Source: Candidatus Woesearchaeota archaeon (lineage in GTDB: Archaea; Nanobdellota; Nanobdellia; SCGC-AAA011-G17; JACPNG01). Taken from it: a DNA stretch of 64,000 bases. Numbering within the stretch: position 1 is the first letter of the stretch; every line of letters starts with the position of its first letter. The position numbers and the translations under genes were made by a program. Shown here in pieces: positions 1-64,000 of this stretch. The notes beneath the pieces are model-generated. The model did no database searches and was not told where the DNA came from. It saw only the letters and a list, made by a program, of their open reading frames with translations. The stretch spans positions 33,622-97,621 of the forward strand of contig JACPNE010000005.1 in the NCBI GenBank assembly GCA_016185615.1, read 5' to 3'.

Positions 1-567
1 TATTACCCTCATATAAATGTAACTCGTTCCTTAGAAAATGGAATCCATAAACTTGTAACTGTTCCGGGTTTTTTTAATAATCTTCCATCTTCCTTAGCAT
101 ATATATCAAAAGAAAAATTTGGAATACCTACACATTTTTTTGCAGATTACAAATCATTTGCTCCTTTATTTTTGGATAAAAAAACAGATCAGGAACCAGT
201 TAAAAAATTTCAAGAAGATTATGAAAGGGTAAAATCTTCATCTTTTGATTATGGAGATATAACAACAGAAGAAATCAAATCTAAATTAGAAAAAGGTCAT
301 CTCATCTCATTTGTTACTGGACAAAGTCCAATGTTGCATTATAAGATGATAGTAGGATATAATTTTCGAGGAGATAAAAAGCAATTTAGAGTTTTTGATC
401 CCCAATATGGTGTAACAAATATAGGAGAATCAGAAATTTTATTGAATATGAGAAATGATAAGAGTCTTTGGGGTGTCGAGTATGTTCCTCCAGAATCAGT
501 AATTTTTGATTCTACAAGAGAGTCTATAATTAAAGCTAAGGAATTATTAAGATGGAATCCTCAATAA
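1..567 (+). CDS. Partial protein, 5' end truncated by the window edge, with a C-terminal papain-fold/C39-like peptidase-type His...Asp signature
   Basis: Frame 1 is open from nt 1, with no stop before the TTG at 172 chosen by the ORF caller, so the gene begins upstream of the window. C-terminal LHYKMIVGY...FRVFDP resembles the His and Asp strands of C39/BtrH-like cysteine peptidases. The catalytic Cys was not identified by eye. Confidence 0.35.
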   Translation, partial: YYPHINVTRSLENGIHKLVTVPGFFNNLPSSLAYISKEKFGIPTHFFADYKSFAPLFLDKKTDQEPVKKFQEDYERVKSSSFDYGDITTEEIKSKLEKGHLISFVTGQSPMLHYKMIVGYNFRGDKKQFRVFDPQYGVTNIGESEILLNMRNDKSLWGVEYVPPESVIFDSTRESIIKAKELLRWNPQ

Positions 568-1490
568 ATTTTTACAAAGAAGATAAGGAAAAAGAAGATT
601 TTTGGTTGAATAAGGAATATTTAGTTCAGTTAAATTTAACTGGAGATTGTCCACTCAGTTGTGAGTTTTGTTATATGTCCCCTCACAAAAAGGAATATCT
701 TTCTTTAGATAAGATTAAAAAATTATGGGAAAATCTAAGAAAACATTCCGAAGAAAATGAAATTGAGTATAGAGTCAATCTAACGGGGGGTGATATTTTT
801 GAGCACCCCGATTGGATAAGAATAGCAGAATTTATTTCTAATGAAAAATCAATTACTGCAGTAGATCCTTTAATAAATAAATTTTGGAATAAAGATCATT
901 TAAAATTATTAGATATTCTAAAAGATAAGATAAACTTTGTTCAACTAAATTCAGATGTGGTATCTGAAGAAGATATCGGGGCAGTTAAGAATATTGGTAA
1001 AAAAGTTGTTTTGAAAATTGCTTTATATGGGGGAAATACAAAGAAAAAAATTGAAAAATTAAGAAAACTATCAGAAGAATATGATAATATAATTATTTCT
1101 ATTGATTTAATAATTCCTCAGAAGTATAATCCTGGAAAGAAAGAGGATTATCTAATTTTTGACAAAGAAAAACTTAAAAATGAAGTTGAAAACTTAAGAA
1201 AGATTTTCGGTAAAAAACTTTGGTTGCTAAGCACAACTGTAAAAAGAGAGTATCTTAATGAAATTTATTATTGTCCAGTTCCTTTTGGCGGAGTTTATAT
1301 TATGCCTAATGGAAAAGTTGTACCTTGTTCTAGATATTCTCATTTAGATACAGGATTCAATATTGAAAATTTCGATTTAATCAAATATGTAAAAAAATAT
1401 GATAAACTTTGTTCAAATTTCTGTTTATTTGAAAATAAATATTTTCAAGAGTTTTGGGATGAAAAAGAAAATCCTAAAAACTTTTTTTGA
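552..1490 (+). CDS. Radical SAM enzyme with C-terminal SPASM/twitch-like auxiliary cluster domain
   Basis: CPLSCEFCY is a CX3CX2C radical-SAM cluster motif. C-terminal CPVPFGGVYIMPNGKVVPC fits CX12GX4C, followed by CSNFC. Overlaps the upstream ORF by 16 nt. Confidence 0.8.
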   Translation: MESSINFYKEDKEKEDFWLNKEYLVQLNLTGDCPLSCEFCYMSPHKKEYLSLDKIKKLWENLRKHSEENEIEYRVNLTGGDIFEHPDWIRIAEFISNEKSITAVDPLINKFWNKDHLKLLDILKDKINFVQLNSDVVSEEDIGAVKNIGKKVVLKIALYGGNTKKKIEKLRKLSEEYDNIIISIDLIIPQKYNPGKKEDYLIFDKEKLKNEVENLRKIFGKKLWLLSTTVKREYLNEIYYCPVPFGGVYIMPNGKVVPCSRYSHLDTGFNIENFDLIKYVKKYDKLCSNFCLFENKYFQEFWDEKENPKNFF

Positions 1491-1831
1491 GGCCAAAAAT
1501 GAGCTTAGAAGGAAAAATAGCTTCTCAAGGAAAGGCCGAAGCAAGAGCTTTTGTAACAAACAACCCCTTAGAAAAACCGCCCTTTGAAAATTATATTCTT
1601 GTAACTCAAAGTTCTAATCCAGAAATATCCCATCTTTTATATTATGCTAAAGGGATTATTACAGAAGTTGGTGGACTTATGTCTCATCTAGCTGTTGTTT
1701 CAAGAGAAATTAAAATTCCTTGTATAATTGCTTGTGAAAAAAGTTACAGCGAATTAAAGACCGGATACAATATAAAAATTGATGCAACATCTAAATTAAA
1801 TTCAAGAGTAGGTATTGAATATGATATTTAA
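1487..1831 (+). CDS. PEP-utilising enzyme mobile (swivel phosphohistidine) domain protein, stand-alone
   Basis: GGLMSHLAVVSREIKIPCI matches the phosphohistidine swivel-domain signature of PpsA/PPDK/rifampin-phosphotransferase-type enzymes. The real start is probably the ATG at 1499. Confidence 0.8.
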   Translation: MRPKMSLEGKIASQGKAEARAFVTNNPLEKPPFENYILVTQSSNPEISHLLYYAKGIITEVGGLMSHLAVVSREIKIPCIIACEKSYSELKTGYNIKIDATSKLNSRVGIEYDI

Positions 1832-2555
1832 ATTAGAAGAGGTTGTTGAACGAGAAAAAATATTCGGCAACAAAGCAAGAAATTTAAGTATATTGACTAA
1901 TCAAGGAATTTCAGTTCCTAGAGGAATAGCTGTTAGTTATGAACAATATTTGAATTACTTAAAATCAGGAGTCCTAAACAAAGATTTTGAAAACGAACTT
2001 TTTCAGAAATTGGAAACTTATTCAGAACAATTTGCAGTCAGATCCTCTGCTAATGTAGAAGATTCTGGACAAAGATCATATGCAGGGCAATTTAAAACGA
2101 TTTTAGACGTTTCAAAAAGAAGAATCCCTGAGGCAATAAAACAGGTTTATGATTCTGGAATTAACTTTAACTGTTCTTACTCAAATAATCCTATTAAGAT
2201 GGGAATAGTAATTCAAGAAATGATCAATGCAGAAATCTCAGGGGTTCTATTTACATATGATTTAATTAATCAAGATTCCAATTCCCTTATGATTGAATTA
2301 TCTATGGGTAAATGTGAAAATATAGTTTCTGGGAAAACAAATCCTTCTTTATACATTATTGATAAAAATTCTGGAGAAACTCTTCTTTTTGAAGAAGGGA
2401 GTCAAGATGTTTCTTTAACTGAAAGTCAAACTTATCAAATTCTTTCTAATGCTAATAGAATAGAATCTATCTTTGGAAAACCGCAAGATATAGAATTTTT
2501 ATTTAATTCAAATAAATTTTATTGTCTTCAGAGCAGAGATATTACTACAATATAA
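1815..2555 (+). CDS. PPDK_N / PEP synthase N-terminal ATP-binding (ATP-grasp-like) domain protein, stand-alone
   Basis: FGNKARNLSILTNQGISVPRG and FAVRSSANVEDSGQRSYAGQF are the hallmark motifs of the nucleotide-binding domain of PpsA/PPDK. The likely ATG at 1821 overlaps the upstream stop. Confidence 0.8.
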   Translation: MNMIFKLEEVVEREKIFGNKARNLSILTNQGISVPRGIAVSYEQYLNYLKSGVLNKDFENELFQKLETYSEQFAVRSSANVEDSGQRSYAGQFKTILDVSKRRIPEAIKQVYDSGINFNCSYSNNPIKMGIVIQEMINAEISGVLFTYDLINQDSNSLMIELSMGKCENIVSGKTNPSLYIIDKNSGETLLFEEGSQDVSLTESQTYQILSNANRIESIFGKPQDIEFLFNSNKFYCLQSRDITTI

Positions 2556-2556
2556 A

Positions 2557-3087
2557 ATGAAACAATTAACAGAAGAAAATGCAAGGGAATATGCATCCAA
2601 AAAATTTAAGGAATTGCCAGAATTAGATTTTAAATGGAATCTTATTCATTCTGAGGGAATTATAAAGATATTAAAAATTCTTTGCGAAAATAAGAATATC
2701 AATAAAACCAAATTATTTGCTTTAGCATGGATTCATGACATAGGTAAAATAATCTCTGAAGAAAATCACGCAGAATTAAGTTTAGAAGTATTAAAGAAAG
2801 ACTTTTTTCTTGATGAAGTTGACATAGATTGTATTCTTAATCATGGCTCTTTAGGAAATCCTAAAACTGAAGAAGGAAAAATTTTTAGATATGCAGATGG
2901 ATTATCTTTATTTACAAAAGAGGTCCTTATGTTTAGATTTTTTGCAGAAGCAAAGGAAGGATTTAACTTTGAAGAGATTAAAGAAAGAATTGAAAAAATT
3001 TACAAAAAATACAAATTAAATTATGCAGAATCTGAAGAAATTCTTAGACTTTTAGAAGAATTATATAAAAAGAACTTTTTTAAATAA
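2557..3087 (+). CDS. HD-domain phosphohydrolase
   Basis: WIHDIGK (H...HD motif). The start lies 2 nt after the upstream stop, consistent with the same operon. Confidence 0.6.
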   Translation: MKQLTEENAREYASKKFKELPELDFKWNLIHSEGIIKILKILCENKNINKTKLFALAWIHDIGKIISEENHAELSLEVLKKDFFLDEVDIDCILNHGSLGNPKTEEGKIFRYADGLSLFTKEVLMFRFFAEAKEGFNFEEIKERIEKIYKKYKLNYAESEEILRLLEELYKKNFFK

Positions 3088-3090
3088 AAA

Positions 3091-3106
3091 TCTTCTTTTT
3101 AGAAGA
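3091..3106 (+). terminator. Short hairpin plus T-run after the HD gene (possible terminator)
   Basis: tcttct-tttt-agaaga is a 6-bp stem with a T-rich loop, immediately 3' of the stop codon. Confidence 0.3.
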
Positions 3107-3225
3107 AAGAAGCAAAAAGACTGAAATCCCCGTTTTTTTAGAAAAAAAAGAAACACTAATTTTTTTGATTTAGACAACTTCCGCTTATGTTACAGTGTTA
3201 TATAATCTCTAGTTTAAAAGGCAAA

Positions 3226-3234
3226 ATATTTAAA
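3226..3234 (+). promoter_or_regulatory. Archaeal TATA box for tfe
   Basis: atatttaaa is centred about 29 nt upstream of the ATG at 3259, which suggests a leaderless or short-leader transcript. Confidence 0.5.
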
Positions 3235-3258
3235 CTTATTTTTCAAGAATAATAAGCT

Positions 3259-3762
3259 ATGAAACTGACAAATCAAGATGTTGAGGACTTGATGAGAGAG
3301 ATGTATGGAAAGGAGATTCTTCCATTAGTCAAATTATTGAAAGGAAAGAAAAACGTAAACGAATTTAAGATAGCTGAGAAGCTTGGAATGACCATAAATC
3401 AAGTAAGGAATATGTTCTATAAGCTACAAGAAAAAGGGTTAATTAACTCAACAAGAAAAAAGGACAAGAAAAAAGGATGGTATGTTTATTACTGGACTTT
3501 CAATGATAAAGAAGCAAGAGATTTAATTGTAGAGCACAGACAGAAGAAGATTAATGATCTTAGGAGTAATTTAGCTAGGGAGGAAGAAATAATTTATTTC
3601 ATATGCAAAAATAAGCACGTAAGGATGAGATATGATGATGCTTTGGAAAATGATTTTAGATGTCCTGAATGCGGTGAACTGTTAATAGAAGAGGATAAAG
3701 AAAAAATTCTGAGGAAAATAAGAAGCGATATTAAATCTATGGAAAAAGAGATTAATAATTAA
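3259..3762 (+). CDS. tfe: Transcription factor E (TFE alpha / TFIIE-alpha homologue)
   Basis: N-terminal winged helix (KIAEKLGMTINQVRNMFYKLQEKGLI...GWYVYYW) and a C-terminal zinc ribbon (FICKNKH...CPECG). Confidence 0.75.
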   Translation: MKLTNQDVEDLMREMYGKEILPLVKLLKGKKNVNEFKIAEKLGMTINQVRNMFYKLQEKGLINSTRKKDKKKGWYVYYWTFNDKEARDLIVEHRQKKINDLRSNLAREEEIIYFICKNKHVRMRYDDALENDFRCPECGELLIEEDKEKILRKIRSDIKSMEKEINN

Positions 3763-3764
3763 TT

Positions 3765-3792
3765 ATAGATCAATTCATAGTTTTCTTAATGA
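3765..3792. repeat. Left copy of a 28-bp direct repeat flanking the vapBC module
   Basis: tatagatcaattcatagttttcttaatg versus 4517-4544 tatatatcaattcatagttctctaaata, 24 of 28 identical. The left copy encodes the PIN C-terminus (KTMN*). Confidence 0.6.
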
Positions 3793-4174
3793 ACTCTTCA
3801 GGAGTAAGTATTTTAATATTCTTAAACTCCTTTAATCTTAACAAATGCTTATCTTGTGAGATTATGTAGTCAGCATTTCCAGCAACAGCAGTTTCAATGA
3901 AAATGTTGTCTTTCGGATCATCTTTAATTACTTCTATATTCTCTTTTGGTTCTACAATTGTAGAATTCATTATTATCAAATCAACCCATTCTTTTATCAT
4001 ATCATCCAGAAGTCTGATTTTGAAATCTTTTAATACTTTTATTATTTCTGATATCATATCTAACGAAACAATTAATATGAATCTTCCTTCTTTCCAATCA
4101 ATTATAATTTTATTAGAATCTCCTTTCCAAAATATTCCTGAAATAAAGACATTTGTATCCAAAACTACTTTCAT
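3770..4174 (-). CDS. vapC: PIN-domain toxin (VapC-like)
   Basis: MKVVLDTNVFISG N-terminus with acidic residues typical of PIN (TIGR00305-like). Overlaps the antitoxin gene by 4 nt. Confidence 0.75.
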   Translation of the reverse strand: MKVVLDTNVFISGIFWKGDSNKIIIDWKEGRFILIVSLDMISEIIKVLKDFKIRLLDDMIKEWVDLIIMNSTIVEPKENIEVIKDDPKDNIFIETAVAGNADYIISQDKHLLRLKEFKNIKILTPEEFIKKTMN

Positions 4175-4428
4175 ATTCTTGCTTTTTTTATTGCATTTTC
4201 AACATCAGCTTCAGATATACTCTTTTCTTTAGCGAATTTTTGTGTCTTCCTGAGAAGTTTGCCAAAGTTCTTGAAAGAAGGCATAGAAACCTTTTTCAGT
4301 ATTATTGTGTCTTCTTCCCCTACAACGACAAATTTTTCTCCTTCTTTTAATCCAAGCTGTTCTCTTATCTCTAAGGGTATGACTACTTGTCCTCTTGAAC
4401 TCATACTTGTTATTTCCAATTTTTCCAT
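4171..4428 (-). CDS. vapB: AbrB/SpoVT-family antitoxin (VapB-like)
   Basis: SSRGQVVIPLEIREQLGLKEGEKFVV is the swapped-hairpin AbrB/MazE signature. Lies upstream of and overlaps the PIN gene. Confidence 0.75.
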   Translation of the reverse strand: MEKLEITSMSSRGQVVIPLEIREQLGLKEGEKFVVVGEEDTIILKKVSMPSFKNFGKLLRKTQKFAKEKSISEADVENAIKKARI

Positions 4429-4516
4429 TTTTCGCTCCTAAATAAGATTATCTTACTAATAAGATTGTATTATATAAAAAGGTTGTGTTTTTAAAATAAC
4501 CTGAGATAATGTTAAT

Positions 4517-4544
4517 TATATATCAATTCATAGTTCTCTAAATA
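4517..4544. repeat. Right copy of the 28-bp direct repeat (remnant of a PIN gene 3' end)
   Basis: The reverse complement reads ...AGA ACT ATG AAT TGA, the same phase and residues (TMN*) as the intact PIN gene end, preceded by a stop codon. Confidence 0.6.
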
Positions 4545-4582
4545 TGATTATTAAGGATTGTTACTATCACTTAGTAGAAAAG

Positions 4583-4590
4583 TTTATAAA
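4583..4590 (+). promoter_or_regulatory. Archaeal TATA box
   Basis: tttataaa is centred about 25 nt upstream of the ATG at 4612. Confidence 0.5.
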
Positions 4591-4611
4591 TATAAAAGAT
4601 AGTATAGGGAT

Positions 4612-5703
4612 ATGGATAAAGAGGCTATTGGTTTATTAGAGGAGACTGTAGGAGAGGCTAGACTAGTTGATACTGGGTTGGAAGCATTAAAAGCATATGA
4701 GGAAAAAGCCCCTTCTTTTAGTCCAGAAAGAAGAAGATTTCTGAAATATTGTGCTGGATTGATTGGAACAGGAGTATTGTCTATTGGTCCTGTAAAGAAA
4801 GCAGAGGCTTTTTTGAATTTGTTTCAAAAAAGAGACTGGAAAGCTCATTTAATGGGACAAGATTTGATTCGTGGTCCTGGATTGTTGATTTGGAAGGGGG
4901 GGTCACAAGACTTTGAAAGACATTTATATCAGCCGGTAAATGAAGGGTATGGAGCAGTTGATTATGAGGTGCTAATAGGAACTCCAATCTGCCCAGTAAA
5001 CTCTGGAAGAATCTGGATCAAAAGAGAAGGTCGCGTACCTGGAATAATTCTAGAATTGCTTCATCAAAGTAATAAAGGATTAATTAGCAGTTCCTATGCT
5101 CACCTATCTAAAAGAATTATTGAGGAAAAAGGAAAAATAGTTGGACTTAGTAATATAATTGCTATGTCTGGTAATAGTGGCTATATCGAAACAGAAGAGC
5201 AACCGGAACACCTTCATCTTCAAATTTCAGATGTAAGGAACATAGGTCCGAAGAATGGTTATAAGAATTGGTATAAAACAATACCTCCTGGCTTAAATCC
5301 ATTTACCCTTGGAATAGATAGAGGAAAACCAGTTTATTGGGACACCAAGACAGAAATGGGTCCCTTCCCTTTAGATTCAAAGCAAATATATATTGAGAGA
5401 CTTATTGATAACATGCAAGAGCGAGTTAAGGAGACAGATATTGATGCTCAGACAAAAAACGAACTTTTGAAAAGAAGAAATCCAGAAGATTTGAGAAATT
5501 ACTTAGAAAAAGAAGTTTTAAAGAAAAATCAAGGTGCTGATGGAAAACTTAGTTATAAATATCTTCCAGGACATTTTATATATGGTCTAATGTTAGAAGT
5601 GTTAAATTATACTGCAAAACACGAAGGTATAGCTATGCTACCATTTCCCTACCCAATGCTTTTGGATTTTTATAAAAAAGAAAATCCAAATGTTTCATTT
5701 TAA
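4612..5703 (+). CDS. Secreted M23/LytM-like peptidase-domain protein with twin-arginine signal
   Basis: RRRFLKYCAGLIGTGVLS is Tat-like. YAHLSKRII...GNSGYIETEEQPEHLHLQI matches the M23 C-terminal HxH region. The upstream HxxxD position reads GYGAVDY, so the His is apparently replaced. Confidence 0.55.
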   Translation: MDKEAIGLLEETVGEARLVDTGLEALKAYEEKAPSFSPERRRFLKYCAGLIGTGVLSIGPVKKAEAFLNLFQKRDWKAHLMGQDLIRGPGLLIWKGGSQDFERHLYQPVNEGYGAVDYEVLIGTPICPVNSGRIWIKREGRVPGIILELLHQSNKGLISSSYAHLSKRIIEEKGKIVGLSNIIAMSGNSGYIETEEQPEHLHLQISDVRNIGPKNGYKNWYKTIPPGLNPFTLGIDRGKPVYWDTKTEMGPFPLDSKQIYIERLIDNMQERVKETDIDAQTKNELLKRRNPEDLRNYLEKEVLKKNQGADGKLSYKYLPGHFIYGLMLEVLNYTAKHEGIAMLPFPYPMLLDFYKKENPNVSF

Positions 5704-5742
5704 TAAATACATTTATATATAATTAATTATTCTACTATAAAT

Positions 5743-6102
5743 ATGAAAAAGAGGGTTAAGAATCTAAAAATTAATTATATAATATTGGTTGTTGTTGTCA
5801 TAATTTTATTGATTATTCTATTTAATATAAAAAATATTATAGCACAAAGTTCAAATTTAATTGTTACATTTAAGAATAAAATAATAACAGCTACTTATAC
5901 TCCAGAAGGGTATTATACTATTAGAAATTATGGTGGTGGTGATGGATCGGATGGTGGAGGTAGTGATAGTGCTGGGGGGGTTGGGGGATCAGCAGATAGT
6001 AGCGATGCTGGAGGAGATAGTGGAGCTGGAGGCTCTGGTGCTGGTGGTGATTCTGGCGATTCTGGTGGAGGAGATGGAGGAGATGGTGGTGACGGATTTT
6101 AA
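5743..6102 (+). CDS. Small membrane-anchored protein with Gly/Ser/Asp-rich low-complexity tail
   Basis: N-terminal TM helix (ILVVVVIILLIILF) and a C-terminal 55-aa GGDGSDGGGSDSAGG... tract. Confidence 0.4.
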   Translation: MKKRVKNLKINYIILVVVVIILLIILFNIKNIIAQSSNLIVTFKNKIITATYTPEGYYTIRNYGGGDGSDGGGSDSAGGVGGSADSSDAGGDSGAGGSGAGGDSGDSGGGDGGDGGDGF

Positions 6103-6197
6103 AAAGTATGGAAATTAAATATATTACTTCTATTTTTATATTCTAAACTAACTAATACAAGAGTTATATTTAAATAATATAAAAGATATAAAATCTT

Positions 6198-6887
6198 ATG
6201 GAAAAAAAGGGTGTTATATTTTTATTAATAATTATACTAATAATTGGCTCATTTATTCTTATGCTCCAATCCCAAAAATCTAATCCCGAGGAATTAACTC
6301 TAAGCAAAGAAGATAAAGAATATTTATTAGATTTAGCATATAAATCTATAAAACTTAATGTTGAGGAAAGTAAGAGATTTATTGAATTAAATCCTCCAGC
6401 CGATCTATCCAATTATAACAATGAAGTTTTTGTTAGTGTATGGTCTGATGGTGTTTTGAAAGGTTCTTATCTTGGGAATAGAAGAGATATCATGGGAAAT
6501 GTAATCACTGCTTCTATTGGAACTACTAAACATTATTTGGGAGGAATTAAAAAAGAAGATTTAGATAATCTTCATATCTATATTTATATTGTAAAAAATA
6601 AAAAATTAATTGAAGATAAATCATTAGAAAATATAGAAAAAGAGATTAATCTAGAAAAGGATTATACTAGAATACAAACTTTAGATGGAAAACATGCATC
6701 TTATTCAAATTATATTCCATCATTATACAATTTAGATCATGAGGAAACTTTAAGAAATCTTTGTTTAAAATTAGAAAGAAATTATCCTATTTTAGAAAGA
6801 TTTGATGAAAACTGCTGGAAAGATGAAGCATTTAATATTTATAAACTGGAGATGATAGAATTTGAAAAAGAGTTCATTACAAATTAA
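6198..6887 (+). CDS. Membrane-anchored hypothetical protein (weak AMMECR1-like pattern)
   Basis: N-terminal TM helix. VFVSVWSDGVLKGSYLG loosely resembles the AMMECR1 FVTL..G.LRGCIG pattern, with the Cys absent. Confidence 0.35.
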   Translation: MEKKGVIFLLIIILIIGSFILMLQSQKSNPEELTLSKEDKEYLLDLAYKSIKLNVEESKRFIELNPPADLSNYNNEVFVSVWSDGVLKGSYLGNRRDIMGNVITASIGTTKHYLGGIKKEDLDNLHIYIYIVKNKKLIEDKSLENIEKEINLEKDYTRIQTLDGKHASYSNYIPSLYNLDHEETLRNLCLKLERNYPILERFDENCWKDEAFNIYKLEMIEFEKEFITN

Positions 6888-8250
6888 TTTTCTCAAGAAT
6901 CAAAAAAAGAGTATAATTATCATAATTTTTATAATGTTTTCTTTATTTGTTCAATCTTATAATATTAATGCAGAATTATTGAAAGCAAGCTGTTGGGCTT
7001 CACCCCCACAAAATCCAGGATATGCTGATCCTAGATATATATGGACACCAGATAGGGATGGATTGACTGAATGTGTATATGATTTTGGATTAACGCCTGT
7101 ATCTGATACTAGGCCGGAAACAGTTACATTTAACTGTCCGGATAGCGTTATATGCTGTAGCACAAGGATTAATAGCGATATTACAGTTACCACTAAAGTT
7201 TTTCCTTGGTATAACATAATTCCAATTGTTGTACAGTCCCAAACACTTTCAAGATTTTCTAATTGCGGCGGAGGAAGCTGCGGATATTTAAACAGTTGTA
7301 CAAATCAATGTATATTAAAACCAGGAAATTCCTGTTTTGACGGACAGGAATCATGCAGTGGAAATAGCTATTTACTATGCTCATCATGTGGCTGGCAGAA
7401 TAGGGGAGTAACCCCTGGAAAATGTGGCATAGCCTCTAATTATGGACAGAATTGTAATCTAAATGCATGCGGACAACCAGGAGGAACAATACAAGCTAAT
7501 GGACAATGTTCTGGAGCAGTTCCAGCAGTTCCAGCAGAAGTATGTGATGGCAGAGATAATAATTGCAATGGAGCAGTTGATGAAGGATTTAGCACAGGGA
7601 CATGTACTTCTGGGGTAGGAGAATGTGCAAGAACTGGATCGTTTGTATGCCAAAGTGGAAATTCTATTTGTACTGCTGTAGCAGGAAGTCCTACAGCAGA
7701 AATATGTGACAATAAAGATAATAATTGCAATGGACAAACAGATGAAGGCTGTGATGATGACAATGATAACTATTGTGATGTTAATATTCAAATAGTTGGA
7801 ACCCCCTCTACATGTACATCTGGAGGGAATGACAGAAATGATAATGATGCTACGATTAATCCTGGAACCCAAGAGCGATGCGACGATAAAGATAATGATC
7901 AAGATGGCTCAATAGATGAAGGCTGTGATGATGACAATGATAACTATTGTGACTCTAATATACAAAAAATAGGAACCCCTTCTACTTGCACTTCATTAGG
8001 AAATGACTGTAAGGATGATAACTCAAGGATAAATCCAGGAGCTTCTGAGTGTTGTGACTTATTAAACCAATATGATGAGAACTGTAATGGCCAAATAAAT
8101 GAGATATGTGACAAAGACAGGGATGGAATAATAGATTCAACAGCGCCTTTATGTGACTCAAGCCAACAAACAATAGCAAAACAAGAGATAACCCAGACAT
8201 TAGCTATGGAAATAATAAATAGAATAAGGCTTTCATTAGGCATTAAATAA
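6862..8250 (+). CDS. Secreted cysteine-rich repeat protein (MopE-like putative metal-binding motif repeats)
   Basis: Signal/TM segment IIIIIFIMFSLFV. Repeated C-D-x-x-D-N-(N/D)-C-N-G-x-x-D-E-G-(C) and CDDDNDNYCD units. More than 60 Cys residues. Confidence 0.6.
   Translation: MKKSSLQINFLKNQKKSIIIIIFIMFSLFVQSYNINAELLKASCWASPPQNPGYADPRYIWTPDRDGLTECVYDFGLTPVSDTRPETVTFNCPDSVICCSTRINSDITVTTKVFPWYNIIPIVVQSQTLSRFSNCGGGSCGYLNSCTNQCILKPGNSCFDGQESCSGNSYLLCSSCGWQNRGVTPGKCGIASNYGQNCNLNACGQPGGTIQANGQCSGAVPAVPAEVCDGRDNNCNGAVDEGFSTGTCTSGVGECARTGSFVCQSGNSICTAVAGSPTAEICDNKDNNCNGQTDEGCDDDNDNYCDVNIQIVGTPSTCTSGGNDRNDNDATINPGTQERCDDKDNDQDGSIDEGCDDDNDNYCDSNIQKIGTPSTCTSLGNDCKDDNSRINPGASECCDLLNQYDENCNGQINEICDKDRDGIIDSTAPLCDSSQQTIAKQEITQTLAMEIINRIRLSLGIK
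7741..8059 (+). repeat. Intragenic tandem duplication, period 174 nt (58 aa)
   Basis: gatgaaggctgtgatgatgacaatgataactattgtga occurs at 7741 and 7915. The units continue with GTPSTCTS...INPG...E.CD in both copies. Confidence 0.8.
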
Positions 8251-8262
8251 TAATGATTAACA

Positions 8263-9903
8263 ATGCAACTAAAAATGAGGATAATACTTTTTTGGATTTT
8301 TTTATTGATATTAATTAATTCTAATAATATATATGCCCAATTTAAGGACAATAATACATTGGATTGTGATGATAATAATCCCAATATTTTTCCGGGAGCT
8401 ATAGAAATTTGTAATGATAATCTTGATAATAACTGTAATATGGATCAAAGCATTTTATTTGACACTGATCCAAATACAGGAAAAGACTTAAATGATATTG
8501 AATGCTGCAATTTATTGTCAGCCCAATGGTCTACATCATCAACTTCAATAGGATCATTAGTCACATTAAGTGTTACGGGAACATTTGGATGCCTTAATAC
8601 ATTAGTTAACTTTCAAGTATTTGAGGATGATACCCCACCGAATGCTGATGATGCTGTAACAAAAAATCCAACAAGTGCTACTTTCCAGAATAATACAGCT
8701 GTAACAACATGGATAGCAGAATGGCAGGATGACGGAATAGGAAATCCGGAATATTATTTCATTGCTTCTTCACAATTTGATACACAAACATCTTCTGCTC
8801 CCTTGTTGATAGTATCAGAGGGAGTAGTTGAATGCGGGGATGGAAATTTGGATTTGGGAGAAACATGTTTTAGTTGCCCTAATGATGCTGGCTGTAATAA
8901 TAATCAAACTTGCTTAAATCAAAATGATACATGGCAATGTGTTATTCCTGGAAGTAATCCTGTTTGCGGAAATAAAATTTTAGAAATTGGAGAGACTTGT
9001 TTGACATGTTCACAAGATCTTCCAACTGGATTTTGCCAGAATATCTGCAATAATAATGGGGTATGTGATATAGGAGAAACATGTTTATGTGGGGAATGTT
9101 TAGGAGAACAAAGTACTTGTATTATTGGAAATGTATGTAATCAGCAAGGATTATGCTCAATTGGAATTGATGATGGATTATGTACAGGAGATGAAGATGC
9201 AAAGAATGATGATCCTGAATGCTGCAATGTTATAAGCGCTAACTGGAATACAAATATTGCTCCTGCAAATTCATTAGTAAAATTAATTGTACAGGGCAAT
9301 GAATATTGCCAAGGAAGAGATGTTTCATTTAGTGTATTCGAGGATGAGATTGGAAGCGATACTTATGTTCCTCCAGATCCTTCACCAAAGACATTTAACA
9401 ATGAAAGCAAGGCTGAATCTGAATGGACTGTAGCTAATTTAGATGACGGATTCTTCCAGGATCAAGCTGAGTTTTACTTCAATGCTTCATCTGGAATAAG
9501 TTCAATTATATCTGAATTATTAGAAACCATTATTTGTGAGGAAGATGATAGTGATTGTGACGGAGTTAAAGACATAGATGATAAATGTCCAGATACTCCA
9601 ATAGAGGAAATCAAGAATGTAGACCCAACAGGATGTGCACAAGGAGAGGCTTCTTGTGTAATAGAATGGGATTGCTCAAATACAGTATGGAGCGAATGTA
9701 ATGAGCAAGGCTACAGAACAAGAGACATAACTAAATGTACATATAATGGAAATAATGAAATATGCAGGACAAAATTCAAGCCATTAGAGCAACAGCCTTG
9801 CTTGGTTGATGAATCATTTCCAGTATTTACAACTTATAATATAATACTATCATTATTATTCATTACAATGTATTATTTCTTAAGCCTTAAAATAAAGAGA
9901 TAA
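8263..9903 (+). CDS. Cysteine-rich surface protein with two copies of a roughly 100-aa domain and a C-terminal TM anchor
   Basis: Signal peptide. CDDNNPNIFPGAIEICNDNLDNNCN motif. Duplicated ECCN(L/V)(L/I)SA(Q/N)W...F(Q/S)VFED(D/E) domains. Three G(D/E)TC..C Myxococcus-type Cys-rich repeats. C-terminal hydrophobic helix followed by KIKR. Confidence 0.6.
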   Translation: MQLKMRIILFWIFLLILINSNNIYAQFKDNNTLDCDDNNPNIFPGAIEICNDNLDNNCNMDQSILFDTDPNTGKDLNDIECCNLLSAQWSTSSTSIGSLVTLSVTGTFGCLNTLVNFQVFEDDTPPNADDAVTKNPTSATFQNNTAVTTWIAEWQDDGIGNPEYYFIASSQFDTQTSSAPLLIVSEGVVECGDGNLDLGETCFSCPNDAGCNNNQTCLNQNDTWQCVIPGSNPVCGNKILEIGETCLTCSQDLPTGFCQNICNNNGVCDIGETCLCGECLGEQSTCIIGNVCNQQGLCSIGIDDGLCTGDEDAKNDDPECCNVISANWNTNIAPANSLVKLIVQGNEYCQGRDVSFSVFEDEIGSDTYVPPDPSPKTFNNESKAESEWTVANLDDGFFQDQAEFYFNASSGISSIISELLETIICEEDDSDCDGVKDIDDKCPDTPIEEIKNVDPTGCAQGEASCVIEWDCSNTVWSECNEQGYRTRDITKCTYNGNNEICRTKFKPLEQQPCLVDESFPVFTTYNIILSLLFITMYYFLSLKIKR

Positions 9904-10414
9904 TCCCGCTAAATACTTTTGCTCCGTCAAAGGGCCCGAATGGTATCATGTTGAAGAAGAATAATATTATATTAATTCTTTTTGTTAAAGCTAAAATAGT
10001 CATCTGTTTTGGGGATAGTCTATTATGATATTTTAATATAAAATAAGCTATCACCCATAATAATAAATTAGTAAATGGGCCCGCAAAAGCAACTATAGCA
10101 CCATCTAATGGATTTGTAAATGGAATTGAGACATAACCTGGAACTAGAATTAAGAAAGGGGACCCTATTGCTTTTAGAAATACACCCAAAGCTAATCCAA
10201 GATAACTAGCAAAGAATTCTGCATTCAATCCGAGAAATATTGCTACAAACTTGTGCATTAATTCATGTAGTATAACTGCAGGAGCTGCAACATAAATAGA
10301 CAATTTTAATGAATCATAATTTGACATAGAAGGAAATCTCATAAACCCCGAGAATATGTAACCTATTCCTATAGTTACTATAATCATCCTTACTATTTCA
10401 ATTAAAGAAATCAT
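9887..10414 (-). CDS. M50/site-2-protease-family membrane metalloprotease
   Basis: HELMHKF (HExxH) within a polytopic membrane protein. Confidence 0.65.
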   Translation of the reverse strand: MISLIEIVRMIIVTIGIGYIFSGFMRFPSMSNYDSLKLSIYVAAPAVILHELMHKFVAIFLGLNAEFFASYLGLALGVFLKAIGSPFLILVPGYVSIPFTNPLDGAIVAFAGPFTNLLLWVIAYFILKYHNRLSPKQMTILALTKRINIILFFFNMIPFGPFDGAKVFSGIISLF

Positions 10415-10416
10415 TT

Positions 10417-10527
10417 TTATGAAGCTATATACAATCCTTCTTCTAATTCAGGCTCTTCAGAATCTGTTTCACTATATTCATCAATTATTCTTCTCTGCAT
10501 TATTTTTATATATTTCTTAGTTTTCAT
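10417..10527 (-). CDS. Possible 36-aa small protein translationally coupled to the M50 protease gene
   Basis: My own translation gives MKTKKYIKIMQRRIIDEYSETDSEEPELEEGLYIAS. Its stop lies 2 nt before the M50 ATG. It is absent from the supplied ORF track because it is under 60 aa. Confidence 0.25.
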   Translation of the reverse strand: MKTKKYIKIMQRRIIDEYSETDSEEPELEEGLYIAS

Positions 10528-10603
10528 AATTATCATAATATGATTATATTTAAAAGATTTTCCATTAAAGTTTAATTATATTTAAAAGTCTGTAAAACAT
10601 ATT

Positions 10604-11803
10604 ATGTTTATGTACAGAAAATTTAATCCTAAAGATATTAAGTATGATTCTTTGTTCAAGAATGTGCTAATGGAGGAATTTTCAGGAAATAGCCCTCCAG
10701 CAGTATTTGTAGGATCGAAATTATATCCAAATTTAAATGTCGGAATTTTAAGTCCTCCTGAAAAAGTGGAAAACTCATGGATGTATGATGCCCAAAGATA
10801 TTGGTCTGAAAAAGAATTTACAATAAAAGACATATTAAACTTTAGAGCCAGGTTAATCAATTCAAGGTTTAAGGCAAATATAAATGATGTCAGGAACTCA
10901 AATAGATTTTTAGAGATGTCTCAGGAAATTGCTATGGCATATAAGCCAGTTGACATTGAGGTTGAGCTAAAAAAGAAAATAAAAGTTGTGATGGACTATG
11001 ACAACATAAACATGCCAATGGGGCCAAGGGCTGAATTAAAGAATGCAGTTATTACAGAAAATCCAAAGATACACACAAAAGTTGACAAAGTTGTTTCTGA
11101 TACTGATCTAAAGGCAAATGAGGCAATAAAATACTTGTATGAAAATAAGTTTGATGAGAATACATTAATCAAATTATTGTCTATAGGTACATTGGGATTA
11201 AAGAAAAACAGAAAATTAGTTCCTACAAGATGGAGCATTACTGCAACAGATGACTCAATTGGAAAAGCCATAAGGGAAGAAATTCTTGACTATAACTCAA
11301 TTGATGATTATAGGCTATATTATGGAAATTATCTTGGGAATTATTATTTTGTTTTAATGTTTCCGGATATCTTTAGCTATGAGTTGTTTGAGTTATATCT
11401 GCCAAAAAGCGCATGGAATCAGACAGATGAGACAGCGGTATCAACAGATTATGAGGATTGTTTTGGAAGAAAAGAATATGCCTCTAATACTGTCGGCGGC
11501 TATTATGCAGCTAGGTTAGGAATACTGGAAAAATTAAAAGAGATTAAAAGACAAGCTTCTGTCTTAGTCATCAGATTTGAGACCCCAGAATATTGGGCTA
11601 GTTTGGGAGTCTGGGTGGTGAGACAAGCTTCTAGAAAATCATTAGTTAATGAGCCAATAATATTTGATAATAAAGAAGATTTATTGAAAAAAACAAAAGA
11701 GTTAGTTCTTAGAATTTTAGGATTTAAAATAGATTATACTCTTGATCAAAGCATTTTACTAAAAAAATTAAGACAGCAAAGAAGATTAACAAGCTTTTTC
11801 TAA
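10604..11803 (+). CDS. nreA: Archaeal Nre-family DNA-repair protein (NreA-like) with C-terminal PIP box
   Basis: N-terminal F.GNSPPAVFVGSKLYPNLNVGILSPP is typical of the DUF650/DUF651 Nre family. The C-terminus QRRLTSFF fits QxxLxxFF. Confidence 0.7.
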   Translation: MFMYRKFNPKDIKYDSLFKNVLMEEFSGNSPPAVFVGSKLYPNLNVGILSPPEKVENSWMYDAQRYWSEKEFTIKDILNFRARLINSRFKANINDVRNSNRFLEMSQEIAMAYKPVDIEVELKKKIKVVMDYDNINMPMGPRAELKNAVITENPKIHTKVDKVVSDTDLKANEAIKYLYENKFDENTLIKLLSIGTLGLKKNRKLVPTRWSITATDDSIGKAIREEILDYNSIDDYRLYYGNYLGNYYFVLMFPDIFSYELFELYLPKSAWNQTDETAVSTDYEDCFGRKEYASNTVGGYYAARLGILEKLKEIKRQASVLVIRFETPEYWASLGVWVVRQASRKSLVNEPIIFDNKEDLLKKTKELVLRILGFKIDYTLDQSILLKKLRQQRRLTSFF

Positions 11804-12711
11804 TTATATTTTCCGATATTTCTATCATATGATGGGGGTATAAATAAAAGTTCATTAATTGCTAGCTTATTTGGATTCTTTTTTGAATTTAACATAATAA
11901 TATTTTTAGGATCTACACCATGTAAACTAGCTATCAAGCTTATTGTATCGTTTGGCTTTACTAAATAACCTGTAATGCTCTTCCTTTCTTCTGAGAATAA
12001 AGGTTTCTTTGCTGGATATAATCCAAATTTATTCGGATTATTTAATATTGAGTCATAAGCCCCGACACCAAGGACAAATTTCTTAGTTTCATTAGGAACA
12101 TGTCTCAATTTTTTTATTCTTTCTCTTCCATGTCTATTAATTATTTTATTGGTTTCTCCCATCCCATAATTATAAGCAATAAGTGCTAATACCATATCGT
12201 CATTATATAGATTGTATAAACTTTTGAGATAATTAGCCCCAGCTAAAATCGATTTTGGGTGATATCTCTCATCGAATTTACCAATTTTTAAACCAAGCTC
12301 TTTGGCTGTTTGTGGCATAAGCTGTACAAGCCCAACAGCCCCTCTTGGAGATCTTGCTCTTGGATCTACATTTGATTCCATTATTACAAGAGCACTAATT
12401 AACTCTTTTCTTATTACAGACTGATTAATGAAATTATTATATGGGGTTAACTTAGATATAGAATCTTCTAATAATGCTTTTTTTGTACAATATTCTTTGC
12501 CATTACAATCTGTTAATTTATTGACTCTTTCTTTTATTAGATTCTCTAATCCTGAAACCCATTCTCTTGGAGCAGCCTTCTGAGATTCTTGAATTGTCTC
12601 TTCTTCTATAATAATTTTTTTTGACTCTTCATAGCTTTCCAACTTAGAAGGGATCATAGCTAAAGCTAATGATAACATACTAGTCCCCAAAATTTTGTAT
12701 ATTTTTTTCAT
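11800..12711 (-). CDS. Secreted soluble lytic transglycosylase (SLT, GH23) with C-terminal LysM domain
   Basis: Signal peptide. ESNVDPRARSPRGAVGLVQLMP carries the SLT catalytic Glu motif, with AYNYG downstream. C-terminal YLVKPNDTISLIASLHGVDPKNIIMLN is LysM-like. Confidence 0.75.
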   Translation of the reverse strand: MKKIYKILGTSMLSLALAMIPSKLESYEESKKIIIEEETIQESQKAAPREWVSGLENLIKERVNKLTDCNGKEYCTKKALLEDSISKLTPYNNFINQSVIRKELISALVIMESNVDPRARSPRGAVGLVQLMPQTAKELGLKIGKFDERYHPKSILAGANYLKSLYNLYNDDMVLALIAYNYGMGETNKIINRHGRERIKKLRHVPNETKKFVLGVGAYDSILNNPNKFGLYPAKKPLFSEERKSITGYLVKPNDTISLIASLHGVDPKNIIMLNSKKNPNKLAINELLFIPPSYDRNIGKYN

Positions 12712-12777
12712 TTTTCTAGAAAGGGTGTTTTTGTAGTTAACTAATATATAAAACTTTCTAAAAATAATAGATAATAA

Positions 12778-13173
12778 TCAAAATAAATTTGAGTATACCC
12801 CATAATCCCATGAACAATTTCTACGTAATCTATACATCTGTGTAGGATAAATTAATCCTTTTATCTTTAATTCTTGAGCATTAATATTAGGATTGTCGAT
12901 ATGAAACATACCAATTAAATCACTTGTTCTAACAGGAGTTTCTCCTTTATTCTCATTAATGAACTGTCTTGTATTTTGTCCACTCTTTGGACTTTTCATT
13001 ATAATCTCACATTTTACATCTGGATTTATTAATTTTGGCAAGTCTGAAACAGAGTTACCTATTTGTTCAGGAAAAATTGATATTACTCCAGCCAATGCTA
13101 AAGCAGCTAATGGTGGTCCATATGTTTTTAGATTACTTGGCACTTTTATACTTTGAACAGCATGATCTCTCAT
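12778..13173 (-). CDS. Hypothetical membrane-anchored protein upstream of the SLT gene
   Basis: One N-terminal hydrophobic segment (PPLAALALAGVISIF). No recognisable motif. Confidence 0.4.
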   Translation of the reverse strand: MRDHAVQSIKVPSNLKTYGPPLAALALAGVISIFPEQIGNSVSDLPKLINPDVKCEIIMKSPKSGQNTRQFINENKGETPVRTSDLIGMFHIDNPNINAQELKIKGLIYPTQMYRLRRNCSWDYGVYSNLF

Positions 13174-13267
13174 TTTTATCTCCTTTAAATATAATTTTTG
13201 ATATAAAACACTAAGAATTAATCATTTATAAACCTTTCGTTTTGTAACTACTAAATAATAATGAAAA

Positions 13268-13471
13268 TTATCCCTTCAAGTCACTGAATCCCAATAATAG
13301 GAATATCAATCCGAGGAATATTACAAACAATAGTATTCCGCCTTTGATTATTATTAATGCTGCTGCTCCCCATGATCTGAAGAAATCAACTGCCAATACT
13401 AGATATATTGGAAGAACAATCAAAACCAAACCAAAAACAAGTTTAAATAAGCTAGATATTGCGTTTGCCAT
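13268..13471 (-). CDS. Small integral membrane protein (2 TM)
   Basis: 67 aa, almost entirely hydrophobic. Confidence 0.4.
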   Translation of the reverse strand: MANAISSLFKLVFGLVLIVLPIYLVLAVDFFRSWGAAALIIIKGGILLFVIFLGLIFLLLGFSDLKG

Positions 13472-13635
13472 GTCATCCTCTAATGTGTTTAATTTAAATA
13501 TTTATGTGCGAAGTTAAATATATTTCTTAACAAATCCATTATAATCGTCAGATACCTTTATAAATTTGCATTTTATTTAAAGACAATAAAGAGGCACTAG
13601 ATAGCCTTACGCTTTCTAGTTTATTAAAACATTAC

Positions 13636-14199
13636 ATGGTGTATTTAATGTTGAATAAACAAGAATTTATTGATATAAGACAGGAACTGGAAGATACAGA
13701 GAATAGCAGAGAAGAGATAATCCAAAGGTCAAGAGAAATAATAAAAATTTCTAAGCTTATAATCTACTCATTGCATAGAGATGATTTAGAAAAGGCAGAG
13801 TCATTGATTATAGATATAAAAGAACATATTAATCAGCTTAACAGGAAAGAGATTAATTCTAACATAAATAAAGTAGCCCTTCAAGAATATACAGAGGCAC
13901 TTTGCTATTATGAATTTGTAAAAAACAAAAGGATCCCATTGAGAAAAGAATTAAATGTCGAGACAGAAGATTATTTATCCGGATTATGCGACTTAATTGG
14001 AGAATTGGTTAGAAAAGCAGTCAATGAAGTGATAAATAAAAATATTGATAAAGCTATAGAAATAAGAGATTTGATTGATAAGATATATGGGGAGTTTTTG
14101 ATGTTTAATCTTAGGAATGGAGAACTAAGAAAAAAGATGGATTCAATAAAATGGAATCTTAAAAAAATGGATGAGATTATATTGAGTGCAAGAACATGA
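13636..14199 (+). CDS. Translin-family protein
   Basis: REEIIQRSREIIKISKLIIYSLHR...EDYLSGLCDLIGELVR matches the helical translin pattern. The stop overlaps the aspS start (ATGA). Confidence 0.55.
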   Translation: MVYLMLNKQEFIDIRQELEDTENSREEIIQRSREIIKISKLIIYSLHRDDLEKAESLIIDIKEHINQLNRKEINSNINKVALQEYTEALCYYEFVKNKRIPLRKELNVETEDYLSGLCDLIGELVRKAVNEVINKNIDKAIEIRDLIDKIYGEFLMFNLRNGELRKKMDSIKWNLKKMDEIILSART

Positions 14200-15485
14200 A
14201 CAGAACATACATTAATGATGTAAAACAAAGCCTTGATGGCAAGGAAGTTTTACTAAATGGATGGATACATGAAATAAGGGACCAAAGCAAGATAAAATTT
14301 ATTTTGTTAAGGGATATTTCTGGAATAATACAGCTAGTTTCAAAACAAGAAGATAAATTCTTCAATGACATTGTCAAAATTCCAAGAGAGTCTGTTGTGG
14401 AGATTAAAGGTATAGTAAAGAAAAGTAATCAGGCCCCAAATGGAATTGAAGTTTTTATCAAGGATTATAAAATATTAAATGAAGCTGAAAATTTACCAAT
14501 TCCAATAGTTGAGAAAGGAGATTCAACTACTTCATTACCTAAAAGATTAGACTATAGATCATTAGACTTGCATAATCTAAGAACACAAGCAATCTTCAAA
14601 ATACAATCAGAAATTGCCAATTCATTTAGAAGATATTTTTATGAAAATGGGTTTATAGAAATACAACCGCCATGCATTATTTCATCCGCTTCTGAGGGTG
14701 GAACTGAGCTATTCAAAGTAAAATATTTTGAGAAGGATGCTTATTTGGCCCAGAGTCCACAATTATATAAGCAGATGTGCGTTACTTCATTAGAAAAAGT
14801 TACAATGATAGTTCCTGTATGGAGAGCGGAAAAACACAACACTATAAGGCATATTAATGAGACAAGGCAGATGGATATAGAGATGGCATTTGCTGATGAG
14901 TTTACTGTTATGGAGCAATTATCAAAATGTGTGCAATATATTGTCAAGAATGTTATTGAAAAATGCGAGAATGAATTAGATTTCTTAAAAATAAAATTGA
15001 AGGTTCCAAAGGACAAATATCTTACTTATACTGAAACAATTAAATTATTGAACAAGAATGGATTGAAATTGGAAGATGGAGATGATTTGTCTCCTGAATC
15101 TGAAAGAAGATTATGTGAATTATTCAAGGATACAATTGTTTTTGTACATGACTGGCCTTTGAAGATAAAACCATTCTATATAATGCCTAAAACCTTAGAT
15201 AAAAATGAAAAACTTTCAAGGGGATTTGATGCTATTTATGGAGGAATAGAAATAAGCTCAGGAGGACAAAGGGTTCACTTGGTTAATATTCTGATAAAAC
15301 AATTAAAGGATAAGAAATTAAATCCAGATAATTTTGAGCATTACATAAATGCTTTCAAATATGGGGCTCCACAACATGGTGGCTGGAGTATTGGATTAGA
15401 AAGATTTACGATGGCTTTGCTTGGATTAGACAATATAAGAGAAGGGACATTATTCCCAAGAGACAGAGACAGATTAATTCCATAA
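14196..15485 (+). CDS. aspS: Aspartyl-tRNA synthetase, archaeal type (probably non-discriminating, given the adjacent gatCAB)
   Basis: OB-fold N-terminus followed by class II motifs (FRAE-like VWRAEKHNT, GGIEISSGGQR, GGWSIGLERF). Confidence 0.9.
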   Translation: MNRTYINDVKQSLDGKEVLLNGWIHEIRDQSKIKFILLRDISGIIQLVSKQEDKFFNDIVKIPRESVVEIKGIVKKSNQAPNGIEVFIKDYKILNEAENLPIPIVEKGDSTTSLPKRLDYRSLDLHNLRTQAIFKIQSEIANSFRRYFYENGFIEIQPPCIISSASEGGTELFKVKYFEKDAYLAQSPQLYKQMCVTSLEKVTMIVPVWRAEKHNTIRHINETRQMDIEMAFADEFTVMEQLSKCVQYIVKNVIEKCENELDFLKIKLKVPKDKYLTYTETIKLLNKNGLKLEDGDDLSPESERRLCELFKDTIVFVHDWPLKIKPFYIMPKTLDKNEKLSRGFDAIYGGIEISSGGQRVHLVNILIKQLKDKKLNPDNFEHYINAFKYGAPQHGGWSIGLERFTMALLGLDNIREGTLFPRDRDRLIP

Positions 15486-15486
15486 A

Positions 15487-15762
15487 ATGGGTGCTTATAA
15501 AAATAATACAAAAGTAGAACATCTTAGAAGACCAGTTTTAGGAGAGGAGATTTGTTATTCTTGTAATGGATTTATTAATCATTTAAGAACTTTATTTCCA
15601 ATAGATTATTATAGGATTACAACAAGGACATATGATGGAAGAATTGAGAGGAGTTGTTTAGTCCATGAATCATGCTTTAAAGAGAATGTACAAAGATCTT
15701 TGGGCAAACATGAATTATTTATAACAGCAAAAATATTAGACTTAAGCTCATTTGCAAGATGA
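15487..15762 (+). CDS. Hypothetical Cys-containing small protein between aspS and gatC
   Basis: CYSC...CLVHESC may bind zinc. Tightly packed: starts 2 nt after aspS and overlaps gatC by 4 nt. Confidence 0.4.
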   Translation: MGAYKNNTKVEHLRRPVLGEEICYSCNGFINHLRTLFPIDYYRITTRTYDGRIERSCLVHESCFKENVQRSLGKHELFITAKILDLSSFAR

Positions 15763-16043
15763 AAGTTAACAAAGAATTAATAGAAAAAGTAGCTGAAAAT
15801 GCCAGAATAAAACTGTCAAAGAAAGAATTGGAAGAATTTGTTCCACAATTTAATGAAATAATCAATGTTTTTTCTAAATTAGACAAACTCGATGTAAAAA
15901 ATATAAAGCCAAGTTTTCAACCTTTTGAATCAAAAAATGTTTTTAGGGAGGATATTATTAAAAAAAGTTTAACGCAGGAAGAAGCTTTGAGGAATACAAA
16001 AAACAAAAAGAATGGTTATTTTAAAGGACCAAGAATAATATGA
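15759..16043 (+). CDS. gatC: Asp/Glu-tRNA amidotransferase subunit C
   Basis: Typical GatC length and sequence (KELIEKVAENARIKLSKKELEEF...REDI). Confidence 0.8.
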   Translation: MKVNKELIEKVAENARIKLSKKELEEFVPQFNEIINVFSKLDKLDVKNIKPSFQPFESKNVFREDIIKKSLTQEEALRNTKNKKNGYFKGPRII

Positions 16044-16489
16044 TAAAAGAATTATCTAAAAATGATGTTAATGAAGTTGCAACTTTACTTAGGAGATATT
16101 GGAGTACTAGAGGGATGAAATATAGTCAGAAATGGACTTTAGATTATTTAAAAAAAGGACATAAAATTGAGTTGAAGAAGGAAAAATTTTTTGTATTAAA
16201 AGAAAAGGAGATAATGGGATATATATCAATTTTAATTTGGGAGGGAAATTTAGCAGAACTTAGGGATTTAGTTGTTAAAGAGGAATATAAAGGAAAAAAT
16301 TATGGAAAACAACTTGTAAATCATGCTTTAACTTGGTGTAAAAATAATAAAATAAGAAAAGTTATGGCTTTATCATTTCCAAAATATAAAAAATTTATAG
16401 AAAAATTTGGATTTAGGCAAGAAGGTTATTTAAAAGATCATTTTACAGAAGGAGAAGACTTATTATTTATGTCTCTAAAATTAAAATGA
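16040..16489 (+). CDS. GNAT-family N-acetyltransferase inserted between gatC and gatA
   Basis: LVVKEEYKGKNYGKQLVNHAL is the acetyl-CoA-binding Q/RxxGxG/A-like motif. ATGA overlaps on both sides. Confidence 0.7.
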   Translation: MIKELSKNDVNEVATLLRRYWSTRGMKYSQKWTLDYLKKGHKIELKKEKFFVLKEKEIMGYISILIWEGNLAELRDLVVKEEYKGKNYGKQLVNHALTWCKNNKIRKVMALSFPKYKKFIEKFGFRQEGYLKDHFTEGEDLLFMSLKLK

Positions 16490-17871
16490 ATATTAAGGAT
16501 TTCATTAAAGAAGTAAAGTCTGGAAATATTGATGTAGTTGAACACACAAATAAAATTCTTGACGAAGCTAAAAAAATAAACAAAGATTATCATTATTTCA
16601 ATGTCATAAGTGAAGAATTGGCTTTAGAGCAATCAAATGAGATAAAAAAGAGATTAAAAAAAGATAACAAGGGAAAATTATTGGGAGTTCCTGTTTCTGT
16701 TAAGGATTGTGTCTGTGTTAAGGGAGTAGAAACTACTTCAGGAAGTAGAATATTGAAAGGATACAAACCGTTATTTAATGCTACTGTAATCCAGAAGATA
16801 ATAAATGAAGGCGGTATTATAATAGGAAAAACCTCTCAAGATGAATTTGGATTCGGTGGATTTAATACTAATGTTGGATTAGATTATGAGATTCCAAGAA
16901 ATCCTATAGATAAAGAAAGAGTTACTGGGGGAAGTTCAGGAGGAGCAGCTGGTTTTACTAAGATTACAAAGAATGCACACATTGCTATAGCAGAATCAAC
17001 AGGAGGAAGTATTGTAAATCCAGCTTCATTTTGCGGAGTAGTTGGATTATGTCCAACTTATGGATTGGTTTCCAGATATGGGTTAATAGATTATGCTAAT
17101 AGCCTTGATAAAATTGGGGGAATAGGAAAGAATGTAGAAGATGTTGATTTGTTATTAGATGTTATTAAAGGACATGATGAAAACGACTCTACATCATTAA
17201 ATAAAGATACAAATAAAAATTCAGAAGTTAAAAAAATAGGAATAATAAAAGAGGCTTTTAATGTTGATTCTGAAATCAAAGATAAAATATTAGATAGAAT
17301 CAATGGATTAGGAATAAAATATGAATATGTTTCATTGCCTATATCCGTTGAATATGGAATTCCTACTTATTATTTAATTGCTCCTTCTGAAGCAAGCACA
17401 AATCTGGCAAAATACTCTGGAATGAGATATGGGGTACATGAAGAATTAGATGAAGTTTACAATGAGTATTTTACTAAAGTAAGAAGTGATAATTTCGGAA
17501 AGGAAGCTAAACGTAGAATAATGATTGGAACTTTTGCAAGGATGGCAGGTTACAGGGATGCATACTATTTAAAGGCAATGAAAATTAGAACATTGATAAT
17601 TGAGGAATATCAAAAAGCTTTCAAGAAATTTGATGTTTTACTAAGTCCAACTGTTCCCATTGTTGCTCCTAAGATAAAAGAAGTCGATAAATTAAGCATT
17701 GTTGAAAATTATATGATTGATATGCTTACTGTTGGTCCAAATTTGGCAGGATTACCCCATATAAGTGTTAATGTTGGAAACAATAAAGAGAATATGCCTA
17801 TTGGAGCAATGTTCATCGGAAATTATTTGGATGAGAAAAAGTTAATTGAAGTTGGAAAAAAAATAAAATAA
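16486..17871 (+). CDS. gatA: Asp/Glu-tRNA amidotransferase subunit A (amidase)
   Basis: Amidase signature GGSSGGAAG, KD...S catalytic context, typical length. Confidence 0.9.
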   Translation: MNIKDFIKEVKSGNIDVVEHTNKILDEAKKINKDYHYFNVISEELALEQSNEIKKRLKKDNKGKLLGVPVSVKDCVCVKGVETTSGSRILKGYKPLFNATVIQKIINEGGIIIGKTSQDEFGFGGFNTNVGLDYEIPRNPIDKERVTGGSSGGAAGFTKITKNAHIAIAESTGGSIVNPASFCGVVGLCPTYGLVSRYGLIDYANSLDKIGGIGKNVEDVDLLLDVIKGHDENDSTSLNKDTNKNSEVKKIGIIKEAFNVDSEIKDKILDRINGLGIKYEYVSLPISVEYGIPTYYLIAPSEASTNLAKYSGMRYGVHEELDEVYNEYFTKVRSDNFGKEAKRRIMIGTFARMAGYRDAYYLKAMKIRTLIIEEYQKAFKKFDVLLSPTVPIVAPKIKEVDKLSIVENYMIDMLTVGPNLAGLPHISVNVGNNKENMPIGAMFIGNYLDEKKLIEVGKKIK

Positions 17872-18573
17872 TTATTTGCCTAAAATCTTGTCTATATGGT
17901 CATCCTTAATAGCTTCATAACCTATATCAACAGAGTATTTACATACCTCTTCACAGTTTTTTAGTAACTTTCTTGGATTATAATCAGATTTTTTAGCTAT
18001 TTTTTTTATCTGTTCATCTGTTAGTAGTCTATTGCCTATTCTCTTTCTTATTATTTTTATAACATCTTCATCTGACAAGTCTTTTAATTTTATTATATTC
18101 TCCCCTATCATCTCTTTTAATCCGTTGCCAAACTTTATTTTGCTATAATCAGAGCTTACTAAAACTATTGATTTAAAGTATTTCTGATAGCTATGTACTA
18201 TCTGTTCAGAATCTTCTGCTAACAAATCTTGCACTTCATCTAGTAAAAGAATCATATCATTTGGGGTACTCCCGAACAATTTTGAGATAAATCCAGGCCT
18301 TTCATCAATTAATTTTTGTATATCTAAATTATCTTCTGTCCTGTTACAGCTGTAATATATTAATTTTTTATTTCCACCAAACTCTTTTATTATTCTCTTT
18401 AATATTGTTGTTTTTCCTTTTCCATATTCTCCTTCTATAAAGAAGATTCTTCCATCTTTTACTTTTTTAACTATTTCATTAATGTTATAACCATACAGCT
18501 CATTATGATAAGCAGCTGGCTTTATACTAAATGGATTACCATTAAATCCCAATTCTTTATACCAGACTTCCAT
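17872..18573 (-). CDS. Minimal AAA+ (AAA_22 / ExeA-Cdc6-like) ATPase, paralogue 1
   Basis: N-terminal WYKELGF..NPF as in ExeA-type proteins. Walker A GEYGKGKTT and Walker B ILLLDEVQ. Lid with NPRKLL (sensor-2-like Arg). No winged helix. Confidence 0.6.
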   Translation of the reverse strand: MEVWYKELGFNGNPFSIKPAAYHNELYGYNINEIVKKVKDGRIFFIEGEYGKGKTTILKRIIKEFGGNKKLIYYSCNRTEDNLDIQKLIDERPGFISKLFGSTPNDMILLLDEVQDLLAEDSEQIVHSYQKYFKSIVLVSSDYSKIKFGNGLKEMIGENIIKLKDLSDEDVIKIIRKRIGNRLLTDEQIKKIAKKSDYNPRKLLKNCEEVCKYSVDIGYEAIKDDHIDKILGK

Positions 18574-18574
18574 T

Positions 18575-19516
18575 TTAATAGTATTTCTCAGCTACGTCCT
18601 GAGCTCCTCCCTCTGTTGCTATTGGATTAATCTCTTTCTTTGACTTTGTTTTTTGTTTCTTCTCTTTCTTTGGCTTTTGTTCTTTGTTTTCCTGTTTTTT
18701 CACAGGTTTCTTCTCCCCAACTAATTCTTTTTCTAATTTCTGCTTATATGTTTCCTTCTTTGAAGAAATTTTTAATAATTCCTCTGTATGTTGATGCTCA
18801 TTTTGTATTGGTTCAACAGCCTTTTTTACATTGAACAGTTTGTTTAAATGATCTTGTTTTACTATTCTGCTATAATTTTCTACAGCATATTTAGCGGTTT
18901 TTTCACAATTTTGTATAAAGACTTTTGGATTTTTGTTTGATATTGAGAATAATTCTTTAACAACATCTTTGGAAAATACCTCATTATTTCCTATTCTAAC
19001 CTCAACTATCTCTCTAGCCTCTTCATCTTTTAGTATAGGAAGCTTTTCAACCTTGCTTATTCTTTCTTTTAAACTAGGAGTAAAATAAACTGAATTATAA
19101 TCAATTCCTGCAAATACTACAGATCTTACATAGTTTTGATCAAAGAAATATTTTAGTCTTTCACAGTTTTTCTTTGATAGATTATTTATATTATCAATAA
19201 GTATTATCATCTCTTTCGGAGTTTTTGAGAATAATCTCTTAAAAAATCCATATCTTTTCATTATAACCCGTTCAATGTTTAAGTCATCTAATCTATTACA
19301 ATCTATATAAGCAACTTTTCCTTGTCCTTTATACTTTTCAATTGCTATTTTTAATAATGAAGTCTTGCCATGACCGTCTGGGGCTTCTATAAAAATCATA
19401 TTTCCAGACTCTAAAACATAGATCATACTGTCTATTACATCTTCATATCCTATTAACTCAGTTTGTTTGTCTAGAGAGAAAGGATTTGATTCAAGGTTAA
19501 GCTCTTTATACCACAT
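18575..19516 (-). CDS. Minimal AAA+ ATPase, paralogue 2, with degenerate Walker B and Lys-rich C-terminal tail
   Basis: WYKELNLESNPF. Walker A PDGHGKTS. Walker B position reads IILIDNIN, with no acidic pair. C-terminal KKPVKKQENKEQKPKKEKKQKTKSKK tail. Confidence 0.6.
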   Translation of the reverse strand: MWYKELNLESNPFSLDKQTELIGYEDVIDSMIYVLESGNMIFIEAPDGHGKTSLLKIAIEKYKGQGKVAYIDCNRLDDLNIERVIMKRYGFFKRLFSKTPKEMIILIDNINNLSKKNCERLKYFFDQNYVRSVVFAGIDYNSVYFTPSLKERISKVEKLPILKDEEAREIVEVRIGNNEVFSKDVVKELFSISNKNPKVFIQNCEKTAKYAVENYSRIVKQDHLNKLFNVKKAVEPIQNEHQHTEELLKISSKKETYKQKLEKELVGEKKPVKKQENKEQKPKKEKKQKTKSKKEINPIATEGGAQDVAEKYY

Positions 19517-19787
19517 TTTTCAATTCCTCTGCCCTTTTCCTATAGTGTTCGGCTTCTTCATAATAATTATTAGCTAATTCAGTATCACCCAAAAGATGAC
19601 ACTTCTCGCCTTTTTTATGCGATTTTAGGGCTAATTTATAGTATTTTTCAGGGCTTTTCCTGAATAAACTATAGATTGCTATTAAACCTATAACTATTAC
19701 TATCAATATAATCAAATTTTGCAAAAATGGCATTTTTATGAAGCTAAAACTGTTTTTATAAGCTTTTCTTTTATATAATCTATACAT
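19506..19787 (-). CDS. Small single-pass membrane protein
   Basis: One TM (LIILIVIVIGLIAIYSLF) followed by a charged helical tail. Overlaps the AAA+ gene start by 11 nt. Confidence 0.4.
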   Translation of the reverse strand: MYRLYKRKAYKNSFSFIKMPFLQNLIILIVIVIGLIAIYSLFRKSPEKYYKLALKSHKKGEKCHLLGDTELANNYYEEAEHYRKRAEELKNVV

Positions 19788-19834
19788 TATCTATAATCAA
19801 AAAAGATATAAATTATCTAAAGAGTTTAACTGTA

Positions 19835-21223
19835 ATGATAAAGATTGGATTAGAGTGCCATGTTCCTTTAAATAGGGTTAATACAAAGCTATTTTGTGGC
19901 TGTTCTTTATCTAGTGAAGATTCTGAGCCAAATACACATACTTGTGTTACTTGTCTGGGCCATCCAGGCTCTAAGCCAGTATTAAATAAAGAAGCAGTTA
20001 ATCATGCATTAAAATTAGCTTTGTCATTGAATTTTAAGATAAATAATGAGATATTTTTCTCAAGAAAAAATTATTTTTATCCTGATATGAACAAAAATTT
20101 TCAGATTACACAGTATGAGATTCCTCTCGGGGTTGATGGAGCATTGCAATTAGAGAATAAAAAAATAAGATTAAGAAGAATTCATTTGGAAGAAGATCCT
20201 GGATCATTGATACATCCGGAAGGAATGCAGAAATCTAGTTATGTTTTGGTTGATTATAACAGAGCAGGGATGCCTTTATGCGAGATTGTTACCGAAGCTG
20301 ATATTGAAAGTCCCGAAGAAGCTAGAGAGTTTCTAAAAAAATTAATCTCAATTATAGGATATCTGGGAATATATGATCAAAATAGAAATCCAATAAAAGT
20401 TGATGCCAATATATCAATTAAAGAGAAAGGGTATACAAAAGTAGAGATAAAAAATATTTCTGGATTTAAGGAAGTCGAGACTGCCTTGAATTATGAAGTT
20501 GAAAGACAAAAAAATTCCAAGAAAATAGAACAAGAAACAAGAGCCTGGGATTCAAATAAAGGAGTAACATTTTCTCTAAGGTTAAAAGAAGAAGATATTG
20601 ATTATGGATATATTTTCGAGAGTGATTTAGTAAAGACAGAATTTACTAAAGATTTTATAACTAAAATAAAAAAAGATATTCCAGAATTAGCGCATGAAAA
20701 GGTTAATAGATATCTAAAAGAGTTTAAGATTGATAAGAAAGACGCAGAAGTTTTATCCCAGGAATATAGATTAGCTGTCTTATTTGAGAAAGTGGCTGAA
20801 GAAATCAATCCAATATTGGCTGCTAGATGGTTGAGAAGGGAATTATTAAGAGTGTTAAACTATAACAAAAAAAATTTAGATGAATTAGAGATAGATGAAA
20901 AACATCTAATTGATTTATTGAGCTTAATAGAGAAGAAGCAGATAACAGAAACAAATGCCCAGAAAATTCTTGAAAAATTGATACAAAAGCCATTTGATGT
21001 CAAGGAATATGTTAAGAAAGAAGGTCTAAGAGTTATTGCAAAAGAAGATGAACTTGGAATTATTTGTGATAAGGTAATTAAAGAGAATCAGAAAGCTATT
21101 GAGGACTATAAAAAAGGAGAAGAAAAAGCATTAAACTTTGTAGTGGGCCAAGTAATGAGGTTGACAAAAGGACAAGCTAAGCCTGATGTTGTTAGAAAAA
21201 TAATACTTGAGAAAATAAGCTAA
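19835..21223 (+). CDS. gatB: Asp/Glu-tRNA amidotransferase subunit B
   Basis: IGLECHVPLN...KLFC, HLEEDPG, and a C-terminal YqeY-like domain (NFVVGQVMRLTKGQAKP). Confidence 0.9.
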   Translation: MIKIGLECHVPLNRVNTKLFCGCSLSSEDSEPNTHTCVTCLGHPGSKPVLNKEAVNHALKLALSLNFKINNEIFFSRKNYFYPDMNKNFQITQYEIPLGVDGALQLENKKIRLRRIHLEEDPGSLIHPEGMQKSSYVLVDYNRAGMPLCEIVTEADIESPEEAREFLKKLISIIGYLGIYDQNRNPIKVDANISIKEKGYTKVEIKNISGFKEVETALNYEVERQKNSKKIEQETRAWDSNKGVTFSLRLKEEDIDYGYIFESDLVKTEFTKDFITKIKKDIPELAHEKVNRYLKEFKIDKKDAEVLSQEYRLAVLFEKVAEEINPILAARWLRRELLRVLNYNKKNLDELEIDEKHLIDLLSLIEKKQITETNAQKILEKLIQKPFDVKEYVKKEGLRVIAKEDELGIICDKVIKENQKAIEDYKKGEEKALNFVVGQVMRLTKGQAKPDVVRKIILEKIS

Positions 21224-22416
21224 GGTTCTATTGTAACCAATGTATACTTGTCATTAAGATATTTTTTTGCTACCCTTATTATGTCTTTTTTTGTGACTTT
21301 CTTTATATTATTTACATATCTATAGATTAGATTATGATTCTTGATCATTTCCCAATCAACTAATCCAACAGCTTCTTTTCTATTGTCATCAATTTCCAAA
21401 AGAAAATTCCCTTCTAAATAAGTTTTTGCATCTTTAATGTCTTTATCTGTTATATTCTCTAATTTTTTTAGTTCTTTAACTATAATATCTTTAACTAATT
21501 TAATATTTTTTTTATCCATCCCCACATACACAGCAAAGTAGCCATAGCCTAATGAGGCATCATGGTTTATTCCCACAGCATAAGCCAATCCCCTTTTGGT
21601 TCTTATCTCATCAAATAATTTCCCAGATTGACCCCTTCCAAGAATTGCTCTTATCACTTCAAGTACATAAAAATCATTATCTGTTCTTTTTGATGTTTTA
21701 TAACCTAAGACAAGATATGAATGTAGTATCTTTCTTCTTTCTGTTGCTGTTTTACTTTTATTTGTTAATTCTTCGATTATTATTTTTTCTGGGAGCTTAT
21801 TATTCTTGAATTTTCTAAATGCTTTTTCAACTTTATTTACTGGATTTTTTATGTTCCCAACAATGCTAAATATTAAATTGCTTGGCTGATAGTATTTGTT
21901 ATAATATTTTAGAATATCATCCCTTGTTATAGATTTCATGGATTCAGGGGATCCATATATAGGGTTTCTTATTGGATGTTTTTCATATAAATTCTTTAAG
22001 AATAAAATCCATTGGTATGATTTTGGATCATCTGTATGGAGGTTAATCTCTTCCAAAATAACTTTTCTTTCTTTTTCTATTATTTTTTCATCAAATCTTG
22101 GGTTTTGAATCATATCTGATAGAATCTCAAGAGCAACGTCAAAATGTTTTTTTGGAATTGAGATAAAATAAACAGTTTCCTCATGAGAGGTAAAGGCATT
22201 TATATCCCCACCAAGGCTTTCAATGGCATTTGTTATCTGTTGGGAGGTTCTTTTTTGGGTTCCTTCAAAAAGTAAATGTTCTATAAAATGAGAAATCCCT
22301 TCTTTGCCCTTTATTTCATAGTTTGAGCCAGTTTTTGCTAATATTGCTAATGTAACTGAATTATTGTTCTTTTTCTTGAAAATTACTGTTAGTCCATTAC
22401 TTAATCTCTTCTTCAT
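21220..22416 (-). CDS. M16 (pitrilysin-family) zinc peptidase
   Basis: HFIEHLLFEG is the inverted HxxEH zinc motif. Confidence 0.8.
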   Translation of the reverse strand: MKKRLSNGLTVIFKKKNNNSVTLAILAKTGSNYEIKGKEGISHFIEHLLFEGTQKRTSQQITNAIESLGGDINAFTSHEETVYFISIPKKHFDVALEILSDMIQNPRFDEKIIEKERKVILEEINLHTDDPKSYQWILFLKNLYEKHPIRNPIYGSPESMKSITRDDILKYYNKYYQPSNLIFSIVGNIKNPVNKVEKAFRKFKNNKLPEKIIIEELTNKSKTATERRKILHSYLVLGYKTSKRTDNDFYVLEVIRAILGRGQSGKLFDEIRTKRGLAYAVGINHDASLGYGYFAVYVGMDKKNIKLVKDIIVKELKKLENITDKDIKDAKTYLEGNFLLEIDDNRKEAVGLVDWEMIKNHNLIYRYVNNIKKVTKKDIIRVAKKYLNDKYTLVTIEP

Positions 22417-22457
22417 ATTGAGAAAAGGCTTATATATTTTATAAGCATTTCTGAAGT

Positions 22458-23492
22458 ATGAGGATAAATGAATTTAAAGAATATCTAAATAGTAATGACA
22501 TAGATTATGCATTGTTTTCTTCAAATAATATTGATAATTTAGATTATAATTTTCTTTATTTTAGCAGTTTTGATACCGGAATTTTATTAATTGATAAGAA
22601 TAATGCTAAATTGTTTGTTTCAGAGATGGAATATCCAAGGGCTATAAAGGAATCAAGAATAAAAAATATAATACCTGTAAAAAATAGTGTATTTGAGCAT
22701 ATATCAAAGATAAAAGCCAAAAAAGTTGGATTGAACTATGACAAAATTTCATTAAAATCCAAATCAAACATATCAAAATACATAAAGAAGGTTAAATTTG
22801 TAGATATCTCAAATGAATGTGATGAATTAAGATCAATAAAAACAAAAGATGAAATTAATTATATAAAAAAAGCATGTAATTATACAGATAAAATTTATGA
22901 TAATATACTTTCAAACTTTAACTTTAAAACTGAATTAGAATTGTATAATTATATTTTATCTTTAATTCGTGATTATGGGTTAAATGAAAGTTTTAGCCCA
23001 ATAGTTGCAAACGCTAAAAATAGCGGAATAGCACATAGTAATGCTTCAAAAAATAAATTAAGGAAAGGATTCTTAGTTCTCGATTTTGGCGTTAAATACA
23101 AAAACTACTGTTCTGATTTAACAAGAACAGTTTATATCGGAAAGCCATCAAAAAAAGAGATTGATGATTATAATTTAGTATTGGATTCACAACTTAAAGC
23201 AATCGATATGCTAGAATGTGATAAAAATGTTAGTGAAATTGATAATTTTATCAGAAAGAAATTAGGCAAAAGATTTATTCATTCATCAGGGCATGGGATT
23301 GGATTAAGGATACATGAATCTCCATCAATATCGTTTAAATCCAAGGAAATATTTAAAGAGAATATGATATTTACAATTGAACCAGGGGTTTATTTCAATA
23401 AATATGGAATAAGGATAGAGGATGATCTTTTATTAAGAAAGGATAAGATAGAAATACTAACAAAATCTAATAAGGAGTTAAATGGTATATAA
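22458..23492 (+). CDS. M24-family Xaa-Pro aminopeptidase/dipeptidase
   Basis: Pita-bread fold motifs DFG..Y..YCSD.TRT and HSSGHGIGLRIHESP...TIEPG. Confidence 0.75.
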   Translation: MRINEFKEYLNSNDIDYALFSSNNIDNLDYNFLYFSSFDTGILLIDKNNAKLFVSEMEYPRAIKESRIKNIIPVKNSVFEHISKIKAKKVGLNYDKISLKSKSNISKYIKKVKFVDISNECDELRSIKTKDEINYIKKACNYTDKIYDNILSNFNFKTELELYNYILSLIRDYGLNESFSPIVANAKNSGIAHSNASKNKLRKGFLVLDFGVKYKNYCSDLTRTVYIGKPSKKEIDDYNLVLDSQLKAIDMLECDKNVSEIDNFIRKKLGKRFIHSSGHGIGLRIHESPSISFKSKEIFKENMIFTIEPGVYFNKYGIRIEDDLLLRKDKIEILTKSNKELNGI

Positions 23493-24420
23493 AAAAATTA
23501 GAACTTACAGAAGGGGATATCTCGATGTAGGTGATGGCCATAAACTTTATTATGACTTGAGTGGGAATCCAAAAGGTAAGCCTGTTTTATTTTTGCATGG
23601 TGGTCCAGGTGGCGGTTCCAGCAGCAAAGACAAGAGATTCTTTAATCCTAAAATATTCAATATAATAATATTTGATCAAAGGGGCTCTGGAGAAAGTAAA
23701 CCATCCGCTTCTATAGAAAATAATACAACATTTAAACTAGTGGGGGATATTAAGAAATTATTGGACTTTCTTGGGATAAAAAAAATAATCTTATTTGGGG
23801 GAAGTTGGGGCTCTACTCTAGCTTTAGTCTATGCTATAAATTATCCTGAAACTGTTAAGGCAATGGTCATTAGGGGAATATTCCTAGGAACAGAAGAAGA
23901 CGAAGATTATTTCATTAATCAAGCCAGATATATGTATCCAGAGGTATGGGAAGAGATGGCAAGTTTAGTGCCTAAAAATAAAAGAAATAATATTGAGGGA
24001 TATTATTTTAGTAAAGCAACTTCAAATAATAAGAAAACAAGAAATAAATTCTTGTTTAATTGGGCTAAATATGAATTTTCCATATCAAAATTGGAATATT
24101 CAAAGGATAAAGTTATTAATGTGATGAAGGATATAAGGATTCCAGCTTTTTCATTAATAGAGCTATACTATCTTGTCAATCATTGTTTTTTACCAAAAAA
24201 TTATATTATGAACAATCTTCATAAAATAGAAAATATTCCTGTATCAATAGTGCATGGAAGATATGATTGTGTATGCATTCCTTCAGATGCTTATAAGCTA
24301 CATAAAGCATTGAAGAAATCTAGATTATACTTTACATTTGGAGGGCATAGTGCTTCTGATAAAGATACAGAATATCGATTAGTAAAAGAGATGGATAGGT
24401 TTGGAAAACTTAAGTTATAA
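23482..24420 (+). CDS. pip: Proline iminopeptidase (S33, alpha/beta hydrolase)
   Basis: GKPVLFLHGGPGGG, nucleophile elbow GGSWGS, typical length. Confidence 0.8.
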   Translation: MVYKKIRTYRRGYLDVGDGHKLYYDLSGNPKGKPVLFLHGGPGGGSSSKDKRFFNPKIFNIIIFDQRGSGESKPSASIENNTTFKLVGDIKKLLDFLGIKKIILFGGSWGSTLALVYAINYPETVKAMVIRGIFLGTEEDEDYFINQARYMYPEVWEEMASLVPKNKRNNIEGYYFSKATSNNKKTRNKFLFNWAKYEFSISKLEYSKDKVINVMKDIRIPAFSLIELYYLVNHCFLPKNYIMNNLHKIENIPVSIVHGRYDCVCIPSDAYKLHKALKKSRLYFTFGGHSASDKDTEYRLVKEMDRFGKLKL

Positions 24421-25476
24421 CCATCTTCCGTCTTTTGACACTAATTTTCCATCCAAATAAATCTTTCCGCCATTCCTTAAATCCTTGATCATATCCCAAT
24501 GTAATCCGGATTTGTTTATTCCATTGCATTCTTCATAAGCTGAACCTAATGCCAAATGTATTGTTCCACCAATTTTTTCATCAAATAAAATTTGTTTTAT
24601 ATTTCTTTTAATATTATAATTCAATCCAATTCCAAATTCACCTAATCTTTTTGAGCCTTTATCCATACTTATCAATGATCTCAACAAATTTTCATTTTTC
24701 TTGGCAGTGGCTTTAACAATCTCTCCATTCTTGAATTCCAATCTCATTCCATCAACCTCTCTTCCAATGTATATTGAGGGAAATGAGAATTGGATATAAC
24801 CTTCAGCAGAATCATCGACAGGAGCTGTAAAAATTTCTCCGTCTGGCATATTATGCGTTCCATCTGCTGAGATAAATTTTCTTCCTTTAATGCTAAAACT
24901 TAAATCAGTATCGTCATGGACTATCCTAACTTCATTGCCTTTTGACATTATCTTATGAACCCTTTCCATTTTTTTTGATTCTTTTTTCCAGTCTAAGTTT
25001 GTAGCGTTATAAACAAAATCCTCAAATTCCTCTAGCGACATGTCTGCTTCCTGGGCTAATGCATCAGTGGGGAATTCATAAAGAACCCATCTTTTCTTCA
25101 GTCTTTCATATTTTAATGGCTCTAATATCTTTTGTCTCATTGATATCTTTTTTGGATCAATACTTGTCAATTCTCTTGTATTATTTGAACCAAATATATT
25201 TATGAAAACATTAGCTTTCTTTGTTTCTTCCATGGATAATTCTGGGAATTTTTTCAACTGAAATTCAGAAGCAAATTTATAATAATTGTAACCCATTCCC
25301 GGAACAGAAACATGTGATATTGGAAAAGCGCCGTTCTTTACAACTAATTTGTAAACCTCCATCATTAATGGAATTGATCCTAACTCAGAATTTATTACAA
25401 CATACTCTCCTTTTTTTACTTTTGTTGAATAATTTACAAGAATATCTGCTGCCTTCTTTACTCTTGGGTCGACCAT
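24415..25476 (-). CDS. M29 aminopeptidase (AmpS/aminopeptidase T family)
   Basis: N-terminal KAADILVNYSTKVKKGEYV and C-terminal GLHWDMI are typical of the thermophilic metalloprotease M29 family. Confidence 0.8.
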   Translation of the reverse strand: MVDPRVKKAADILVNYSTKVKKGEYVVINSELGSIPLMMEVYKLVVKNGAFPISHVSVPGMGYNYYKFASEFQLKKFPELSMEETKKANVFINIFGSNNTRELTSIDPKKISMRQKILEPLKYERLKKRWVLYEFPTDALAQEADMSLEEFEDFVYNATNLDWKKESKKMERVHKIMSKGNEVRIVHDDTDLSFSIKGRKFISADGTHNMPDGEIFTAPVDDSAEGYIQFSFPSIYIGREVDGMRLEFKNGEIVKATAKKNENLLRSLISMDKGSKRLGEFGIGLNYNIKRNIKQILFDEKIGGTIHLALGSAYEECNGINKSGLHWDMIKDLRNGGKIYLDGKLVSKDGRWL

Positions 25477-25521
25477 TTTTGTTGATATTGATATAAGAAA
25501 TATATAAAGTTATTGCAAAAT

Positions 25522-26574
25522 TTATACACCTATTTTTGGGGGGTCTTTCAATAACTCAACAATTAGTTTAATAGCATTATCAATATCATCTATATGGGCT
25601 ATTCCGACTGTTGAATGGATATTTCTTATTGGAATTGATATTGCTGTAGAAGCAATTCCTTTTCTAGAAAGCATCATACTAGTTGCATCTGTAGTTCCGA
25701 ATTCTGAGACTTCCAATTGATATGGAATCTTTTTTTTCTTTGCTATACTCTTTAATTTATTGTCTATATCTGGGTTGGACAACATCTCTGCATCCTTTAC
25801 TGTTATTGAAGGACCTGCTCCGATTATATTCTCGCCTTTAATATCTGAGTCATGAGAATCAGTAACATCAATTGCAACCCCCCATATTGGATTTATTTGA
25901 TATACTGATGTCTTTGCCCCATATAGTCCCATCTCCTCTTGTACAGTAAATACTAGATAAAGGTCAACTTTTGGAGATTTTATTTTTTTGGCTATCTCAG
26001 CTAAAATATAACAGCCAACTCGATCGTCTAAGGCTTTTCCAGTAAATATTTTTTTATTTCCTAAATATTTGAAGGAATGGCTTGGAATAACATAACATCC
26101 AATTTCTATTCCTAATTTCTTGGATTCTTTTTTGCCTAAGCCAGTATCAATATATAAATCATCCATTTTTATCTGCTTGTCTTTCTCTATCTCTAATCCT
26201 TCATGTAGTTCTGGAAAAGAAACAATGCCATTGCATATGAACTTTCCAGCTGGAGAAAATATAAAGACATTCTGTCCTAGCAATGTTAAACTTTCTATTC
26301 CCCCTACAGGAGACAACCTTAGAAATCCATTTTCCTCTATTTTCTTAATCATTAATGCAATCTCATCCATGTGGGCTGCTAACATAACTTTTTGGCCTTT
26401 GCCTTTTTTATGTGCTATTAGATTTCCGAAGCCATCAACCCACATCTTATCTACATAAGGCTTAATGTCTTTCATTATTATATTTCTAACAGCAACCTCA
26501 TTTCCACTTGGCCCGAATGCATTGATTAATCTTTGTAGCAATTCCATCTTTTTTAGCTTAAAATCTCTCCACAA
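25522..26574 (-). CDS. M42 (TET/FrvX-type) aminopeptidase
   Basis: LLQRLINAFGPSGNE, AHMDEI, DDRVGC and QEEMGLYGA motifs. The real start is probably the internal MELLQRL. Confidence 0.8.
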   Translation of the reverse strand: MWRDFKLKKMELLQRLINAFGPSGNEVAVRNIIMKDIKPYVDKMWVDGFGNLIAHKKGKGQKVMLAAHMDEIALMIKKIEENGFLRLSPVGGIESLTLLGQNVFIFSPAGKFICNGIVSFPELHEGLEIEKDKQIKMDDLYIDTGLGKKESKKLGIEIGCYVIPSHSFKYLGNKKIFTGKALDDRVGCYILAEIAKKIKSPKVDLYLVFTVQEEMGLYGAKTSVYQINPIWGVAIDVTDSHDSDIKGENIIGAGPSITVKDAEMLSNPDIDNKLKSIAKKKKIPYQLEVSEFGTTDATSMMLSRKGIASTAISIPIRNIHSTVGIAHIDDIDNAIKLIVELLKDPPKIGV

Positions 26575-27830
26575 TTCATATAATTACATATCATTCCTTG
26601 ATGTTTAAATAGTTTATTGGAACATCTTTTTATTGAAGAATCTAATATATCAATTGCTTGATCTATTTCCGTTTTCGAAATGATATATGGGGGAATTAAT
26701 CTTACTCCGTTATGTCCACACCCCAATACAACTAACCCATTTTTAAGGCATTCAATTATTAAATTGTCCCTTATTTCTTTATTTTCTAAATCGAAAGCCT
26801 GCATTAAACCAATACCCCTTTGATTTTTTACATCTAATTCATTTAATCTTTTTCTTAGATAAATTCCTGTATTTTTTATATTAATTAATAATTTTTTTCT
26901 TTTAATTATTTTTATTGTCTCTAATCCTAAAGCCAAATCTAAAATATGGCCTCCGCCCCATGTTGAAGAGATTGCTCCGGGTTCTGAAATAAAAGATTTA
27001 TTTGCTATTGTTGCACCAACTTGTAATGCTTTTGCTGCACTAATTATATCTGGATTAATATTGAAGTTTTGGATAGCCCACCATTTTCCGGTTCTTCCCA
27101 TTCCAGATTGTACTTCATCAGAAATTAATGGGATATTATATTGTTTTGTTACTTTTCTTATATCTGCTAACATATTTTTGGAAGCAACATTATAACCCCC
27201 TTCCCCTTGTATTGGTTCTATAATTAAGAATCCGATTGATTCAGAATCCTCTTTTTTAATTATTTTTAATAGCTCTTCTTTTGCTCCCTCATTAAAATGT
27301 AATATTTTATGTGGAATCCTTAAATAATTTTTATTGTAAACTGGCTTTGAATTTGTTAATGATAATGCTCCCAGAGTCCTTCCATGAAAACTTCCTTTGA
27401 AAGATATTCCAAATTTTGTTTTAGGACGTTTTCTCATACAAATTTTTATTGAGTTTTCAACAGCCTCTGCTCCTGAATTGATTAAGAAAGCTGAGTTTAA
27501 TGTTTTTGGAGTGATAGTTAATAATTCTTCAAGTAAATCTTTATGCTCTTTTACTACAAAATCCTGTCCAGCATATTTTATTGGTTGTATATTGGAATAT
27601 TTTTTAATTATTTTTTTTAGATCTTGATTATTATAACCAAGAGGATTTGATGCTATTTGGGAAGCAAAATCTAGAAACAAATTATTGTCTATGTCATAAA
27701 AATAACATCCTTGACCCCTATCAGAATGAACAAATGGATATACTGCTGAATTGCCTAAATTTAATTTTTTTAGTTTATCAAGTATTTTTTGAGATTTAGG
27801 GCCAGGTATCTTCTTAACGTTTGGTTTCAT
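26553..27830 (-). CDS. Class III PLP-dependent aminotransferase (GABA/ornithine/putrescine-type)
   Basis: SGAEAVENSIK, DEVQSGMGRTGKWW, and the PLP Lys context (AAKAL). Confidence 0.8.
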   Translation of the reverse strand: MKPNVKKIPGPKSQKILDKLKKLNLGNSAVYPFVHSDRGQGCYFYDIDNNLFLDFASQIASNPLGYNNQDLKKIIKKYSNIQPIKYAGQDFVVKEHKDLLEELLTITPKTLNSAFLINSGAEAVENSIKICMRKRPKTKFGISFKGSFHGRTLGALSLTNSKPVYNKNYLRIPHKILHFNEGAKEELLKIIKKEDSESIGFLIIEPIQGEGGYNVASKNMLADIRKVTKQYNIPLISDEVQSGMGRTGKWWAIQNFNINPDIISAAKALQVGATIANKSFISEPGAISSTWGGGHILDLALGLETIKIIKRKKLLINIKNTGIYLRKRLNELDVKNQRGIGLMQAFDLENKEIRDNLIIECLKNGLVVLGCGHNGVRLIPPYIISKTEIDQAIDILDSSIKRCSNKLFKHQGMICNYMNCGEILS

Positions 27831-27836
27831 ACTTGA

Positions 27837-27953
27837 TTATCCTTTTATTTCTGTGACTCTAAACTTTCCACCTTTCTTGTAAACCCTATTCTTTCTCTTT
27901 AATCTCTTCTCTTTCTTTGATTTTCTTTGATGTCCTTCATAATAGTCTGACAT
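27837..27953 (-). CDS. Possible 38-aa highly basic small protein
   Basis: My own translation gives MSDYYEGHQRKSKKEKRLKRKNRVYKKGGKFRVTEIKG. Lies in the 160-nt gap between the ALDH and aminotransferase genes on the same strand. No homologue recognised. Confidence 0.25.
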   Translation of the reverse strand: MSDYYEGHQRKSKKEKRLKRKNRVYKKGGKFRVTEIKG

Positions 27954-27991
27954 TTTTTACTATTATCTTTTATAATTTTTAAATATTGTCC

Positions 27992-29449
27992 TTAATCAAT
28001 GCCCTGAGCCTTTTGCAACTTTCCGGAATAGTCAATATAGATGGTTTTAGTCTCTGAAAATTCATGTATTCCCTCTATTCCAGCTTCTCTTGTTCCATTT
28101 CCGGTTCCTTTTACTCCCCCAAATGGAAGATGAACTTCTGCTCCTATTGTGGAAGAATTAACATAAGTTATCCCAGCTTCAACTTTTTCAATAAATTTGA
28201 ATGCGTTTGCAATATTCTCAGTGTAGATTGAGGAAGATAATCCATATTCAATATCGTTAGCAACATCAATTGCCTCGTTTAAGTTATTTACAGAAATTAT
28301 AGACAGGGATGGACCAAATATTTCTTCTCTAGCAATTTTTGCTTTTGGAGAAACATCAGTAAATATTGTTGGTTTGTAGAAGAAGCCCTTTCCTTTTATA
28401 ATCTCTCCCCCGCATAATAGTTTACCCTCTTTTTTTCCTATTTCTGTGTATTTGTGTACTTTTTCAATTGCAGCTTTATTAATTAAAGGACCAACATCTG
28501 TGGATTTTTTTAATCCATTTCCTAATCTTAATTTTCTTACCCTTTTTAACAATTCATTTTCGAATTTCTTCTTTATTTTTTTATGAACTATTACTCTTGA
28601 GGCAGCCGTACATCTTTGTCCTGTGGTTCCAAATGCCCCCCACACTATTCCATCTATAACTAAATCTAGATTTGCATCATCCATCACAACTATTGGATTT
28701 TTTCCCCCTAATTCTAGCCCAACCTTTTTTATTCCTGCATTTTTAGCTATGAATTCTCCAGTTCCCTTATTACCTGTAAATGAGATTGCTCTTATTTCTG
28801 GATGTGTAACCATTCTTCTTCCTACAATATCCCCTGTGCCTGTAACTAGATTAACCACCCCTTTAGGAATTCCGGCATTTTCCAGGATTTTTACCAATTC
28901 AATAGCACATAAAGGGGTGTCAGAACTTGGTTTGAACACAATTGTATTTCCACAAACTAATGCCGGAGCTAATTTCCATGCCGGAATTGCAATTGGAAAA
29001 TTCCAAGGGGTAATTAATGATACAATTCCCAGGGGTTTTCTTACTGTCATACAAAACTTATTTTTTAATTCACTTGGAGTTGTGTTTCCAAATAATCTTC
29101 TTCCTTCTCCAGCCATATATTCGAAAATATCAATAGCCTCTTGTACATCTCCAAGCCCTTCTTTAAGGACTTTACCCATTTCTGTTGTTACTAATCTTCC
29201 TAATCTTTGCTTATTCTTTTTTAGTAATCTTGATATTTCAAATAAAATTTCTCCCCTTTTTGGAGCTGGAGTTTCTGACCATTCTTTAAATGCATTTTTA
29301 GCAGATTCTACAGCTAAGTCAACATCTTTCTCATTACTCTGCTGAAATTTTCCCAATGGTCTTTCATTTGAGGGATCTAAACTTAGAAATGTTTTTTTAG
29401 AATTTGATTCAATCCATTTACCATTAATATAATTTTTATATAATTTCAT
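27992..29449 (-). CDS. NAD(P)-dependent aldehyde dehydrogenase
   Basis: Catalytic motifs LELGGKNP and FGTTGQRCTA, EEIFGP, typical length of about 485 aa. Confidence 0.85.
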   Translation of the reverse strand: MKLYKNYINGKWIESNSKKTFLSLDPSNERPLGKFQQSNEKDVDLAVESAKNAFKEWSETPAPKRGEILFEISRLLKKNKQRLGRLVTTEMGKVLKEGLGDVQEAIDIFEYMAGEGRRLFGNTTPSELKNKFCMTVRKPLGIVSLITPWNFPIAIPAWKLAPALVCGNTIVFKPSSDTPLCAIELVKILENAGIPKGVVNLVTGTGDIVGRRMVTHPEIRAISFTGNKGTGEFIAKNAGIKKVGLELGGKNPIVVMDDANLDLVIDGIVWGAFGTTGQRCTAASRVIVHKKIKKKFENELLKRVRKLRLGNGLKKSTDVGPLINKAAIEKVHKYTEIGKKEGKLLCGGEIIKGKGFFYKPTIFTDVSPKAKIAREEIFGPSLSIISVNNLNEAIDVANDIEYGLSSSIYTENIANAFKFIEKVEAGITYVNSSTIGAEVHLPFGGVKGTGNGTREAGIEGIHEFSETKTIYIDYSGKLQKAQGID

Positions 29450-29497
29450 ACTACCCCTTTTTATTTGATATAACTAGAACTAATTTAAAGGTTTTGT

Positions 29498-30295
29498 TTA
29501 ATTATTACTAGTTGTTGATTTCTCAACTGGGCTCTTAATTTTCCATCCATCTATATCAAATCCACCCATATTAATAAAAACATGTTTCACAACTTCTTCA
29601 AAGCTTTTTATCATTTTATCTTTACTTTTTATTTTTAGAGCTTCAATAAAAAGTTTAATAAATAGTTTATCTGAAAACTGATTCTGTAAGTATTTCTCTC
29701 TTGTTTTTCTCTTTGTAAATAAATCATAAACTCTGGAAGAATCAGAAATTGGATATTGTACATATTTTGAATAAGTCTTGTAAATCTCATTAAGGAAATT
29801 ATAATAAATATAATAAAAATCAATATTGTCTTTAGAGTAGTTATCTCTTAAGTTATCTAAATTATCCCATAATTTATATTTTTGTATTTCTAAATTTATT
29901 TTATCTAATTTTGAGAATTTTCTTTTTTTATATTTCCAAGCTAAGATTTTTAAATCTTTAATTATTCCTTGATAATCGAAAAGAGTCTTTCCTGTAATAA
30001 ACTGATTATAGGACATACAATGATTACCTTTGAAATCTTCTTCAAAATATTTTTTTATTTGTTTTGGTGGATTGGCAAAATATTCTATAAGAAATCCATC
30101 AATAATTTTATTTCCTCTTTCTCTCCAGTTTAATTTATCTGAAAGAATTATATGAACATCTATATCAGAATTCTTGCTTGGTTTTCCAGTAACATAACTT
30201 CCACAAACTAATGCACCTATAACCCCATTTTTATTTTTCCAATCAATCAAAAATTTATTTACAGACTTTTCCCATTTCTTCATCTTAAACACCAC
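29498..30295 (-). CDS. Nucleotidyltransferase-fold protein (KNTase/aminoglycoside-NT-like)
   Basis: GSYVTGKPSKNSDIDV is the GS...D.D pol-beta NTase motif, followed by a helical C-terminal domain. Confidence 0.55.
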   Translation of the reverse strand: MVFKMKKWEKSVNKFLIDWKNKNGVIGALVCGSYVTGKPSKNSDIDVHIILSDKLNWRERGNKIIDGFLIEYFANPPKQIKKYFEEDFKGNHCMSYNQFITGKTLFDYQGIIKDLKILAWKYKKRKFSKLDKINLEIQKYKLWDNLDNLRDNYSKDNIDFYYIYYNFLNEIYKTYSKYVQYPISDSSRVYDLFTKRKTREKYLQNQFSDKLFIKLFIEALKIKSKDKMIKSFEEVVKHVFINMGGFDIDGWKIKSPVEKSTTSNN

Positions 30296-31182
30296 AATAT
30301 TATAGATTTTGCACTGAATAGCCTATTATGGGCTTGATCAAAAATAATGCTTTGCTTTCCATCCATTACTTCATTTGTAACTTCATATCCTCTTTGTGCA
30401 GGCAGACAATGCATAAATAATGCATCTCCCAATAGGTTTTTGTTTATTTGATATGACTTGAATATTTTTACCCTTTTATTTTTTTCTCTAGGATTTATAT
30501 GATAACTCATCCAAGTATCTGTATATACAATATCTGTCTTGATTTTTCTAGGTTTATTCTCTATGACAACTTTTGAATTGTTTTCTTTAGCGAATCTTAT
30601 AGACTCTTTAATAAAAGATTCTTTTGGCATGAATTGTTTTGGACAAAATATATAGATATTAATTCCGACTTTTGAGCAAGCATGCATTAATGAATGAGTT
30701 ACATTTCCATCCCCATCCCCATAATATGCTAGAGTCAATCCTTTTAATTTTCCGAATTTTTCTTTTATAGTCATTAAGTCTCCAATAGCTTGGCAAGGAT
30801 GGTCTGAATTGCTTAGTGCATTTATCACTGGAATGGTTGAATTAGAGGCTAATTTTTTTAATTCATCATGCTCATAAACCCTGGCTGTTAAAAAATCACA
30901 ATATCTTGAGATTACTTTTGCTGTATCTTCTATTGTCTCCTTTCCTTTGGTTAATGGAGAACCCATTAAATCATAATATAATGCACTTCCACTCATTTGA
31001 TTCATTGCTACTTCAAAACTCACCCTTGTCCTTAATGACGGCTTCTCAAAGAACATCAGCATTGTTTTATTCTTTAATCTATTTGAATAAAGTCTTTGGA
31101 ATTTTTTTATCCTTAAACCTTTATTGACTAAATTAAGAATCTCTTTTCCACTTAAATCCCTTAATGTTAAAAAATGCCTCAT
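30280..31182 (-). CDS. Ornithine-carbamoyltransferase-like transcarbamylase with a non-canonical SMG loop
   Basis: SLRTRVSFE, HPCQ and HCLPA place it in the OTC/PTC clade. The canonical DVWxSMG reads DTWMSYH. Confidence 0.7.
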   Translation of the reverse strand: MRHFLTLRDLSGKEILNLVNKGLRIKKFQRLYSNRLKNKTMLMFFEKPSLRTRVSFEVAMNQMSGSALYYDLMGSPLTKGKETIEDTAKVISRYCDFLTARVYEHDELKKLASNSTIPVINALSNSDHPCQAIGDLMTIKEKFGKLKGLTLAYYGDGDGNVTHSLMHACSKVGINIYIFCPKQFMPKESFIKESIRFAKENNSKVVIENKPRKIKTDIVYTDTWMSYHINPREKNKRVKIFKSYQINKNLLGDALFMHCLPAQRGYEVTNEVMDGKQSIIFDQAHNRLFSAKSIILWCLR

Positions 31183-31694
31183 TTTAATATTTTATAATGT
31201 AGTTGGATTAAACCTTTATCTAATTTTTTTAGGTTTAACAATTTAAGTTTATTTTCGAAATTTAAATCTGAAAATACTTTAATTCCATTTCCTATGACAA
31301 ATGGCTCTATATCAATATAAATTTCATCTATCAGATTATTTTTCATAAATGAAGCATTTAATTTTCCACCTCCGGCAACCAATGCTTCTTTAAATCCTTG
31401 AATCTCCAATAAATTCAGGGCTTCTTTTGGAGATTTAACAACAAAATGATTTTTATTCTTTGTTTTCAGGCTTTCATTTTTAGTTACAACGATTATGTTA
31501 ATATCATCCATTTCAGAAAATTCTTTTTTGCTTTCCATTATATGATAAGTTCTTCTTCCGATTATCATATTACCTGTTCCTTTGATTGTGCTCAAGAAAC
31601 TCTTCCACTCTAAATTGGAGACAAAATTAGTATCATCATCACTTTTGGCTATCATTCCATTTATGGTAGTTGCCATATACAAAATTACTCTCAT
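31179..31694 (-). CDS. RibD C-terminal/dihydrofolate-reductase-like family protein
   Basis: MRVILYMATTINGMIA...IIGRRTY...GGGKLN pattern. Confidence 0.65.
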   Translation of the reverse strand: MRVILYMATTINGMIAKSDDDTNFVSNLEWKSFLSTIKGTGNMIIGRRTYHIMESKKEFSEMDDINIIVVTKNESLKTKNKNHFVVKSPKEALNLLEIQGFKEALVAGGGKLNASFMKNNLIDEIYIDIEPFVIGNGIKVFSDLNFENKLKLLNLKKLDKGLIQLHYKILK

Positions 31695-32251
31695 CTTATC
31701 ATCTCCAAAACTTCCGGAATTTTGATTATTCCATCATTCTTAGTGAAATGACCTTTCTTTTTTTCAACTATTATTTTAGCGTTTAGATTTTTCTCAAAAA
31801 TCTCTTTATTCTCTTTAATATTTACAAAAGGATCATTATCTGACAAGAAAACAATCAAACTTTTTATTTTAGTTTTTATCCTGTTAAAGTTTATGGGGCT
31901 TTCAATCCAACTTTTAGCTATTTCTTCGGTTTCTTCATCTTCAAGATTCTCTAAATTAAACCAGCCAGCTACAAAAATAACTTTTCTGACTTTAATATTT
32001 GTTGATAATCTTTCTAGATATCTCATTATCGCTTGACAGCCAATACTATGACCTATAAAGTATACCCCTTCATCAAGATTTTTAATTATTTTATCTAAAT
32101 GTGATATCCATTCTTCAATTTTTGGTTCACTTGTATTTGGCATCTTTGGAATTATAACTTCAAATCCTCTCTTTTCTAATTCTTTTTTTAACCAAGGATA
32201 CCAATCAGACTTTGGAGTTCCATCCCAACGATGTATTATATAAATTTTCAT
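31691..32251 (-). CDS. Serine hydrolase of the YdeN/RBBP9 alpha/beta family
   Basis: About 186 aa, GHSIGC nucleophile elbow, WYPWL N-terminal motif. Confidence 0.6.
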   Translation of the reverse strand: MKIYIIHRWDGTPKSDWYPWLKKELEKRGFEVIIPKMPNTSEPKIEEWISHLDKIIKNLDEGVYFIGHSIGCQAIMRYLERLSTNIKVRKVIFVAGWFNLENLEDEETEEIAKSWIESPINFNRIKTKIKSLIVFLSDNDPFVNIKENKEIFEKNLNAKIIVEKKKGHFTKNDGIIKIPEVLEMIR

Positions 32252-33564
32252 CTTATTTTGAATCCTTTCAACAATTTTTCTAAATTTAATTTTCCTACTT
32301 CTTCTAATTCATAACTTACATTCACAATAGGCTTGTTTATTTTGATTAATCTTTTTAAGTTTACAGGACTTCCGTCTATCACAACATCACATTTGACTTT
32401 GTTTATTGTGTCTTGTAAATCCTTAATTTGCTTATTCCCATAACCCATAGCAGGAAGTATCTTCTTTAAATGTCTGTATCTTTTGTAAACTCCCTTTATT
32501 GAATTGACAGCATATCTTTCAGCATCTACAATTGATTTGGCTCTGTATTTCTTAGCTGCTACAGTTCCTGCTCCATAAGTCATTCCGCCATGGGTTAATG
32601 TTGGACCATCCTCAACAACCAAGACATTTTTATTTTTGATTAACTCTGGGTTATCTGCAGTAACTTTTGACTTAGCCATGATTATTTTAGCTTTTGGATT
32701 GATTTGCTTAATATTGTTTAATACCATTCTAATATCTTCTTTCTTTGCAGTATCTATTTTATTAACTATAATTACATCAGCCATCCTAAAATTAGCTTCT
32801 CCTGGGTGATATAATAATTCATGTCCAGCCCTATGGGGATCTAAAACAACAATGTGCAAATCCGGATAATAAAAAGGAAGATCATTATTACCGCCATCCC
32901 AGATTATTACATCAGCTTCTTTTTCAGCTTCTTTTAAAATTTCTTTATAATCAACGCCAGCATATATCACAATATCATTGTTTATCCATGGCTCATATTC
33001 CTCTCTTTCTTCTATTGTAACATTATTTTTTCTTAAATCACCATAATTAGCAAATCTTTGTATTCTTTGTTTGATTAAATTTCCATAAGGCATGGGATGT
33101 CTTATAGCAACTACTTTATATCCAAGATTTTTTAATATAACTCCAATCTTTCTAGAAGTTTGTGATTTCCCAGAGCCTGTCCTGACTGCACATACTGAGA
33201 TTAATGGCTTTTTGCTCTTGATCATTGTTGACTTTGGCCCCAATAAAACAAAATCTGCTCCATTAGCTAATGAAATAGATGCTAGATGCATTACATACTC
33301 ATGACTTACATCAGAATAAGAAAATACAACTTCATCAACTTTTAATTTCTTGATTAATTCAGGAAGTTTTTCTTCTGGATAAAAAGGAATGTCTTTTTTG
33401 TATAATCTTCCAGCTAATTCTTTTGGAAATTTTCTTTTTTCAATTCCAGGAATCTGGGCTTGGGTAAAAGCTACAACATCATAATTTGGATTATTTTTGA
33501 AATAAGTAAGAAAGTTTTCATAGTCTCTTCCAGCTGCACCCAAGATAATTACTCTTTTTTTCAT
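32248..33564 (-). CDS. P-loop protein of the cyclic-2,3-diphosphoglycerate-synthetase-like family (function uncertain)
   Basis: VIILGAAGRD..NF N-terminus and RTGSGKSQTS P-loop, as remembered for cDPGS-like proteins. Confidence 0.45.
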   Translation of the reverse strand: MKKRVIILGAAGRDYENFLTYFKNNPNYDVVAFTQAQIPGIEKRKFPKELAGRLYKKDIPFYPEEKLPELIKKLKVDEVVFSYSDVSHEYVMHLASISLANGADFVLLGPKSTMIKSKKPLISVCAVRTGSGKSQTSRKIGVILKNLGYKVVAIRHPMPYGNLIKQRIQRFANYGDLRKNNVTIEEREEYEPWINNDIVIYAGVDYKEILKEAEKEADVIIWDGGNNDLPFYYPDLHIVVLDPHRAGHELLYHPGEANFRMADVIIVNKIDTAKKEDIRMVLNNIKQINPKAKIIMAKSKVTADNPELIKNKNVLVVEDGPTLTHGGMTYGAGTVAAKKYRAKSIVDAERYAVNSIKGVYKRYRHLKKILPAMGYGNKQIKDLQDTINKVKCDVVIDGSPVNLKRLIKINKPIVNVSYELEEVGKLNLEKLLKGFKIR

Positions 33565-35049
33565 TTATAATTCATATATTCCTGAGTATTTTTTATTTAA
33601 ATATTTAATGAAAACATCCGGATTTAATCCTTCCTTGCATGTTTTCTTCATTATTTCTTCAGCTGTCATTGTATTTCCGTATTCATGAAAGTTCTTCCTA
33701 AGCCAGTTTGTCACATTATTAAAATTCCCATTTTCTATTTGAATATCTATATTCTTTATATCTTGTAACATTTTTTTGTATAATTGTGAAGCATATACAA
33801 CCCCAATAGCATAGCTTGGGAAGTATCCTATAGAAGCATGAGCCCAGTGAACATCCTGTAAGACTCCCTCTGAATCATTTTTTGGCTCTATACCAAGATA
33901 TTCTTCCATATTTTCATTCCATATCCCAGGCAAATCTTTTACTTCTATTGAGCCATCTATTAATCTACTTTCAAGCTCAAATCTTAGAATAATATGAAGA
34001 CAATAGGCTATCTCATCTGAATTTATCCTTATTGGATCTTTTGTTATCTGATTAACATATCTATACCAATCTTCAAAATTCATATTTAGTTTAAATTTTT
34101 TATTAAACCTTGGAAAGTAATACTTCCAGAAAGGTTTGCTTTTTCCTATTATCTCTTCCCAAAATTTTGACTGGGATTCATGTGCACCAAATGAAGGGGC
34201 ATCGTAAAGAATTGTGTATGAATACTTTCTGGGCATGTTTAGATCATATATTGCGTGCCCCGCCTCATGCAATACAGATAGAATAGAAGATAATCCCCCA
34301 TGATTAAAATTAGTAGTAATTCTAACATCATCTAAACCAACAATTTGAGAAAATGGATGGGGGGAGATATCAATTCTGCTATTACTCTCATTTAAACCAA
34401 TTCTTATAGACATATCTTTAGACAGAATCTTTAGTTTTTCAGGGTCGAAATTAAATTCTTTTTTTCCAATATCATCTTTGTATAATCTGGTTTTTTCTAT
34501 TTTTTTATGTAATGGAACTAAATCCTTTTTAAGCTTGTTAAATATCGGCTTTAATTTTTCTGTTGTCATTCCATCTTCAAACTCATCTAACAAACTATTA
34601 TATGAGTGACCTTTTAATCCTATAAAATTACTTTCTTGTTTCTTTAATTCAACTATTTTCTTTAGATAGGGCTCAAATCTTTTGAAGTTATTTTTCTTTC
34701 GAGCTTCTCTCCAATGCATTGTAGCCAATGTTTTGGTTTTTGATAATTCTTTTACAAAACTTTCAGGCAATTTTCTTTTCCTTTCTACTACTCTATTTAA
34801 TTTATCAACCAATATTCTATTAACTCCTTTTAATTTAGAATTTTTTAAATTATTTAATACTCTAAATAAATTATCTGAAGTTATTTTTTTATGGATTAAT
34901 TCAGAAATAAACGCAACTTGCTCAGCTCTTGACTTAGCACCATCTTTTGGCATATATGTTTCTATATCCCAATCCATCAAATTTTCTATATAACTTAATA
35001 GAATGATTTCTTTTTGATATTTATTTAATAGATTAATTTCTTTTTTCAT
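33565..35049 (-). CDS. M32 carboxypeptidase (Taq-type)
   Basis: LMDWDIETYMPKDGAKSRAEQ, HEAGHAIYD (HExxH), HESQSKFWE. Confidence 0.8.
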   Translation of the reverse strand: MKKEINLLNKYQKEIILLSYIENLMDWDIETYMPKDGAKSRAEQVAFISELIHKKITSDNLFRVLNNLKNSKLKGVNRILVDKLNRVVERKRKLPESFVKELSKTKTLATMHWREARKKNNFKRFEPYLKKIVELKKQESNFIGLKGHSYNSLLDEFEDGMTTEKLKPIFNKLKKDLVPLHKKIEKTRLYKDDIGKKEFNFDPEKLKILSKDMSIRIGLNESNSRIDISPHPFSQIVGLDDVRITTNFNHGGLSSILSVLHEAGHAIYDLNMPRKYSYTILYDAPSFGAHESQSKFWEEIIGKSKPFWKYYFPRFNKKFKLNMNFEDWYRYVNQITKDPIRINSDEIAYCLHIILRFELESRLIDGSIEVKDLPGIWNENMEEYLGIEPKNDSEGVLQDVHWAHASIGYFPSYAIGVVYASQLYKKMLQDIKNIDIQIENGNFNNVTNWLRKNFHEYGNTMTAEEIMKKTCKEGLNPDVFIKYLNKKYSGIYEL

Positions 35050-35969
35050 TTTCTTATAATGGTTTTTCTCATTTCTTTTATAGATTTTCCTGATGGACTT
35101 ATTGAGGTTATTACTACTTGTTTTCCTCCTTTCTCTATGAAATGAATAGCAGCCTTTATCTTAGGGCCCATACTTCCTTCTGGAAATTGGCCTTCTTCAA
35201 AATATTTCTTAGCATCTTTTAAGTTTAAATTATCTAAGAATTTTTGATTTTTTTGTTTGTAATTAATGGCTACTCTTTCAATATCGGTTATTATAATAAT
35301 CTCATCAAATTTTAATGAAGATGCTAAACATTCAGAGGCTAAATCTTTGTCAATTACAGCTTCTATACCAATTAGATTATTTTTGTTTTTATGGATAGGA
35401 ATTCCACCCCCACCACATGCTATTACTATAGATTTTTTATTCACTAAACTTTTTATTGTATTACATTCTATAATTTCCAATGGTTCTGGACTAGCAACAA
35501 CCCTTCTGTAGCCTTGCCTTGGATCTTTTTTTATCTTGTATCCTTTTAACTTATTAATCTCATTTTTATTATAAAAAGGACCAATAAATTTTGTTGGATT
35601 TCTGAAGGCTTTATCTTTTTTATCAACTAATACTTGGGTAAGAATTGTTACAACATCTCTTTTTATTTTGTTCTCTCTTAATATATTAATTAATTCTTTC
35701 TCTAATAAATATCCTAGCCACCCTTGGGATTCTGCACCAATAACATCTAAGGGCATCTGAGAGAATTTATTCTTGGCTAACTCATTTTGGATTGCTAATA
35801 TCCCTACTTGAGGACCGTTCCCAAATGTTATAACTATCTTATTATTCTTTATTATTGGGAGTAGTTGTTTGTACGTATTTCTTATATGGCTAATAAGGGA
35901 AGAATAATCTCCATTCTCACCCTTTTTTAGTATAGCATTCCCACCCAATGCTATTAATATCTTTTTCAC
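35046..35969 (-). CDS. arcC: Carbamate kinase
   Basis: ILIALGGNAI, GNGPQVG, ACGGGGIP motifs. Confidence 0.85.
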   Translation of the reverse strand: MKKILIALGGNAILKKGENGDYSSLISHIRNTYKQLLPIIKNNKIVITFGNGPQVGILAIQNELAKNKFSQMPLDVIGAESQGWLGYLLEKELINILRENKIKRDVVTILTQVLVDKKDKAFRNPTKFIGPFYNKNEINKLKGYKIKKDPRQGYRRVVASPEPLEIIECNTIKSLVNKKSIVIACGGGGIPIHKNKNNLIGIEAVIDKDLASECLASSLKFDEIIIITDIERVAINYKQKNQKFLDNLNLKDAKKYFEEGQFPEGSMGPKIKAAIHFIEKGGKQVVITSISPSGKSIKEMRKTIIRK

Positions 35970-36041
35970 ACATTAAGAAGCATTTTATTCTTTATATTTG
36001 TTTTCTGAATTCTTATTAGAAAGTTTTATAGGTTTTACTGG

Positions 36042-36338
36042 GTGGTTAAAAATATGGGAAATACAATATTATGCAAAACTGAAGATGAAAAGGCTTATGG
36101 ATGGTATAGGTTTTTTGATGGAAGCAAAGTCCCATTCCATGGAGTTACTTGCGATATTAATTCTCTTGTTGTAAATATGAAATCTAATGCTTATCTTTTT
36201 GAAGAGCCATTTGATATTGAAACAAAGGTTCCAGAAATAAATTTTGGGAGTTTGGATAAATCTCTTTTTGGATTAATTAGTATAGATGAACTAAAAGAAG
36301 TTAGACAAGCTTTAGGATTATCTGAAAATAGTTCTTGA
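36042..36338 (+). CDS. Hypothetical protein
   Basis: The ORF caller starts at GTG 36042. The ATG at 36054 lies about 27 nt downstream of the TATA-like ttttata (36024-36030) and is the more likely start. The stop TGA lies within the flanking direct repeat of the adjacent cassette. Confidence 0.4.
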   Translation: MVKNMGNTILCKTEDEKAYGWYRFFDGSKVPFHGVTCDINSLVVNMKSNAYLFEEPFDIETKVPEINFGSLDKSLFGLISIDELKEVRQALGLSENSS

Positions 36339-36345
36339 TAGGCTT

Positions 36346-36395
36346 TGTGTAAATAGTCTCAGTTGTGTAGAAAGTAATCATCTTGTGTAAAAAGT
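36346..36395 (+). repeat. Three direct copies of the 12-mer TGTGTARAWAGT at the left end of the cassette
   Basis: tgtgtaaatagt (36346), tgtgtagaaagt (36364) and tgtgtaaaaagt (36384), spaced 18 and 20 bp apart. Confidence 0.75.
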
Positions 36396-36598
36396 CATTT
36401 TCTTAATTTTTTTCTATAATAATCTATAGAATATGCAGCCATAGACCAACAGACTAATAATGCCATCCAAATAGAACCAATTAGAGAGATCCAAAATAAG
36501 AATCTTATATTGTTTAATTCAGAAAATCCTAATCCAATTAAGAAAATTCCTAAAACATATAATGGTTGGTTCATCTTTGGCAAATTTATGTCTGGCAT
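36395..36598 (-). CDS. Small 2-TM membrane protein (cassette cargo)
   Basis: Two hydrophobic helices followed by a basic tail (YYRKKLRK). Confidence 0.4.
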   Translation of the reverse strand: MPDINLPKMNQPLYVLGIFLIGLGFSELNNIRFLFWISLIGSIWMALLVCWSMAAYSIDYYRKKLRK

Positions 36599-36618
36599 TT
36601 TAATTTATCCTGTACTTT

Positions 36619-36816
36619 TCATTTTCTTTTATTTTTAAGTGGTTTAGGTTCATATTCCAACTTTTTTAAAAGTAATTCATTCACTACCTTGTTAATATCT
36701 ATTTTCTCATTACAAATCGGACAAGGAGATATTTTACCTTCTCTAATCCTTTTATAACTCATACTCATTCTTCTACCACAATTAGGGCATTTGGTATCTC
36801 TAAATCTCTTCGTCAT
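36619..36816 (-). CDS. Zinc-ribbon small basic protein (cassette cargo)
   Basis: CPNCG...CPIC, four Cys residues, and a Lys-rich tail. Confidence 0.45.
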   Translation of the reverse strand: MTKRFRDTKCPNCGRRMSMSYKRIREGKISPCPICNEKIDINKVVNELLLKKLEYEPKPLKNKRK

Positions 36817-36850
36817 TCTTCTTAAATATTATCTTATCTATTGATATTTT

Positions 36851-37144
36851 CTAAGGATAGTCTATACAATGATTATAGTTATTTGGTTTACATCTCCATA
36901 CTCTATTTATTATTTTAATCCACCCATAAAAAAAGCCATACTTCTTAATTGCAATTAGTCCATAATCAGAACATGTTGGATAAAATCTACATTTACTACC
37001 AAGTTTGTTTAACTTTGGAGATAATCCTTTCTGATGAATATTGGTTATGAACCAAATAGATAATTCAATTAAAATATTACTTTCTTTTTTCATAATAAAT
37101 GGTTTCTTTATTAACATCTTTTGAATTACAGTTTGGGCATTCAT
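36851..37144 (-). CDS. yidD: YidD-like membrane protein insertion efficiency factor homologue (cassette cargo)
   Basis: LSPK...CRFYPTCSDYGLIAIKKYG...RVWRCKP...IDYP parallels bacterial YidD ISP...CRF.PTCS.Y...R..RCHP...DPVP. The true start is probably an internal Met at 37117 or 37093. Confidence 0.6.
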   Translation of the reverse strand: MNAQTVIQKMLIKKPFIMKKESNILIELSIWFITNIHQKGLSPKLNKLGSKCRFYPTCSDYGLIAIKKYGFFYGWIKIINRVWRCKPNNYNHCIDYP

Positions 37145-37340
37145 CCAATTCTCTTTGTTTCTGCCTTAATCCACCCACTAAAATACCAATAGGATTACAA
37201 CAACATGCACTTGCTTGTATCATGTCCTTTCCTGATTCTGTTAAAGTTTGAGATGTTTTCTCAGAAGGAAGATAATGCCATATCTTACCACACTGATTAC
37301 ATTTACATTTAATCTCTTTAATAATTTCTTTTGCCTTCAT
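37077..37340 (-). CDS. Zinc-ribbon protein (cassette cargo)
   Basis: CKCNQCG...CPNC. Confidence 0.4.
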   Translation of the reverse strand: MKAKEIIKEIKCKCNQCGKIWHYLPSEKTSQTLTESGKDMIQASACCCNPIGILVGGLRQKQRELDECPNCNSKDVNKETIYYEKRK

Positions 37341-37395
37341 TATATTTTAACAACTCTTTTCTTATATAAATGAATTGTAAGTGATATGACTAAAA

Positions 37396-38328
37396 TTAAT
37401 CTTCTTTTAATTCATTCATAATTATATTTGCCCCGCTCATACTTTTTTTTTCTGCGGTTCTTTTTAATTCTTCAATCATTTCAGTATTTTTTTCAGGTAT
37501 AGCAAACCAACCAGTATTAAGACCTTCTTTTATAGCATGGTTAATCAAATCATGAGATTTTTTTATTATAATAATAATATTATCTAAATCTCCTACATTT
37601 TTTAGATAGATCCTGCCCCATTTTAGAGCATCTGCATATGGAATTTCTACCCCATTTATTTTTTCAGCATTTGTAAATAAATGTAATTTTATCCCTTGTT
37701 TTTGAGGATGCATGTAAATAAATACCTTTTCTGGACTATAATAGGTTATAGCATTTTTAGAAACTTTTCTCCAAATATTATTATTAATTTCTTGTATTTT
37801 TCTATCTAAGATTTCAAACAATTCTTTTGTTTTATTCCAATCATTGTGGATATGATGAGATAATTCAATAATTTCTTCTTTATTATCAATTTTGTCTGGG
37901 TCTTCTAAGGTAGGATTGTCTAATCCCCCTATCTCAGATTTTAATTCGATAACTTCAACTCCCTTCCTATTTAGATTTTCTTTCTGTTCTTCACTTAAAT
38001 CATCATTCCAACAGACAATAACATCACACCCAATTGGGTCATGGTCAAAATTGCTACTTTTATATTCAAATTCTATATTTATCCTTTCCCATCTACCTTT
38101 ACCCAAGTATCGTATTGCCGTACAATCTGGATAACCTTGCTGAATGCTTTCGACTCTTATATTCAAATTCTCAGCAACTAATCCAAATAAGTAAACAACT
38201 CCCTGTTCATTAATTGGGTTGTACATCATTCCTCTAAAATTCATAGGACTTCCAACTTGAGTTTTATCCTTAACCATACAATAGTGCCAATAAGAATTAT
38301 ATTTAAACTTTCCTGTGTAGAAAGTCAC
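37396..38328 (-). CDS. PD-(D/E)xK nuclease-like N-terminal domain protein with a DUF5655-like C-terminal domain (cassette cargo)
   Basis: GYPDCTAIRY...INIEFEYKSSNF.HD...CDVIVCW fits D...ExK plus the trailing strand common in restriction-endonuclease-fold proteins. C-terminal YYSPEKVFIYMHPQKQGIKLHL resembles DUF5655. The GTG start is uncertain. Confidence 0.45.
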   Translation of the reverse strand: MTFYTGKFKYNSYWHYCMVKDKTQVGSPMNFRGMMYNPINEQGVVYLFGLVAENLNIRVESIQQGYPDCTAIRYLGKGRWERINIEFEYKSSNFDHDPIGCDVIVCWNDDLSEEQKENLNRKGVEVIELKSEIGGLDNPTLEDPDKIDNKEEIIELSHHIHNDWNKTKELFEILDRKIQEINNNIWRKVSKNAITYYSPEKVFIYMHPQKQGIKLHLFTNAEKINGVEIPYADALKWGRIYLKNVGDLDNIIIIIKKSHDLINHAIKEGLNTGWFAIPEKNTEMIEELKRTAEKKSMSGANIIMNELKED

Positions 38329-38351
38329 TCAAAATCAGCACTTTTTACACA
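38314..38351. repeat. Two copies of the same 12-mer at the right end (one direct, one inverted and terminal)
   Basis: tgtgtagaaagt (38314-25, next to the GTG start of the 310-aa ORF) and actttttacaca (38340-51, the reverse complement of tgtgtaaaaagt). Confidence 0.75.
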
Positions 38352-38373
38352 AAGCCTTCTTGATGAAAACCTA

Positions 38374-38380
38374 TTTATAA
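38374..38380 (+). promoter_or_regulatory. Archaeal TATA box for the aminotransferase gene
   Basis: tttataa is centred about 25 nt upstream of the ATG at 38402. Confidence 0.5.
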
Positions 38381-38401
38381 TCAAAAATTTAATCTAAAGT
38401 A

Positions 38402-39568
38402 ATGAGGCATATATCAGAGAGAGAATTACAACTTCCAGATGCTGTTATAGGAAAATTATTGGGATTAGCAGCAGAAGATAAATCCATTATTTCATTAGGC
38501 CCAGGTGAGCCAGATTTTGAAACTCCCAAGCCTTTATTACAATACTTAAAGTCAATTATTTCAAAAAATAAAAAATTAAGATTTACACATTATTCCCCAA
38601 GCGAAGGAAGGACTGATTTAAGGGAAGCTATTGTAAAGAAATTAAAAAGAGACAATAAAATTAATGCTGATATTGATAATATTATAGTAACAACTGGGAG
38701 TCAAGAAGCTATTTTTACCACATTATTATCAACTTTGGATATTAATGAGCAAGTAATAATCCCAAATCCAGGATATTTAGCTTATTTGCCAGCAATAGAA
38801 TTAAGTGATGCTGTTCCTGTTGACTTGGAATTAAGAGAAGAAGAAGGATTTGAGATAAACCCAGACAGAATTAAGAAATTAATAAACAAAAAAACAAGAG
38901 GCATAATTGTTAATACCCCTTCTAATCCTACTGGAACTGTATTAAGCAAAAAATTATTAGAAGAAATTGCTGACATAGCTGTAAATAATGATTTATACAT
39001 TTTTAGTGATGAGGCTTATGAAAAATTAATTTATGATTCCAAACATATTAGCATTGGATCATTTAATGGGATGAAGAATTATGTTATAACCTTACAGACT
39101 TTCTCTAAAAGTTATGCTATGTGCGGATTTAGATTAGGATATGCTCATGGTCCTAGAAATGTAATTGATGCAATGAAAAAAAGCATTCATTATATTACAT
39201 TAGCTGCTCCAACTTTATCCCAGTTAGTTGGAATAAAAGCATTAAGTTTGCCTAATAAGCATATAGAAAAAATGAGAAAAGAGTATGACAGAAGAAGAAG
39301 ATTCATTGTTAAGAGATTAAATGAGATTGGATTAAGAACTTTAGAGCCAAAAGGGGCATTTTATGCATTTTCTAACATAAAAGATTTTAATCTTAAATCT
39401 AGTGTATTTGCCAAGAGATTATTAAATGAAGCTAAAGTTGCTGTTGTGCCAGGAACTGAATTTGGAAGATTTGGAGAAGGATATATTAGATTTAGTTATG
39501 CTACTGATTACAAACTGATTGTTAAAGCTATGGACAGATTGGAGAAGTTTGTTAAGAGATTAAAATAA
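38402..39568 (+). CDS. Class I/II PLP-dependent (aspartate-type) aminotransferase
   Basis: NPSNPTG, SDEAYE, and SKSYAMCGFRLGY (PLP lysine). Confidence 0.85.
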   Translation: MRHISERELQLPDAVIGKLLGLAAEDKSIISLGPGEPDFETPKPLLQYLKSIISKNKKLRFTHYSPSEGRTDLREAIVKKLKRDNKINADIDNIIVTTGSQEAIFTTLLSTLDINEQVIIPNPGYLAYLPAIELSDAVPVDLELREEEGFEINPDRIKKLINKKTRGIIVNTPSNPTGTVLSKKLLEEIADIAVNNDLYIFSDEAYEKLIYDSKHISIGSFNGMKNYVITLQTFSKSYAMCGFRLGYAHGPRNVIDAMKKSIHYITLAAPTLSQLVGIKALSLPNKHIEKMRKEYDRRRRFIVKRLNEIGLRTLEPKGAFYAFSNIKDFNLKSSVFAKRLLNEAKVAVVPGTEFGRFGEGYIRFSYATDYKLIVKAMDRLEKFVKRLK

Positions 39569-39617
39569 CCATTAAATCCCAATAAAGATTATAAATCTTT
39601 ACTCAACCAAACAAAAT

Positions 39618-40901
39618 ATGAGTAAAGTTCTTATTATTGGTTCTGGTGGTAGAGAACATGCTTTGGGATGGAAAATTGCTCAAAGTCCAGAAGTTTCTGA
39701 GGTTTTATATTCTTCAGGAAATGCAGGAACATATAATGAAATTAAAGGAAGAAATATAGAAACAAGTGGTTCAAATGAAGATTTAGCACATTTAATAGAA
39801 TCAGAAAATATTGATTTAACCATTATTGGTCCAGAACAACCTTTAGCTAATGGATTAGTTGATTTTCTTAACTCAAGAGGATATTATAAAGTGTTTGGTC
39901 CCACAGAGAAAGCAGCTCAATTAGAGTCTGATAAATTTTTTTCTTATAGAATAATGAAAGAACTAAAAATTCCTCAAGCTGATTCAATTTTATGTAAATC
40001 ATTAGATGAAGCTATAGATGCTATTGAAAAAACAGGTTTTACTGTAATAAAAGCAAGGGGACTTACTGCTGGAAAAGGTGTTACAGTTTGTAGTACAAAA
40101 GAAGAAACTCTTGAAATTGTTGAGAAACATTCGGAACAATATAAAGATAAAGATGGAAATTATCATGTACTAATTGCTGAGAGATTGTATGGACAAGAGT
40201 TTTCAGTATTTGGAATTTCAGATGGAAAAATAGTTTCACCACTAGAAATTTCATTGCAAGATCATAAAAGATTATTAGACAATGATAAAGGTCCAAATAC
40301 GGGGGGCATGGGTGCATATTGTCCTGTACCAATTGCATCTAAAGATTTAGTGAGATATGTTGCTAATAAAATAATGACCCCTGTTATTCAAAAAATGAGA
40401 TCAGATGGAATTGAATATAAGGGATTTATTTATGCTGGAATGATAATGACAAATAAAAGGTTAAGAGTTCTTGAATTTAATGTAAGATTTGGAGACCCAG
40501 AATGTCAACCAGCAATGATGATGATAAATAATGGATTATATGAAACAATTTCTCTTGCCTTAGAAGGAAAATTAAATAGACCTAAAATTAATTTTAAACC
40601 TGGAGCTTCATGTTGTGTAGTTTTAGCATCACAAGGATATCCTGAGAATTATAAAAAAGGTTTACTAATATCTGGTTTGGATGAAGTTAATGGTATTGGG
40701 AATGTAAAAATATTTCATGCGGGAACAAAATTAGATTATAGTAATAGGATTGTGACAGCAGGCGGAAGAGTATTGGGAGTAACTGCTTATTCAGAAGATG
40801 GAATTGGAGAAGCCCAAAAATTAGCTTATTATACAGTCCAAAGGATAAATATTGATGGTGGGTTTTATTATAGAAGAGATATAGGAAGTAAAGCTTTATA
40901 A
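39618..40901 (+). CDS. purD: Phosphoribosylamine-glycine ligase
   Basis: KVLIIGSGGREHALGWK, ATP-grasp core, EFNVRFGDPE. Confidence 0.9.
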   Translation: MSKVLIIGSGGREHALGWKIAQSPEVSEVLYSSGNAGTYNEIKGRNIETSGSNEDLAHLIESENIDLTIIGPEQPLANGLVDFLNSRGYYKVFGPTEKAAQLESDKFFSYRIMKELKIPQADSILCKSLDEAIDAIEKTGFTVIKARGLTAGKGVTVCSTKEETLEIVEKHSEQYKDKDGNYHVLIAERLYGQEFSVFGISDGKIVSPLEISLQDHKRLLDNDKGPNTGGMGAYCPVPIASKDLVRYVANKIMTPVIQKMRSDGIEYKGFIYAGMIMTNKRLRVLEFNVRFGDPECQPAMMMINNGLYETISLALEGKLNRPKINFKPGASCCVVLASQGYPENYKKGLLISGLDEVNGIGNVKIFHAGTKLDYSNRIVTAGGRVLGVTAYSEDGIGEAQKLAYYTVQRINIDGGFYYRRDIGSKAL

Positions 40902-40957
40902 ATTAAGATAAAACTATCAATTAAAAAGAGTTCTAAAAAGATAATTAATATGAAAAA

Positions 40958-41767
40958 ATGTCAGAATTAAATATATTAAAAGAGAAGAGTATAATTCCAG
41001 TAGATAGTTATCCTTATGTTAAGATATTTGGTGATAATCCGGTTCTTGCTGAAGGATTGAATTTACACGATTTTTATTTAATTTCTCAATTTGCTTGGGA
41101 TTTTTCTAGGGGAGATTATAAAGATATTCAAATAAAACATAATGATGAGGAAGTTGATACTGTTAAAAAGTTTAGTAGATTGTATTTATCTCAGAGAAGG
41201 AAACTTGCAGAACTGATTAATCACGAGATATTTATGGGGGGAGTAAAACCATTAGAACTTATGCTTATTTATGAATTTTCTTTTTCAGGATTAAATTTGT
41301 CTGGAAATCTAAAAGTTAATTCAAGAAAAGCACACTATCCACATGTCCATTTTGTCTGGGAATGTGGACTTGATGATTACGCAAACCAATTGGGGGAGAG
41401 AAAATCAATTATATTAAATGATGATAGTTCACTAGATTTCCATGGTGGCAATTTAGGTAAGTTAGTTGTCTCAGATAAAAGAAATCCTCTTCCTATGAGA
41501 AATACTCTCCAATTTATTCATATGCATTTACCAACGGGATATATGAAAGTTGATGATGAAATGTTTAATATTCTTGGTATTCCAAAAAATTATTTAGATC
41601 ATCTTAGAGAAAAATTTGATAAAAATACTGCTAGTTATATGTTAAGTATGGGTTTTCAAGGGAATGGAATTTTAACTAACCAGCTATTATCATTAGCAGA
41701 TAGAATACATTATAATGAACGTTTTACTAATTTCTTTAAAAATTTTGAGTATTATAGAAAAGAATGA
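40958..41767 (+). CDS. Hypothetical protein
   Basis: Long ORF with an upstream A/T-rich promoter region. The HYPHVHFVW His cluster is noted but cannot be assigned. Confidence 0.4.
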   Translation: MSELNILKEKSIIPVDSYPYVKIFGDNPVLAEGLNLHDFYLISQFAWDFSRGDYKDIQIKHNDEEVDTVKKFSRLYLSQRRKLAELINHEIFMGGVKPLELMLIYEFSFSGLNLSGNLKVNSRKAHYPHVHFVWECGLDDYANQLGERKSIILNDDSSLDFHGGNLGKLVVSDKRNPLPMRNTLQFIHMHLPTGYMKVDDEMFNILGIPKNYLDHLREKFDKNTASYMLSMGFQGNGILTNQLLSLADRIHYNERFTNFFKNFEYYRKE

Positions 41768-41789
41768 ATAAATGATTTAATAATTGAGA

Positions 41790-43145
41790 TTATAAATAAT
41801 AATCAACCAATGCTTTTATTGATCTTACAGCGTTTTCCGGATATGTAAAACAGGGAACTCCGTTATTCTGCAAAGACTCCTTTAATATCTGGGTAAATTC
41901 TCCTCCTGTAGAAACAACAACAATTGGCTTCTTATGCATTGTTTTGAATTCTGTTATTACATCAACAACATCTGTTGTGACCAAAGGAGTTTGGTATAAT
42001 ACAACCAATAATAAAATATCTATATTCTTATCGTTCAAACATGCTTCAATAGATAATCTATATCTTTCTGTAGTAGCATCTCCTGTCAAATCCATTGGAT
42101 TATTGATAATAACAATTGGAGGAAAATTTTTCTTAAGAAATCTTTTAGTCTCTGAGCTAGGCTCTGCCATCCTCAGATTATTTTTTATAACAGCATCAGT
42201 GCAAATAATTCCATAACCTCCGCCATTAGTTATGATTTGTATTCTATTATTTTTTGGGCGAATTGAACTTTCTAATATTCTGGCATAATTGAACATATCT
42301 TCCAATGTAGGGGCATAAATCATTCCAGTTTGTTTAAAAGCAGCCAAGTAAACATCTGAGCTTCCAGCTAATGATCCAGTATGGGATAATGTTGCTTTAT
42401 TTCCTTCCTCTGTTAATCCACCCTTGACAACTATAACAGGCTTTCTTTTTGTGGCTTCTTTCATAATATTCATGAATTTTTTAGAATCTTTTATAGCCTC
42501 AACATACAAACATATTACTTTAGTATTCTCATCTGTAGTTAGATATTCAACCAAATCAGACTCATCAATATCAATTGCATTTCCATAGCTTACAAATTTA
42601 GAAAATCCATCCTCTTCCTTGGAAGCTAAATCCAAGATAGTGGAGCCTACAGCTCCTGATTGACAAACAAAAGAGATTCCCCCAAATTTGGGCCTTTTAA
42701 GCCTATAATGCGGCAAAAATAGGGTATCCAGCTTATTCTTAGTATTTAGTATTCCTAGGCAATTTGGACCTATAACTCTTAGCTTATACTTCTTTATTGC
42801 TTTTTGTAATGCGCTTTCTAACTTATTATTTCCTATCTCCTTGAATCCAGCGCTTATTATTATTAAATCCTTTATCTTCTTTCTTCCGCATTCATTAGCC
42901 ACTTTTATTGCTTGTTTGGCTGGAACAGCGATTACAGCCAAATCTATGTTTTCCTTTATTTGGGAGATATTCTTATAAGAGATATAGCCAAGAACAGACT
43001 GAACATTAGGATTAACAACAAATATATTGCCATTAAACTCCCCATCTATAAGATTTCTGAAAATAACATGACCTATTTTATTTGGATTTCTAGATACTCC
43101 GATTATTGCTATATTTGTAGCATTAAAAAAATTGCTCAGGTCCAT
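41790..43145 (-). CDS. ADP-forming acetyl-CoA synthetase, alpha (CoA-binding/ligase-CoA) subunit
   Basis: IAIIGVSRNPNKIG CoA-binding Rossmann motif and the SHTGSLAG phosphohistidine loop. Confidence 0.75.
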   Translation of the reverse strand: MDLSNFFNATNIAIIGVSRNPNKIGHVIFRNLIDGEFNGNIFVVNPNVQSVLGYISYKNISQIKENIDLAVIAVPAKQAIKVANECGRKKIKDLIIISAGFKEIGNNKLESALQKAIKKYKLRVIGPNCLGILNTKNKLDTLFLPHYRLKRPKFGGISFVCQSGAVGSTILDLASKEEDGFSKFVSYGNAIDIDESDLVEYLTTDENTKVICLYVEAIKDSKKFMNIMKEATKRKPVIVVKGGLTEEGNKATLSHTGSLAGSSDVYLAAFKQTGMIYAPTLEDMFNYARILESSIRPKNNRIQIITNGGGYGIICTDAVIKNNLRMAEPSSETKRFLKKNFPPIVIINNPMDLTGDATTERYRLSIEACLNDKNIDILLLVVLYQTPLVTTDVVDVITEFKTMHKKPIVVVSTGGEFTQILKESLQNNGVPCFTYPENAVRSIKALVDYYL

Positions 43146-43210
43146 GTATCAAAGTATAAAAGCTAAATTCTATATAAAATTTTGTTATTTTAGCAAAAGA
43201 GTAAAAAGCC

Positions 43211-43218
43211 TTTAAAAA
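43211..43218 (+). promoter_or_regulatory. TATA box for tRNA-Arg
   Basis: tttaaaaa is centred about 27 nt upstream of the tRNA 5' end. Confidence 0.5.
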
Positions 43219-43240
43219 TGATAAGTTTTTCATAGTTACT

Positions 43241-43312
43241 GGGCTTATAGTCTAATGGATAAAATATCCCGCTTCGGACGGGAAGTTCTGGGTTCGACTC
43301 CCAGTAGGCCCA
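43241..43312 (+). tRNA. tRNA-Arg (anticodon TCG)
   Basis: Folded by hand. Acceptor GGGCTTA/TAGGCCC. Anticodon stem TCCCG/CGGGA with loop CTTCGGA. T arm CTGGG-TTCGACT-CCCAG. Discriminator A, no encoded CCA. The D stem has one C-A mismatch. Confidence 0.8.
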
Positions 43313-43421
43313 TTTATAGAAAAATAGATTATCAAAATAAGAGAGCCAATGACCCATGCTATTCTTTCTATAATTAAATGGAAACAATAAAGTTTAAATA
43401 AATACATTAGTTTTTTCTGTT

Positions 43422-44897
43422 ATGAAAAGGGAATTAGGAATTACAGTAAAAAAAGATGAGAACTTTTCTGAATGGTATTCTCAAGTTGTTCAAAAGGCGG
43501 AATTAGCAGATATAAGATTTGGAATACAAGGATTTATAGTACATAGGCCATGGGGTTTTTTTATTATAAGAAAAATCTATGAGTACTTGGAAGAGGAAGT
43601 TGAAAAACAATGTCATCTTCCATATCTATTTCCAGTAGCTGTTAAAGAAGATGATTTGAAAAGAGAAAAAGATCATGCTGGATTCACCCCAAATGTATTT
43701 TGGATTTCGGAGGCTGGAGAAAAAAAATTAGAAGAAAGGTTTGCTTTGAGACCAACTGGAGAAGCACAAATATATCCACTATACTCTTTATGGTTCAGAA
43801 GCTATAAAGATTTGCCGTTTAAGGGATATCAAAGCAGAATCTCAGCATTCAGAAATGAGATGACTACAAGGCCTTTCTTAAGAGGAAGAGAATTTCTTTT
43901 TTTTGAAACACATAATGTATTTAATAGACATGAAGAAGCATTGGAACAAATTAAAGAGGATTTGGATACATGCAAAAAAGTTATAGGGGAAAAGATAAAA
44001 CTTCCATTTTTATATTTCAAAAGGCCCGAATGGGATAAGTTTAGCGGAGCAGATGATACGTACACTCCAGATACATTAATGCCTGACGGAAAAAGAAATC
44101 AATTAGCTTCTACTCATGACCTTGGACAGAATTTCTCAAAGGCTTTTAATATCAAAGTTAAAGGCAAAGATGAAAAGGAACAATTTGTCTGGCAGACTTG
44201 TTTTGGTCCAGGAATATGGAGAATAATGGCTGCTCTAATTGGAATTCATGGAGATAACAATGGATTAGTTATTCCTTCAGACATGTCTCCCTTACAAATA
44301 ATCATCATTCCAATAACCTTTAGCAATAAAGAGGCTGAGTCAAAAAAAGTTATTGAGTTATGCAGAAAGATTGAGTCCTCATTAAAAAAAATCGGATACA
44401 GAACAAAATTTGATGATAGCGAAGATACTCCTGGATTTAAGCACAATAAATGGGAATTATTTGGGGTTCCAATAAGAGTAGAAATTGGACCTAAAGAAGC
44501 AAAAAATAAAACAGTTTCATTAGCATTAAGAACAGAAAATAAAAAAAGACAACTTAAACTATCAAATTTAGAAAAAGAAATTAAAAAACTCTTATCAAAA
44601 TTAGATAAAGATATAGAGAGTAAAGCTAATGAATATTTCAAGAATAATACAAGAAATTCTAACTCTTTGAAAGATTTAAAAGAGTTAATAAAAAAATATA
44701 AGGGTTTTATAAAAGTTCCATTTTGTTCTGTTAAAAATGATGGAGAAAAATGTGCAGATATCCTAAAAGCTGAAACAGACGGAGCTTATGTATGCGGAAC
44801 TTTATATCCTAAGGAAGAAAAAGTAAGTCCAAACTCAAAATGCATAATATGCAACAAAAAAGCAGAGCATACTGTTTATGTAGCTAAGAGTTATTGA
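43422..44897 (+). CDS. proS: Prolyl-tRNA synthetase, archaeal/eukaryotic type
   Basis: Class IIa motifs, an anticodon-binding domain and a C-terminal Zn-binding domain ending in ...Y. Confidence 0.9.
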   Translation: MKRELGITVKKDENFSEWYSQVVQKAELADIRFGIQGFIVHRPWGFFIIRKIYEYLEEEVEKQCHLPYLFPVAVKEDDLKREKDHAGFTPNVFWISEAGEKKLEERFALRPTGEAQIYPLYSLWFRSYKDLPFKGYQSRISAFRNEMTTRPFLRGREFLFFETHNVFNRHEEALEQIKEDLDTCKKVIGEKIKLPFLYFKRPEWDKFSGADDTYTPDTLMPDGKRNQLASTHDLGQNFSKAFNIKVKGKDEKEQFVWQTCFGPGIWRIMAALIGIHGDNNGLVIPSDMSPLQIIIIPITFSNKEAESKKVIELCRKIESSLKKIGYRTKFDDSEDTPGFKHNKWELFGVPIRVEIGPKEAKNKTVSLALRTENKKRQLKLSNLEKEIKKLLSKLDKDIESKANEYFKNNTRNSNSLKDLKELIKKYKGFIKVPFCSVKNDGEKCADILKAETDGAYVCGTLYPKEEKVSPNSKCIICNKKAEHTVYVAKSY

Positions 44898-46858
44898 AAG
44901 AAACTAAATATTTTATCAATCCATGTTCTGTAAAAAGGAATGTTTGTAACTTCTATCTTATGGATTTCTTCATGTTTTCTATCTAATCCAAGCTCATCTC
45001 TATAGAACAATTTTATTTTTAATTCATTATTTCTAATATTTTTTCCCTGTAATGGTGCGGAAATAGAATATCTTCCCTCGAAATTCTCAAGCTGTGATTT
45101 TGCTATACCACTAACTTCAAGGCTAACATTATTTATCATTGTATTTGAAAAAATATCAAATGTTAAATCTGTTTTTTCCCTGTATTCTATTGTTTTTGGC
45201 TCAATCTCAATAAATCTAACCTTTGGAACCTTTACTATGTTGAGCTTTAGATCATTATATTTAATTAAACTGTCTGTTTCAGCACTTATTCTTAAGTCTA
45301 TAGGAGATGATAATGAAATTTTAAAATCCAACTCTTTTTTCTCAGCTATCTTTAAATTTGCTCTTTTGCAGTTAGTTATTACACAAACATCTATATTTTC
45401 AATATTCTTGTTTCCTGTATTCTCAACAACACATTTTATGTCTATTTCCTCATCTGTATAATAATCTTTTTTGGAAGAGCCACACATTAAATCAATATTA
45501 CTTAAGAATTTCTTCTCTTCCCTTATCTCCATCGATTTTATTGTCTCTTCAGCTTTCTCCAAGCTTAACTCATTAAAATCTTTTGAAAATTTTATTATAT
45601 CATTAGCAACTGCTCCGAATGTTGTTTTAGCTTCTAACTCAGATGTATAAACAAATTTTTCATTAAGATCTTTATCTATTACTATTGTCCAGAAAAATTT
45701 CTTTTCTTCATTTGGTTTTAGTAATATATGCTTAACATTTTTTTCTAGTAAATTGGGGGCTTTTGTTATAACAATAGATTCAGGAACATAATAGGGCTGA
45801 TTGTTTTTTATTGTAACTTCCAATGGAACATAACTTCCAAAACTAGCTTCTTTTTCAAATGGCTTCAAGCTTAAGGTTGTTAATGGGTATATTTGTCCTA
45901 TTGTTTTCTTTACATCAGTAGTAATTGACAATCCTTTTGGTTTTAATTCTATTCCAGAAGATCTCCATGTATAATCAACTGCAGATTCTCCAGAATCCTC
46001 TACCACGCTTAACTTCACATGACTTGGGTCTATCCATCCATACTGCCCAAATGTGACATCAAATGGAACCCAGCCGTATCCCGGAAAATAGACTTCCGCC
46101 CATCCATGATTTCCAAAATAATATCCAGCATTTGTATATACAACCCCCCCGACAAATCTAGCAGGGATGTTTAATGATCTTAGCATTGAAATGAATAAAT
46201 TTGTTATCTCGTCGCAAACTCCCTGTTTATTTTCTAATACCCAGCTTGACTTCTGGACAGCCTCAGCTGTTAATGTTGTTAGATCATACTCTACATTATT
46301 ATTTATCCAATCAGCTATTTTGGTTACAGCTATATACATATCATCTTCCCCTTCAACTAATTCTACAGCCAAATCTTTTATATCAGAATTAATATCTATG
46401 AATTCAGTTGGCTTGATATATCTTTCCAAGGATTTATCCTCAAATCTTATTGGAAATGGAACCTTTTTTGTTATTTTTATAAAATCATTTTTTGTTTTAA
46501 TATCTGCATCAATAGAATAGTAATATCTCTTTTCTTTCGGATCTTCCCAACTAAAATATATTTTATTGTCCCTATTTTCTATATCAGCCCCTTCTGCTAT
46601 GATCTTTTCAGAAATTATCTTTTGTCTTTCATCCTCATCCGGAAAATATTTTAGAACAACATTCATATAATCAATGCTATAACTGTTTTTTTCAGGAATA
46701 ATCTCAATCTCGGAATTTATGTTTATATTAAGTTCAAGGCTTGAGTATTCATTATAATTTTCCGGCTTTTGGGATACTTCTAACTGTTCTAATTGAGCAC
46801 TTACTAGAGGCATCAAAAGTATAAAAATTATAAAAATTTTCTTGATGTTGGCTATCAC
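44891..46858 (-). CDS. Secreted transglutaminase-like (papain-fold) domain protein
   Basis: Signal peptide. GVCDEITNLFISMLRSLNIPARFV...HGWAEVY...WVPFD matches the Cys-His-Asp transglutaminase core. Confidence 0.7.
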   Translation of the reverse strand: MIANIKKIFIIFILLMPLVSAQLEQLEVSQKPENYNEYSSLELNININSEIEIIPEKNSYSIDYMNVVLKYFPDEDERQKIISEKIIAEGADIENRDNKIYFSWEDPKEKRYYYSIDADIKTKNDFIKITKKVPFPIRFEDKSLERYIKPTEFIDINSDIKDLAVELVEGEDDMYIAVTKIADWINNNVEYDLTTLTAEAVQKSSWVLENKQGVCDEITNLFISMLRSLNIPARFVGGVVYTNAGYYFGNHGWAEVYFPGYGWVPFDVTFGQYGWIDPSHVKLSVVEDSGESAVDYTWRSSGIELKPKGLSITTDVKKTIGQIYPLTTLSLKPFEKEASFGSYVPLEVTIKNNQPYYVPESIVITKAPNLLEKNVKHILLKPNEEKKFFWTIVIDKDLNEKFVYTSELEAKTTFGAVANDIIKFSKDFNELSLEKAEETIKSMEIREEKKFLSNIDLMCGSSKKDYYTDEEIDIKCVVENTGNKNIENIDVCVITNCKRANLKIAEKKELDFKISLSSPIDLRISAETDSLIKYNDLKLNIVKVPKVRFIEIEPKTIEYREKTDLTFDIFSNTMINNVSLEVSGIAKSQLENFEGRYSISAPLQGKNIRNNELKIKLFYRDELGLDRKHEEIHKIEVTNIPFYRTWIDKIFSFFQ

Positions 46859-46913
46859 CTCTACAACAATGGGTAAAACAATATTTAAATAGTTTTATAC
46901 TTTTTTAATAATT

Positions 46914-47519
46914 ATGAAAGTTCTAAAAGAGAAAGAGGCAGAAGACTTTCTTGAGAAGAATGGATTTCCAGTAGCAAAAAGAGGATTAGCGAAGAAATAT
47001 GAGGAAGCTGAGAAAATAGCTTCCAAATTTGGATATCCAGTAACATTGAAAATTACGAATGAACTGCATAAAGCAGAGGTTGATGGGGTTAAAATAACCA
47101 ATAAGGAAGAATTAATGTCTGATTTTAAGGATTTAAAAAAGAAGAGCCAAGTAATCTTAGTTCAGGAGTATATCAAAGGAATCGAAATTATAGCTGGGTT
47201 AAAGAAAGATCCTACATTTGGTCATGTTCTATTGTTTGGATTGGGTGGAACTTATGTTGAGGTTATAAAAGATGTATCTTTTAGGATATGTCCTGTAGAA
47301 CTCAAGGATGTTAATGAAATGATACAAGAAACTAAGGGATACAATCTATTGAAGGGATATAGGGGCAAGAAATACAATATAAATTCCATTGAGGAAATTC
47401 TTATAAAATTATCAAAATTGTCCTTAAAATATCCCAATATTGAAGAGCTTGATATTAATCCATTAATTGTCAATAGTAAAGAATCTGTAATTGTTGATGC
47501 CAGAATTATAATGAAATAA
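46914..47519 (+). CDS. ADP-forming acetyl-CoA synthetase, beta (ATP-grasp) subunit
   Basis: EAEDFLEKNGFPVAK...GYPVTLKI...VDGVKI is the ATP-grasp_5 pattern. Confidence 0.7.
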   Translation: MKVLKEKEAEDFLEKNGFPVAKRGLAKKYEEAEKIASKFGYPVTLKITNELHKAEVDGVKITNKEELMSDFKDLKKKSQVILVQEYIKGIEIIAGLKKDPTFGHVLLFGLGGTYVEVIKDVSFRICPVELKDVNEMIQETKGYNLLKGYRGKKYNINSIEEILIKLSKLSLKYPNIEELDINPLIVNSKESVIVDARIIMK

Positions 47520-48531
47520 ATTTTTTTATTCTTTCTATAAATTCTGGAAAATCTTCCTTAGACACTTTTGCCCCGCATGCATGCTCATGGCCTCCGCCGA
47601 ATCCATCCAATCCTTTAAGTGCCTTTTCTAATATTGGCGGTAGAATTATTTTTCTGCTTCTTAAACTTAATCTCATCATATTCTCTTTCTCTCTTCCAAC
47701 TATTACAACCTTTCTTGGAAATTTGTATATTAATTCATTTGCTAATTCTTCATTGAATGTTATTGATGTTGTATTATACAAATATAAAAATAATTTTTCT
47801 TTTGTTTTTATTTTTAAGGCTTCTTCCAAGAATCTGGAATATATCCTATTTATCTTTTCATATTTTTGATATATTAATTTTCCCCTATTTGTGGTCTGAT
47901 TTAATATCTCATCCGGGCTTTCGACATTATAAATCAAATCTATAAATTCATTAACTTCAGATATCTTTCCCTTTAACATAAACGAAACCATCTTGACAAG
48001 CTTTCCTAATTCAGAATCAAATTTTATCTTGTCTAAATTTGTTTTTTTGATTAATCCAGGATACTTTTTTGAGAACTCTTTTGTAAACTCTGGAAGAAAA
48101 TAATCTCCAATGCATCCAACCATCGCTATCCATAAGTTTTCATTTACTACTTTATAACACCAGTATGATGTGGGTCTTCCATCACTTTTTCTTTGTAATC
48201 TTGGATTATAATATTTGACTCCTTTTCTTTCATATGGTCCATGATGATCCAGCCATATTACTGGGACATTTATTCTATCGATTAAATCTTGATCTACTAA
48301 AGGCTTGTCTAATATGAATATGAAATCGGGCCGATTATACTCTACTTTAGGCAAGAAGTCAACAGTTAAATTTGGAGTAGTTTTTGTTATTATTCCCTTG
48401 CCTCTATCTATATGTTTCTTTAATAATAAGTAAGAGCATAATCCATCTGTATCATCATCAAAGAAAAACAATGGATTTTCGGATTTTTCTAAGAAATTTT
48501 TTATTTCTGATAATTTACTTTTTGGTATCAT
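47506..48531 (-). CDS. DHH-family phosphoesterase (RecJ/NrnA-like)
   Basis: FFDDDTDG, WLDHHGP and GGGHEHACGA motifs. Confidence 0.7.
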   Translation of the reverse strand: MIPKSKLSEIKNFLEKSENPLFFFDDDTDGLCSYLLLKKHIDRGKGIITKTTPNLTVDFLPKVEYNRPDFIFILDKPLVDQDLIDRINVPVIWLDHHGPYERKGVKYYNPRLQRKSDGRPTSYWCYKVVNENLWIAMVGCIGDYFLPEFTKEFSKKYPGLIKKTNLDKIKFDSELGKLVKMVSFMLKGKISEVNEFIDLIYNVESPDEILNQTTNRGKLIYQKYEKINRIYSRFLEEALKIKTKEKLFLYLYNTTSITFNEELANELIYKFPRKVVIVGREKENMMRLSLRSRKIILPPILEKALKGLDGFGGGHEHACGAKVSKEDFPEFIERIKKFISL

Positions 48532-49091
48532 CTAATTTCCTTTAATGCGTCATCTATGTCTTGCTCCTTCCATCCCGTACTCAATAAGTTTTCTTTTATC
48601 CTCTCTTTTGAATGTCCCCTATATGTTGCTTCCTTTACATAAGTTCTTAGCAATGATTTATTAACCTTTCTTGTCTCATCGACTTTTTGGGTTTTAACTT
48701 GGGGTTTAATTTCTGGTTCTTTATAAAAATCCTCTGGCTTAGGAATTTCTGGAGACTTGTTTTGTGACATTTCTTTTGCTATATTTTCTAATCCGAGTTC
48801 TTGTTGCTTTTTTTTGTAGATATAAAATGCAATTGATATTCCTATTAAAAGCACAACAATGACAGCTATTACAACCACAACATAATTTGAACTTTTTTGT
48901 GAAGTACATTTATCATTGACACAAATCTCTCCAGCTTTACATACAACATCCTGGGGACAGACAGCACAATTCTCCCCACCATCTACTATTCCATTTCCAC
49001 ATAAATCTTCTTGAGAATAAACCTCTTTAACCGAAATTGTGGCTATACTAATCAAAAGTATGAAAATTGCAGATAAAAATCCTCTTTTCAT
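48528..49091 (-). CDS. Single-pass membrane protein with an extracellular Cys-rich repeat
   Basis: Signal peptide. LCGNGIVDGGENCAVCPQD is the same repeat type as in 8263..9903. One TM helix and a charged cytoplasmic tail. Confidence 0.45.
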   Translation of the reverse strand: MKRGFLSAIFILLISIATISVKEVYSQEDLCGNGIVDGGENCAVCPQDVVCKAGEICVNDKCTSQKSSNYVVVVIAVIVVLLIGISIAFYIYKKKQQELGLENIAKEMSQNKSPEIPKPEDFYKEPEIKPQVKTQKVDETRKVNKSLLRTYVKEATYRGHSKERIKENLLSTGWKEQDIDDALKEIR

Positions 49092-49124
49092 ATTAGCCTA
49101 TATAAATTATTTATTTAAATACTT

Positions 49125-50114
49125 TTAGGATTTTTTAGACTTAAATTTAGGATAAATATTTGTCTCCATAAAAACTTTGGTTGTTTTTACTACCCTATTA
49201 TTTTCTTTCATCATACCATTAAAATCAGTTAATGCATTTCCCAGGCAGATCAACTCATCTTTTAATGTTAATATTGCCACTTGTGAATCTTTTTCTATAT
49301 TATCATCTAATTTTGATATTCCATTTGAATATAAATCAGCCCCATGACATAATGCATCTACTGTAGTATCAAGAACCCATATTTTCGACAAATGAGGGAT
49401 TGAAAATTCTACAGGCATTATTATTCTTCTTAATTCATTTTCGTTTCCTTCATTATAAAATTCAAAGGCATCCTTTAAATCTTGTAATGTATTCCAATTA
49501 TTATCATTAAACGGACCAACTTTTGTTCTTACTAATTCAGCCATATGGGCTCCAATCCTAAGTCTTTGTCCGATATCGTGGCAAATTTTTCTTATGTAAG
49601 TTCCAGCCTCACATCCAACCCTGAATAATACATCTTTTCCTTTAATTTCTATGATTTCAATATAATATATTTCTCTTGTTCTTAATTGCCTTTTAATTGC
49701 AGATCTTATTGGGGGCAATTGTTCTATCTTTCCTGTAAACTCTTTCATCACTTTATAGATTTCTGATTGTGGAATTTCTTTATGAAGATGCATTATGGCT
49801 ACATACTCTTTTCCTAGTTTTAACAATGCTTGAACAATTCTTGTTGCTTTTGACAATGCTACTGGCAATACTCCTGTAACTCTGGGATCTAATGTTCCGG
49901 AATGCCCGGATATATTTATATTTAAGATTCTTTGGACATAGGAAGAAACTTGATGTGAGCTAGGACCATCTGGCTTGTTAATGTTAATTATTCCATATTT
50001 TATTAATTCTGGAATTGGTCTTTGATCTGGAAAGCATCCATACTCTTTAGAAGTCTTATCTCTTCTTTTTGTTATTACTTTTCTCTTTATTTCTTCATAT
50101 GGAAGTTTACCCAT
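49125..50114 (-). CDS. cbf5: tRNA/rRNA pseudouridine synthase Cbf5 (H/ACA RNP catalytic subunit)
   Basis: GTLDPRVTGVLPVAL TruB motif and a C-terminal PUA domain. Confidence 0.9.
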   Translation of the reverse strand: MGKLPYEEIKRKVITKRRDKTSKEYGCFPDQRPIPELIKYGIININKPDGPSSHQVSSYVQRILNINISGHSGTLDPRVTGVLPVALSKATRIVQALLKLGKEYVAIMHLHKEIPQSEIYKVMKEFTGKIEQLPPIRSAIKRQLRTREIYYIEIIEIKGKDVLFRVGCEAGTYIRKICHDIGQRLRIGAHMAELVRTKVGPFNDNNWNTLQDLKDAFEFYNEGNENELRRIIMPVEFSIPHLSKIWVLDTTVDALCHGADLYSNGISKLDDNIEKDSQVAILTLKDELICLGNALTDFNGMMKENNRVVKTTKVFMETNIYPKFKSKKS

Positions 50115-50119
50115 AAGAA

Positions 50120-50674
50120 TTATTTATGCTGAAATGCGCCTTTTAATCCGCCTTCTCCGCCAACAACTTTCTCTCTTTTCCTGTGAGCATGAGCTTTTTC
50201 CGGAATCTTAGCAGCTTCTATTTGTTTAGATTTGCTTTTCTGTAATTCTTCAGACTTTGTTTCCAATACTTCCTTCTTTTCTTTCTCTTCTTCTATCTTG
50301 TGCTCATCTACTTTTTCTTCTTTCTTCTCTTCCTTCTTTGGTCTCTTTACAACATCTTTTACTTTTTGTGCTATATTCTTTTTTTCTTCAGACTTTTTAG
50401 AAGGAATAGATGCTAATTCAACTCTTACTATCTGTAATTTATCCTTGTCTTCTTCTTTTGTTATTCTTACTTGTACTTTATGTGGGGGGTTTTTTCTTCC
50501 CCTAGATAACATTAATTCATTTAGATAAGGACCAATTTTAACAACTTGTGTCTTCATGTGTTTTTGGGCAAATGATCTAATTGCCTTTATTGCTTTTCTA
50601 GTTCTTATATATCTTGGAACTTTCAAAAATTCCTTCCTTAAAGGGATAGTGTATAATCTTTCATTGTCTGCCAT
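50120..50674 (-). CDS. rpl31e: Ribosomal protein L31e with a roughly 95-aa Lys/Glu-rich C-terminal extension
   Basis: The N-terminal 90 aa (YTIPLRK...R.KAIKAIR.F..KHM...V.I...LNE...SRG..NPP.KV.V) is L31e. The remainder is KE-rich low complexity. Confidence 0.8.
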   Translation of the reverse strand: MADNERLYTIPLRKEFLKVPRYIRTRKAIKAIRSFAQKHMKTQVVKIGPYLNELMLSRGRKNPPHKVQVRITKEEDKDKLQIVRVELASIPSKKSEEKKNIAQKVKDVVKRPKKEEKKEEKVDEHKIEEEKEKKEVLETKSEELQKSKSKQIEAAKIPEKAHAHRKREKVVGGEGGLKGAFQHK

Positions 50675-50675
50675 T

Positions 50676-50864
50676 TTAAGCTTTTGTCTTTACCCTCCTC
50701 CAATGTCTTTTAACTACTGTATGTCTTCCAGGATGCACCCTTCTAGTTTTTCCATATATTTTTGGAACTGTCCAGAAAGGAGCCCATTTTGTTTGTCTTC
50801 TCTTCTTAGCTAATCTTAATTTTTTTCCTAGCCATTTAATTGCCATTTTTCTATTCAACTCCAT
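50676..50864 (-). CDS. rpl39e: Ribosomal protein L39e
   Basis: KKLRLAKKRRQTKWAPFWTVPK, about 60 aa. Confidence 0.85.
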   Translation of the reverse strand: MELNRKMAIKWLGKKLRLAKKRRQTKWAPFWTVPKIYGKTRRVHPGRHTVVKRHWRRVKTKA

Positions 50865-51147
50865 AAATCTCTGTTATTCTTATGTAATCCCTATGATACA
50901 TATCACCTTTAAAGTAACTTCCACTTGCTGAGATTGTTGCATTTTCTCTTATTTCTTCATTTATTTCTTTACCTAATAATGCTCTTACTCTAAAACCTTC
51001 TTCATCCACTAACTCAATCCACTTATTTCCTTCTAACCCAGCTTTTACACCAATAATTTTGAGTTCTAAATTAATTTTTATACTTGGATTCAAATCTACT
51101 TGTTCTTTGATTTTTTGGATTGAATCAAAAACTTCTCCAATTGCCAT
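50851..51147 (-). CDS. Hypothetical protein in the ribosomal cluster
   Basis: 98-aa ORF tightly packed between the L39e and PDCD5-like genes. No motif recognised. Confidence 0.4.
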   Translation of the reverse strand: MAIGEVFDSIQKIKEQVDLNPSIKINLELKIIGVKAGLEGNKWIELVDEEGFRVRALLGKEINEEIRENATISASGSYFKGDMYHRDYIRITEIYGVE

Positions 51148-51480
51148 TTAAACTCTCCTCAACTTAAACTCTTTCTTTGGAGCATCTAATTGTCTTAATA
51201 ATTCCTTGAATTTTATATCATCTATTTTTTCATTTAATTGTCTACTCTGGGATAATTGAACAATCAATGTCATAACATGGATTGCTTTTTCAGGATAGGC
51301 AACCCTTAAATTGCCATATCTTTGTAATGCTTCTTTTGTCAGATATTGTTTTCCTAGACTTTCTAAAAAATCTATCTGCTGTTGTAATTTAATCTCTTCT
51401 TGTAACTGTTTTTGTGATTGCTCTATATTTCTGTTTTGCAGTTCTTCTAGTCTTCTTTTCTTTATTTCATCTAAACTCAT
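51148..51480 (-). CDS. PDCD5/TFAR19-related DNA-binding protein
   Basis: LEELQ...QQQ...LTKEALQRYGNLRVAYPEKA pattern, in the conserved archaeal position next to S19e. Confidence 0.75.
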   Translation of the reverse strand: MSLDEIKKRRLEELQNRNIEQSQKQLQEEIKLQQQIDFLESLGKQYLTKEALQRYGNLRVAYPEKAIHVMTLIVQLSQSRQLNEKIDDIKFKELLRQLDAPKKEFKLRRV

Positions 51481-51878
51481 TTTATTTTATCTAAGAAGCT
51501 TTTTCCTTTTGGGGTTATTAATCTTCCCTTATGTACTCCCTTAGATTCTTGCTTTATTAATTGCTGCTGCTCTAATTGCTGTAAAATAGTTCTTATTATT
51601 TTTGTTGAGCCATTATAGAACTTTCCTGGCTTATGACCCATATTCTTTTTATTTCCATATTTTTTAGATAACTTTGATGTTCCTATTGGACCATTAATGT
51701 ATATTTTTCTTAATATTGAAGCTGCCCTTATATACCACCAATCTTTGTTCTCTGGTGGTCTTTCTCTTCCTGCTCCTGTCTTTACGAATATATACCATTC
51801 CGGAGCCTTAATTACCTTTTTCAGCTCCTGAGCAGCCTTTTCTATAACCTCATTTGGCTCTTTATCATAAATTGTCAT
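51477..51878 (-). CDS. rps19e: Ribosomal protein S19e
   Basis: PEWYIFVKTGAGRERPP...DWWYIRAASILRK. Confidence 0.85.
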   Translation of the reverse strand: MTIYDKEPNEVIEKAAQELKKVIKAPEWYIFVKTGAGRERPPENKDWWYIRAASILRKIYINGPIGTSKLSKKYGNKKNMGHKPGKFYNGSTKIIRTILQQLEQQQLIKQESKGVHKGRLITPKGKSFLDKIK

Positions 51879-51900
51879 AATTTCTCTTTAGAAAATGGCT

Positions 51901-52353
51901 TTAAAAATCTTTTCTTTTATCCTTTAAATTCTTTATCAATTCTTTGGCATTATCAAAAGTAAGCATCTTAATAGCTGTTTCTTTGTCTACCCATTTATAG
52001 TCGTCATGCTCTATAACAGAATTTTTATGTAAACTTATCTTTTGTTCAATATCAGCTCTAACTATGAATACATCTAAAATTATATTTTTAACTGTTCTCT
52101 CTTTATTATAGAATATTATCTTTTTATTCAAACTTTTCTCTATCTTAAAATCTTTTAAGTTAGTCTCTTCTTTTATCTCTCTTTCAAGTGCTTTAGTAAT
52201 ATTATCTTCTTCCCCATCTTCCAATGTTCCTTTCAATAATTCCCAACCTTTCCACCTAAGAATTCTATGCAAAATCAAGAAATATGGTTTTTCTTCTTTG
52301 ATATCATAAATTATTGCCTGTACTTTTTTGGAAATTTTTATACCTTTTTCCAC
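51901..52353 (-). CDS. NUDIX hydrolase
   Basis: GTLEDGEEDNITKALEREIKEETNL is the Nudix box GX5EX7REUXEEXGU. Confidence 0.7.
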   Translation of the reverse strand: MEKGIKISKKVQAIIYDIKEEKPYFLILHRILRWKGWELLKGTLEDGEEDNITKALEREIKEETNLKDFKIEKSLNKKIIFYNKERTVKNIILDVFIVRADIEQKISLHKNSVIEHDDYKWVDKETAIKMLTFDNAKELIKNLKDKRKDF

Positions 52354-53690
52354 CTTACCCCTTCTTTAGTGTCCTCTAAAATAATCCCTTTTTCTTTTAA
52401 TTCATTTCTTATTTCATCAGCTTTCTTAAAATCTTTTTTCTTTCTTGCTTTTTCCCTTTCTTCTATAAGCTTAGTTATTTGTTTGTCTAATGAAATATCT
52501 TCAAATGTTAATACATTAAATATAGAATCTATCTCTTCAAAAAATTCCAATGCTTTTTTACTTCCCCCTTTTTTATTCACTTCTCTAATAAAATCAAATA
52601 GTATAGCAAATGCTTTCGGGGTGTCAAAGTCATTGTCCATTGCTTCAATGAATAATTTTTTTGTCTTTTCAATTAATTTTATATTGTCTTTATCTTTGCT
52701 AGTTCTTAGTTTTATTATCAAATCATTTATTCTTTTTAGGCTGTTTGAAGACTGTTCCAATAATTTTTTTGAGAAGTCTATTGGCATCCTATAATGATTT
52801 GATATAAAAAAATATCTTATAACTTTTGGATCATACTCTTTTGTTATGTCCCTTATGTTGAATACATTTCCCAATGACTTTGACATCTTTTTTCCCTCAA
52901 CATTAAGAAATCCAGTATGCAACCAATACTTTACAAATGGTTTCTTTCCAGAGACTGATTCCATCTGTGCTATCTCAGCCTCATGGTGGGGGAATATCAA
53001 ATCTCTTGCTCCGCCGTGTACGTCATACTGAGAACCGAACAATGTTTCTGTAATTGATGTATCTTCTATATGCCATCCAGGTCTTCCGGATCCTATTTTT
53101 GTATTCCAAGATGGCTCTCCTTCTTTAGAAAATTTCCACAAGCAAAAATCCCCTTTGTTTCTTTTATTTACGCTGTCATCTATTCTTGATACAGCATCTT
53201 CTGCTTCCAATGCTTTTTTTCCTGATAATTTTCCATAATCTTTAAACTTTGATAAATCAAAATAAATTCCATCCTCTATCCTATAGGCATATCCCTTTTT
53301 CATTAACCTTTCAACTTGGGAGACTATCTTATCTATAAAATCAGTTGCTCTTGCATACTTATTGACAGAGTCTACTCCAATTTTCTTTATATCTTCATAA
53401 TAATAATTTTCATATTCTTTTGCTAATCTTAATGGGTCTTTTTTTAGTTGTTTTGCTCTGTCAATTATCTTGTCATCCAAATCTGTTATGTTTTGCAAAT
53501 AGAAAACTTTGTATTTTTTATATCTCAAATATTTAACAATAATATCAAACTGGATATAAGTTTTAGCATGCCCTATGTGTGTATAGTCATATACAGTTGG
53601 ACCACAGACAAAAAGATTAACTTTTTTTCCTTTTAATGGCTTAAATATTTCTTTCTTTCTCTTTAATGTGTTATATACTTTTAACACCAT
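52338..53690 (-). CDS. cysS: Cysteinyl-tRNA synthetase
   Basis: CGPTVYDYTHIGHA (HIGH), KMSKSLGN, WHIEDT. Confidence 0.9.
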   Translation of the reverse strand: MVLKVYNTLKRKKEIFKPLKGKKVNLFVCGPTVYDYTHIGHAKTYIQFDIIVKYLRYKKYKVFYLQNITDLDDKIIDRAKQLKKDPLRLAKEYENYYYEDIKKIGVDSVNKYARATDFIDKIVSQVERLMKKGYAYRIEDGIYFDLSKFKDYGKLSGKKALEAEDAVSRIDDSVNKRNKGDFCLWKFSKEGEPSWNTKIGSGRPGWHIEDTSITETLFGSQYDVHGGARDLIFPHHEAEIAQMESVSGKKPFVKYWLHTGFLNVEGKKMSKSLGNVFNIRDITKEYDPKVIRYFFISNHYRMPIDFSKKLLEQSSNSLKRINDLIIKLRTSKDKDNIKLIEKTKKLFIEAMDNDFDTPKAFAILFDFIREVNKKGGSKKALEFFEEIDSIFNVLTFEDISLDKQITKLIEEREKARKKKDFKKADEIRNELKEKGIILEDTKEGVRWKKV

Positions 53691-53733
53691 AAAATAGGAA
53701 TATTATCTTGAATATATAAATGTTAAGTTAGAG

Positions 53734-53772
53734 TCTTTCATATCAAGAATAAAGGGATTAAGGAATGCAACG
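53734..53772 (-). repeat. Copy A of a roughly 39-nt repeat (leader plus ATGAAAGA), followed only by a 12-codon mini-ORF
   Basis: Minus strand: CGTTGCATTCCTTAATCCCTTTATTCTTGATATGAAAGA. Compare copy B at 54063-54102. Confidence 0.6.
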
Positions 53773-53800
53773 TAATAAAAATGTTTTGATGTTGAAAGAA

Positions 53801-54070
53801 TTAAATGTGATTTGTGAATCTTTGTCCTTTGTATGATAATCTTACCTCATAAGCCCACCTATTTGATTCTACTTCTTCTCTAAATCTTCTATTCAAGTAA
53901 GCTCGTTCATTGACTCCTTGAGGCATTTCTTCATGAATTATTCTAACTATTTTAGTATGGTCTTCAACTCTAACTTCTATTCTACTTTTTGAACTTTCCC
54001 ATGTTCCCATCTTATTTCTGCAAAATTTAGCTATATAAAATTTGTTGTGATAAAAATCAATCTCTTTCAT
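53801..54070 (-). CDS. Hypothetical 89-aa protein
   Basis: ORF preceded by repeat copy B. No motif recognised. Confidence 0.4.
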   Translation of the reverse strand: MKEIDFYHNKFYIAKFCRNKMGTWESSKSRIEVRVEDHTKIVRIIHEEMPQGVNERAYLNRRFREEVESNRWAYEVRLSYKGQRFTNHI

Positions 54071-54102
54071 TCTAAGAACAAAGAGATTAAGGAATGCAAC
54101 AG
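54063..54102 (-). repeat. Copy B of the roughly 39-nt repeat, spanning the 5' leader and first codons of the 89-aa gene
   Basis: Minus strand: CTGTTGCATTCCTTAATCTCTTTGTTCTTAGAATGAAAGA. Confidence 0.6.
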
Positions 54103-54696
54103 CTAGAATAATCCTCTGCCTTTCTCTATATTCACTACAAATGCAGAAGTTGCATATGGGGCTGATTGTCCACTTGTTGTTATTGTTATTCCGTAAGCTG
54201 GAGTCCTTCCTAATCCAGAGGATAATGGAGCACTTGTTGTTGTAGCTACTTGAACTACAAATGTTGCTTGCTGTCCTTCATTTAAGGTTATAGAAGATTC
54301 AGATATGACTCTTGCTTCTACTACGCCAGTTGGATAGCCTGCGGGTGGCCTTGGAGTTAGTTGTAAAGAGAATGTTCTTTGTCCGCTTAGTGTTCCATCA
54401 TGTCCCACTTGAACTTTAAATGTGGTTGATTTTCCCTGTTGTACTATAACAGAAGAAGGGACTGAAATTTTTGCATCTATACTTAATGTGTCTATTATTG
54501 TTGAACCCTTTCCAAATACTTCGTCGCTTAAAGAAGTTAATTTTCCAAATATTCCTTTTGTAAAAACTAATCCTAAGGTAAGAATTGTAATTCCTATAAC
54601 AACTATGACTATTGTTGTTATGGAAAGTTCTAATGCACCCCTTTTCTTTTTATCCATTATAATCTTATTGACTGTATTATATATAAATATTTCCAC
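54103..54696 (-). CDS. Archaeal type IV pilin-like protein (class III signal peptide)
   Basis: MDKKKRG/ALELSITTIVIVVIGITILTLG is a basic stretch, a Gly cleavage-site context and a hydrophobic helix. The probable true start is the Met at 54657. The C-terminal beta-rich domain is noticeably more GC-rich. Ends in TAG. Confidence 0.5.
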   Translation of the reverse strand: MEIFIYNTVNKIIMDKKKRGALELSITTIVIVVIGITILTLGLVFTKGIFGKLTSLSDEVFGKGSTIIDTLSIDAKISVPSSVIVQQGKSTTFKVQVGHDGTLSGQRTFSLQLTPRPPAGYPTGVVEARVISESSITLNEGQQATFVVQVATTTSAPLSSGLGRTPAYGITITTSGQSAPYATSAFVVNIEKGRGLF

Positions 54697-54848
54697 TAAT
54701 ATCTTTTAAGTGGGACAGTTTGAATATATCTAGTCAATTTTTCATTGCCCCTATAAACATCAACTTGAACTAATCCTGGTTTGACACGATAGAATTCTAC
54801 TCTTGGTTTTTCTTCTCTAAACGATTTTAACAAATCTATTAGTCCCAT
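54696..54848 (-). CDS. Possible 50-aa protein, the trimmed version of track ORF 54696..54917
   Basis: The N-terminal 23 codons of the track ORF overlap the tRNA-Phe 3' exon and start at GTG. The internal ATG at 54848 gives MGLIDLLKSFREEKPRVEFYRV... Confidence 0.3.
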   Translation of the reverse strand: MGLIDLLKSFREEKPRVEFYRVKPGLVQVDVYRGNEKLTRYIQTVPLKRY

Positions 54849-54881
54849 CTTAATATTATGATTTATTTTTTTATAAAGATA

Positions 54882-55008
54882 TGGGAACGGGGTGATTGTC
54901 ATGAGATAAATTTTCACTTATCTTATTTTGAACACCCGACACCCACGGCTTCAGCGTGGTGCTCTCCCAGGTTGCTCAACATTTAATATGTTTCTGAGCT
55001 ACGTTCCC
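54882..55008 (-). tRNA. tRNA-Phe (anticodon GAA) with two non-canonical introns (D-loop about 22 nt, T-loop about 31 nt)
   Basis: Folded by hand on the minus strand. Acceptor GGGAACG/CGTTCCC plus discriminator A73. D stem GCTC/GAGC. Anticodon arm CCACG-CTGAAGC-CGTGG, with G37. Variable region GTGTC. T stem GGGTG/CACCC. Removing about 54972-54993 and about 54898-54928 gives a canonical 74-nt tRNA. Both inserts contain hairpins (AACAT/ATGTT and AGATAA/TTATCT). Confidence 0.8.
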
Positions 55009-55033
55009 AATAGAATTAGTTACGATAGTCACT

Positions 55034-55043
55034 ATTTTAAAAA
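55034..55043 (-). promoter_or_regulatory. TATA box for tRNA-Phe (divergent from the valS promoter)
   Basis: Minus strand tttttaaaat is centred about 30 nt upstream of the tRNA 5' end at 55008. Confidence 0.5.
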
Positions 55044-55088
55044 CCTTTTCATAAACTATTTAAATAATTATAAGAGAATTCTATATTA

Positions 55089-57461
55089 ATGGAACTTCCC
55101 AAGAACTATGACTTCAAGCAATCAGAAGAGAAATGGATAAAATATTGGGAAGAAGAGGGGATCTATAAATTTGATCCAAATAGTAAAAAACCAATTTATT
55201 CTATAGATACTCCACCCCCGACTGTTTCTGGAAAAATGCATATGGGGCATGCTAGCTCTTATTCACAGATGGATTTCATTGCTAGATATAAAAGAATGAA
55301 AGGGTTTAATCTGTTCTATCCGTTTGGAACAGATGACAATGGTTTGCCTACAGAAAGATTAATCGAAAAGGAAAAAAAAGTCAGAAGCGTTGAGATGGAC
55401 AGGGATGATTTCATAAAACTCTGTCTGGATACATTGAATGAGATTCGTCCAGGATTTATTAAAGATTGGAAAAAGATAGGAATAAGCTGTGACTTTAAAA
55501 TATTTTATTCAACAATAGATGCTCATTGCAGAAAGATTTCCCAGAGAAGCTTTATTGAATTATATAATATGGGAAGAGAGTATAGGATGTTAGCCCCAAC
55601 AATATGGTGTCCGGAATGCCAGACAGCAATAGCTCAGGTTGATTTAAGGGATGAGGAAAAGCAATCTCATTTTAATGATGTTATATTCAAAGTTGATAAT
55701 GAAGATATAGTTATAGCAACCACACGTCCAGAATTATTGCCAGCATGTGTAGCTGTCTTTTATCATCCTGAAGATAACAGATACAAAAAATACAAAGACA
55801 AGAAAGCAAAAGTTCCTTTGTTTAATTATGAAGTGCCAATATTAGAAGACTCAAGAGTAGATCCAGAAAAAGGAACTGGAATTGTAATGTGCTGTACTTT
55901 CGGAGATCAAACTGATATTGAATGGTATAAATCATTTAACCTTCCTTTGAAAAAAGCAATTACAAAAGACGGGAGAATGACAGAGATAGCTAAGGAATAT
56001 AAAGGATTAAAAATAAAGGATGCAAGAAAAAAAATTATAGAAGACCTAAAGAAAAATAATTTATTAGTAAAACAACAGGAGATAAAGCATACTGTTAATG
56101 TTCATGAAAGATGCGGAACAGAGATTGAAATTCTAGAATCTTATCAATGGTTTATTAAATATCTTGATTTAAGGGATCAATTATTAAGATATGGCTCGGA
56201 GCTAAAATGGTATCCTGAGTTTATGAGACACAGATATGATAACTGGGTCAAGGGATTACAGTGGGATTGGTGCATTTCCAGACAAAGGCATTTTGGAATT
56301 CCATTTCCAGTTTGGTATTGCAAAAATTGCGGAGAGATAAAATTAGCTGAGGAGCATGAATTGCCGGTTGATCCATTGACAAATACCCCAAAGACACAAT
56401 GCAAATGTGGAAGCATAGATTTTGAACCTGAGAAAGATGTTTTGGATACATGGGCTACTTCTTCATTAACTCCGCAATTATCTATTGAGTTATTTAAAAA
56501 TAATGAAATAAAATCAAAATTATTTCCTATGAATTTAAGGCCCCAAGCTCATGATATAATTACTTTCTGGCTTTTTAATACAGTTGTAAAGTCAAGATTA
56601 CATTATAATAAAAATCCATGGCATGATGTTTCAATATCAGGATTTGTACTGGATCCGCATGGAAGAAAAATGTCTAAATCTCTTGGAAATGTTGTTGAAC
56701 CCCAATCAATTGTGGATAAGTATGGGGCAGATGCACTAAGATTCTGGGCTGCTTCAGTTAAGCTTGGAGATGATATTCCTTATCAAGAAAAAGAGATTGT
56801 AACAGGACAAAAGACTGTTGTAAAATTATGGAATGCCTCTAAATTTTGTATACAACACCTAGAGGATTATAATAAGGAAAGTGTTAAATTAGAAGAGATA
56901 GATAAATGGCTATTGAACAGATTGGATTATATTGTGAAAATTTCAACTGAGAATTTTGAAAGATATGAATATTCAAAGACTAAAGCAGAGACTGAAAATT
57001 TCTTTTGGAATATCTTTTGTGATTACTATTTGGAGATTGTCAAGGATAGATTGTATAATCCAGATAAAAGAGGAGAAGAATCAAGAAAATCCGCACAATA
57101 CACATTGTATAAATCATTGTTGACAATACTAAAATTATTCTCGCCCATAACTCCTTTTATTACAGAAGAGATTTATCATTTATACTTTAATGAAAAAGAA
57201 AATAAGAAAAGCATTCATCTCGAGACATGGCCTTTCCCGGATAAAGCTGATACGAGCTTGGATGTTATGGGAAATTTATTCATTGATGTCGTATCAAGAG
57301 TTAGAAAATTCAAGACTGAAAATCAAAAGACGTTAAAGGAAAGCATTGAATTGACCTTGCCAGAAGAAGAGATAAAAATTTTGTTTAATTCATTGGAAGA
57401 TCTTAAAGCTGTTACAAATTCTAGAGTAATAAAAGAAGGAAAGTTTAAGATTAGTTTTTAA
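55089..57461 (+). CDS. valS: Valyl-tRNA synthetase
   Basis: Class Ia motifs PPPTVSGKMHMGHA and KMSKSLGN. TTRPELLPACVAV and GTGIVMCCTFGD are editing-domain motifs typical of archaeal ValRS. Confidence 0.85.
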   Translation: MELPKNYDFKQSEEKWIKYWEEEGIYKFDPNSKKPIYSIDTPPPTVSGKMHMGHASSYSQMDFIARYKRMKGFNLFYPFGTDDNGLPTERLIEKEKKVRSVEMDRDDFIKLCLDTLNEIRPGFIKDWKKIGISCDFKIFYSTIDAHCRKISQRSFIELYNMGREYRMLAPTIWCPECQTAIAQVDLRDEEKQSHFNDVIFKVDNEDIVIATTRPELLPACVAVFYHPEDNRYKKYKDKKAKVPLFNYEVPILEDSRVDPEKGTGIVMCCTFGDQTDIEWYKSFNLPLKKAITKDGRMTEIAKEYKGLKIKDARKKIIEDLKKNNLLVKQQEIKHTVNVHERCGTEIEILESYQWFIKYLDLRDQLLRYGSELKWYPEFMRHRYDNWVKGLQWDWCISRQRHFGIPFPVWYCKNCGEIKLAEEHELPVDPLTNTPKTQCKCGSIDFEPEKDVLDTWATSSLTPQLSIELFKNNEIKSKLFPMNLRPQAHDIITFWLFNTVVKSRLHYNKNPWHDVSISGFVLDPHGRKMSKSLGNVVEPQSIVDKYGADALRFWAASVKLGDDIPYQEKEIVTGQKTVVKLWNASKFCIQHLEDYNKESVKLEEIDKWLLNRLDYIVKISTENFERYEYSKTKAETENFFWNIFCDYYLEIVKDRLYNPDKRGEESRKSAQYTLYKSLLTILKLFSPITPFITEEIYHLYFNEKENKKSIHLETWPFPDKADTSLDVMGNLFIDVVSRVRKFKTENQKTLKESIELTLPEEEIKILFNSLEDLKAVTNSRVIKEGKFKISF

Positions 57462-57506
57462 GTTTAAATCCAAATTTTTTTAAAGCCCTTATTTCATAGA
57501 ATTAAG

Positions 57507-58598
57507 ATGAATCAAAAGCAGAAGATAAAACTAAGGAAATTAATAAATGAATTATCCTCAATAAAGGGTAGACATACTGAATTAGTTTCTGTTTATGTTC
57601 CTTCTGGCTATGACCTAATAAAAGTTATACAGCATCTTGAGCAAGAGAAAGGAACAGCTTCCAATATAAAAGATGCCAGAACAAGAAAAAATGTTATTGA
57701 CTCTTTAGAAAGAGCTATAAGACATTTAAGAATGTATAAAAGAACACCTGAAAACGGATTGGCTGTTTTCGCAGGAAATGCATCAGATAATGAATCAAAG
57801 ATTGATATTAAAGTCTGGGGCATTGAACCCCCTGAACCAATAAACACAAGATTATATCGATGCGATCAGACTTTTATTACAGATATTCTTAGAGATATGA
57901 TGGAGACAAGAGAGATATATGCCCTATTAGTTATGGATGCAAGGGAAGCCACAATCGGATTATTAAAAGGAAATTCTATCCAAGAGTTAGTTACATTAAC
58001 CTCTGGAGTTCCAGGAAAGGTAAAGGCTGGGGGACAATCAGCAGCTAGATATGCCAGATTAAGGGAAGGGGCATTGAAAGAATTTTTCACAAGAATTGGG
58101 GAGGCAATGAATCAAAATTTTCTTGAGATGAAAGAGTTAAAAGGAATAATGATCGGAGGTCCAATTCCGACAAAAGACGAGTTTTTTGATAGTAAATATC
58201 TAAATAATGAACTAAAAAAGAAAGTGATAGGAGTAAAAGACTTAAGTTATACAGGAGAATTTGGATTGCAAGAATTAGTTGATAAAGCCCAGGATATATT
58301 GGTTAAGGAAGAATCAGCAAAAGAAAAAGCATTATTACAAAGATTTTTTGAGACACTTGGAAAAAGCAGAAAGATGGTAGCTTATGGAAAAGAAGAAGTG
58401 AATAAAGTTCTTGATATGGGTGCTGTTGATATATTATTAATAAGTGAGGAATTAAGTGACAAAGAGATTGAGGAGTTTGAAGAGAAAGCCTCAAATGTGG
58501 GCACAACAACACATGTTGTCTCAACAGAAAGCAGGGAAGGCAAACAGCTTAAGGATTTAGGCGGTGTTGTGGCAATTTTAAGATATCCAGTTGAGTAA
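57507..58598 (+). CDS. prf1: Peptide chain release factor aRF1
   Basis: GGQS motif (KAGGQSAARY) and domain 1 TASNIKD, where the canonical sequence is NIKS. Confidence 0.9.
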   Translation: MNQKQKIKLRKLINELSSIKGRHTELVSVYVPSGYDLIKVIQHLEQEKGTASNIKDARTRKNVIDSLERAIRHLRMYKRTPENGLAVFAGNASDNESKIDIKVWGIEPPEPINTRLYRCDQTFITDILRDMMETREIYALLVMDAREATIGLLKGNSIQELVTLTSGVPGKVKAGGQSAARYARLREGALKEFFTRIGEAMNQNFLEMKELKGIMIGGPIPTKDEFFDSKYLNNELKKKVIGVKDLSYTGEFGLQELVDKAQDILVKEESAKEKALLQRFFETLGKSRKMVAYGKEEVNKVLDMGAVDILLISEELSDKEIEEFEEKASNVGTTTHVVSTESREGKQLKDLGGVVAILRYPVE

Positions 58599-59226
58599 TG
58601 CCGAAATAGTTAAAAATTATACAATTTTTATTAATAATATGCAAGATACAAAAAATAAGATAGAAGCTATGTTATTTACTACAGGAAGATTTATGGACAT
58701 GGAAGAGATATCTAAATTATGCAGTATAGGCTCTGTTGGAATAGTAAAAGATGCATTAAATGGGCTTATTAATGATTATAATACTAGAGATTCTTCATTA
58801 GAGATTATAGAAGAAAATGGAAAATTTAAATTAAATATAAAGAAGACATACAACTATTTAACAACTTCATTATTAACAGATTCAGAATTTGATGCTCCAA
58901 CAACGAAAACATTAGCAATAATTGCATATAAAAATCCAGTTCTGCAAAGCGAAATAATAGATATAAGGGGAAATAAAGCCTATGATCATATAAAACTACT
59001 AAAAGACAATGGATTTATTACAAGTGAAAAGAAGGGAAGGACAAGATTATTAAAATTAACATCAAAATTCTTTGATTACTTTGATATAATTGAGAATGAG
59101 CTAAAATCAAAATTTACAGACCTTGAGATAAAAGCAGTTATTGATGAAGTTGATGAAAATAATAAAATTGCTTCTAATGATAAGAAAGAAATTTTAAGTG
59201 TAGAAGAAGCGGAAGAAGATGAATAA
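58591..59226 (+). CDS. scpB: Segregation and condensation protein B (ScpB)
   Basis: KIEAMLFTTGRFMDMEEISKL and tandem winged-helix layout. The likely start is the internal MQDTKNK. Confidence 0.7.
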   Translation: MSNAEIVKNYTIFINNMQDTKNKIEAMLFTTGRFMDMEEISKLCSIGSVGIVKDALNGLINDYNTRDSSLEIIEENGKFKLNIKKTYNYLTTSLLTDSEFDAPTTKTLAIIAYKNPVLQSEIIDIRGNKAYDHIKLLKDNGFITSEKKGRTRLLKLTSKFFDYFDIIENELKSKFTDLEIKAVIDEVDENNKIASNDKKEILSVEEAEEDE

Positions 59227-60682
59227 AAATCTATATATAATATTTTTATTAGTATTAGTTTTTAGACTTTTTTTTGCGTTCCAGTCTGAGGAATTTAATG
59301 ATGATAATGCTTATTTTACTTTGAGGAATGTTGAAAGCATACAACAAACTGGAAAGCCATTATTTAATGATGGGTTGAGCTATGGCGGAAGACAAACAGT
59401 ATTCCTTCCATTATACTATTATATCTTAGCAGCTTTTTATTCAATATTTGGAGAACTAACATTTAAGATTATAACTTCTATATTATTCTCTTCATTAATA
59501 TTTTTGGTTTATTTGATTGTAAGAGAGTTTACTAATAATGAAGAAGCCGCATTATTGGCTACTTTAATTTCTGCATTTATTCCTGTGTTTATCTCAACAA
59601 CAACAAATAATATCTCTATATATTCTGCTGCTCTTTTTGTTATGTTGTTAATGATATTGTCTTTAATTAAAATAAAAGATAAGAAATACATGAACTTATT
59701 TATTGGATTGGCTATTGCATTCCCATTATTGCATGGAATGGCATTTCTTTTTATTCTTTCATTATTAACATATCTAATATTATCAATAGCAGAATCAAAC
59801 AAACTTGAGAAGGTAAAGAAAGAAGCAATTCTATTCTCCCTGTTCATTGTTCTTACTATCTCATTTTTATTATTTAAGGATGCATTTTTACTGCATGGAC
59901 TTAATACGATATATCAGAATATTCCAAATGATATAATATCAAATTATTTTAAGGGCATAAATATAATTGATTTAATATTTAATTTTGGACTTATACCTAT
60001 ATTTTTTGGAATATTTGGATTGAGTTATTCAATAAGGAAGAAAGATGATAACACAATATTATTAGGAAGTATGATCTTAACAACCTCAGTTTTGTTGATA
60101 TTCAGATTAATAGATGTTTATTTAGCGTTCATCTTCTTAGGCATATTACTCTCTATATTATCCTCAATAGGATTTGAGAAACTGTTTAAATACATAACAA
60201 TGACAAAATTTTCAAGACATCTTAATCATGTAAAATTTTCAATTTTTATTTTAGCAATATTATTAATGATTGTTCCAAGTTTTATTGAGGCTAAGAACTC
60301 TACAGATAATGCTTTAAGCAAAGAAGAGCTTGATGCACTTTTATGGCTAAGCAATAACACAGAGACTGATTCCATTGTTATGTCTTCTTATGATGAGGGA
60401 CATTTTATTACGAAAATTGCAAAGAGAAAAAATGTAATAGACGACAATTTTCTTTTAGCCAATAATATTAATCAAAGGTATAATGATGTAAAGACTGTTT
60501 TTACAACAACATCTCAAGTAAAGGCTTTACAAGTACTTAAAAAGTATGATGTTACATATGTATATTTTTCTGAAAGAACGAAACAAATATATAACTCAAA
60601 AGAAATAGCTTATTCAGATGATAAATGCTTTAAGGAAGTCTATAGAACAGAAAAAGCTAGAATTTACAAAGTTAGATGCTAA
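59219..60682 (+). CDS. Minimal AglB/STT3-like GT-C oligosaccharyltransferase homologue 1 (WWDYG replaced by SYDEG)
   Basis: About 11-13 TM helices. EL1-like EFNDDNAYFTLR, compared with STT3 EFDPYFNYR. C-terminal LLWLSNNTETDSIVMSSYDEGHFITKIAKRKNVIDDNF...LKKYDVTYVY parallels STT3 W...NTP.D..V.SWWDYGY.I......R....DNN...DV.YVLV. Confidence 0.6.
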   Translation: MNKNLYIIFLLVLVFRLFFAFQSEEFNDDNAYFTLRNVESIQQTGKPLFNDGLSYGGRQTVFLPLYYYILAAFYSIFGELTFKIITSILFSSLIFLVYLIVREFTNNEEAALLATLISAFIPVFISTTTNNISIYSAALFVMLLMILSLIKIKDKKYMNLFIGLAIAFPLLHGMAFLFILSLLTYLILSIAESNKLEKVKKEAILFSLFIVLTISFLLFKDAFLLHGLNTIYQNIPNDIISNYFKGINIIDLIFNFGLIPIFFGIFGLSYSIRKKDDNTILLGSMILTTSVLLIFRLIDVYLAFIFLGILLSILSSIGFEKLFKYITMTKFSRHLNHVKFSIFILAILLMIVPSFIEAKNSTDNALSKEELDALLWLSNNTETDSIVMSSYDEGHFITKIAKRKNVIDDNFLLANNINQRYNDVKTVFTTTSQVKALQVLKKYDVTYVYFSERTKQIYNSKEIAYSDDKCFKEVYRTEKARIYKVRC

Positions 60683-62048
60683 AGCAATAGCTTCTCTAAT
60701 TGTATTAACTGCTTTAATTTTATTAATTCCTTTTATTTTTAGAACGTCTAATCTACTTATAGGGAATGAGTCTTACTATTTCTTGAGGGTGGCAGAAAAC
60801 CCAATTGTTATGTTTGATGAGTTAAGCTATGGCGGAAGAACATACATATTTTCTCTTTGGCCAATTATAATAAGTGTATTTAGCAAGATAACAACTTTGT
60901 CATTAATGACTTCAGCTAAGGTAATCTCTTCATTAGCAGGATTAATCTCAGCTGTTCTATTTTATCTTATTTTAAGAAAGCATTTCAATACAACAATTTC
61001 TTTTATCTCCTCTGTTATCTTAGTTTTATCTCCCGGTTTTTTATATTTGTTTAATACAATAAGTGATTTCGGTTTTGTTTCATTATTTTTCCTTTTGATA
61101 TTTTATCTAATATTAAGGAAAAATAGACTTGCATTTTTTCTATTGTTATTTATACCTTTATTTGGGATTCTTCATACAATAGTAATGGGAATATTACTAA
61201 TAATATACTCATTTTCGAGAAGAGAATTTAAATGGCTGTATATAATTCCTTTATTTGCCTTAGCTATATTGACACGCATTTTAGTTTATGGATTTCCTGA
61301 AATTTTATTATTTGATGCCCCAAATACCCAAGTGTTGGTAAATCTAGTATCTGATTTTGGAAGTTTTGGATTAAGTTTGTTTACATTGATATTAGCTATA
61401 TTTGGATTTTCTCTTTTATGGGAAGAGAAATATAAGAATATGCCTGTATATTTATCAGTTGTTTCATTATTATTTCTAATGAACTTTAATATAAAAGTTG
61501 TATTATATCTAAGTTTTTTTATATCATTTATTGCAACATTGGGAATAATCAAAATAATTAATATAGAATGGGAGAGCAAAAAAATAAGAAATGCAATATT
61601 CTATATCTTAATTATTGGAATATTATTTTCATTTTTGACTTTTTTCAATGATTATTACAATCAAAAGCCAGATGATTATATAGTTGAAAGCCTTGAATTT
61701 CTAAGAAAAGAATCAAATAATAATGATATTATATTGAGCCATTATAGCAGGGGCCATTGGATATCATACTTCTCAGATAGGAAAAATTTTATGGATGCTA
61801 ATTTTGTATATGCACCGGATGTTAATGAAAGGTTCTATGATTTTCAGGAATTAATAAATACAAGAAATTTGGAAAAGGCTGAAGAAATAGCAGATAAATA
61901 TAGTATAGATTATATCTGGCTTGATAATGAGATTAAGGATCAATTATGGGATGAAAGAGATGAGGGTTTGCAATTCTTATTATCTTATAGCACAAAATTT
62001 AAAAAAATATACAACCAGAATAATATAGAAATCTGGAGAGTAGAATGA
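60618..62048 (+). CDS. Minimal AglB/STT3-like GT-C homologue 2 (WWDYG replaced by HYSRG)
   Basis: Paralogue of the upstream gene (ELSYGGRTYIF versus GLSYGGRQTVF). GNESYYFLR EL1-like motif. LEFLRKESNNNDIILSHYSRGHWISYFSDRKNFMDANF...ADKYSIDYIWL. Confidence 0.55.
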   Translation: MINALRKSIEQKKLEFTKLDAKAIASLIVLTALILLIPFIFRTSNLLIGNESYYFLRVAENPIVMFDELSYGGRTYIFSLWPIIISVFSKITTLSLMTSAKVISSLAGLISAVLFYLILRKHFNTTISFISSVILVLSPGFLYLFNTISDFGFVSLFFLLIFYLILRKNRLAFFLLLFIPLFGILHTIVMGILLIIYSFSRREFKWLYIIPLFALAILTRILVYGFPEILLFDAPNTQVLVNLVSDFGSFGLSLFTLILAIFGFSLLWEEKYKNMPVYLSVVSLLFLMNFNIKVVLYLSFFISFIATLGIIKIINIEWESKKIRNAIFYILIIGILFSFLTFFNDYYNQKPDDYIVESLEFLRKESNNNDIILSHYSRGHWISYFSDRKNFMDANFVYAPDVNERFYDFQELINTRNLEKAEEIADKYSIDYIWLDNEIKDQLWDERDEGLQFLLSYSTKFKKIYNQNNIEIWRVE

Positions 62049-63295
62049 TTACTATCTCAACTTTTATAATTTGGATATTGTATTTTATCTCTTTATATTT
62101 TATAATCTTTTGGCTATTGGTTTTTATTGATGGGGGCATTAATGAGGAGAAGAAGAGAAAACTTGATATTTATCCAATGGTTACAATTGTAATTCCAGCA
62201 TATAATGAAGGCAAAAGAAATCTTCGTAAAACAATCGAATCTGCTTTGTCTTTAAATTATCCAAAAGATAAAATTGAGATTATAGCTGTCAATCATGGAA
62301 GCTCCGATAATACTGGAGAGATAATAAATAGTTATACAGAGATAAAACCATTGCATATCGGAAGAACCCAAAAAGAAAGAAAAGGAAAAGCTGTAAATGA
62401 AGCCTTAAAGCTGGCAAAAGGGGAATTTTTTATATGCATGGATGCTGATTCAACAATTGAGAAAGATGCTTTAATAAAAATGCTTCCATATTTCTCAGAT
62501 GATAATATTGCTTCTGTGCTTCCATTAATGAAGATAGTAAATCCTAAAGGGATATTGGAAAAAATACAATGGTGCGAATATCTTGTAAACTTTTTTTATA
62601 AAAAATTAATGTCAAAGCTTGATTGTATTCATGTAACTCCGGGACCATTTAGCATCTATAGAACAGAAGTACTTAGAAAAATAGGCATGTTTGATGAGAA
62701 TAATCTTACTGAAGACCTTGAGATTTCATTAAGGCTGCAAAAATATAATTATAAAATAATTCAAGTCCTTGATTCAGAGGTATATACAATTGCTCCTGAA
62801 ACATTTAAAGAATTTTATAAGCAGAGAAATAGATGGTATAAGGGTGCTGTGTTAAATGCTCTTAATTATAAAAATATGATGTTTAACAGGAAATATGGGG
62901 ATTTTGGTTTTATACAAATGCCAAGAATACTTATTGCAGGTCTAACTGCAGTTATTATGCTTATGATAACTATATATAATTATATAATTGAACCAGCAGC
63001 CAGGAATATATATAACTTATCTTTAATAGACTTTAATGTCTATCCTTCAATAAAGAATACAGTAATAAATTTTAGATTGATAGATTTTAACTACACAAAT
63101 ACATTTTATTTTATAGTTATATTTATAATAATCTTAATTGTATTAAAATTGTCATATGTTTATACGAAGGAAAAAATGATAAGATATGGATATGTAACAA
63201 TTCCATCTTATCTTATCCTTTACTCGTTATTGGCTTCTATCGCATGGATGGGAGTTTTAATAGACTTAATAATTAAAAGAAAACAGAATTGGTAA
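62045..63295 (+). CDS. Membrane-embedded processive family-2 glycosyltransferase (NodC/PgaC/chitin-synthase-like)
   Basis: VTIVIPAYNE, CMDADS, TEDLE and QRNRWYKG (QxxRW), with N- and C-terminal TM helices. Confidence 0.8.
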   Translation: MITISTFIIWILYFISLYFIIFWLLVFIDGGINEEKKRKLDIYPMVTIVIPAYNEGKRNLRKTIESALSLNYPKDKIEIIAVNHGSSDNTGEIINSYTEIKPLHIGRTQKERKGKAVNEALKLAKGEFFICMDADSTIEKDALIKMLPYFSDDNIASVLPLMKIVNPKGILEKIQWCEYLVNFFYKKLMSKLDCIHVTPGPFSIYRTEVLRKIGMFDENNLTEDLEISLRLQKYNYKIIQVLDSEVYTIAPETFKEFYKQRNRWYKGAVLNALNYKNMMFNRKYGDFGFIQMPRILIAGLTAVIMLMITIYNYIIEPAARNIYNLSLIDFNVYPSIKNTVINFRLIDFNYTNTFYFIVIFIIILIVLKLSYVYTKEKMIRYGYVTIPSYLILYSLLASIAWMGVLIDLIIKRKQNW

Positions 63296-63296
63296 A

Positions 63297-63983
63297 ATGA
63301 GAACGATTAGTAAGAGCAAGTACATTATAGCATTGATAATAGCTACTGCTGTTTTTGTAATCGGATTGCTTATAGGAATACTTGTAACTGAAGAGAGAAC
63401 AAAATTCCTCGAGGTGTCTGCGAGAGAGCAGAAAATAGATTTTGACAGCTTGCAGTTACAAGATCTTTACTTGAATACTTTAACAGATAAATGCCCTGCT
63501 ATTAATAAGGCATTGGAATCTAATCTGAATAATTTAGAGCAAACAAGGATAAAACTTGAAAATTATCTTTCTCAGTCATTAATTGATGATGATAAAGAAT
63601 TCTCATTGACTAAGAGAGAGTATATGCTGGCTGAGATGAGATATTGGTTGTGGGCATCACAAACAAAAGAAATTTGTAATGTAGATACAATCTCATTACT
63701 ATATTTTTATTCCAACAATGATTGTGAGGATTGTGTTTCCCAGGGATTAATACTAACATATTTGAAAGATAGATTTAAGAGGAACTTATTGATATTTTCA
63801 TTAGACTCTGATTTCATAGAAGAGACAATGTTGAGAATAATTAAAGAAGATTATAATATTACTAAAGTTCCAACCATTATAATCGGAAATGAAAAATTTG
63901 AGGGATTAACAAAGAAGGAAGAATTAGAAAAAGTTATTTGCTCATCTTATAATAAAAAACCAAGTGAGTGCAATGAACTGTGA
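63297..63983 (+). CDS. Membrane-anchored thioredoxin-fold protein (CxxC)
   Basis: N-terminal TM helix. NDCEDCVSQ CxxC and a KVPTIIIG cis-Pro-like region. Confidence 0.45.
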   Translation: MRTISKSKYIIALIIATAVFVIGLLIGILVTEERTKFLEVSAREQKIDFDSLQLQDLYLNTLTDKCPAINKALESNLNNLEQTRIKLENYLSQSLIDDDKEFSLTKREYMLAEMRYWLWASQTKEICNVDTISLLYFYSNNDCEDCVSQGLILTYLKDRFKRNLLIFSLDSDFIEETMLRIIKEDYNITKVPTIIIGNEKFEGLTKKEELEKVICSSYNKKPSECNEL

Positions 63984-64000
63984 TATGTGTGGAAGAATTC

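Follow-up and report, generated by a model that had tools for sequence, protein, structure and literature searches.

In the small genome (668 kb) of a Candidatus Woesearchaeota archaeon, five co-directional genes for a peptidase-like protein, a radical SAM enzyme, two phosphotransfer modules and an HD hydrolase are packed together, which raises the question of whether this archaeon of tiny, symbiotic type carries a pathway for making a modified peptide. An earlier note, based on the sequence alone, had proposed a RiPP-type cassette with no visible precursor gene. We analysed the locus in the window, a 64,000-nt stretch of contig JACPNE010000005.1 (assembly GCA_016185615.1), and in the sequence just upstream of it. 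The RiPP-type reading is supported, and none of the findings that would have contradicted it (a housekeeping assignment of the radical SAM protein, lack of a peptidase fold in the first gene, or a lack of co-occurrence of the five genes in related genomes) was obtained. The gene set looks like an undescribed pathway, although no product, modification or expression has been observed and all of the data come from metagenome-assembled genomes.

The gene set and its domains

The ORFs in the window are all on the + strand, the first being 5'-open. They overlap by 16, 4 and 17 nt and then leave a 1-nt gap. Together with a sixth gene outside the window, the features are as follows (C5 and L002 denote the contig and locus numbering of this analysis).

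C5:32588-32683 (L002:10967-11062; 1033 to 938 nt before window base 1), + strand: candidate precursor peptide gene, 31 aa, MEKEKNLKIVNHKNVEKICGAGSDENAEDKE; its stop lies 3 nt before the start of the next gene, and a TATA-like box lies about 80 nt upstream of it.
1..567, + strand: in-window part (residues 313-500) of a 500-aa two-domain protein whose gene starts 935 nt before window base 1, at C5:32686 = L002:11065.
552..1490, + strand: radical SAM enzyme of 312 aa with a C-terminal twitch-like domain carrying one auxiliary cluster.
1487..1831, + strand: stand-alone phosphohistidine swivel domain protein of 114 aa (PEP-utilizers).
1815..2555, + strand: stand-alone ATP-grasp nucleotide-binding protein of 246 aa (PPDK_N).
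2557..3087, + strand: HD-domain phosphohydrolase-like protein of 176 aa, the last gene of the operon; T-runs follow its stop codon.

The 500-aa protein consists of an all-helical domain of unknown family (residues 1 to about 290) and a C39-like papain-fold domain (from about 292 to 500). The His...Asp signature that the earlier note had seen in the truncated ORF is real: H425 lies at window 337-339 and D445 at 397-399, whereas the matching nucleophile C301 and Q296 lie 35 and 50 nt before base 1. The Gln/Cys/His/Asp set is invariant in 15 and in 9 diverse sequences. The AlphaFold model has a pLDDT of 88.4, and its best PDB match is the double-glycine leader peptidase LahT150 bound to its leader (6mpz), at probability 1.00 and TM 0.62 on the target, while the N-terminal helical domain has no structural or sequence relative. 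However, in a profile search Peptidase_C39_2 scored E 0.0077 with the full profile aligned, and its 17.2 bits are below the Pfam cut-off of 24. In the cassette labelled L019 the equivalent gene is a bona fide C39-type peptidase, with DUF3335 at 2.3e-12 (47 bits) and Peptidase_C39 at 23.7 bits against a cut-off of 22, and the distant family members P0081, P0087 and P0093 also score above the cut-off. In contrast to the double-glycine leader peptidase domains of PCAT/AMS transporters, the protein is not fused to an ABC transporter, has no membrane part and carries the helical N-domain.

The radical SAM enzyme scores E 1e-8 for PF04055 (36 bits against a cut-off of 29.5), with the motif C33-P-L-S-C37-E-F-C40 at window 648-671 and all three cysteines invariant. 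The earlier note had placed its C-terminal region among SPASM/twitch domains on the basis of a CX12GX4C...CX3C arrangement. Indeed, CX12GX4C is C241...G254...C259 and CX3C is C287/C291, but the SPASM model (PF13186) scores E 0.0028, or 18.3 bits against 21.5, and only its positions 1-31 of 67 align. Across the family C241 and C259 are invariant, C291 is present in at least 90% of sequences and C287 is not conserved, and the domain is therefore one-cluster and twitch-like rather than a full seven-Cys SPASM. The AF2 model has a pLDDT of 93.7, and the nearest structures are MoaA, PqqE, EpeE/YydG, ChlB, TigE and BtrN at TM about 0.55.

Every NCBIfam hit of this enzyme is far below its cut-off, including MoaA (16 bits against 325), PqqE (12.7 against 381) and the best one, YydG (TIGR04078; 35.3 against 300, with only residues 25-141 aligned). 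As in the epipeptide system YydF/YydG (EpeX/EpeE), a radical SAM enzyme of about 310-320 aa with an auxiliary-cluster domain lies next to a short peptide gene. However, the fold match to EpeE is at TM 0.55 and rmsd 4.5-5, sequence identity is about 17%, only three conserved auxiliary Cys are present, and the partner genes differ completely, with no membrane protease and no ABC exporter.

A viperin-like conflict or defence system, in which the radical SAM enzyme, kinase and HD protein would act on a nucleotide or another small molecule and the small ORF would be a regulatory upstream ORF or an unrelated small protein, was also considered. There are weak PADLOC pVip hits (E 3e-6) and a weak NCBIfam viperin hit (28 bits against a cut-off of 180), some prokaryotic viperins are kinase-associated, HD domains often act on nucleotides, and a PIN/MazE-type toxin-antitoxin pair lies 700 nt downstream. 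However, the PADLOC match, of 24.8 bits, covers only residues 25-96 around the CX3CX2C region, viperins lack a twitch domain, and the other four proteins give no PADLOC hit apart from a 12-bit Cas3-HD match. We consider this alternative very unlikely, also in view of the peptide data below.

The swivel protein scores 2.1e-18 for PF00391, with the catalytic His67 in GGLMSHLAVVSRE (motif GG-x-x-S-H) at window 1685-1687, and NCBIfam aligns it to the C-terminal swivel of PRK06241/RPH-type enzymes. PPDK_N (PF01326) scores 9.4e-40 and is the only such gene in the genome. No PEP/pyruvate-binding domain (PF02896) exists anywhere in the genome, while the controls were positive in 14 of 14 genomes; a true three-domain PEP synthase exists in the genome labelled G145 for comparison. 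The pair is thus not a PEP synthase, and the suggestion in the earlier note of a kinase of rifampin-phosphotransferase style fits the best NCBIfam hits of both proteins, as RPH, PigC/RedH and PRK06241-type enzymes also combine an ATP-grasp domain with a swivel and no TIM barrel. Here, however, the two domains are separate genes in the reverse order, the ATP-grasp protein is shortened, the substrate-binding module is presumably supplied by another protein, and family scores are far below their cut-offs (RIF_Ptrans_rph 51 and 96 bits against 999; PigC 106 against 1300). The HD protein scores 6.8e-10 for PF01966, with the HD dyad at window 2734-2739.

A candidate precursor peptide gene

The earlier note was correct that no precursor gene is visible inside the window, but one candidate lies just outside it. 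Homologous peptides of 18-45 aa, each with one Cys, accompany 15 of 15 related cassettes whose upstream sequence is intact, next to the C39-like gene or the radical SAM gene, including cassettes whose radical SAM enzyme is only 42-50% identical. Substitutions by codon position run 69/27/102, the pattern of a coding sequence, and the peptide is under purifying selection. The peptides share the core [NK]-[VI]-E-[KR]-[ILV]-C-G-x, with Gly at Cys+1 in 14 of 15 and hydrophobic residues at Cys-1, -4, -9 and -12, and the motif is unique in the genome. In G145 and in the cassette labelled L018 the order is swivel, peptide, C39-like, rSAM, so that the peptide stays next to the C39-like gene in the middle of the operon, which argues against a mere 5' regulatory uORF. 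The leader-peptidase-like domain is the most constant partner of the peptide.

If the peptide is cut after Cys+2, Gly falls at P-2 and hydrophobic residues at P-4, -7, -12 and -15, which resembles a double-glycine leader if the pattern taken here as canonical holds. However, P-1 is A, L, V or P and not the canonical G, A or S, and the peptide does not fit a simple leader-plus-core model: the conserved part looks like a leader, while the tail is variable and is absent in the cassettes L034, L035 and L045, whose peptides end exactly at the predicted P-1, so that the bond cut in those systems is unclear. In addition, no PqqD or RRE hit was found in any cassette protein, the radical SAM enzyme has only about 25 residues before its CX3CX2C motif, and no recognisable exporter or immunity gene is conserved; the helical N-domain may substitute for a leader-recognition element, but this is only inferred.

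These features leave room for a second reading, in which the same enzymes carve a small molecule or cofactor from the C-terminal Cys-Gly-x of a carrier peptide, as in the mycofactocin, PQQ or 3-thiaglutamate "pearlin" pathways, the N-terminal part being only a handle and the papain-like enzyme releasing the modified C-terminal residues. In its favour, the conserved core sits at or near the very C-terminus, three peptides of 18-40 aa end in C-G-A or C-G-P with no tail, the catalytic set is kept in those tail-less systems, so that the peptidase must cut somewhere other than a tail, PqqE is among the best fold matches, no exporter or immunity gene is conserved, and the mycofactocin precursor MftA probably ends in C-G-V-Y. 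The mycofactocin and PQQ pathways likewise combine a short peptide with a conserved C-terminal core, a twitch/SPASM radical SAM enzyme and a peptidase. However, here there is no RRE chaperone (MftB/PqqD), the peptidase type is different and a phosphotransferase is present, no MftC or PqqE family score comes near its cut-off, and most peptides carry tails that would first have to be removed. A cofactor would also be expected to co-occur with enzymes that depend on it and to be inherited vertically, which is not what the distribution shows. We regard this reading as unlikely, though not negligible.

Distribution and co-occurrence of the cassette

The cassette is rare. Orthologues occur in 1 of 200 other genomes of the order, in neither of the two same-genus genomes searched, and in 2 of 400 other genomes of the phylum, with 103 representatives among 1.84 billion proteins; the radical SAM family has only 34 clusters among 5.8 billion proteins. 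It looks laterally transferred, as it is 76-89% identical to that of the genome G274 where AlaRS is 57% identical, while the same-genus genome G138 has AlaRS at 81% but lacks the cassette, and flanking genes differ at every site. It is often decayed, decayed copies being P0055, P0033, G319 and L046. Such a patchy and decaying distribution is typical of defence genes, but it effectively refutes a housekeeping maturation system (for a cofactor, a tRNA or a protein such as a glycyl-radical enzyme) that happens to be clustered, despite the MoaA-like fold and the loose resemblance of the peptide core [IV]-E-[RK]-[IV]-C-G to the glycyl-radical signature, probably [STIV]-x-R-[IVT]-[CSA]-G-Y in PROSITE.

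All five enzyme genes are found together in G274, L041, L042 and L019, and four of them in L025, and a core of the C39-like gene, the rSAM and the swivel recurs elsewhere. HD and PPDK_N are facultative members: they are missing next to several cassettes, HD being absent in L025, G145 and L018. L036 lacks the rSAM. A functional link is indicated by the CPR-bacterial protein P0111, which fuses the N-domain, the C39-like domain, PPDK_N and the swivel in one 850-aa protein (hhalign probability 94%), and by L034, which has PPDK_N and swivel fused in one protein next to its cassette.

A possible pathway and its biology

Taken together, the explanation we favour, with fair confidence, is a dedicated RiPP-type operon of six genes transcribed from one TATA-like promoter upstream of the peptide gene, with intact catalytic residues in all enzymes. 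The mechanism is inferred. The 500-aa protein would bind the peptide the way LahT binds a double-glycine leader and remove the variable tail after C-G-x; this binding would place the Cys (P-3) next to the active site, and the protein would also act as a scaffold for the other enzymes. The radical SAM enzyme would abstract a hydrogen atom at or next to the invariant Cys-Gly, creating a thioether-type or other radical modification. PPDK_N would use ATP to phosphorylate His67 of the swivel protein, which would deliver the phosphoryl group to the peptide or an intermediate held by the 500-aa protein, in the manner of a rifampin phosphotransferase or PigC rather than a PEP synthase, and HD, where present, would remove that phosphate or a by-product. 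The product would be a short modified peptide or a small molecule cut from its C-terminal end, probably serving interaction with hosts or competitors rather than core metabolism.

The enzyme combination appears undescribed, and no member of the RPH/PigC group has been linked to a ribosomal peptide in the literature we could search. It is possible, although tentative, that this is a new class of ribosomal-peptide pathway confined to ultra-small symbionts, namely DPANN archaea with relatives in CPR bacteria, in which a leader-like peptide ending at or near h-C-G-x is held by a cytoplasmic C39-like scaffold-protease and worked on at its single Cys by a twitch radical SAM enzyme and by a PEP-synthase-type phosphohistidine relay. 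It would be the first ribosomal peptide pathway to use such a relay, possible chemistry being phosphoryl activation of the conserved Glu (Cys-3) or of the C-terminus for thioester or ligation chemistry, or phosphorylation of a radical-generated enol. In that case, the product would be a reactive peptide or Cys-derived small molecule used in the interaction with the host or with prey.

Gene set of the cassette and its predicted proteins

The window (C5:33622-97621, contig C5 of the genome studied here, G000) belongs to a 668-kb genome in 8 contigs, with about 29% G+C. Five co-directional ORFs were found exactly at the positions proposed in the earlier note, and these and the neighboring genes downstream are as follows, in window coordinates:

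1..567, open at the 5' end, in-window part of a 500-aa protein with a C39-like domain
552..1490, radical SAM enzyme (rSAM)
1487..1831, stand-alone swivel protein (PEP-utilizers)
1815..2555, PPDK_N protein
2557..3087, HD protein
3259..3762, transcription factor E alpha
3770-4428 (- strand), toxin-antitoxin pair, 700 nt downstream of the cassette, consisting of a PIN_3 domain protein (133 aa, 2.3e-20) and a MazE/AbrB-type antitoxin (84 aa, 1e-9)
4612-6102 (+ strand), a 363-aa Peptidase_M23 protein with a twin-arginine-like N-terminus (RRRFLKYCAG...), followed by a 119-aa membrane-anchored protein rich in Gly, Ser and Asp

In profile searches Radical_SAM scored above its cut-off (E 1e-8), with the motif C33-P-L-S-C37-E-F-C40, while the SPASM model scored below its cut-off (E 0.0028) and only the first half of the model aligned. 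PEP-utilizers scored 2.1e-18, with the catalytic His67 in GGLMSHLAVVSRE, PPDK_N scored 9.4e-40 and HD 6.8e-10. T-runs after the HD stop mark the end of the operon.

Reading 12 kb upstream showed that the first ORF encodes a 500-aa protein starting 935 nt before the window. In an alignment of 15 family members Q296, C301, H425 and D445 are invariant, which is a complete papain-type catalytic set, and a block of N-terminal residues is also invariant (Y83, P102, N119, Y123, E129, K130, D236, E240 and D252). Pfam gave only a sub-threshold Peptidase_C39_2 hit (E 0.0077), although the whole profile aligned, and no PDB sequence hit was obtained with the full protein. The AlphaFold model (pLDDT 88.4, pTM 0.86) shows an all-helical domain (residues 1 to about 290) packed against an alpha/beta domain. 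The best PDB match of the alpha/beta domain is the double-glycine leader peptidase LahT150 bound to its leader (6mpz), at probability 1.00 and TM 0.62 on the target, followed by papain-family proteases, while the helical domain had no fold match. In the same upstream region, about 7-10 kb from the window, the leucyl-tRNA synthetase (996 aa; C5:23882-26872, or L002:2261-5251 in the upstream locus L002) carries an inserted alpha/beta serine-hydrolase domain at residues 240-395, with a GHSLGS motif and a match to Pfam Ser_hydrolase at 6.9e-10. The insert lies between the catalytic core and the editing domain.

In the alignment of the rSAM family C33, C37 and C40 are invariant, as are C241 and C259, whereas C291 is present in at least 90% of sequences and C287 is variable. 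This points to one auxiliary cluster, a twitch-like domain, rather than a full SPASM. The model is confident (pLDDT 93.7), and the nearest structures are MoaA, PqqE, the peptide epimerase EpeE/YydG, ChlB, TigE and BtrN, all at TM about 0.55 and 13-17% identity. Every curated NCBIfam family scores far below its cut-off, with YydG as the best at 35 bits against 300. The enzyme therefore belongs to the peptide- and small-molecule-modifying twitch/SPASM group but to no described family. A defence function was also considered, but the PADLOC defence models gave only N-terminal viperin-like noise, so this reading was rejected.

The best NCBIfam matches of the swivel and PPDK_N proteins are the PRK06241-type 'PEP synthase-like' proteins, rifampin phosphotransferase and PigC/RedH. 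The genome contains no PEP/pyruvate-binding domain at all, in a search whose controls were positive in 14 of 14 genomes, and no other PPDK_N gene. The pair is therefore not a PEP synthase, as the earlier note had argued, but a split ATP-to-phosphohistidine relay that needs another acceptor site.

A candidate precursor peptide upstream of the C39-like gene

A small ORF ends 3 nt before the start of the 500-aa gene:

C5:32588-32683, 1033 to 938 nt before window base 1, candidate precursor peptide gene encoding MEKEKNLKIVNHKNVEKICGAGSDENAEDKE

Homologous ORFs of 18-45 aa occur in all 15 related cassettes whose upstream sequence is intact, including systems whose rSAM is only 42-53% identical. Referring to retrieved loci by L and to genomes by G, examples are MAEEIKVVDFPNVEKLCGLGPDNDEE (L025), MKNKKTTLEKKNLNLKVVEHTNIERICGAGEEE (G145), MGKILRIVHISNIERVCGP (L035, a MAG named Aenigmatarchaeota), MKKIKVKDLEKVEKVCGP (L045) and ...KFANIEKVCGA (L034). 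Each peptide has exactly one Cys. Relative to that Cys, position -3 is Glu in 14 of 15 peptides, position +1 is Gly in 14 of 15, position -5 is Asn in 13 of 15, and positions -1, -4, -9 and -12 are hydrophobic in 12 to 15 of 15. Among six close loci substitutions fall 69/27/102 on codon positions 1/2/3, and in distant loci the N-V-E-K-I-C-G core is kept through synonymous changes. The ORF is therefore coding and under purifying selection. A genome-wide scan found no further copies of the motif.

The ORF keeps its place next to the C39-like gene when the operon is permuted, the order being swivel, peptide, C39-like, rSAM in G145 and L018, and in L019 it precedes the rSAM, which argues against a mere 5' regulatory ORF. 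Upstream of the peptide gene (L002:10880-10950, about 1050-1120 nt before window base 1) a conserved TATA-like box (AAATTTATATATA) is followed by a conserved short hairpin-like element (AGAGGTGATAAACCTCGG) in the 5' leader of the gene, both shared by G000, G274, G319 and L038 and partly by L039. If the peptide is cut after Cys+2, Gly is at P-2 and the hydrophobic positions become P-4, P-7, P-12 and P-15, which appears to be the recognition pattern of double-glycine leaders. Three peptides end exactly at that P-1 position.

Distribution, mobility and physical linkage

The rSAM family has 34 clusters and the 500-aa family has 25 clusters among 5.8 billion proteins. An exhaustive HMMER search found 103 representatives at E <= 1e-3 and 17 at E <= 1e-30 among 1.84 billion, and a second word-index search with a divergent alignment found no new members. 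The hosts are named Woesearchaeota, Pacearchaeota, Nanoarchaeia/Nanoarchaeota and Aenigmatarchaeota MAGs. A 4.7-kb contig carrying the peptide gene and the 500-aa gene (87% identical) is binned as 'Candidatus Saccharibacteria' (L039, CAZQHF010000051.1), and is probably a mis-binned DPANN contig or, less likely, a sign of cross-domain transfer. The only bacterial homologue of the rSAM (30% identity), in a Candidatus Collierbacteria MAG (L021:6001-12608), sits in a different cluster, with ORFs of 154, 345, 52 and 88 aa and a 541-aa Asn-synthase-like protein (3.7e-5), an arrangement reminiscent of a lasso-peptide cluster with a radical SAM tailoring enzyme.

All five enzyme genes co-occur in G274, L041, L042 and L019, and four of them in L025, while the C39-like gene, the rSAM and the swivel recur in G145, L017, L018 and L038. 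In L019 the 500-aa protein is replaced by a 189-aa bona fide C39/DUF3335 peptidase, as settled by Pfam, and a 317-aa protein. BLAST and hhalign could not formally link these split proteins to the two halves of the 500-aa protein, nor the 154- and 345-aa products of the two genes after the CPR rSAM homologue (E values 0.005-0.16, low probabilities). G145 lacks its own PPDK_N but has a genuine three-domain PEP synthase elsewhere, and it is possible, judging from this single case, that this enzyme might charge the stand-alone swivel.

Orthologues occur in 1 of 200 other genomes of the order, in neither of two same-genus genomes, and in 2 of 400 other genomes of the phylum. G274 belongs to a different order, and its cassette proteins are 76-89% identical to those of the window while AlaRS is 57% identical; in the same-genus genome G138, AlaRS is 81% identical. 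The flanking genes differ at every site, and this is the signature of lateral transfer. Moreover, several copies are decayed. The representative proteins P0055 and P0033 looked like gene fusions, but they are internal deletions of the cassette, P0055 joining the 500-aa gene to PPDK_N with a frameshifted peptide tail and P0033 joining the rSAM N-terminus to the swivel, and they were rejected as Rosetta-stone evidence. G319 has a 181-aa rSAM stub, and L046 keeps only the 500-aa gene and nine codons of the rSAM. The cassette is therefore accessory, not housekeeping.

A third representative protein, P0111 (850 aa), aligns to both domains of the 500-aa family (HMMER E 5e-7, hhalign probability 94%), keeps the Q/C, H and D positions, and then continues into PPDK_N followed by a swivel. 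Since the PPDK_N-to-swivel order differs from the cassette order, this is not a deletion artefact, and as both catalytic sets are also intact it was accepted as evidence of linkage. Trp stands where Gly is conserved in PPDK_N and in the swivel motif, for example EDWWNKSYAWCF against EDSGQRSYAGQF, which suggests a UGA = Gly (code 25) CPR bacterium translated with the wrong code. In L034, PPDK_N and swivel are fused in one 518-aa protein beside the cassette.

A possible RiPP-type pathway in minimal genomes

Taken together, the evidence supports a RiPP-type maturation operon whose substrate is the upstream peptide, although the mechanism can only be inferred. The 500-aa protein would bind the leader-like peptide as LahT does, trim the variable tail after C-G-x and position the Cys (P-3) at a composite active site, where the rSAM would abstract a hydrogen atom at or next to Cys-Gly. 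PPDK_N and the swivel would deliver a phosphoryl group from ATP through His67 to the peptide or an intermediate, and HD would remove that phosphate. However, several features do not fit a textbook RiPP. There is no RRE, exporter or immunity gene, the conserved part of the peptide looks like a leader while the 'core' tail is variable or absent, and the peptidase keeps its catalytic residues even in tail-less systems. In addition, L036 lacks the rSAM and instead has, at L036:3815-5011, a 398-aa HExxH protein (HELGH) with no Pfam hit, which precedes the C39-like gene and ends in AEAYCGS. This protein was considered as a protein-sized substrate, but a separate 27-aa ORF carrying KICGAG lies upstream of it, so the C-terminal match may be coincidence. 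Because of these points we cannot exclude a mycofactocin- or PQQ-like pathway, in which a small molecule is carved from the C-terminal Cys-Gly-x, and there is also room for ligation or thioester chemistry.

Ribosomal-peptide maturation clusters are already known, but in full-text literature searches we found no description of this gene combination, and both the enzyme set and the peptide family appear to be unreported. The cassette brings together a PEP-synthase-type phosphoryl relay, a radical SAM enzyme and a leader-type cysteine peptidase, possibly acting on one peptide, and it gives a function-linked context for an unknown helical domain of about 290 aa. It is about 4 kb and comes with a defined 31-aa substrate candidate, so it can be expressed in the laboratory. 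DPANN archaea and CPR bacteria have minimal genomes, and few natural-product pathways are known from them. The lateral spread and frequent loss of the cassette suggest a role in host or competitor interaction.

Follow-up and report, generated by a model that had tools for sequence, protein, structure and literature searches.

The 2-kb cassette at positions 36341-38356 of the window (the whole 64,000-nucleotide stretch of woesearchaeal DNA analysed here) is very probably a non-autonomous DNA transposon of 2016 bp, similar to elements of the IS903 group, which has no transposase and carries five passenger genes, in other words a 'mobile insertion cassette'. Within the known IS5/IS903 family it derives from a large archaeal branch and lacks the transposase, and its cargo is variable and unrelated to mobility, the five genes playing no part in movement. 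The mystery posed by this part of the window is settled by an IS-derived cassette whose five genes are passengers and not new transposition machinery. The features of the cassette and its immediate flanks, from left to right, are the following.

36332..36340, no strand: left copy of the target-site duplication, TTCTTGATA; holds the TGA stop of the upstream 94-aa gene and is matched by the right copy at 8/9 positions.
36341..36357, plus strand: IRL, made up of GGCTT and 12-mer no. 1, TGTGTAAATAGT (36346-36357); fits the consensus derived from 52 different L-type ends.
36364..36375, plus strand: subterminal 12-mer no. 2, TGTGTAGAAAGT, 6 nt past no. 1; its position and orientation recur in the L-type ends of the family.
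36384..36395, plus strand: subterminal 12-mer no. 3, TGTGTAAAAAGT, 8 nt past no. 2; in the L-type end consensus.
36395..36598, minus strand: cargo gene for a 67-aa protein that has two hydrophobic segments and no family match; annotated as a gene in public assemblies, and a singleton cluster at 90% identity.
36619..36816, minus strand: cargo gene of 65 aa, zinc-ribbon-like (CxxC...CxxC); its matches, to YnfU and zinc-ribbon models, are weak and do not reach the cut-off.
36851..37093, minus strand: YidD-like cargo gene, 80 aa as called (ORF to 37144); PF01809 E 2.8e-17 and TIGR00278 E 1.1e-14, above cut-off.
37077..37340, minus strand: cargo gene of 87 aa that pairs with the YidD-like gene; zinc-ribbon-like, with ten homologues (40-69% identity).
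37396..38277, minus strand: cargo gene of 293 aa with an N-terminal PD...ExE domain and a C-terminal DUF5655 domain, from sequence and predicted topology.
38297..38307, minus strand: TATA-like box TTTAAATATAA, read from the sequence, with about 26 nt between its centre and the downstream ATG (38277); by standard archaeal promoter geometry probably the cargo's own promoter, with a leaderless mRNA.
38314..38325, plus strand: subterminal 12-mer no. 4, TGTGTAGAAAGT, inverted relative to IRR and 14 nt inside it.
38340..38356, minus strand: IRR, made up of GGCTT and 12-mer no. 5 (TGTGTAAAAAGT, minus strand), from the sequence and the family consensus.
38357..38365, no strand: right copy of the target-site duplication, TTCTTGATG, from the sequence, the empty-site contigs and the family comparison.
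38366..38401, plus strand: aminotransferase promoter and spacer, untouched, with a BRE-like purine-rich GAAAACC and TATTTATAA before the ATG at 38402; identical in the empty-site contigs.

The 18-bp inverted ends, the TCTTGAT repeat and the five 12-mers were all located where the original prediction had put them. The 18-mer on the IRL side, AGGCTTTGTGTAAATAGT (36340-36357), and that on the IRR side, ACTTTTTACACAAAGCCT (38340-38357), are complementary at 17/18 positions, and TCTTGAT is found at 36333-36339 and 38358-38364. With up to three mismatches allowed the terminal 18-mer occurs in two places only in the 64-kb window, a count of at least two being reached in 1/100 shuffles. Exact copies of the 12-mer TGTGTARAWAGT lie at 36346, 36364, 36384 and 38314 on the plus strand and at 38340 on the minus strand and nowhere else in the window; at up to one mismatch there are seven sites where 1.35 are expected, a number reached in 0/100 shuffles. 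No second copy of the ends was found in the window by either the 18-mer or the 12-mer scan. The terminal bases of the cassette are GGCTTTGTGTAAATAGT and GGCTTTGTGTAAAAAGT, both opening with GGC, and within the element family the base preceding this GGC differs from copy to copy. The conserved terminus is therefore GGC with a variable preceding base, which sets the element at 36341-38356; the boundaries first proposed, 36340-38357, enclosed a real element but were one base off at each end. Comparison of the family with its GGC termini likewise corrects the flanking direct repeat from 7-8 bp to 9 bp, and in the window this duplication is imperfect, with 36332-36340 and 38357-38365 identical at 8/9 positions. 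GC content and skew did not distinguish the cassette from its surroundings, and an Rfam scan of 35500-39000 gave no match. Recombination of the cassette through the direct 17-mers at 36381-36397 and 38311-38327, which bracket the cargo, was considered and set aside, as these are just the innermost 12-mers of the standard family ends.

Eight contigs (L028-L035), with flanks 94-98% identical to the window, carry the predicted empty site. They align to the window through 36339 and pick up again at 38358 with a single TCTTGAT, reading ...CTAAC TCTTGAT GAAAACCTATTTATAATC..., and the distance from the stop codon to the aminotransferase ATG is 38 nt. Only one copy of the target sequence, CTCTTGATG, is present in these contigs, and the reconstructed empty junction is ...AATAGTTCTTGATGAAAACC.... 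A read-through protein variant (P0123) translates the spacer without interruption. An exact empty site in strains this closely related means that the cassette is a true insertion; both the intact empty site that had been anticipated, with 36339 joined to 38358, and the claim that a real transposable element, bounded by terminal inverted repeats and flanked by a target-site duplication, lies here are thus borne out. The element entered the 38-nt spacer that separates the 94-aa gene from the aminotransferase gene, duplicating the 9-bp target TTCTTGATG, and one copy was later altered, or imperfectly copied, to TTCTTGATA. The right-hand pair of 12-mers does stand beside the TATA-like box upstream of the 293-aa gene, as would suit a segment that was never mobile and in which a local regulator uses the 12-mers as operators and the repeats are a coincidence. 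This is scarcely credible, however, as the empty-site contigs miss exactly the stretch between the repeats and identical ends flank unrelated cargo in dozens of archaeal genomes.

The end sequence of the family is GGCTTTGTGTA. Scanning species-representative genomes with the 18-mer gave 115 loci, of which 65 are archaeal, and scanning metagenomes gave more than 120, so that the search with the end sequence produced well over 100 related ends. Subterminal 12-mers are laid out as in the window at 80 of the 235 loci fetched, and the standard R-type end has a terminal 12-mer, a 14-nt gap and an inverted 12-mer (42 distinct ends). With GGC termini, at least 24 independent pairs of ends are flanked by perfect 9-bp duplications, the duplicated sequences being unrelated; the two ends of a pair are separated by 86 bp to 8193 bp. 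The confirmed hosts are archaea, and the ends are found in Woese-, Pace-, Aenigmat-, Micr- and Nanohaloarchaea (DPANN), Methanosarcinales, Thermoplasmata, Methanoperedens and Hadarchaeota. Many members are 86-240 bp long and occur in several copies inside single genomes; one such mini-element (L256) is present in Methanococcoides alaskense DSM 17273, and in Methanosarcinales there are several copies. Other members with perfect duplications carry genes without a transposase (L134, 2717 bp, with DUF488; L254, with NUDIX; L243; and others), and across the family elements of up to 8 kb contain restriction-modification and other defence genes. Three isolated matches were obtained when viral contigs were scanned with the end sequence, a result compatible with chance. 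The paired 12-mer pattern was also seen in loci that proved to be unrelated phage iteron-like repeats (L014-L016, L019, L020) or tandemly repeated 11-mers on two contigs of giant viruses (L013, L018). Two further pairs with this pattern are AT-rich (L017, L021).

The family comparison also bears on whether a site-specific recombinase of the tyrosine or serine type could have integrated the cassette, with TCTTGAT as the core and the inverted repeats as arms, in the manner of loxP or FRT. Joined together, the ends do give inverted 17-mers about a spacer of 7-9 bp, and the additional direct repeats recall those of FRT. The flanking repeats, however, differ at every insertion of the family and are always 9 bp, and are therefore a target duplication rather than a conserved core; the empty site has no similarity to the arms; and in or beside the family members scanned an integrase is absent where DDE transposases are present. 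Integration of this kind is thus very unlikely, the family differing from tyrosine- and serine-recombinase elements both in having no identical core and in having no integrase in the scanned elements.

A transposase of approximately 400 aa with SWIM (PF04434) and DDE_Tnp_1 (PF01609) domains is encoded by the long members L085, L142/L151 and L221, and by the partial members L044, L045, L057, L069 and L136, with a mutual identity of 50-62%. PF01609 scores, taken on the full-length members and not on the window, are 71-89 bits, where the cut-off is 23. As the same ends bound elements with an ordinary, IS903-like DDE transposase, the idea of a 'new type of archaeal mobile element' is not borne out; the evidence favours the alternative offered with it, a non-autonomous element mobilised in trans, with the mobilisation itself being what we infer. 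Among NCBIfam models NF033579 (IS5 family) fits best, with E 1e-37 and 5e-33 and scores of 130 and 115 bits that lie under the curated cut-off of 140; the IS903 transposase gives E 7.5e-64 and 216 bits on a 199-aa fragment. Some members are labelled 'IS5 family transposase' by NCBI. Homologues of the transposase number more than 6800 at E <= 1e-10, which is a lower bound as 8000 candidates were scored, and the full members examined measure 6.1-8.2 kb with their cargo.

With the IS903 group (IS903B, IS102) the family shares a DDE_Tnp_1 transposase that scores best on NF033579, 9-bp duplications and the terminal sequence GGCTTTGT, which forms the first 8 nt of the IS903 end, GGCTTTGTTGAATAAATC, present at both ends of that element. 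A 9-bp duplication is the expectation for this group (PMC10376468). Since the transposase scores below the model's cut-off and, in pairwise comparison, is approximately 22-26% identical to that of IS903 and to others of IS5, it is chiefly the ends and the duplication length that place the family in the IS903 group and not elsewhere in IS5. In contrast to IS903, the archaeal transposase, just under the cut-off, is about 400 aa long with an N-terminal SWIM zinc finger, the ends have two to three additional subterminal 12-mers in a fixed asymmetric layout, and the elements carry passengers and reach 8 kb, with the window copy having no transposase. The ISfinder description of the IS903 group is of a compact element of approximately 1 kb with a single transposase gene of around 300 aa, and it is matched neither by the full members of the archaeal family nor by the window copy. 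In the IS903 terminal repeat the inner part serves for recognition and the outer GGC for cleavage, and by analogy the terminal repeat of the archaeal family may be divided in the same way. A search of the literature in a searchable library found no description of these ends, or of the SWIM and IS5 architecture, in archaea.

To move the cassette, a SWIM-zinc-finger and DDE transposase of about 400 aa, supplied by a full-length member elsewhere in the cell or population, would bind the 12-mer TGTGTARAWAGT. It would meet this sequence at positions 6-17 of either terminal repeat and again at the subterminal repeats, in three direct copies on the left and as a terminal copy and one inverted copy on the right. 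The transposase would then cut at the GGC termini and join them to staggered target cuts 9 bp apart. The 12-mers follow the standard end architecture of the family and, judged by this layout, are probably the transposase-binding sites. No transposase-bearing partner was found in the 64 kb of this genome; a full element with a transposase (L142) and one of the empty-site contigs (L035) come from the same Rifle aquifer metagenome. It is possible, if rather doubtful, that the cassette is a dead relic of the same origin, fixed after one insertion and now immobile for want of a compatible transposase. The element is present in 9/9 contigs from the window's own population, the window contains no second copy and no transposase, and the one differing base in the duplication suggests some age. 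The terminal repeats and the five 12-mers are nonetheless intact and match the family consensus, and relatives with flanks 94-98% identical do not have the element, which makes the insertion recent on that scale. A contig from another sample of the same study (L027) begins exactly where the filled and empty alleles start to coincide, which hints at a presence/absence polymorphism, and similar aquifer communities commonly contain members with a transposase.

Scans with Pfam, NCBIfam and PHROGs revealed no transposase or recombinase among the five cargo proteins and tblastn with the family transposases found nothing in the window, in agreement with what had been read from the sequence before. 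Homologues of the five are absent from all 235 loci located by the end search. The YidD homologue recognised earlier stands, its PF01809 match being over the curated cut-off, and it forms with the adjacent zinc-ribbon gene an overlapping pair that is conserved at other loci; in 2/2 neighbourhoods read, those of the 87-aa homologues P0257 and P0259, a YidD gene adjoins and the family ends are not nearby. That there are two zinc ribbons is plausible only, as the CxxC pairs are visible but every Pfam match is sub-threshold. The largest ORF, previously given as 310 aa, is 293 aa in the public record with its ATG at 38277, and at least 434 proteins make up its family. Its N-terminal domain has a predicted alpha-beta-beta-beta-alpha-beta topology and invariant P50-D51...E69-x-E71. 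The topology and motif agree with the proposed PD-(D/E)xK-like fold, but profile and structure searches give no match for it: the family profile had no significant match among PDB sequences, and Foldseek with the AlphaFold model (pLDDT 83) found no match for the N-terminal domain, the C-terminal domain showing a weak similarity to YjbR/YdhG (DUF1801)-like folds (E 0.014-0.1). PADLOC returned a single weak match, to the candidate system PDC-S18. The nearest homologues (80% and 77% identity) stand singly beside type I restriction-modification genes, where the ends and 12-mers were searched for and are absent. As the family of the largest cargo gene is found elsewhere beside restriction-modification systems, we infer a function for the cargo from this setting, and our guess is a defence-related role.

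The 293-aa protein is the product of the largest gene, with a nuclease-like N-terminal domain and a pair of 12-mers directly upstream, and might from this be taken for the transposase of a new autonomous transposon, perhaps aided by the zinc-ribbon proteins. This is highly improbable, since a homologue is encoded at 0/235 of the loci sharing the ends, its nearest homologues have neither ends nor 12-mers, and a conventional DDE transposase is present in elements that have these ends.

Among known systems, one account (PMC2266710, which cites Chen et al. 1999 and De Palmenaer et al. 2004) describes MIC231 and IS231-MIC231 of Bacillus cereus (IS4 family), in which IS ends flank passenger genes without a transposase and full-length relatives are also passenger-bearing and modular. 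The window cassette resembles MIC231 in its IS-family ends, its passenger genes and the absence of a transposase, and the empty site and the duplication fit the same description; it differs in belonging to IS5/IS903 and not IS4, and in its archaeal rather than bacterial host. For MIC231, mobilisation in trans by the parent transposase has reportedly been demonstrated experimentally, whereas for the window cassette it is presumed. Like a MITE the cassette is non-autonomous, with IS-derived inverted ends and a target duplication, but MITEs are short and non-coding and the cassette has 2016 bp and five genes. The likeness to Tn7 or Mu suggested in the original prediction holds for the multiple subterminal sites, with asymmetric binding-site-like repeats at both ends, and fails for the rest: TnsABC and MuA/MuB are absent from the window and the scanned full-length relatives, the duplication is 9 and not 5 bp, the termini are GGC and not TGT/TG, and the transposase tied to the window's family is of the IS5 type.

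The ends have uncovered a large archaeal transposon family that extends from 86-bp miniatures to 8-kb elements with defence genes, and such elements could account for defence-gene exchange among the small-genome DPANN archaea. Tentatively, the SWIM-DDE, IS903-like family may serve archaea as a principal carrier of accessory and defence genes, among them restriction-modification enzymes, GmrSD, DUF3800, nucleases and the cargo of the window, and may also be actively targeted to the upstream edge of BRE/TATA promoters, perhaps through promoter-bound TBP/TFB. Cargo-carrying DDE transposons and mobile cassettes were not detected in archaea in a 2019 survey (PMC6563490), and the family, if a vehicle of this kind, would represent that class.

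The end of the element is 46 nt upstream of the aminotransferase ATG at 38402, and an equal distance recurs in the family. Insertions of the family cluster just upstream of promoters, with the 9-bp duplication approximately 36-41 nt before leaderless start codons. In yeast, Ty3 is guided by TFIIIB, to which targeting of the promoter edge, if true, would be a parallel; the pattern would be a new case of promoter-guided integration if it reflects targeting rather than selection. The flanking TATA box, considered as a promoter reading into the element, was re-read as the outward BRE and TATA of the neighbouring gene.

The ~2-kb cassette between the 94-aa gene and the aminotransferase gene is an insertion. 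Through P0122, a protein that differs from the upstream 94-aa protein at three residues, eight contigs (L028-L035) were reached in metagenomes from the Rifle aquifer and elsewhere, with 38 nt between the 94-aa gene and the aminotransferase gene downstream. These contigs align to the window with 97.5-98.3% identity in the left flank and 94-98% in the right, the alignment stopping at 36339 and restarting at 38358, and they read ...CTAAC TCTTGAT GAAAACCTATTTATAATC..., exactly the empty site that had been predicted. The existence of this site contradicts a reading in which the repeats are regulatory and the cassette is not mobile. A read-through variant of the 94-aa protein (P0123) translates the uninterrupted spacer; this empty-site strain (ENA, 539-nt contig) has lost the gene's stop codon, and the protein runs on for 13 residues encoded by the aminotransferase promoter spacer. 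The window insertion left the aminotransferase promoter intact, as well as the stop codon of the 94-aa gene, which falls within the duplication.

The cassette is present in every contig of the same sample series (nine of nine contigs of its own population). L027 (Logan SRR12113433_373169), a strain variant from another sample with 4 SNPs in 2472 nt, is equivalent to window 38358-40829. Its first base is exactly where the filled and Rifle-type empty alleles start to coincide, as an assembly-graph branch arising from presence/absence polymorphism would produce. A further difference is seen in L028, where 1272 bp (80-1351) carrying a TrmB-family regulator gene and an 81-aa ORF lie between the cobW-like and M32 peptidase genes and are absent from the window (33559/33560). 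No family ends flank this segment, which makes it an independent indel.

All features of the original prediction are present where it had placed them. The end repeats are complementary at 17 of 18 positions, TCTTGAT lies directly outside both, and the five exact matches to the 12-mer TGTGTARAWAGT in the 64-kb window are all at the cassette ends. With one mismatch allowed the 12-mer has seven sites in the window against 1.35 expected, a number reached in none of 100 shuffles, while the 18-mer end has no other site in the window with up to three mismatches. The cassette is not set apart by its GC content, and no Rfam match was found in this region. Since the base preceding GGC differs among partner ends of the family, the true terminus is the GGC, which places the element and its target duplication, whose copies are identical at eight of nine positions, as follows.

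Boundaries of the window element
36341-38356, the element between its GGC termini (2016 bp)
36340-36357, left end repeat, AGGCTTTGTGTAAATAGT
38340-38357, right end repeat, ACTTTTTACACAAAGCCT
36332-36340, left copy of the target duplication, TTCTTGATA
38357-38365, right copy of the target duplication, TTCTTGATG

A scan of public collections with AGGCTTTGTGTARAWAGT found over 120 loci in metagenomes and 115 in species-representative genomes, 65 of the latter archaeal by record title. The archaeal hosts comprise Woese-, Pace-, Aenigmat-, Micr- and Nanohaloarchaea, Methanosarcinales, Thermoplasmata, Methanoperedens, Hadarchaeota and Nitrososphaera. By a rough estimate 35-70 matches to the pattern would arise by chance, and the ~50 bacterial matches, none of which has subterminal repeats, are the number that chance would give. 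At 80 of the 235 fetched loci more 12-mers come after the 18-mer, arranged in one of two fixed layouts.

Layouts of the family ends
L-type: GGCTT-12mer, 6 nt, 12mer, 8 nt, 12mer, all direct
R-type: GGCTT-12mer, 14 nt, inverted 12mer, often with 8 nt and a second inverted 12mer

The left end of the window element is a textbook L-type and the right end a textbook R-type, which explains the direct copy at 38314 that had seemed puzzling. At least 24 independent end pairs, taken from GGC, are flanked by perfect 9-bp repeats. The sequence of these repeats differs each time, contradicting site-specific integration with TCTTGAT as its core. End pairs span 86, 99, 106, 113, 150-236, 355-557 and 738 bp, and 2.7, 6.1, 6.5 and 8.2 kb.

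The 403-410-aa protein encoded by the long members combines an N-terminal SWIM zinc finger (PF04434) with a DDE_Tnp_1 domain (PF01609). By tblastn the same transposase is found, complete or as fragments, in thirteen fetched loci at 50-62% identity, and nothing is found in the window. The window element carries no transposase or recombinase. The best NCBIfam model for the protein is NF033579, 'IS5 family transposase' (E 1e-37; 130 bits, the cut-off being 140). The IS903 transposase, taken from an E. coli plasmid, matches this model with an E of 7.5e-64. The first eight bases of the IS903 ends, GGCTTTGTTGAATAAATC, are identical to those of the window element, and 9-bp repeats are expected of the IS903 group (PMC10376468). 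More than 6800 proteins belong to the transposase family at E <= 1e-10, a lower bound given that 8000 candidates were scored, and some homologues in Woese-, Pace-, Aenigm- and Nanoarchaeota bear the NCBI name 'IS5 family transposase'. Compared pairwise with IS5 transposases of bacteria and haloarchaea, the protein is only ~22-26% identical. From these sequence comparisons we conclude that the family probably represents a diverged archaeal branch of IS5 with ends and duplication of IS903 type; compared with IS5/IS903 it adds the SWIM domain and multiple subterminal sites. In two full-length elements (L221 843-2047; L151 6520-7727) the transposase is split into a SWIM ORF and a DDE ORF, or into two tblastn pieces, which could reflect a frameshift, a pseudogene or programmed frameshifting.

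The window element matches a known category, the mobile insertion cassette, in which passenger genes lie between IS ends; the classic example is MIC231, from the IS231 group (cited in PMC2266710). Within its family the element is no exception, since seven other loci are also transposase-less gene carriers.

Long members and gene carriers of the family
L085, 6082 bp, with transposase, perfect duplication
L142/L151, 8193 bp, with transposase, perfect duplication
L221, 6506 bp, with transposase, perfect duplication
L134, 2717 bp, transposase-less, DUF488 protein and three others, perfect 9-bp duplication
L254, transposase-less, NUDIX, perfect 9-bp duplication
L243, transposase-less, gene-carrying, perfect 9-bp duplication
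L235, transposase-less, M23 peptidase-like, duplication 8/9
L212, L183 and L048, transposase-less, gene-carrying, flanks match poorly

Full-length members carry type I/IIG restriction-modification genes, PD-(D/E)xK nucleases, GmrSD, DUF3800, GIY-YIG and Bro-N proteins. It would seem likely that transposase is supplied to the window element in trans, binding the 12-mers at positions 6-17 of each terminal repeat and in the subterminal copies, and that cleavage at GGC would be followed by insertion with a 9-bp stagger. The full element L142 and the empty-site contig L035 come from the same Rifle metagenome (JGI 3300025323).

The largest cargo gene (HYX15_02390) encodes a 293-aa protein from an ATG at 38277, rather than the GTG-initiated 310-aa ORF of the original prediction. 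A TATA-like box ~26 nt upstream of this ATG suggests a leaderless mRNA. That this protein is itself the transposase is contradicted by the loci sharing the ends, of which 0 of 235 encode a homologue. The family of the 293-aa protein has at least 434 members, with a C-terminal DUF5655 domain. An AlphaFold2 model (mean pLDDT 83) has an N-terminal alpha-beta-beta-beta-alpha-beta domain with invariant P50-D51 and E69-x-E71, compatible with a putative PD-(D/E)xK nuclease, and a C-terminal domain weakly resembling YjbR/YdhG folds. The two closest homologues (80% and 77% identity; L008 and L012) adjoin hsdM/hsdS/hsdR genes, and this position beside type I restriction-modification operons suggests that the protein family is associated with defence islands; one locus also has a PIN-domain gene and the other DUF553. 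The 87-aa zinc-ribbon and YidD-like genes (36851-37340, minus strand) form an overlapping pair kept at both other loci examined (L272 5001-5541; L274 1800-2316), one AT-rich (26% GC) and adjoining a 785-aa N6 methyltransferase, the other 41% GC. In the usual description YidD is a bacterial factor for membrane insertion. Family ends were found neither at these two loci nor at those of the two closest 293-aa homologues, which makes the cargo a mosaic whose modules also exist apart from the transposon.

Family insertions cluster at the upstream edges of archaeal promoters that face outward (window 38357-38402; flanks of L036-L270). At 32 of 92 distinct ends a TATA-like hexamer begins 19-24 nt beyond the GGC terminus; each of two control positions gives 3 of 92. 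The T-run between hexamer and element reads as a purine-rich BRE on the opposite strand, so that the promoter points away from the element. At 14 of 75 ends an ORF directed outwards begins 45-51 nt from the terminus (46 nt in the window). Of 30 reconstructed empty sites, 11 place the duplication 36-41 nt upstream of a start codon, and several of the 11 have at least 70 nt of free spacer on the other side. The pattern may reflect true targeting of this promoter edge, or it may be that only harmless insertions survive in compact genomes.

Elements of this kind are known, namely IS5/IS903-type DDE transposons with non-autonomous derivatives. In the searchable library no description was found of the SWIM-DDE transposase, of the fixed multi-12-mer end architecture, or of a continuum in DPANN and other archaea that begins with 86-bp miniatures, takes in gene-carrying cassettes and ends with 8-kb transposons bearing defence genes, and a 2019 survey stated that passenger-gene transposons were undetected in archaea (PMC6563490). 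The window element is of moderate interest, the leads at family level of more.

The 12-mer TGTGTAAAAAGT also occurs as 17-bp-spaced pairs in related GC-rich phage contigs (L014-L016, L019, L020) and within an 11-bp tandem array of two giant-virus contigs (L013, L018), neither of which seems related to the archaeal transposon. Short members of 113-236 bp are present in several copies per genome, as in one Methanosarcinales MAG (L188, L201, L211, L222, L251, L262) and one Woesearchaeota MAG (L156, L202, L207), with further examples at L051, L077, L103, L161 and L238. Their interiors are conserved across genomes, for example GTGCCAAGAGGTGCACAGCGAAC...ATTCGTAAGA, and might be structured or functional. 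An 86-88-bp mini-element (L256) is found in the cultured isolate Methanococcoides alaskense DSM 17273, a possible experimental host.

Follow-up and report, generated by a model that had tools for sequence, protein, structure and literature searches.

The question raised by positions 54,882 to 55,008 of the archaeal DNA analysed here (a stretch of 64,000 nucleotides, hereafter the window) is whether a minus-strand locus on which standard finders make no call is a working tRNA-Phe(GAA) gene interrupted by two introns, as a first-pass annotation made from the sequence had proposed. Between 55008 and 54882 the minus strand contains all parts of a tRNA-Phe(GAA), spread across 127 nt and lying exactly where that annotation had placed them. 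These are an acceptor stem GGGAACG (55008-55002) paired with CGTTCCC (54889-54883) and followed by the discriminator A at 54882, a D stem GCTC/GAGC that encloses 31 nt, an anticodon arm CCACG-CTGAAGC-CGTGG without interruption, and a T stem GGGTG/CACCC that encloses 38 nt. With the two inserts in brackets, the minus strand of the locus reads GGGAACGUAGCUCAG[AAACAUAUUAAAUGUUGAGCAA]CCUGGGAGAGCACCACGCUGAAGCCGUGGGUGUCGGGUGUUCAAA[AUAAGAUAAGUGAAAAUUUAUCUCAUGACAA]UCACCCCGUUCCCA. Removing the two segments originally put forward as introns (54972-54993 and 54898-54928) yields exactly the 74-nt tRNA that had been predicted, and ARAGORN calls this spliced sequence tRNA-Phe(GAA), a perfect cloverleaf in which every stem is perfect. 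A split or permuted tRNA gene is ruled out, the three exons being collinear on one strand within 127 nt. We estimate at about 85% the probability that the locus is a functional tRNA-Phe(GAA) gene with two protein-spliced bulge-helix-bulge (BHB) introns in a Woesearchaeota-type DPANN archaeon.

The expectation that default finders can miss such a gene was borne out. On the unspliced locus, ARAGORN made no call either with or without its intron mode, and Rfam returned no tRNA match at the gathering threshold or at E<=10. Rfam matches to CRISPR-DR66, SNORD21 and psRNA6, with E values of 0.5-2, were set aside as noise from AT-rich sequence. The BHB models of tRNAscan-SE 2.0, for their part, were trained on other phyla (PMC8450103), and disrupted tRNA genes still to be identified are expected in DPANN (PMC5829648). 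Within the 64 kb, the anticodon arm with GAA occurs once only, at this locus, which is also the only place where an interrupted T arm is joined to a tRNA. The sole further match of the interrupted-T-arm scan, at 2398, falls inside a PPDK-domain ORF (1815-2555). Excising 115,452 BHB-like candidates one at a time from the window and running ARAGORN on the products brought out no further hidden tRNA, only artefactual tRNA-Arg variants.

The three exons all lie on the minus strand. Exon 1 (54994..55008) spans tRNA positions 1-15 and contributes the 5' strand of the acceptor stem (GGGAACG), U8 and A9, the 5' strand of the D stem (GCUC), and A14 and G15. Exon 2 (54927..54971) spans positions 16-59 and holds the remainder of the D arm, the anticodon arm CCACG-CUGAAGC-CGUGG with its GAA anticodon and G37, the variable loop GUGUC, the 5' strand of the T stem (GGGUG) and U54-A59. 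Exon 3 (54882..54895) completes positions 60-73 with U60, the 3' strands of the T stem (CACCC) and acceptor stem (CGUUCCC) and the discriminator A73; CCA is not encoded at its 3' end. The residues by which membership in archaeal tRNA-Phe was judged, G34-A35-A36, G37, G20 and A73, are all present in the spliced tRNA, and G20, G34-A35-A36 and A73 are what we take to be the Phe identity elements. The exons have a GC content of 62%, against 30% for the 64-kb window, and the 127-nt precursor folds with a z score of -4.5 while retaining its acceptor stem.

We further note that the gene sits among archaeal housekeeping genes (ValRS, aRF1, CysRS and ScpB), with the valyl-tRNA synthetase gene, assigned by Pfam at 55089..57461 on the plus strand, as its divergent neighbour. 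A scan anchored on this ValRS gene, with one genome retained per species, provided the relatives used for comparison. The best ValRS matches are Woesearchaeota/Nanoarchaeia (DPANN) MAGs, and the closest relative (L001) shares 81% identity in ValRS, 82% in aRF1 and 75% in CysRS; the second closest by CysRS, at 61%, is L094. The association with Thermoproteales that had been drawn from the presence of multiple introns therefore does not extend to the host, which is by its ValRS matches a Woesearchaeota-like DPANN archaeon with a window GC content of only 30%. Relatives carry a single tRNA-Phe beside ValRS, orf197 and CysRS, and the gene in the window occupies the matching place. In three of them (L001, L012 and L017) the tRNA-Phe(GAA) is uninterrupted and lies divergently about 90 nt upstream of ValRS, so that the exon boundaries are fixed independently of any structural model.

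Comparison of the exons with these orthologues bears on a first alternative, in which a tRNA pseudogene disrupted by two insertions is decaying here and the BHB-like pairings are incidental. The silence of the standard finders is what such a pseudogene would produce, but the exons do not look decayed. Exon 1 is identical to that of the closest relative at 15 of 15 nucleotides, and the whole spliced tRNA differs from the latter at seven positions, four of which make up two compensated stem pairs (28:42 and 52:62) and three of which are in loops, with no pair broken. Against L012, L017 and L032 there are 14-16 stem differences, almost all of them double-sided. Compensated changes of this kind are, at the level of sequence, the signature of a tRNA under selection rather than of a pseudogene, and the syntenic place of the relatives' single tRNA-Phe, which this locus holds, argues in the same direction.

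Also opposed to decay is the conservation of a putative archaeal promoter upstream of the gene (55034..55050, minus strand). The TATA box that had been noted at 55043-55034, TTTTTAAAAT, is indeed present, with a purine-rich, BRE-like GAAAAGG (55050-55044) before it. The centre lies some 30 nt ahead of position 1 of the tRNA, and a promoter function is suggested by the sequence of these elements. The L001 orthologue also has the TTTTTAAAAT box in front of it, and boxes of the TTTAAA type stand at an equal distance upstream in L012, L013, L017 and L032. With the introns described below, which also speak against incidental insertions, we consider a pseudogene very unlikely.

A second alternative would make the interrupted locus an artefact, either of assembly or chimerism or because the region belongs to an overlapping protein-coding ORF. 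The host is uncultured and known from metagenome-derived assemblies only, and a mechanically called 73-aa ORF with a GTG start (54696..54917, minus strand) runs across exon 3 and part of intron 2. Nevertheless, a 249-nt region is the same in three independent assemblies from different sequencing runs, and this identity excludes an assembly artefact. The claim that a spurious ORF masks the tRNA holds in so far as the 5' extension of this ORF overlaps exon 3; it does not hold for the ORF as such, since an in-frame ATG at 54848, the start chosen by public gene calls, gives a 50-aa ORF clear of the tRNA. No Pfam family was found for the ORF and no homologue in the 96 related loci except in the same-strain contigs. 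Given the downstream start in the public calls and the lack of both family and homologue, the overlap with the tRNA is spurious and confined to the 5' extension. We give next to no credence to an artefact of either kind and return to the reading of two spliced introns in a functional tRNA-Phe gene.

Whether the inserts qualify as introns was judged by a BHB test that looks for a 4-bp central helix (H) and two 3-nt bulges on opposite strands, each cut after its second nucleotide, with an outer helix h on the exon side and a helix h' on the intron side; the cut sites were set by homology. Both junctions are in BHB register, as the first-pass annotation had anticipated, and each insert has its own hairpin. 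Intron 1 (54972..54993, minus strand; 22 nt, AAACAUAUUAAAUGUUGAGCAA) interrupts the D loop at position 15/16, exactly over the span first proposed, and has only one possible cut pair. Its central helix joins G10-C13 to an intronic GAGC with 4/4 pairs, its bulges are AG|A and AA|C, and its helix h' is AACAU:AUGUU, 5 bp. The intronic GAGC is thus a decoy for the 3' strand of the D stem. Because an outer exon helix is lacking, the motif is of the relaxed HBh' form. At the homology-defined splice sites, this geometry is reached in only about 1e-5 of insert shuffles.

The 15/16 intron is found well beyond this lineage. In a metagenome scan that fixed the tRNA-Phe exon sequences around 15/16 and left a gap of 12-42 nt free, it was recovered in 16 further, unrelated contigs. 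Six of the sixteen are low-GC and Woesearchaeota-like, several of them sharing the orf197 or CysRS neighbourhood, and the other ten are high-GC, at 48-66% (nine at 54-66%). The HBh' register of intron 1 fits all sixteen while the sequence of h' varies among them (AACAU/AUGUU, UAACU/AGUUA, AAAUC/GAUUU, AGGCU/AGCCU, AGCG/CGCU, GGCG/CGCC and others). In a junction-trimmed alignment of the 17 sequences, double-sided changes occur at 5/5 pairs of h', and the covariation score is 0.484, against 0.18 in shuffled alignments (0/500 reach the observed value) and at most 0.068 in slid registers. Moving the register by one nucleotide, as a control, collapses the fit in all sequences. An insert that is kept and covaries in sixteen other contigs is hard to reconcile with pseudogene decay, and the 15/16 intron is, to judge from these contigs, an old and widely shared feature of tRNA-Phe. 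The intron of L094 is nearly identical to intron 1, and L001 has none, a pattern that points to inheritance of the 15/16 intron followed by its loss in the L001 line.

The second insert, intron 2 (minus strand; 31 nt, AUAAGAUAAGUGAAAAUUUAUCUCAUGACAA), interrupts the T loop, where the same mature RNA can be obtained with any of three cut pairs. The span first proposed, 54898-54928, corresponds to a cut at 57/58, and neither this register nor 58/59 gives a BHB; both were rejected. Only 59/60 fits, and the intron is accordingly placed at 54896..54926, a shift that leaves the mature product unchanged. In this register the motif is hBHBh' with one mismatch. The T stem (5 bp) acts as outer helix, the central helix has 3/4 pairs (U54xC mismatch, U55:A, C56:G and A57:U), the two bulges read AA|A and AA|U, and h' has 9/10 pairs arranged as 1+8 bp around an A.C mismatch and closed by a GAAA loop. 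About 5e-5 of insert shuffles reach this geometry; the observed arrangement is thus almost never produced by shuffling in either insert, contrary to what incidental pairings would predict.

Excising candidate introns and rescanning all loci identified 59/60 introns in two further tRNAs of one relative, tRNA-Ser(UGA) and tRNA-Glu(CUC) of L057. These share exactly the architecture of intron 2: the T stem serves as h, H is built on U54-U55-C56-R57, and the bulges read AA|N and AN|U. Neither the 16 contigs with a 15/16 intron nor the syntenic orthologues include an orthologous tRNA-Phe with a T-loop intron; covariation therefore supports intron 1 and not intron 2, to which the L057 introns are only analogous. 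Among the loci compared, the 59/60 intron of tRNA-Phe was seen only in this lineage.

These features of intron 2 leave room for a third alternative, namely that the D-loop intron is spliced while the T-loop insert is recent and spliced poorly or not at all, so that the gene would be impaired or newly dead and another tRNA-Phe copy would serve. The U54xC mismatch in the central helix is compatible with this, as are the lack of the insert in the closest relative, in all 16 other contigs with a 15/16 intron and in all syntenic orthologues. Folding alone does not favour the BHB of the T arm either: in the isolated arm the MFE is 3.5 kcal/mol lower than the energy of the BHB conformer, which has a Boltzmann weight of about 0.2%, and the double-BHB conformer of the precursor has -36.2 kcal/mol against an MFE of -43.2. 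The energies, however, amount to a caveat and not a refutation, since the 59/60 intron of L057 tRNA-Ser, which has a perfect central helix, is likewise not in its BHB conformer at the MFE. Moreover, the geometry at 59/60 matches the L057 introns position by position and would very rarely arise by chance; motifs of the relaxed kind serve as substrates even with imperfect helices (PMC3239211); and the exons around the insert are intact, the T stem even carrying a compensated change relative to the closest relative. We consider an unspliced T-loop insert unlikely, though a little less so than a pseudogene, and favour the splicing of both introns.

The structure of the gene, the integrity of its exons and the in-register BHB motifs with their conservation can be read from the DNA itself, and the following pathway is consistent with them. 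The BRE/TATA promoter, some 30 nt upstream, would drive transcription of a pre-tRNA of at least 127 nt. In this precursor the 5' strand of the D stem, G10-C13, is predicted from the pairing present in the sequence to engage the decoy GAGC that intron 1 carries at its 3' end. Beside the hairpin AACAU/AUGUU this would create a 4-bp central helix bounded by AG|A and AA|C, each a 3-nt bulge, and hence an HBh' motif at 15/16. In the T arm, a helix may form between the T stem and the hairpin of intron 2, where U55-A57 meet a UGA close to the 3' end of that intron; with its one mismatch, this pairing would put the bulges of the 59/60 site at AA|A and AA|U. By analogy with the established archaeal pathway, EndA would then cut in the four bulges and an RtcB-type ligase would join the three exons. 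End-trimming and CCA addition, presumed from the same pathway, would complete the 74-nt tRNA.

Candidates for these enzymes were sought in the window, which also encodes other translation-related proteins (Cbf5/TruB, an AspRS/AsnRS-type synthetase, GatA, GatB, ProRS, CysRS and ValRS). Among the window ORFs that reach 110 aa and do not lie within a longer one, roughly 60 in number, Pfam identified neither EndA nor RtcB. A regular expression for the catalytic motif, which gives a weak negative, matched nothing in the window or in any of the loci. Relaxed motifs need an EndA of broad specificity for efficient cutting (PMC5829648, PMC3239211). An alpha4 EndA with an extra L3 loop has been described in DPANN lineages, in a set that had one Woesearchaeota genome, and in the same lineages tRNA genes show increased disruption and the predicted sets of tRNAs are incomplete (PMC5829648). 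A search of the window and the other 96 loci found no further copies of either intron, except that three same-strain contigs carry the same locus, and the exact T-loop junction was not found in viral contigs. These results thus give no indication of a mobile intron family.

Multi-intron archaeal tRNA genes with non-canonical BHB introns were reportedly described by Marck and Grosjean in 2003 and by Sugahara and colleagues in 2007 and 2008. Multiple introns of this kind are documented in Thermoproteales and Thaumarchaeota (reviewed in PMC4090602, PMC4033280, PMC8450103), and archaeal tRNAs can have up to three introns each (PMC3239211, PMC8450103). By the tests available, the present locus appears to belong to this class of genes. 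It resembles the Thermoproteales and Thaumarchaeota cases in its short introns outside 37/38, with strict or relaxed BHB motifs that default finders miss, and in the turnover of intron positions between related genomes. It differs from them in that the host is a low-GC DPANN archaeon and not a member of TACK, and in that the window and related loci give no sign of intron-sequence families or transposition.

Two other systems come closer to individual parts of the gene. ARMAN-2 (Ca. Micrarchaeum), also of the DPANN, has a 59/60 intron in pre-tRNA-Cys(GCA), a relaxed motif that is cleaved in vitro, and introns at 53/54 and 59/60 in pre-tRNA-Pro(GGG) (PMC3239211). The likeness extends to the T-loop 59/60 intron with the T stem as outer helix and to two introns per tRNA; here, in contrast, the partner intron is in the D loop at 15/16 rather than at 53/54, and the isoacceptor is another. 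The EndA of ARMAN-2 is of the epsilon2 type, whereas Woesearchaeota are reported with alpha4 and the L3 loop (PMC5829648). Pre-tRNA-Glu(UUC) of Methanopyrus kandleri combines a relaxed HBh' D-loop intron with a canonical intron (PMC5829648), and thus shares with the present gene a relaxed D-loop intron accompanied by a second one. Lineage and tRNA are different, however, its D-loop site is at about 20/21 as implied by an A21-G37 fragment, and its second intron is the canonical 37/38 rather than 59/60. Position 15/16 is not among the positions that PMC4090602 names in an open-ended list. What may be new is confined to a few points: the combination of 15/16 and 59/60 in tRNA-Phe, the wide conservation of the 15/16 intron and the fast turnover of intron sites in one orthologous Woesearchaeota gene.

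This turnover can be followed from genome to genome. The tRNA-Phe of L002, syntenic with the gene in the window, has an intron at 27/28; that of L013 has one at 46/47, and lying about 3.2 kb from ValRS it is not strictly syntenic; and that of L087 has introns at 15/16 and 37/38. Taken with the uninterrupted orthologues, intron positions in the tRNA-Phe gene are, as read from these sequences, turning over quickly in Woesearchaeota. Tentatively, and with rather less than even confidence, we suggest that the tRNA-Phe of Woesearchaeota-like archaea records the gain and loss of BHB introns as a natural time series (none, 27/28, 46/47, 15/16, 15/16+37/38 and 15/16+59/60). Under this suggestion the 59/60 intron would be a very recent gain, because it is absent from the relative with 81% ValRS identity and from the other contigs with a 15/16 intron, and 15/16 would be either an ancient site or one recurrently targeted, common to an unrelated high-GC archaeal group.

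This locus leaves the current understanding of archaeal tRNA introns and their working unchanged. DPANN genomes often seem short of some tRNAs, and the present gene is such a case, in that the only tRNA-Phe seen in the region escapes both ARAGORN and Rfam. The orthologues collected here, with five intron sites, non-canonical or canonical, offer snapshots of gain and loss. If the EndA of DPANN is alpha4 with L3 only, then this tRNA-Phe gene would be a concrete substrate implying that the enzyme handles D-loop HBh' motifs, and the set of orthologues would provide defined substrates for the specificity of DPANN EndA.

Immediately 3' of tRNA-Phe, the gene for a 197-aa protein (orf197; window 54103-54696, minus strand) is conserved in L001, the closest relative of the window, and in the related loci L002, L012 and L017. 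Weaker, partial matches of 32-79 aa are found in L081, L083, L088 and L094, the last lying about 1 kb away from the tRNA. The orf197 protein matches no Pfam family; at the N-terminus (KKRGALELSITTIVIVVIGITILTLGLVF) it looks like the class III (pilin-like) signal peptides of archaea. Between tRNA-Phe and orf197 the window carries a 50-aa ORF (MGLIDLLKSF..., 54696-54848, minus strand) that matches no Pfam family and lacks homologues among the related loci compared. Because the orf197 homologue of L001 directly adjoins the tRNA, the segment of about 190 nt containing this ORF looks lineage-specific. Elsewhere in the window, a GC-rich (58%) stretch of GGT/GAT/AGT-type repeats (5932-6097, plus strand, 166 nt) lies within ORF 5743-6102 and presumably encodes a low-complexity segment rich in Gly, Ser and Asp. 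The next two large ORFs (6862-8250 and 8263-9903) contain MopE-type metal-binding motifs.

An intron with the relaxed splicing motif HBh' at 15/16 of tRNA-Phe(GAA) is also present in a high-GC archaeal group unrelated to the lineage of the window. This group comprises ten metagenome contigs (L084-L086, L089-L093, L095 and L096) with GC contents of 48-66% (54-66% in nine of the ten), in which the tRNA has the acceptor GCCARGG and the 15/16 intron ends in CUGGGAAR. Two interrupted tRNA-Phe(GAA) genes were wrongly called tRNA-Leu by the intron mode of ARAGORN, namely those of L002 (3608-3702, minus strand; the anticodon stem is interrupted at 27/28 by an HBh' intron of 19 nt) and L013 (678-784, minus strand; 30-nt HBh' intron at 46/47).

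Almost all genes are interrupted in a tRNA cluster of L057 (7250-7720, plus strand), including tRNA-Met (51-nt intron), tRNA-Ser(UGA) and tRNA-Glu(CUC), each of which has a 59/60 intron of the strict hBHBh' form, and, farther downstream, tRNA-Ser(CGA). L057 is a DPANN MAG labelled 'uncultured Methanosarcinales'. A ValRS 50-65% identical to the Woesearchaeota-type protein of the window is encoded by many MAG records named 'uncultured Methanosarcinales archaeon' and by one record each labelled Acidobacteriota and Hydrothermarchaeota. At least L004 and L057 among all these records appear at full length in ValRS-anchored, DPANN-like loci, and the taxonomic labels of the whole set look unreliable.

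The aRF1 gene of L012 (Ca. Woesearchaeota RIFCSPHIGHO2_01_FULL_39_22; 6387-7862, plus strand) contains an in-frame insert of 130 aa immediately 3' of the catalytic GGQ motif (...AGGQ|C...VVHN|S...), an insert with no counterpart in the window aRF1 (57507-58598). It matches Pfam Intein_splicing at 36.8 bits (cut-off 35.8 bits) and looks like a mini-intein in this release factor.

In L094, the class I aminoacyl-tRNA synthetase gene at 2748-5057 (minus strand), which adjoins aRF1, is, judged by its position, presumably ValRS. Its product is only 37.5% identical to the window ValRS, whereas the CysRS and aRF1 encoded on that contig show far higher identity to their window counterparts (61% and 62%), which suggests that the synthetase gene was replaced in either the L094 or the window lineage.
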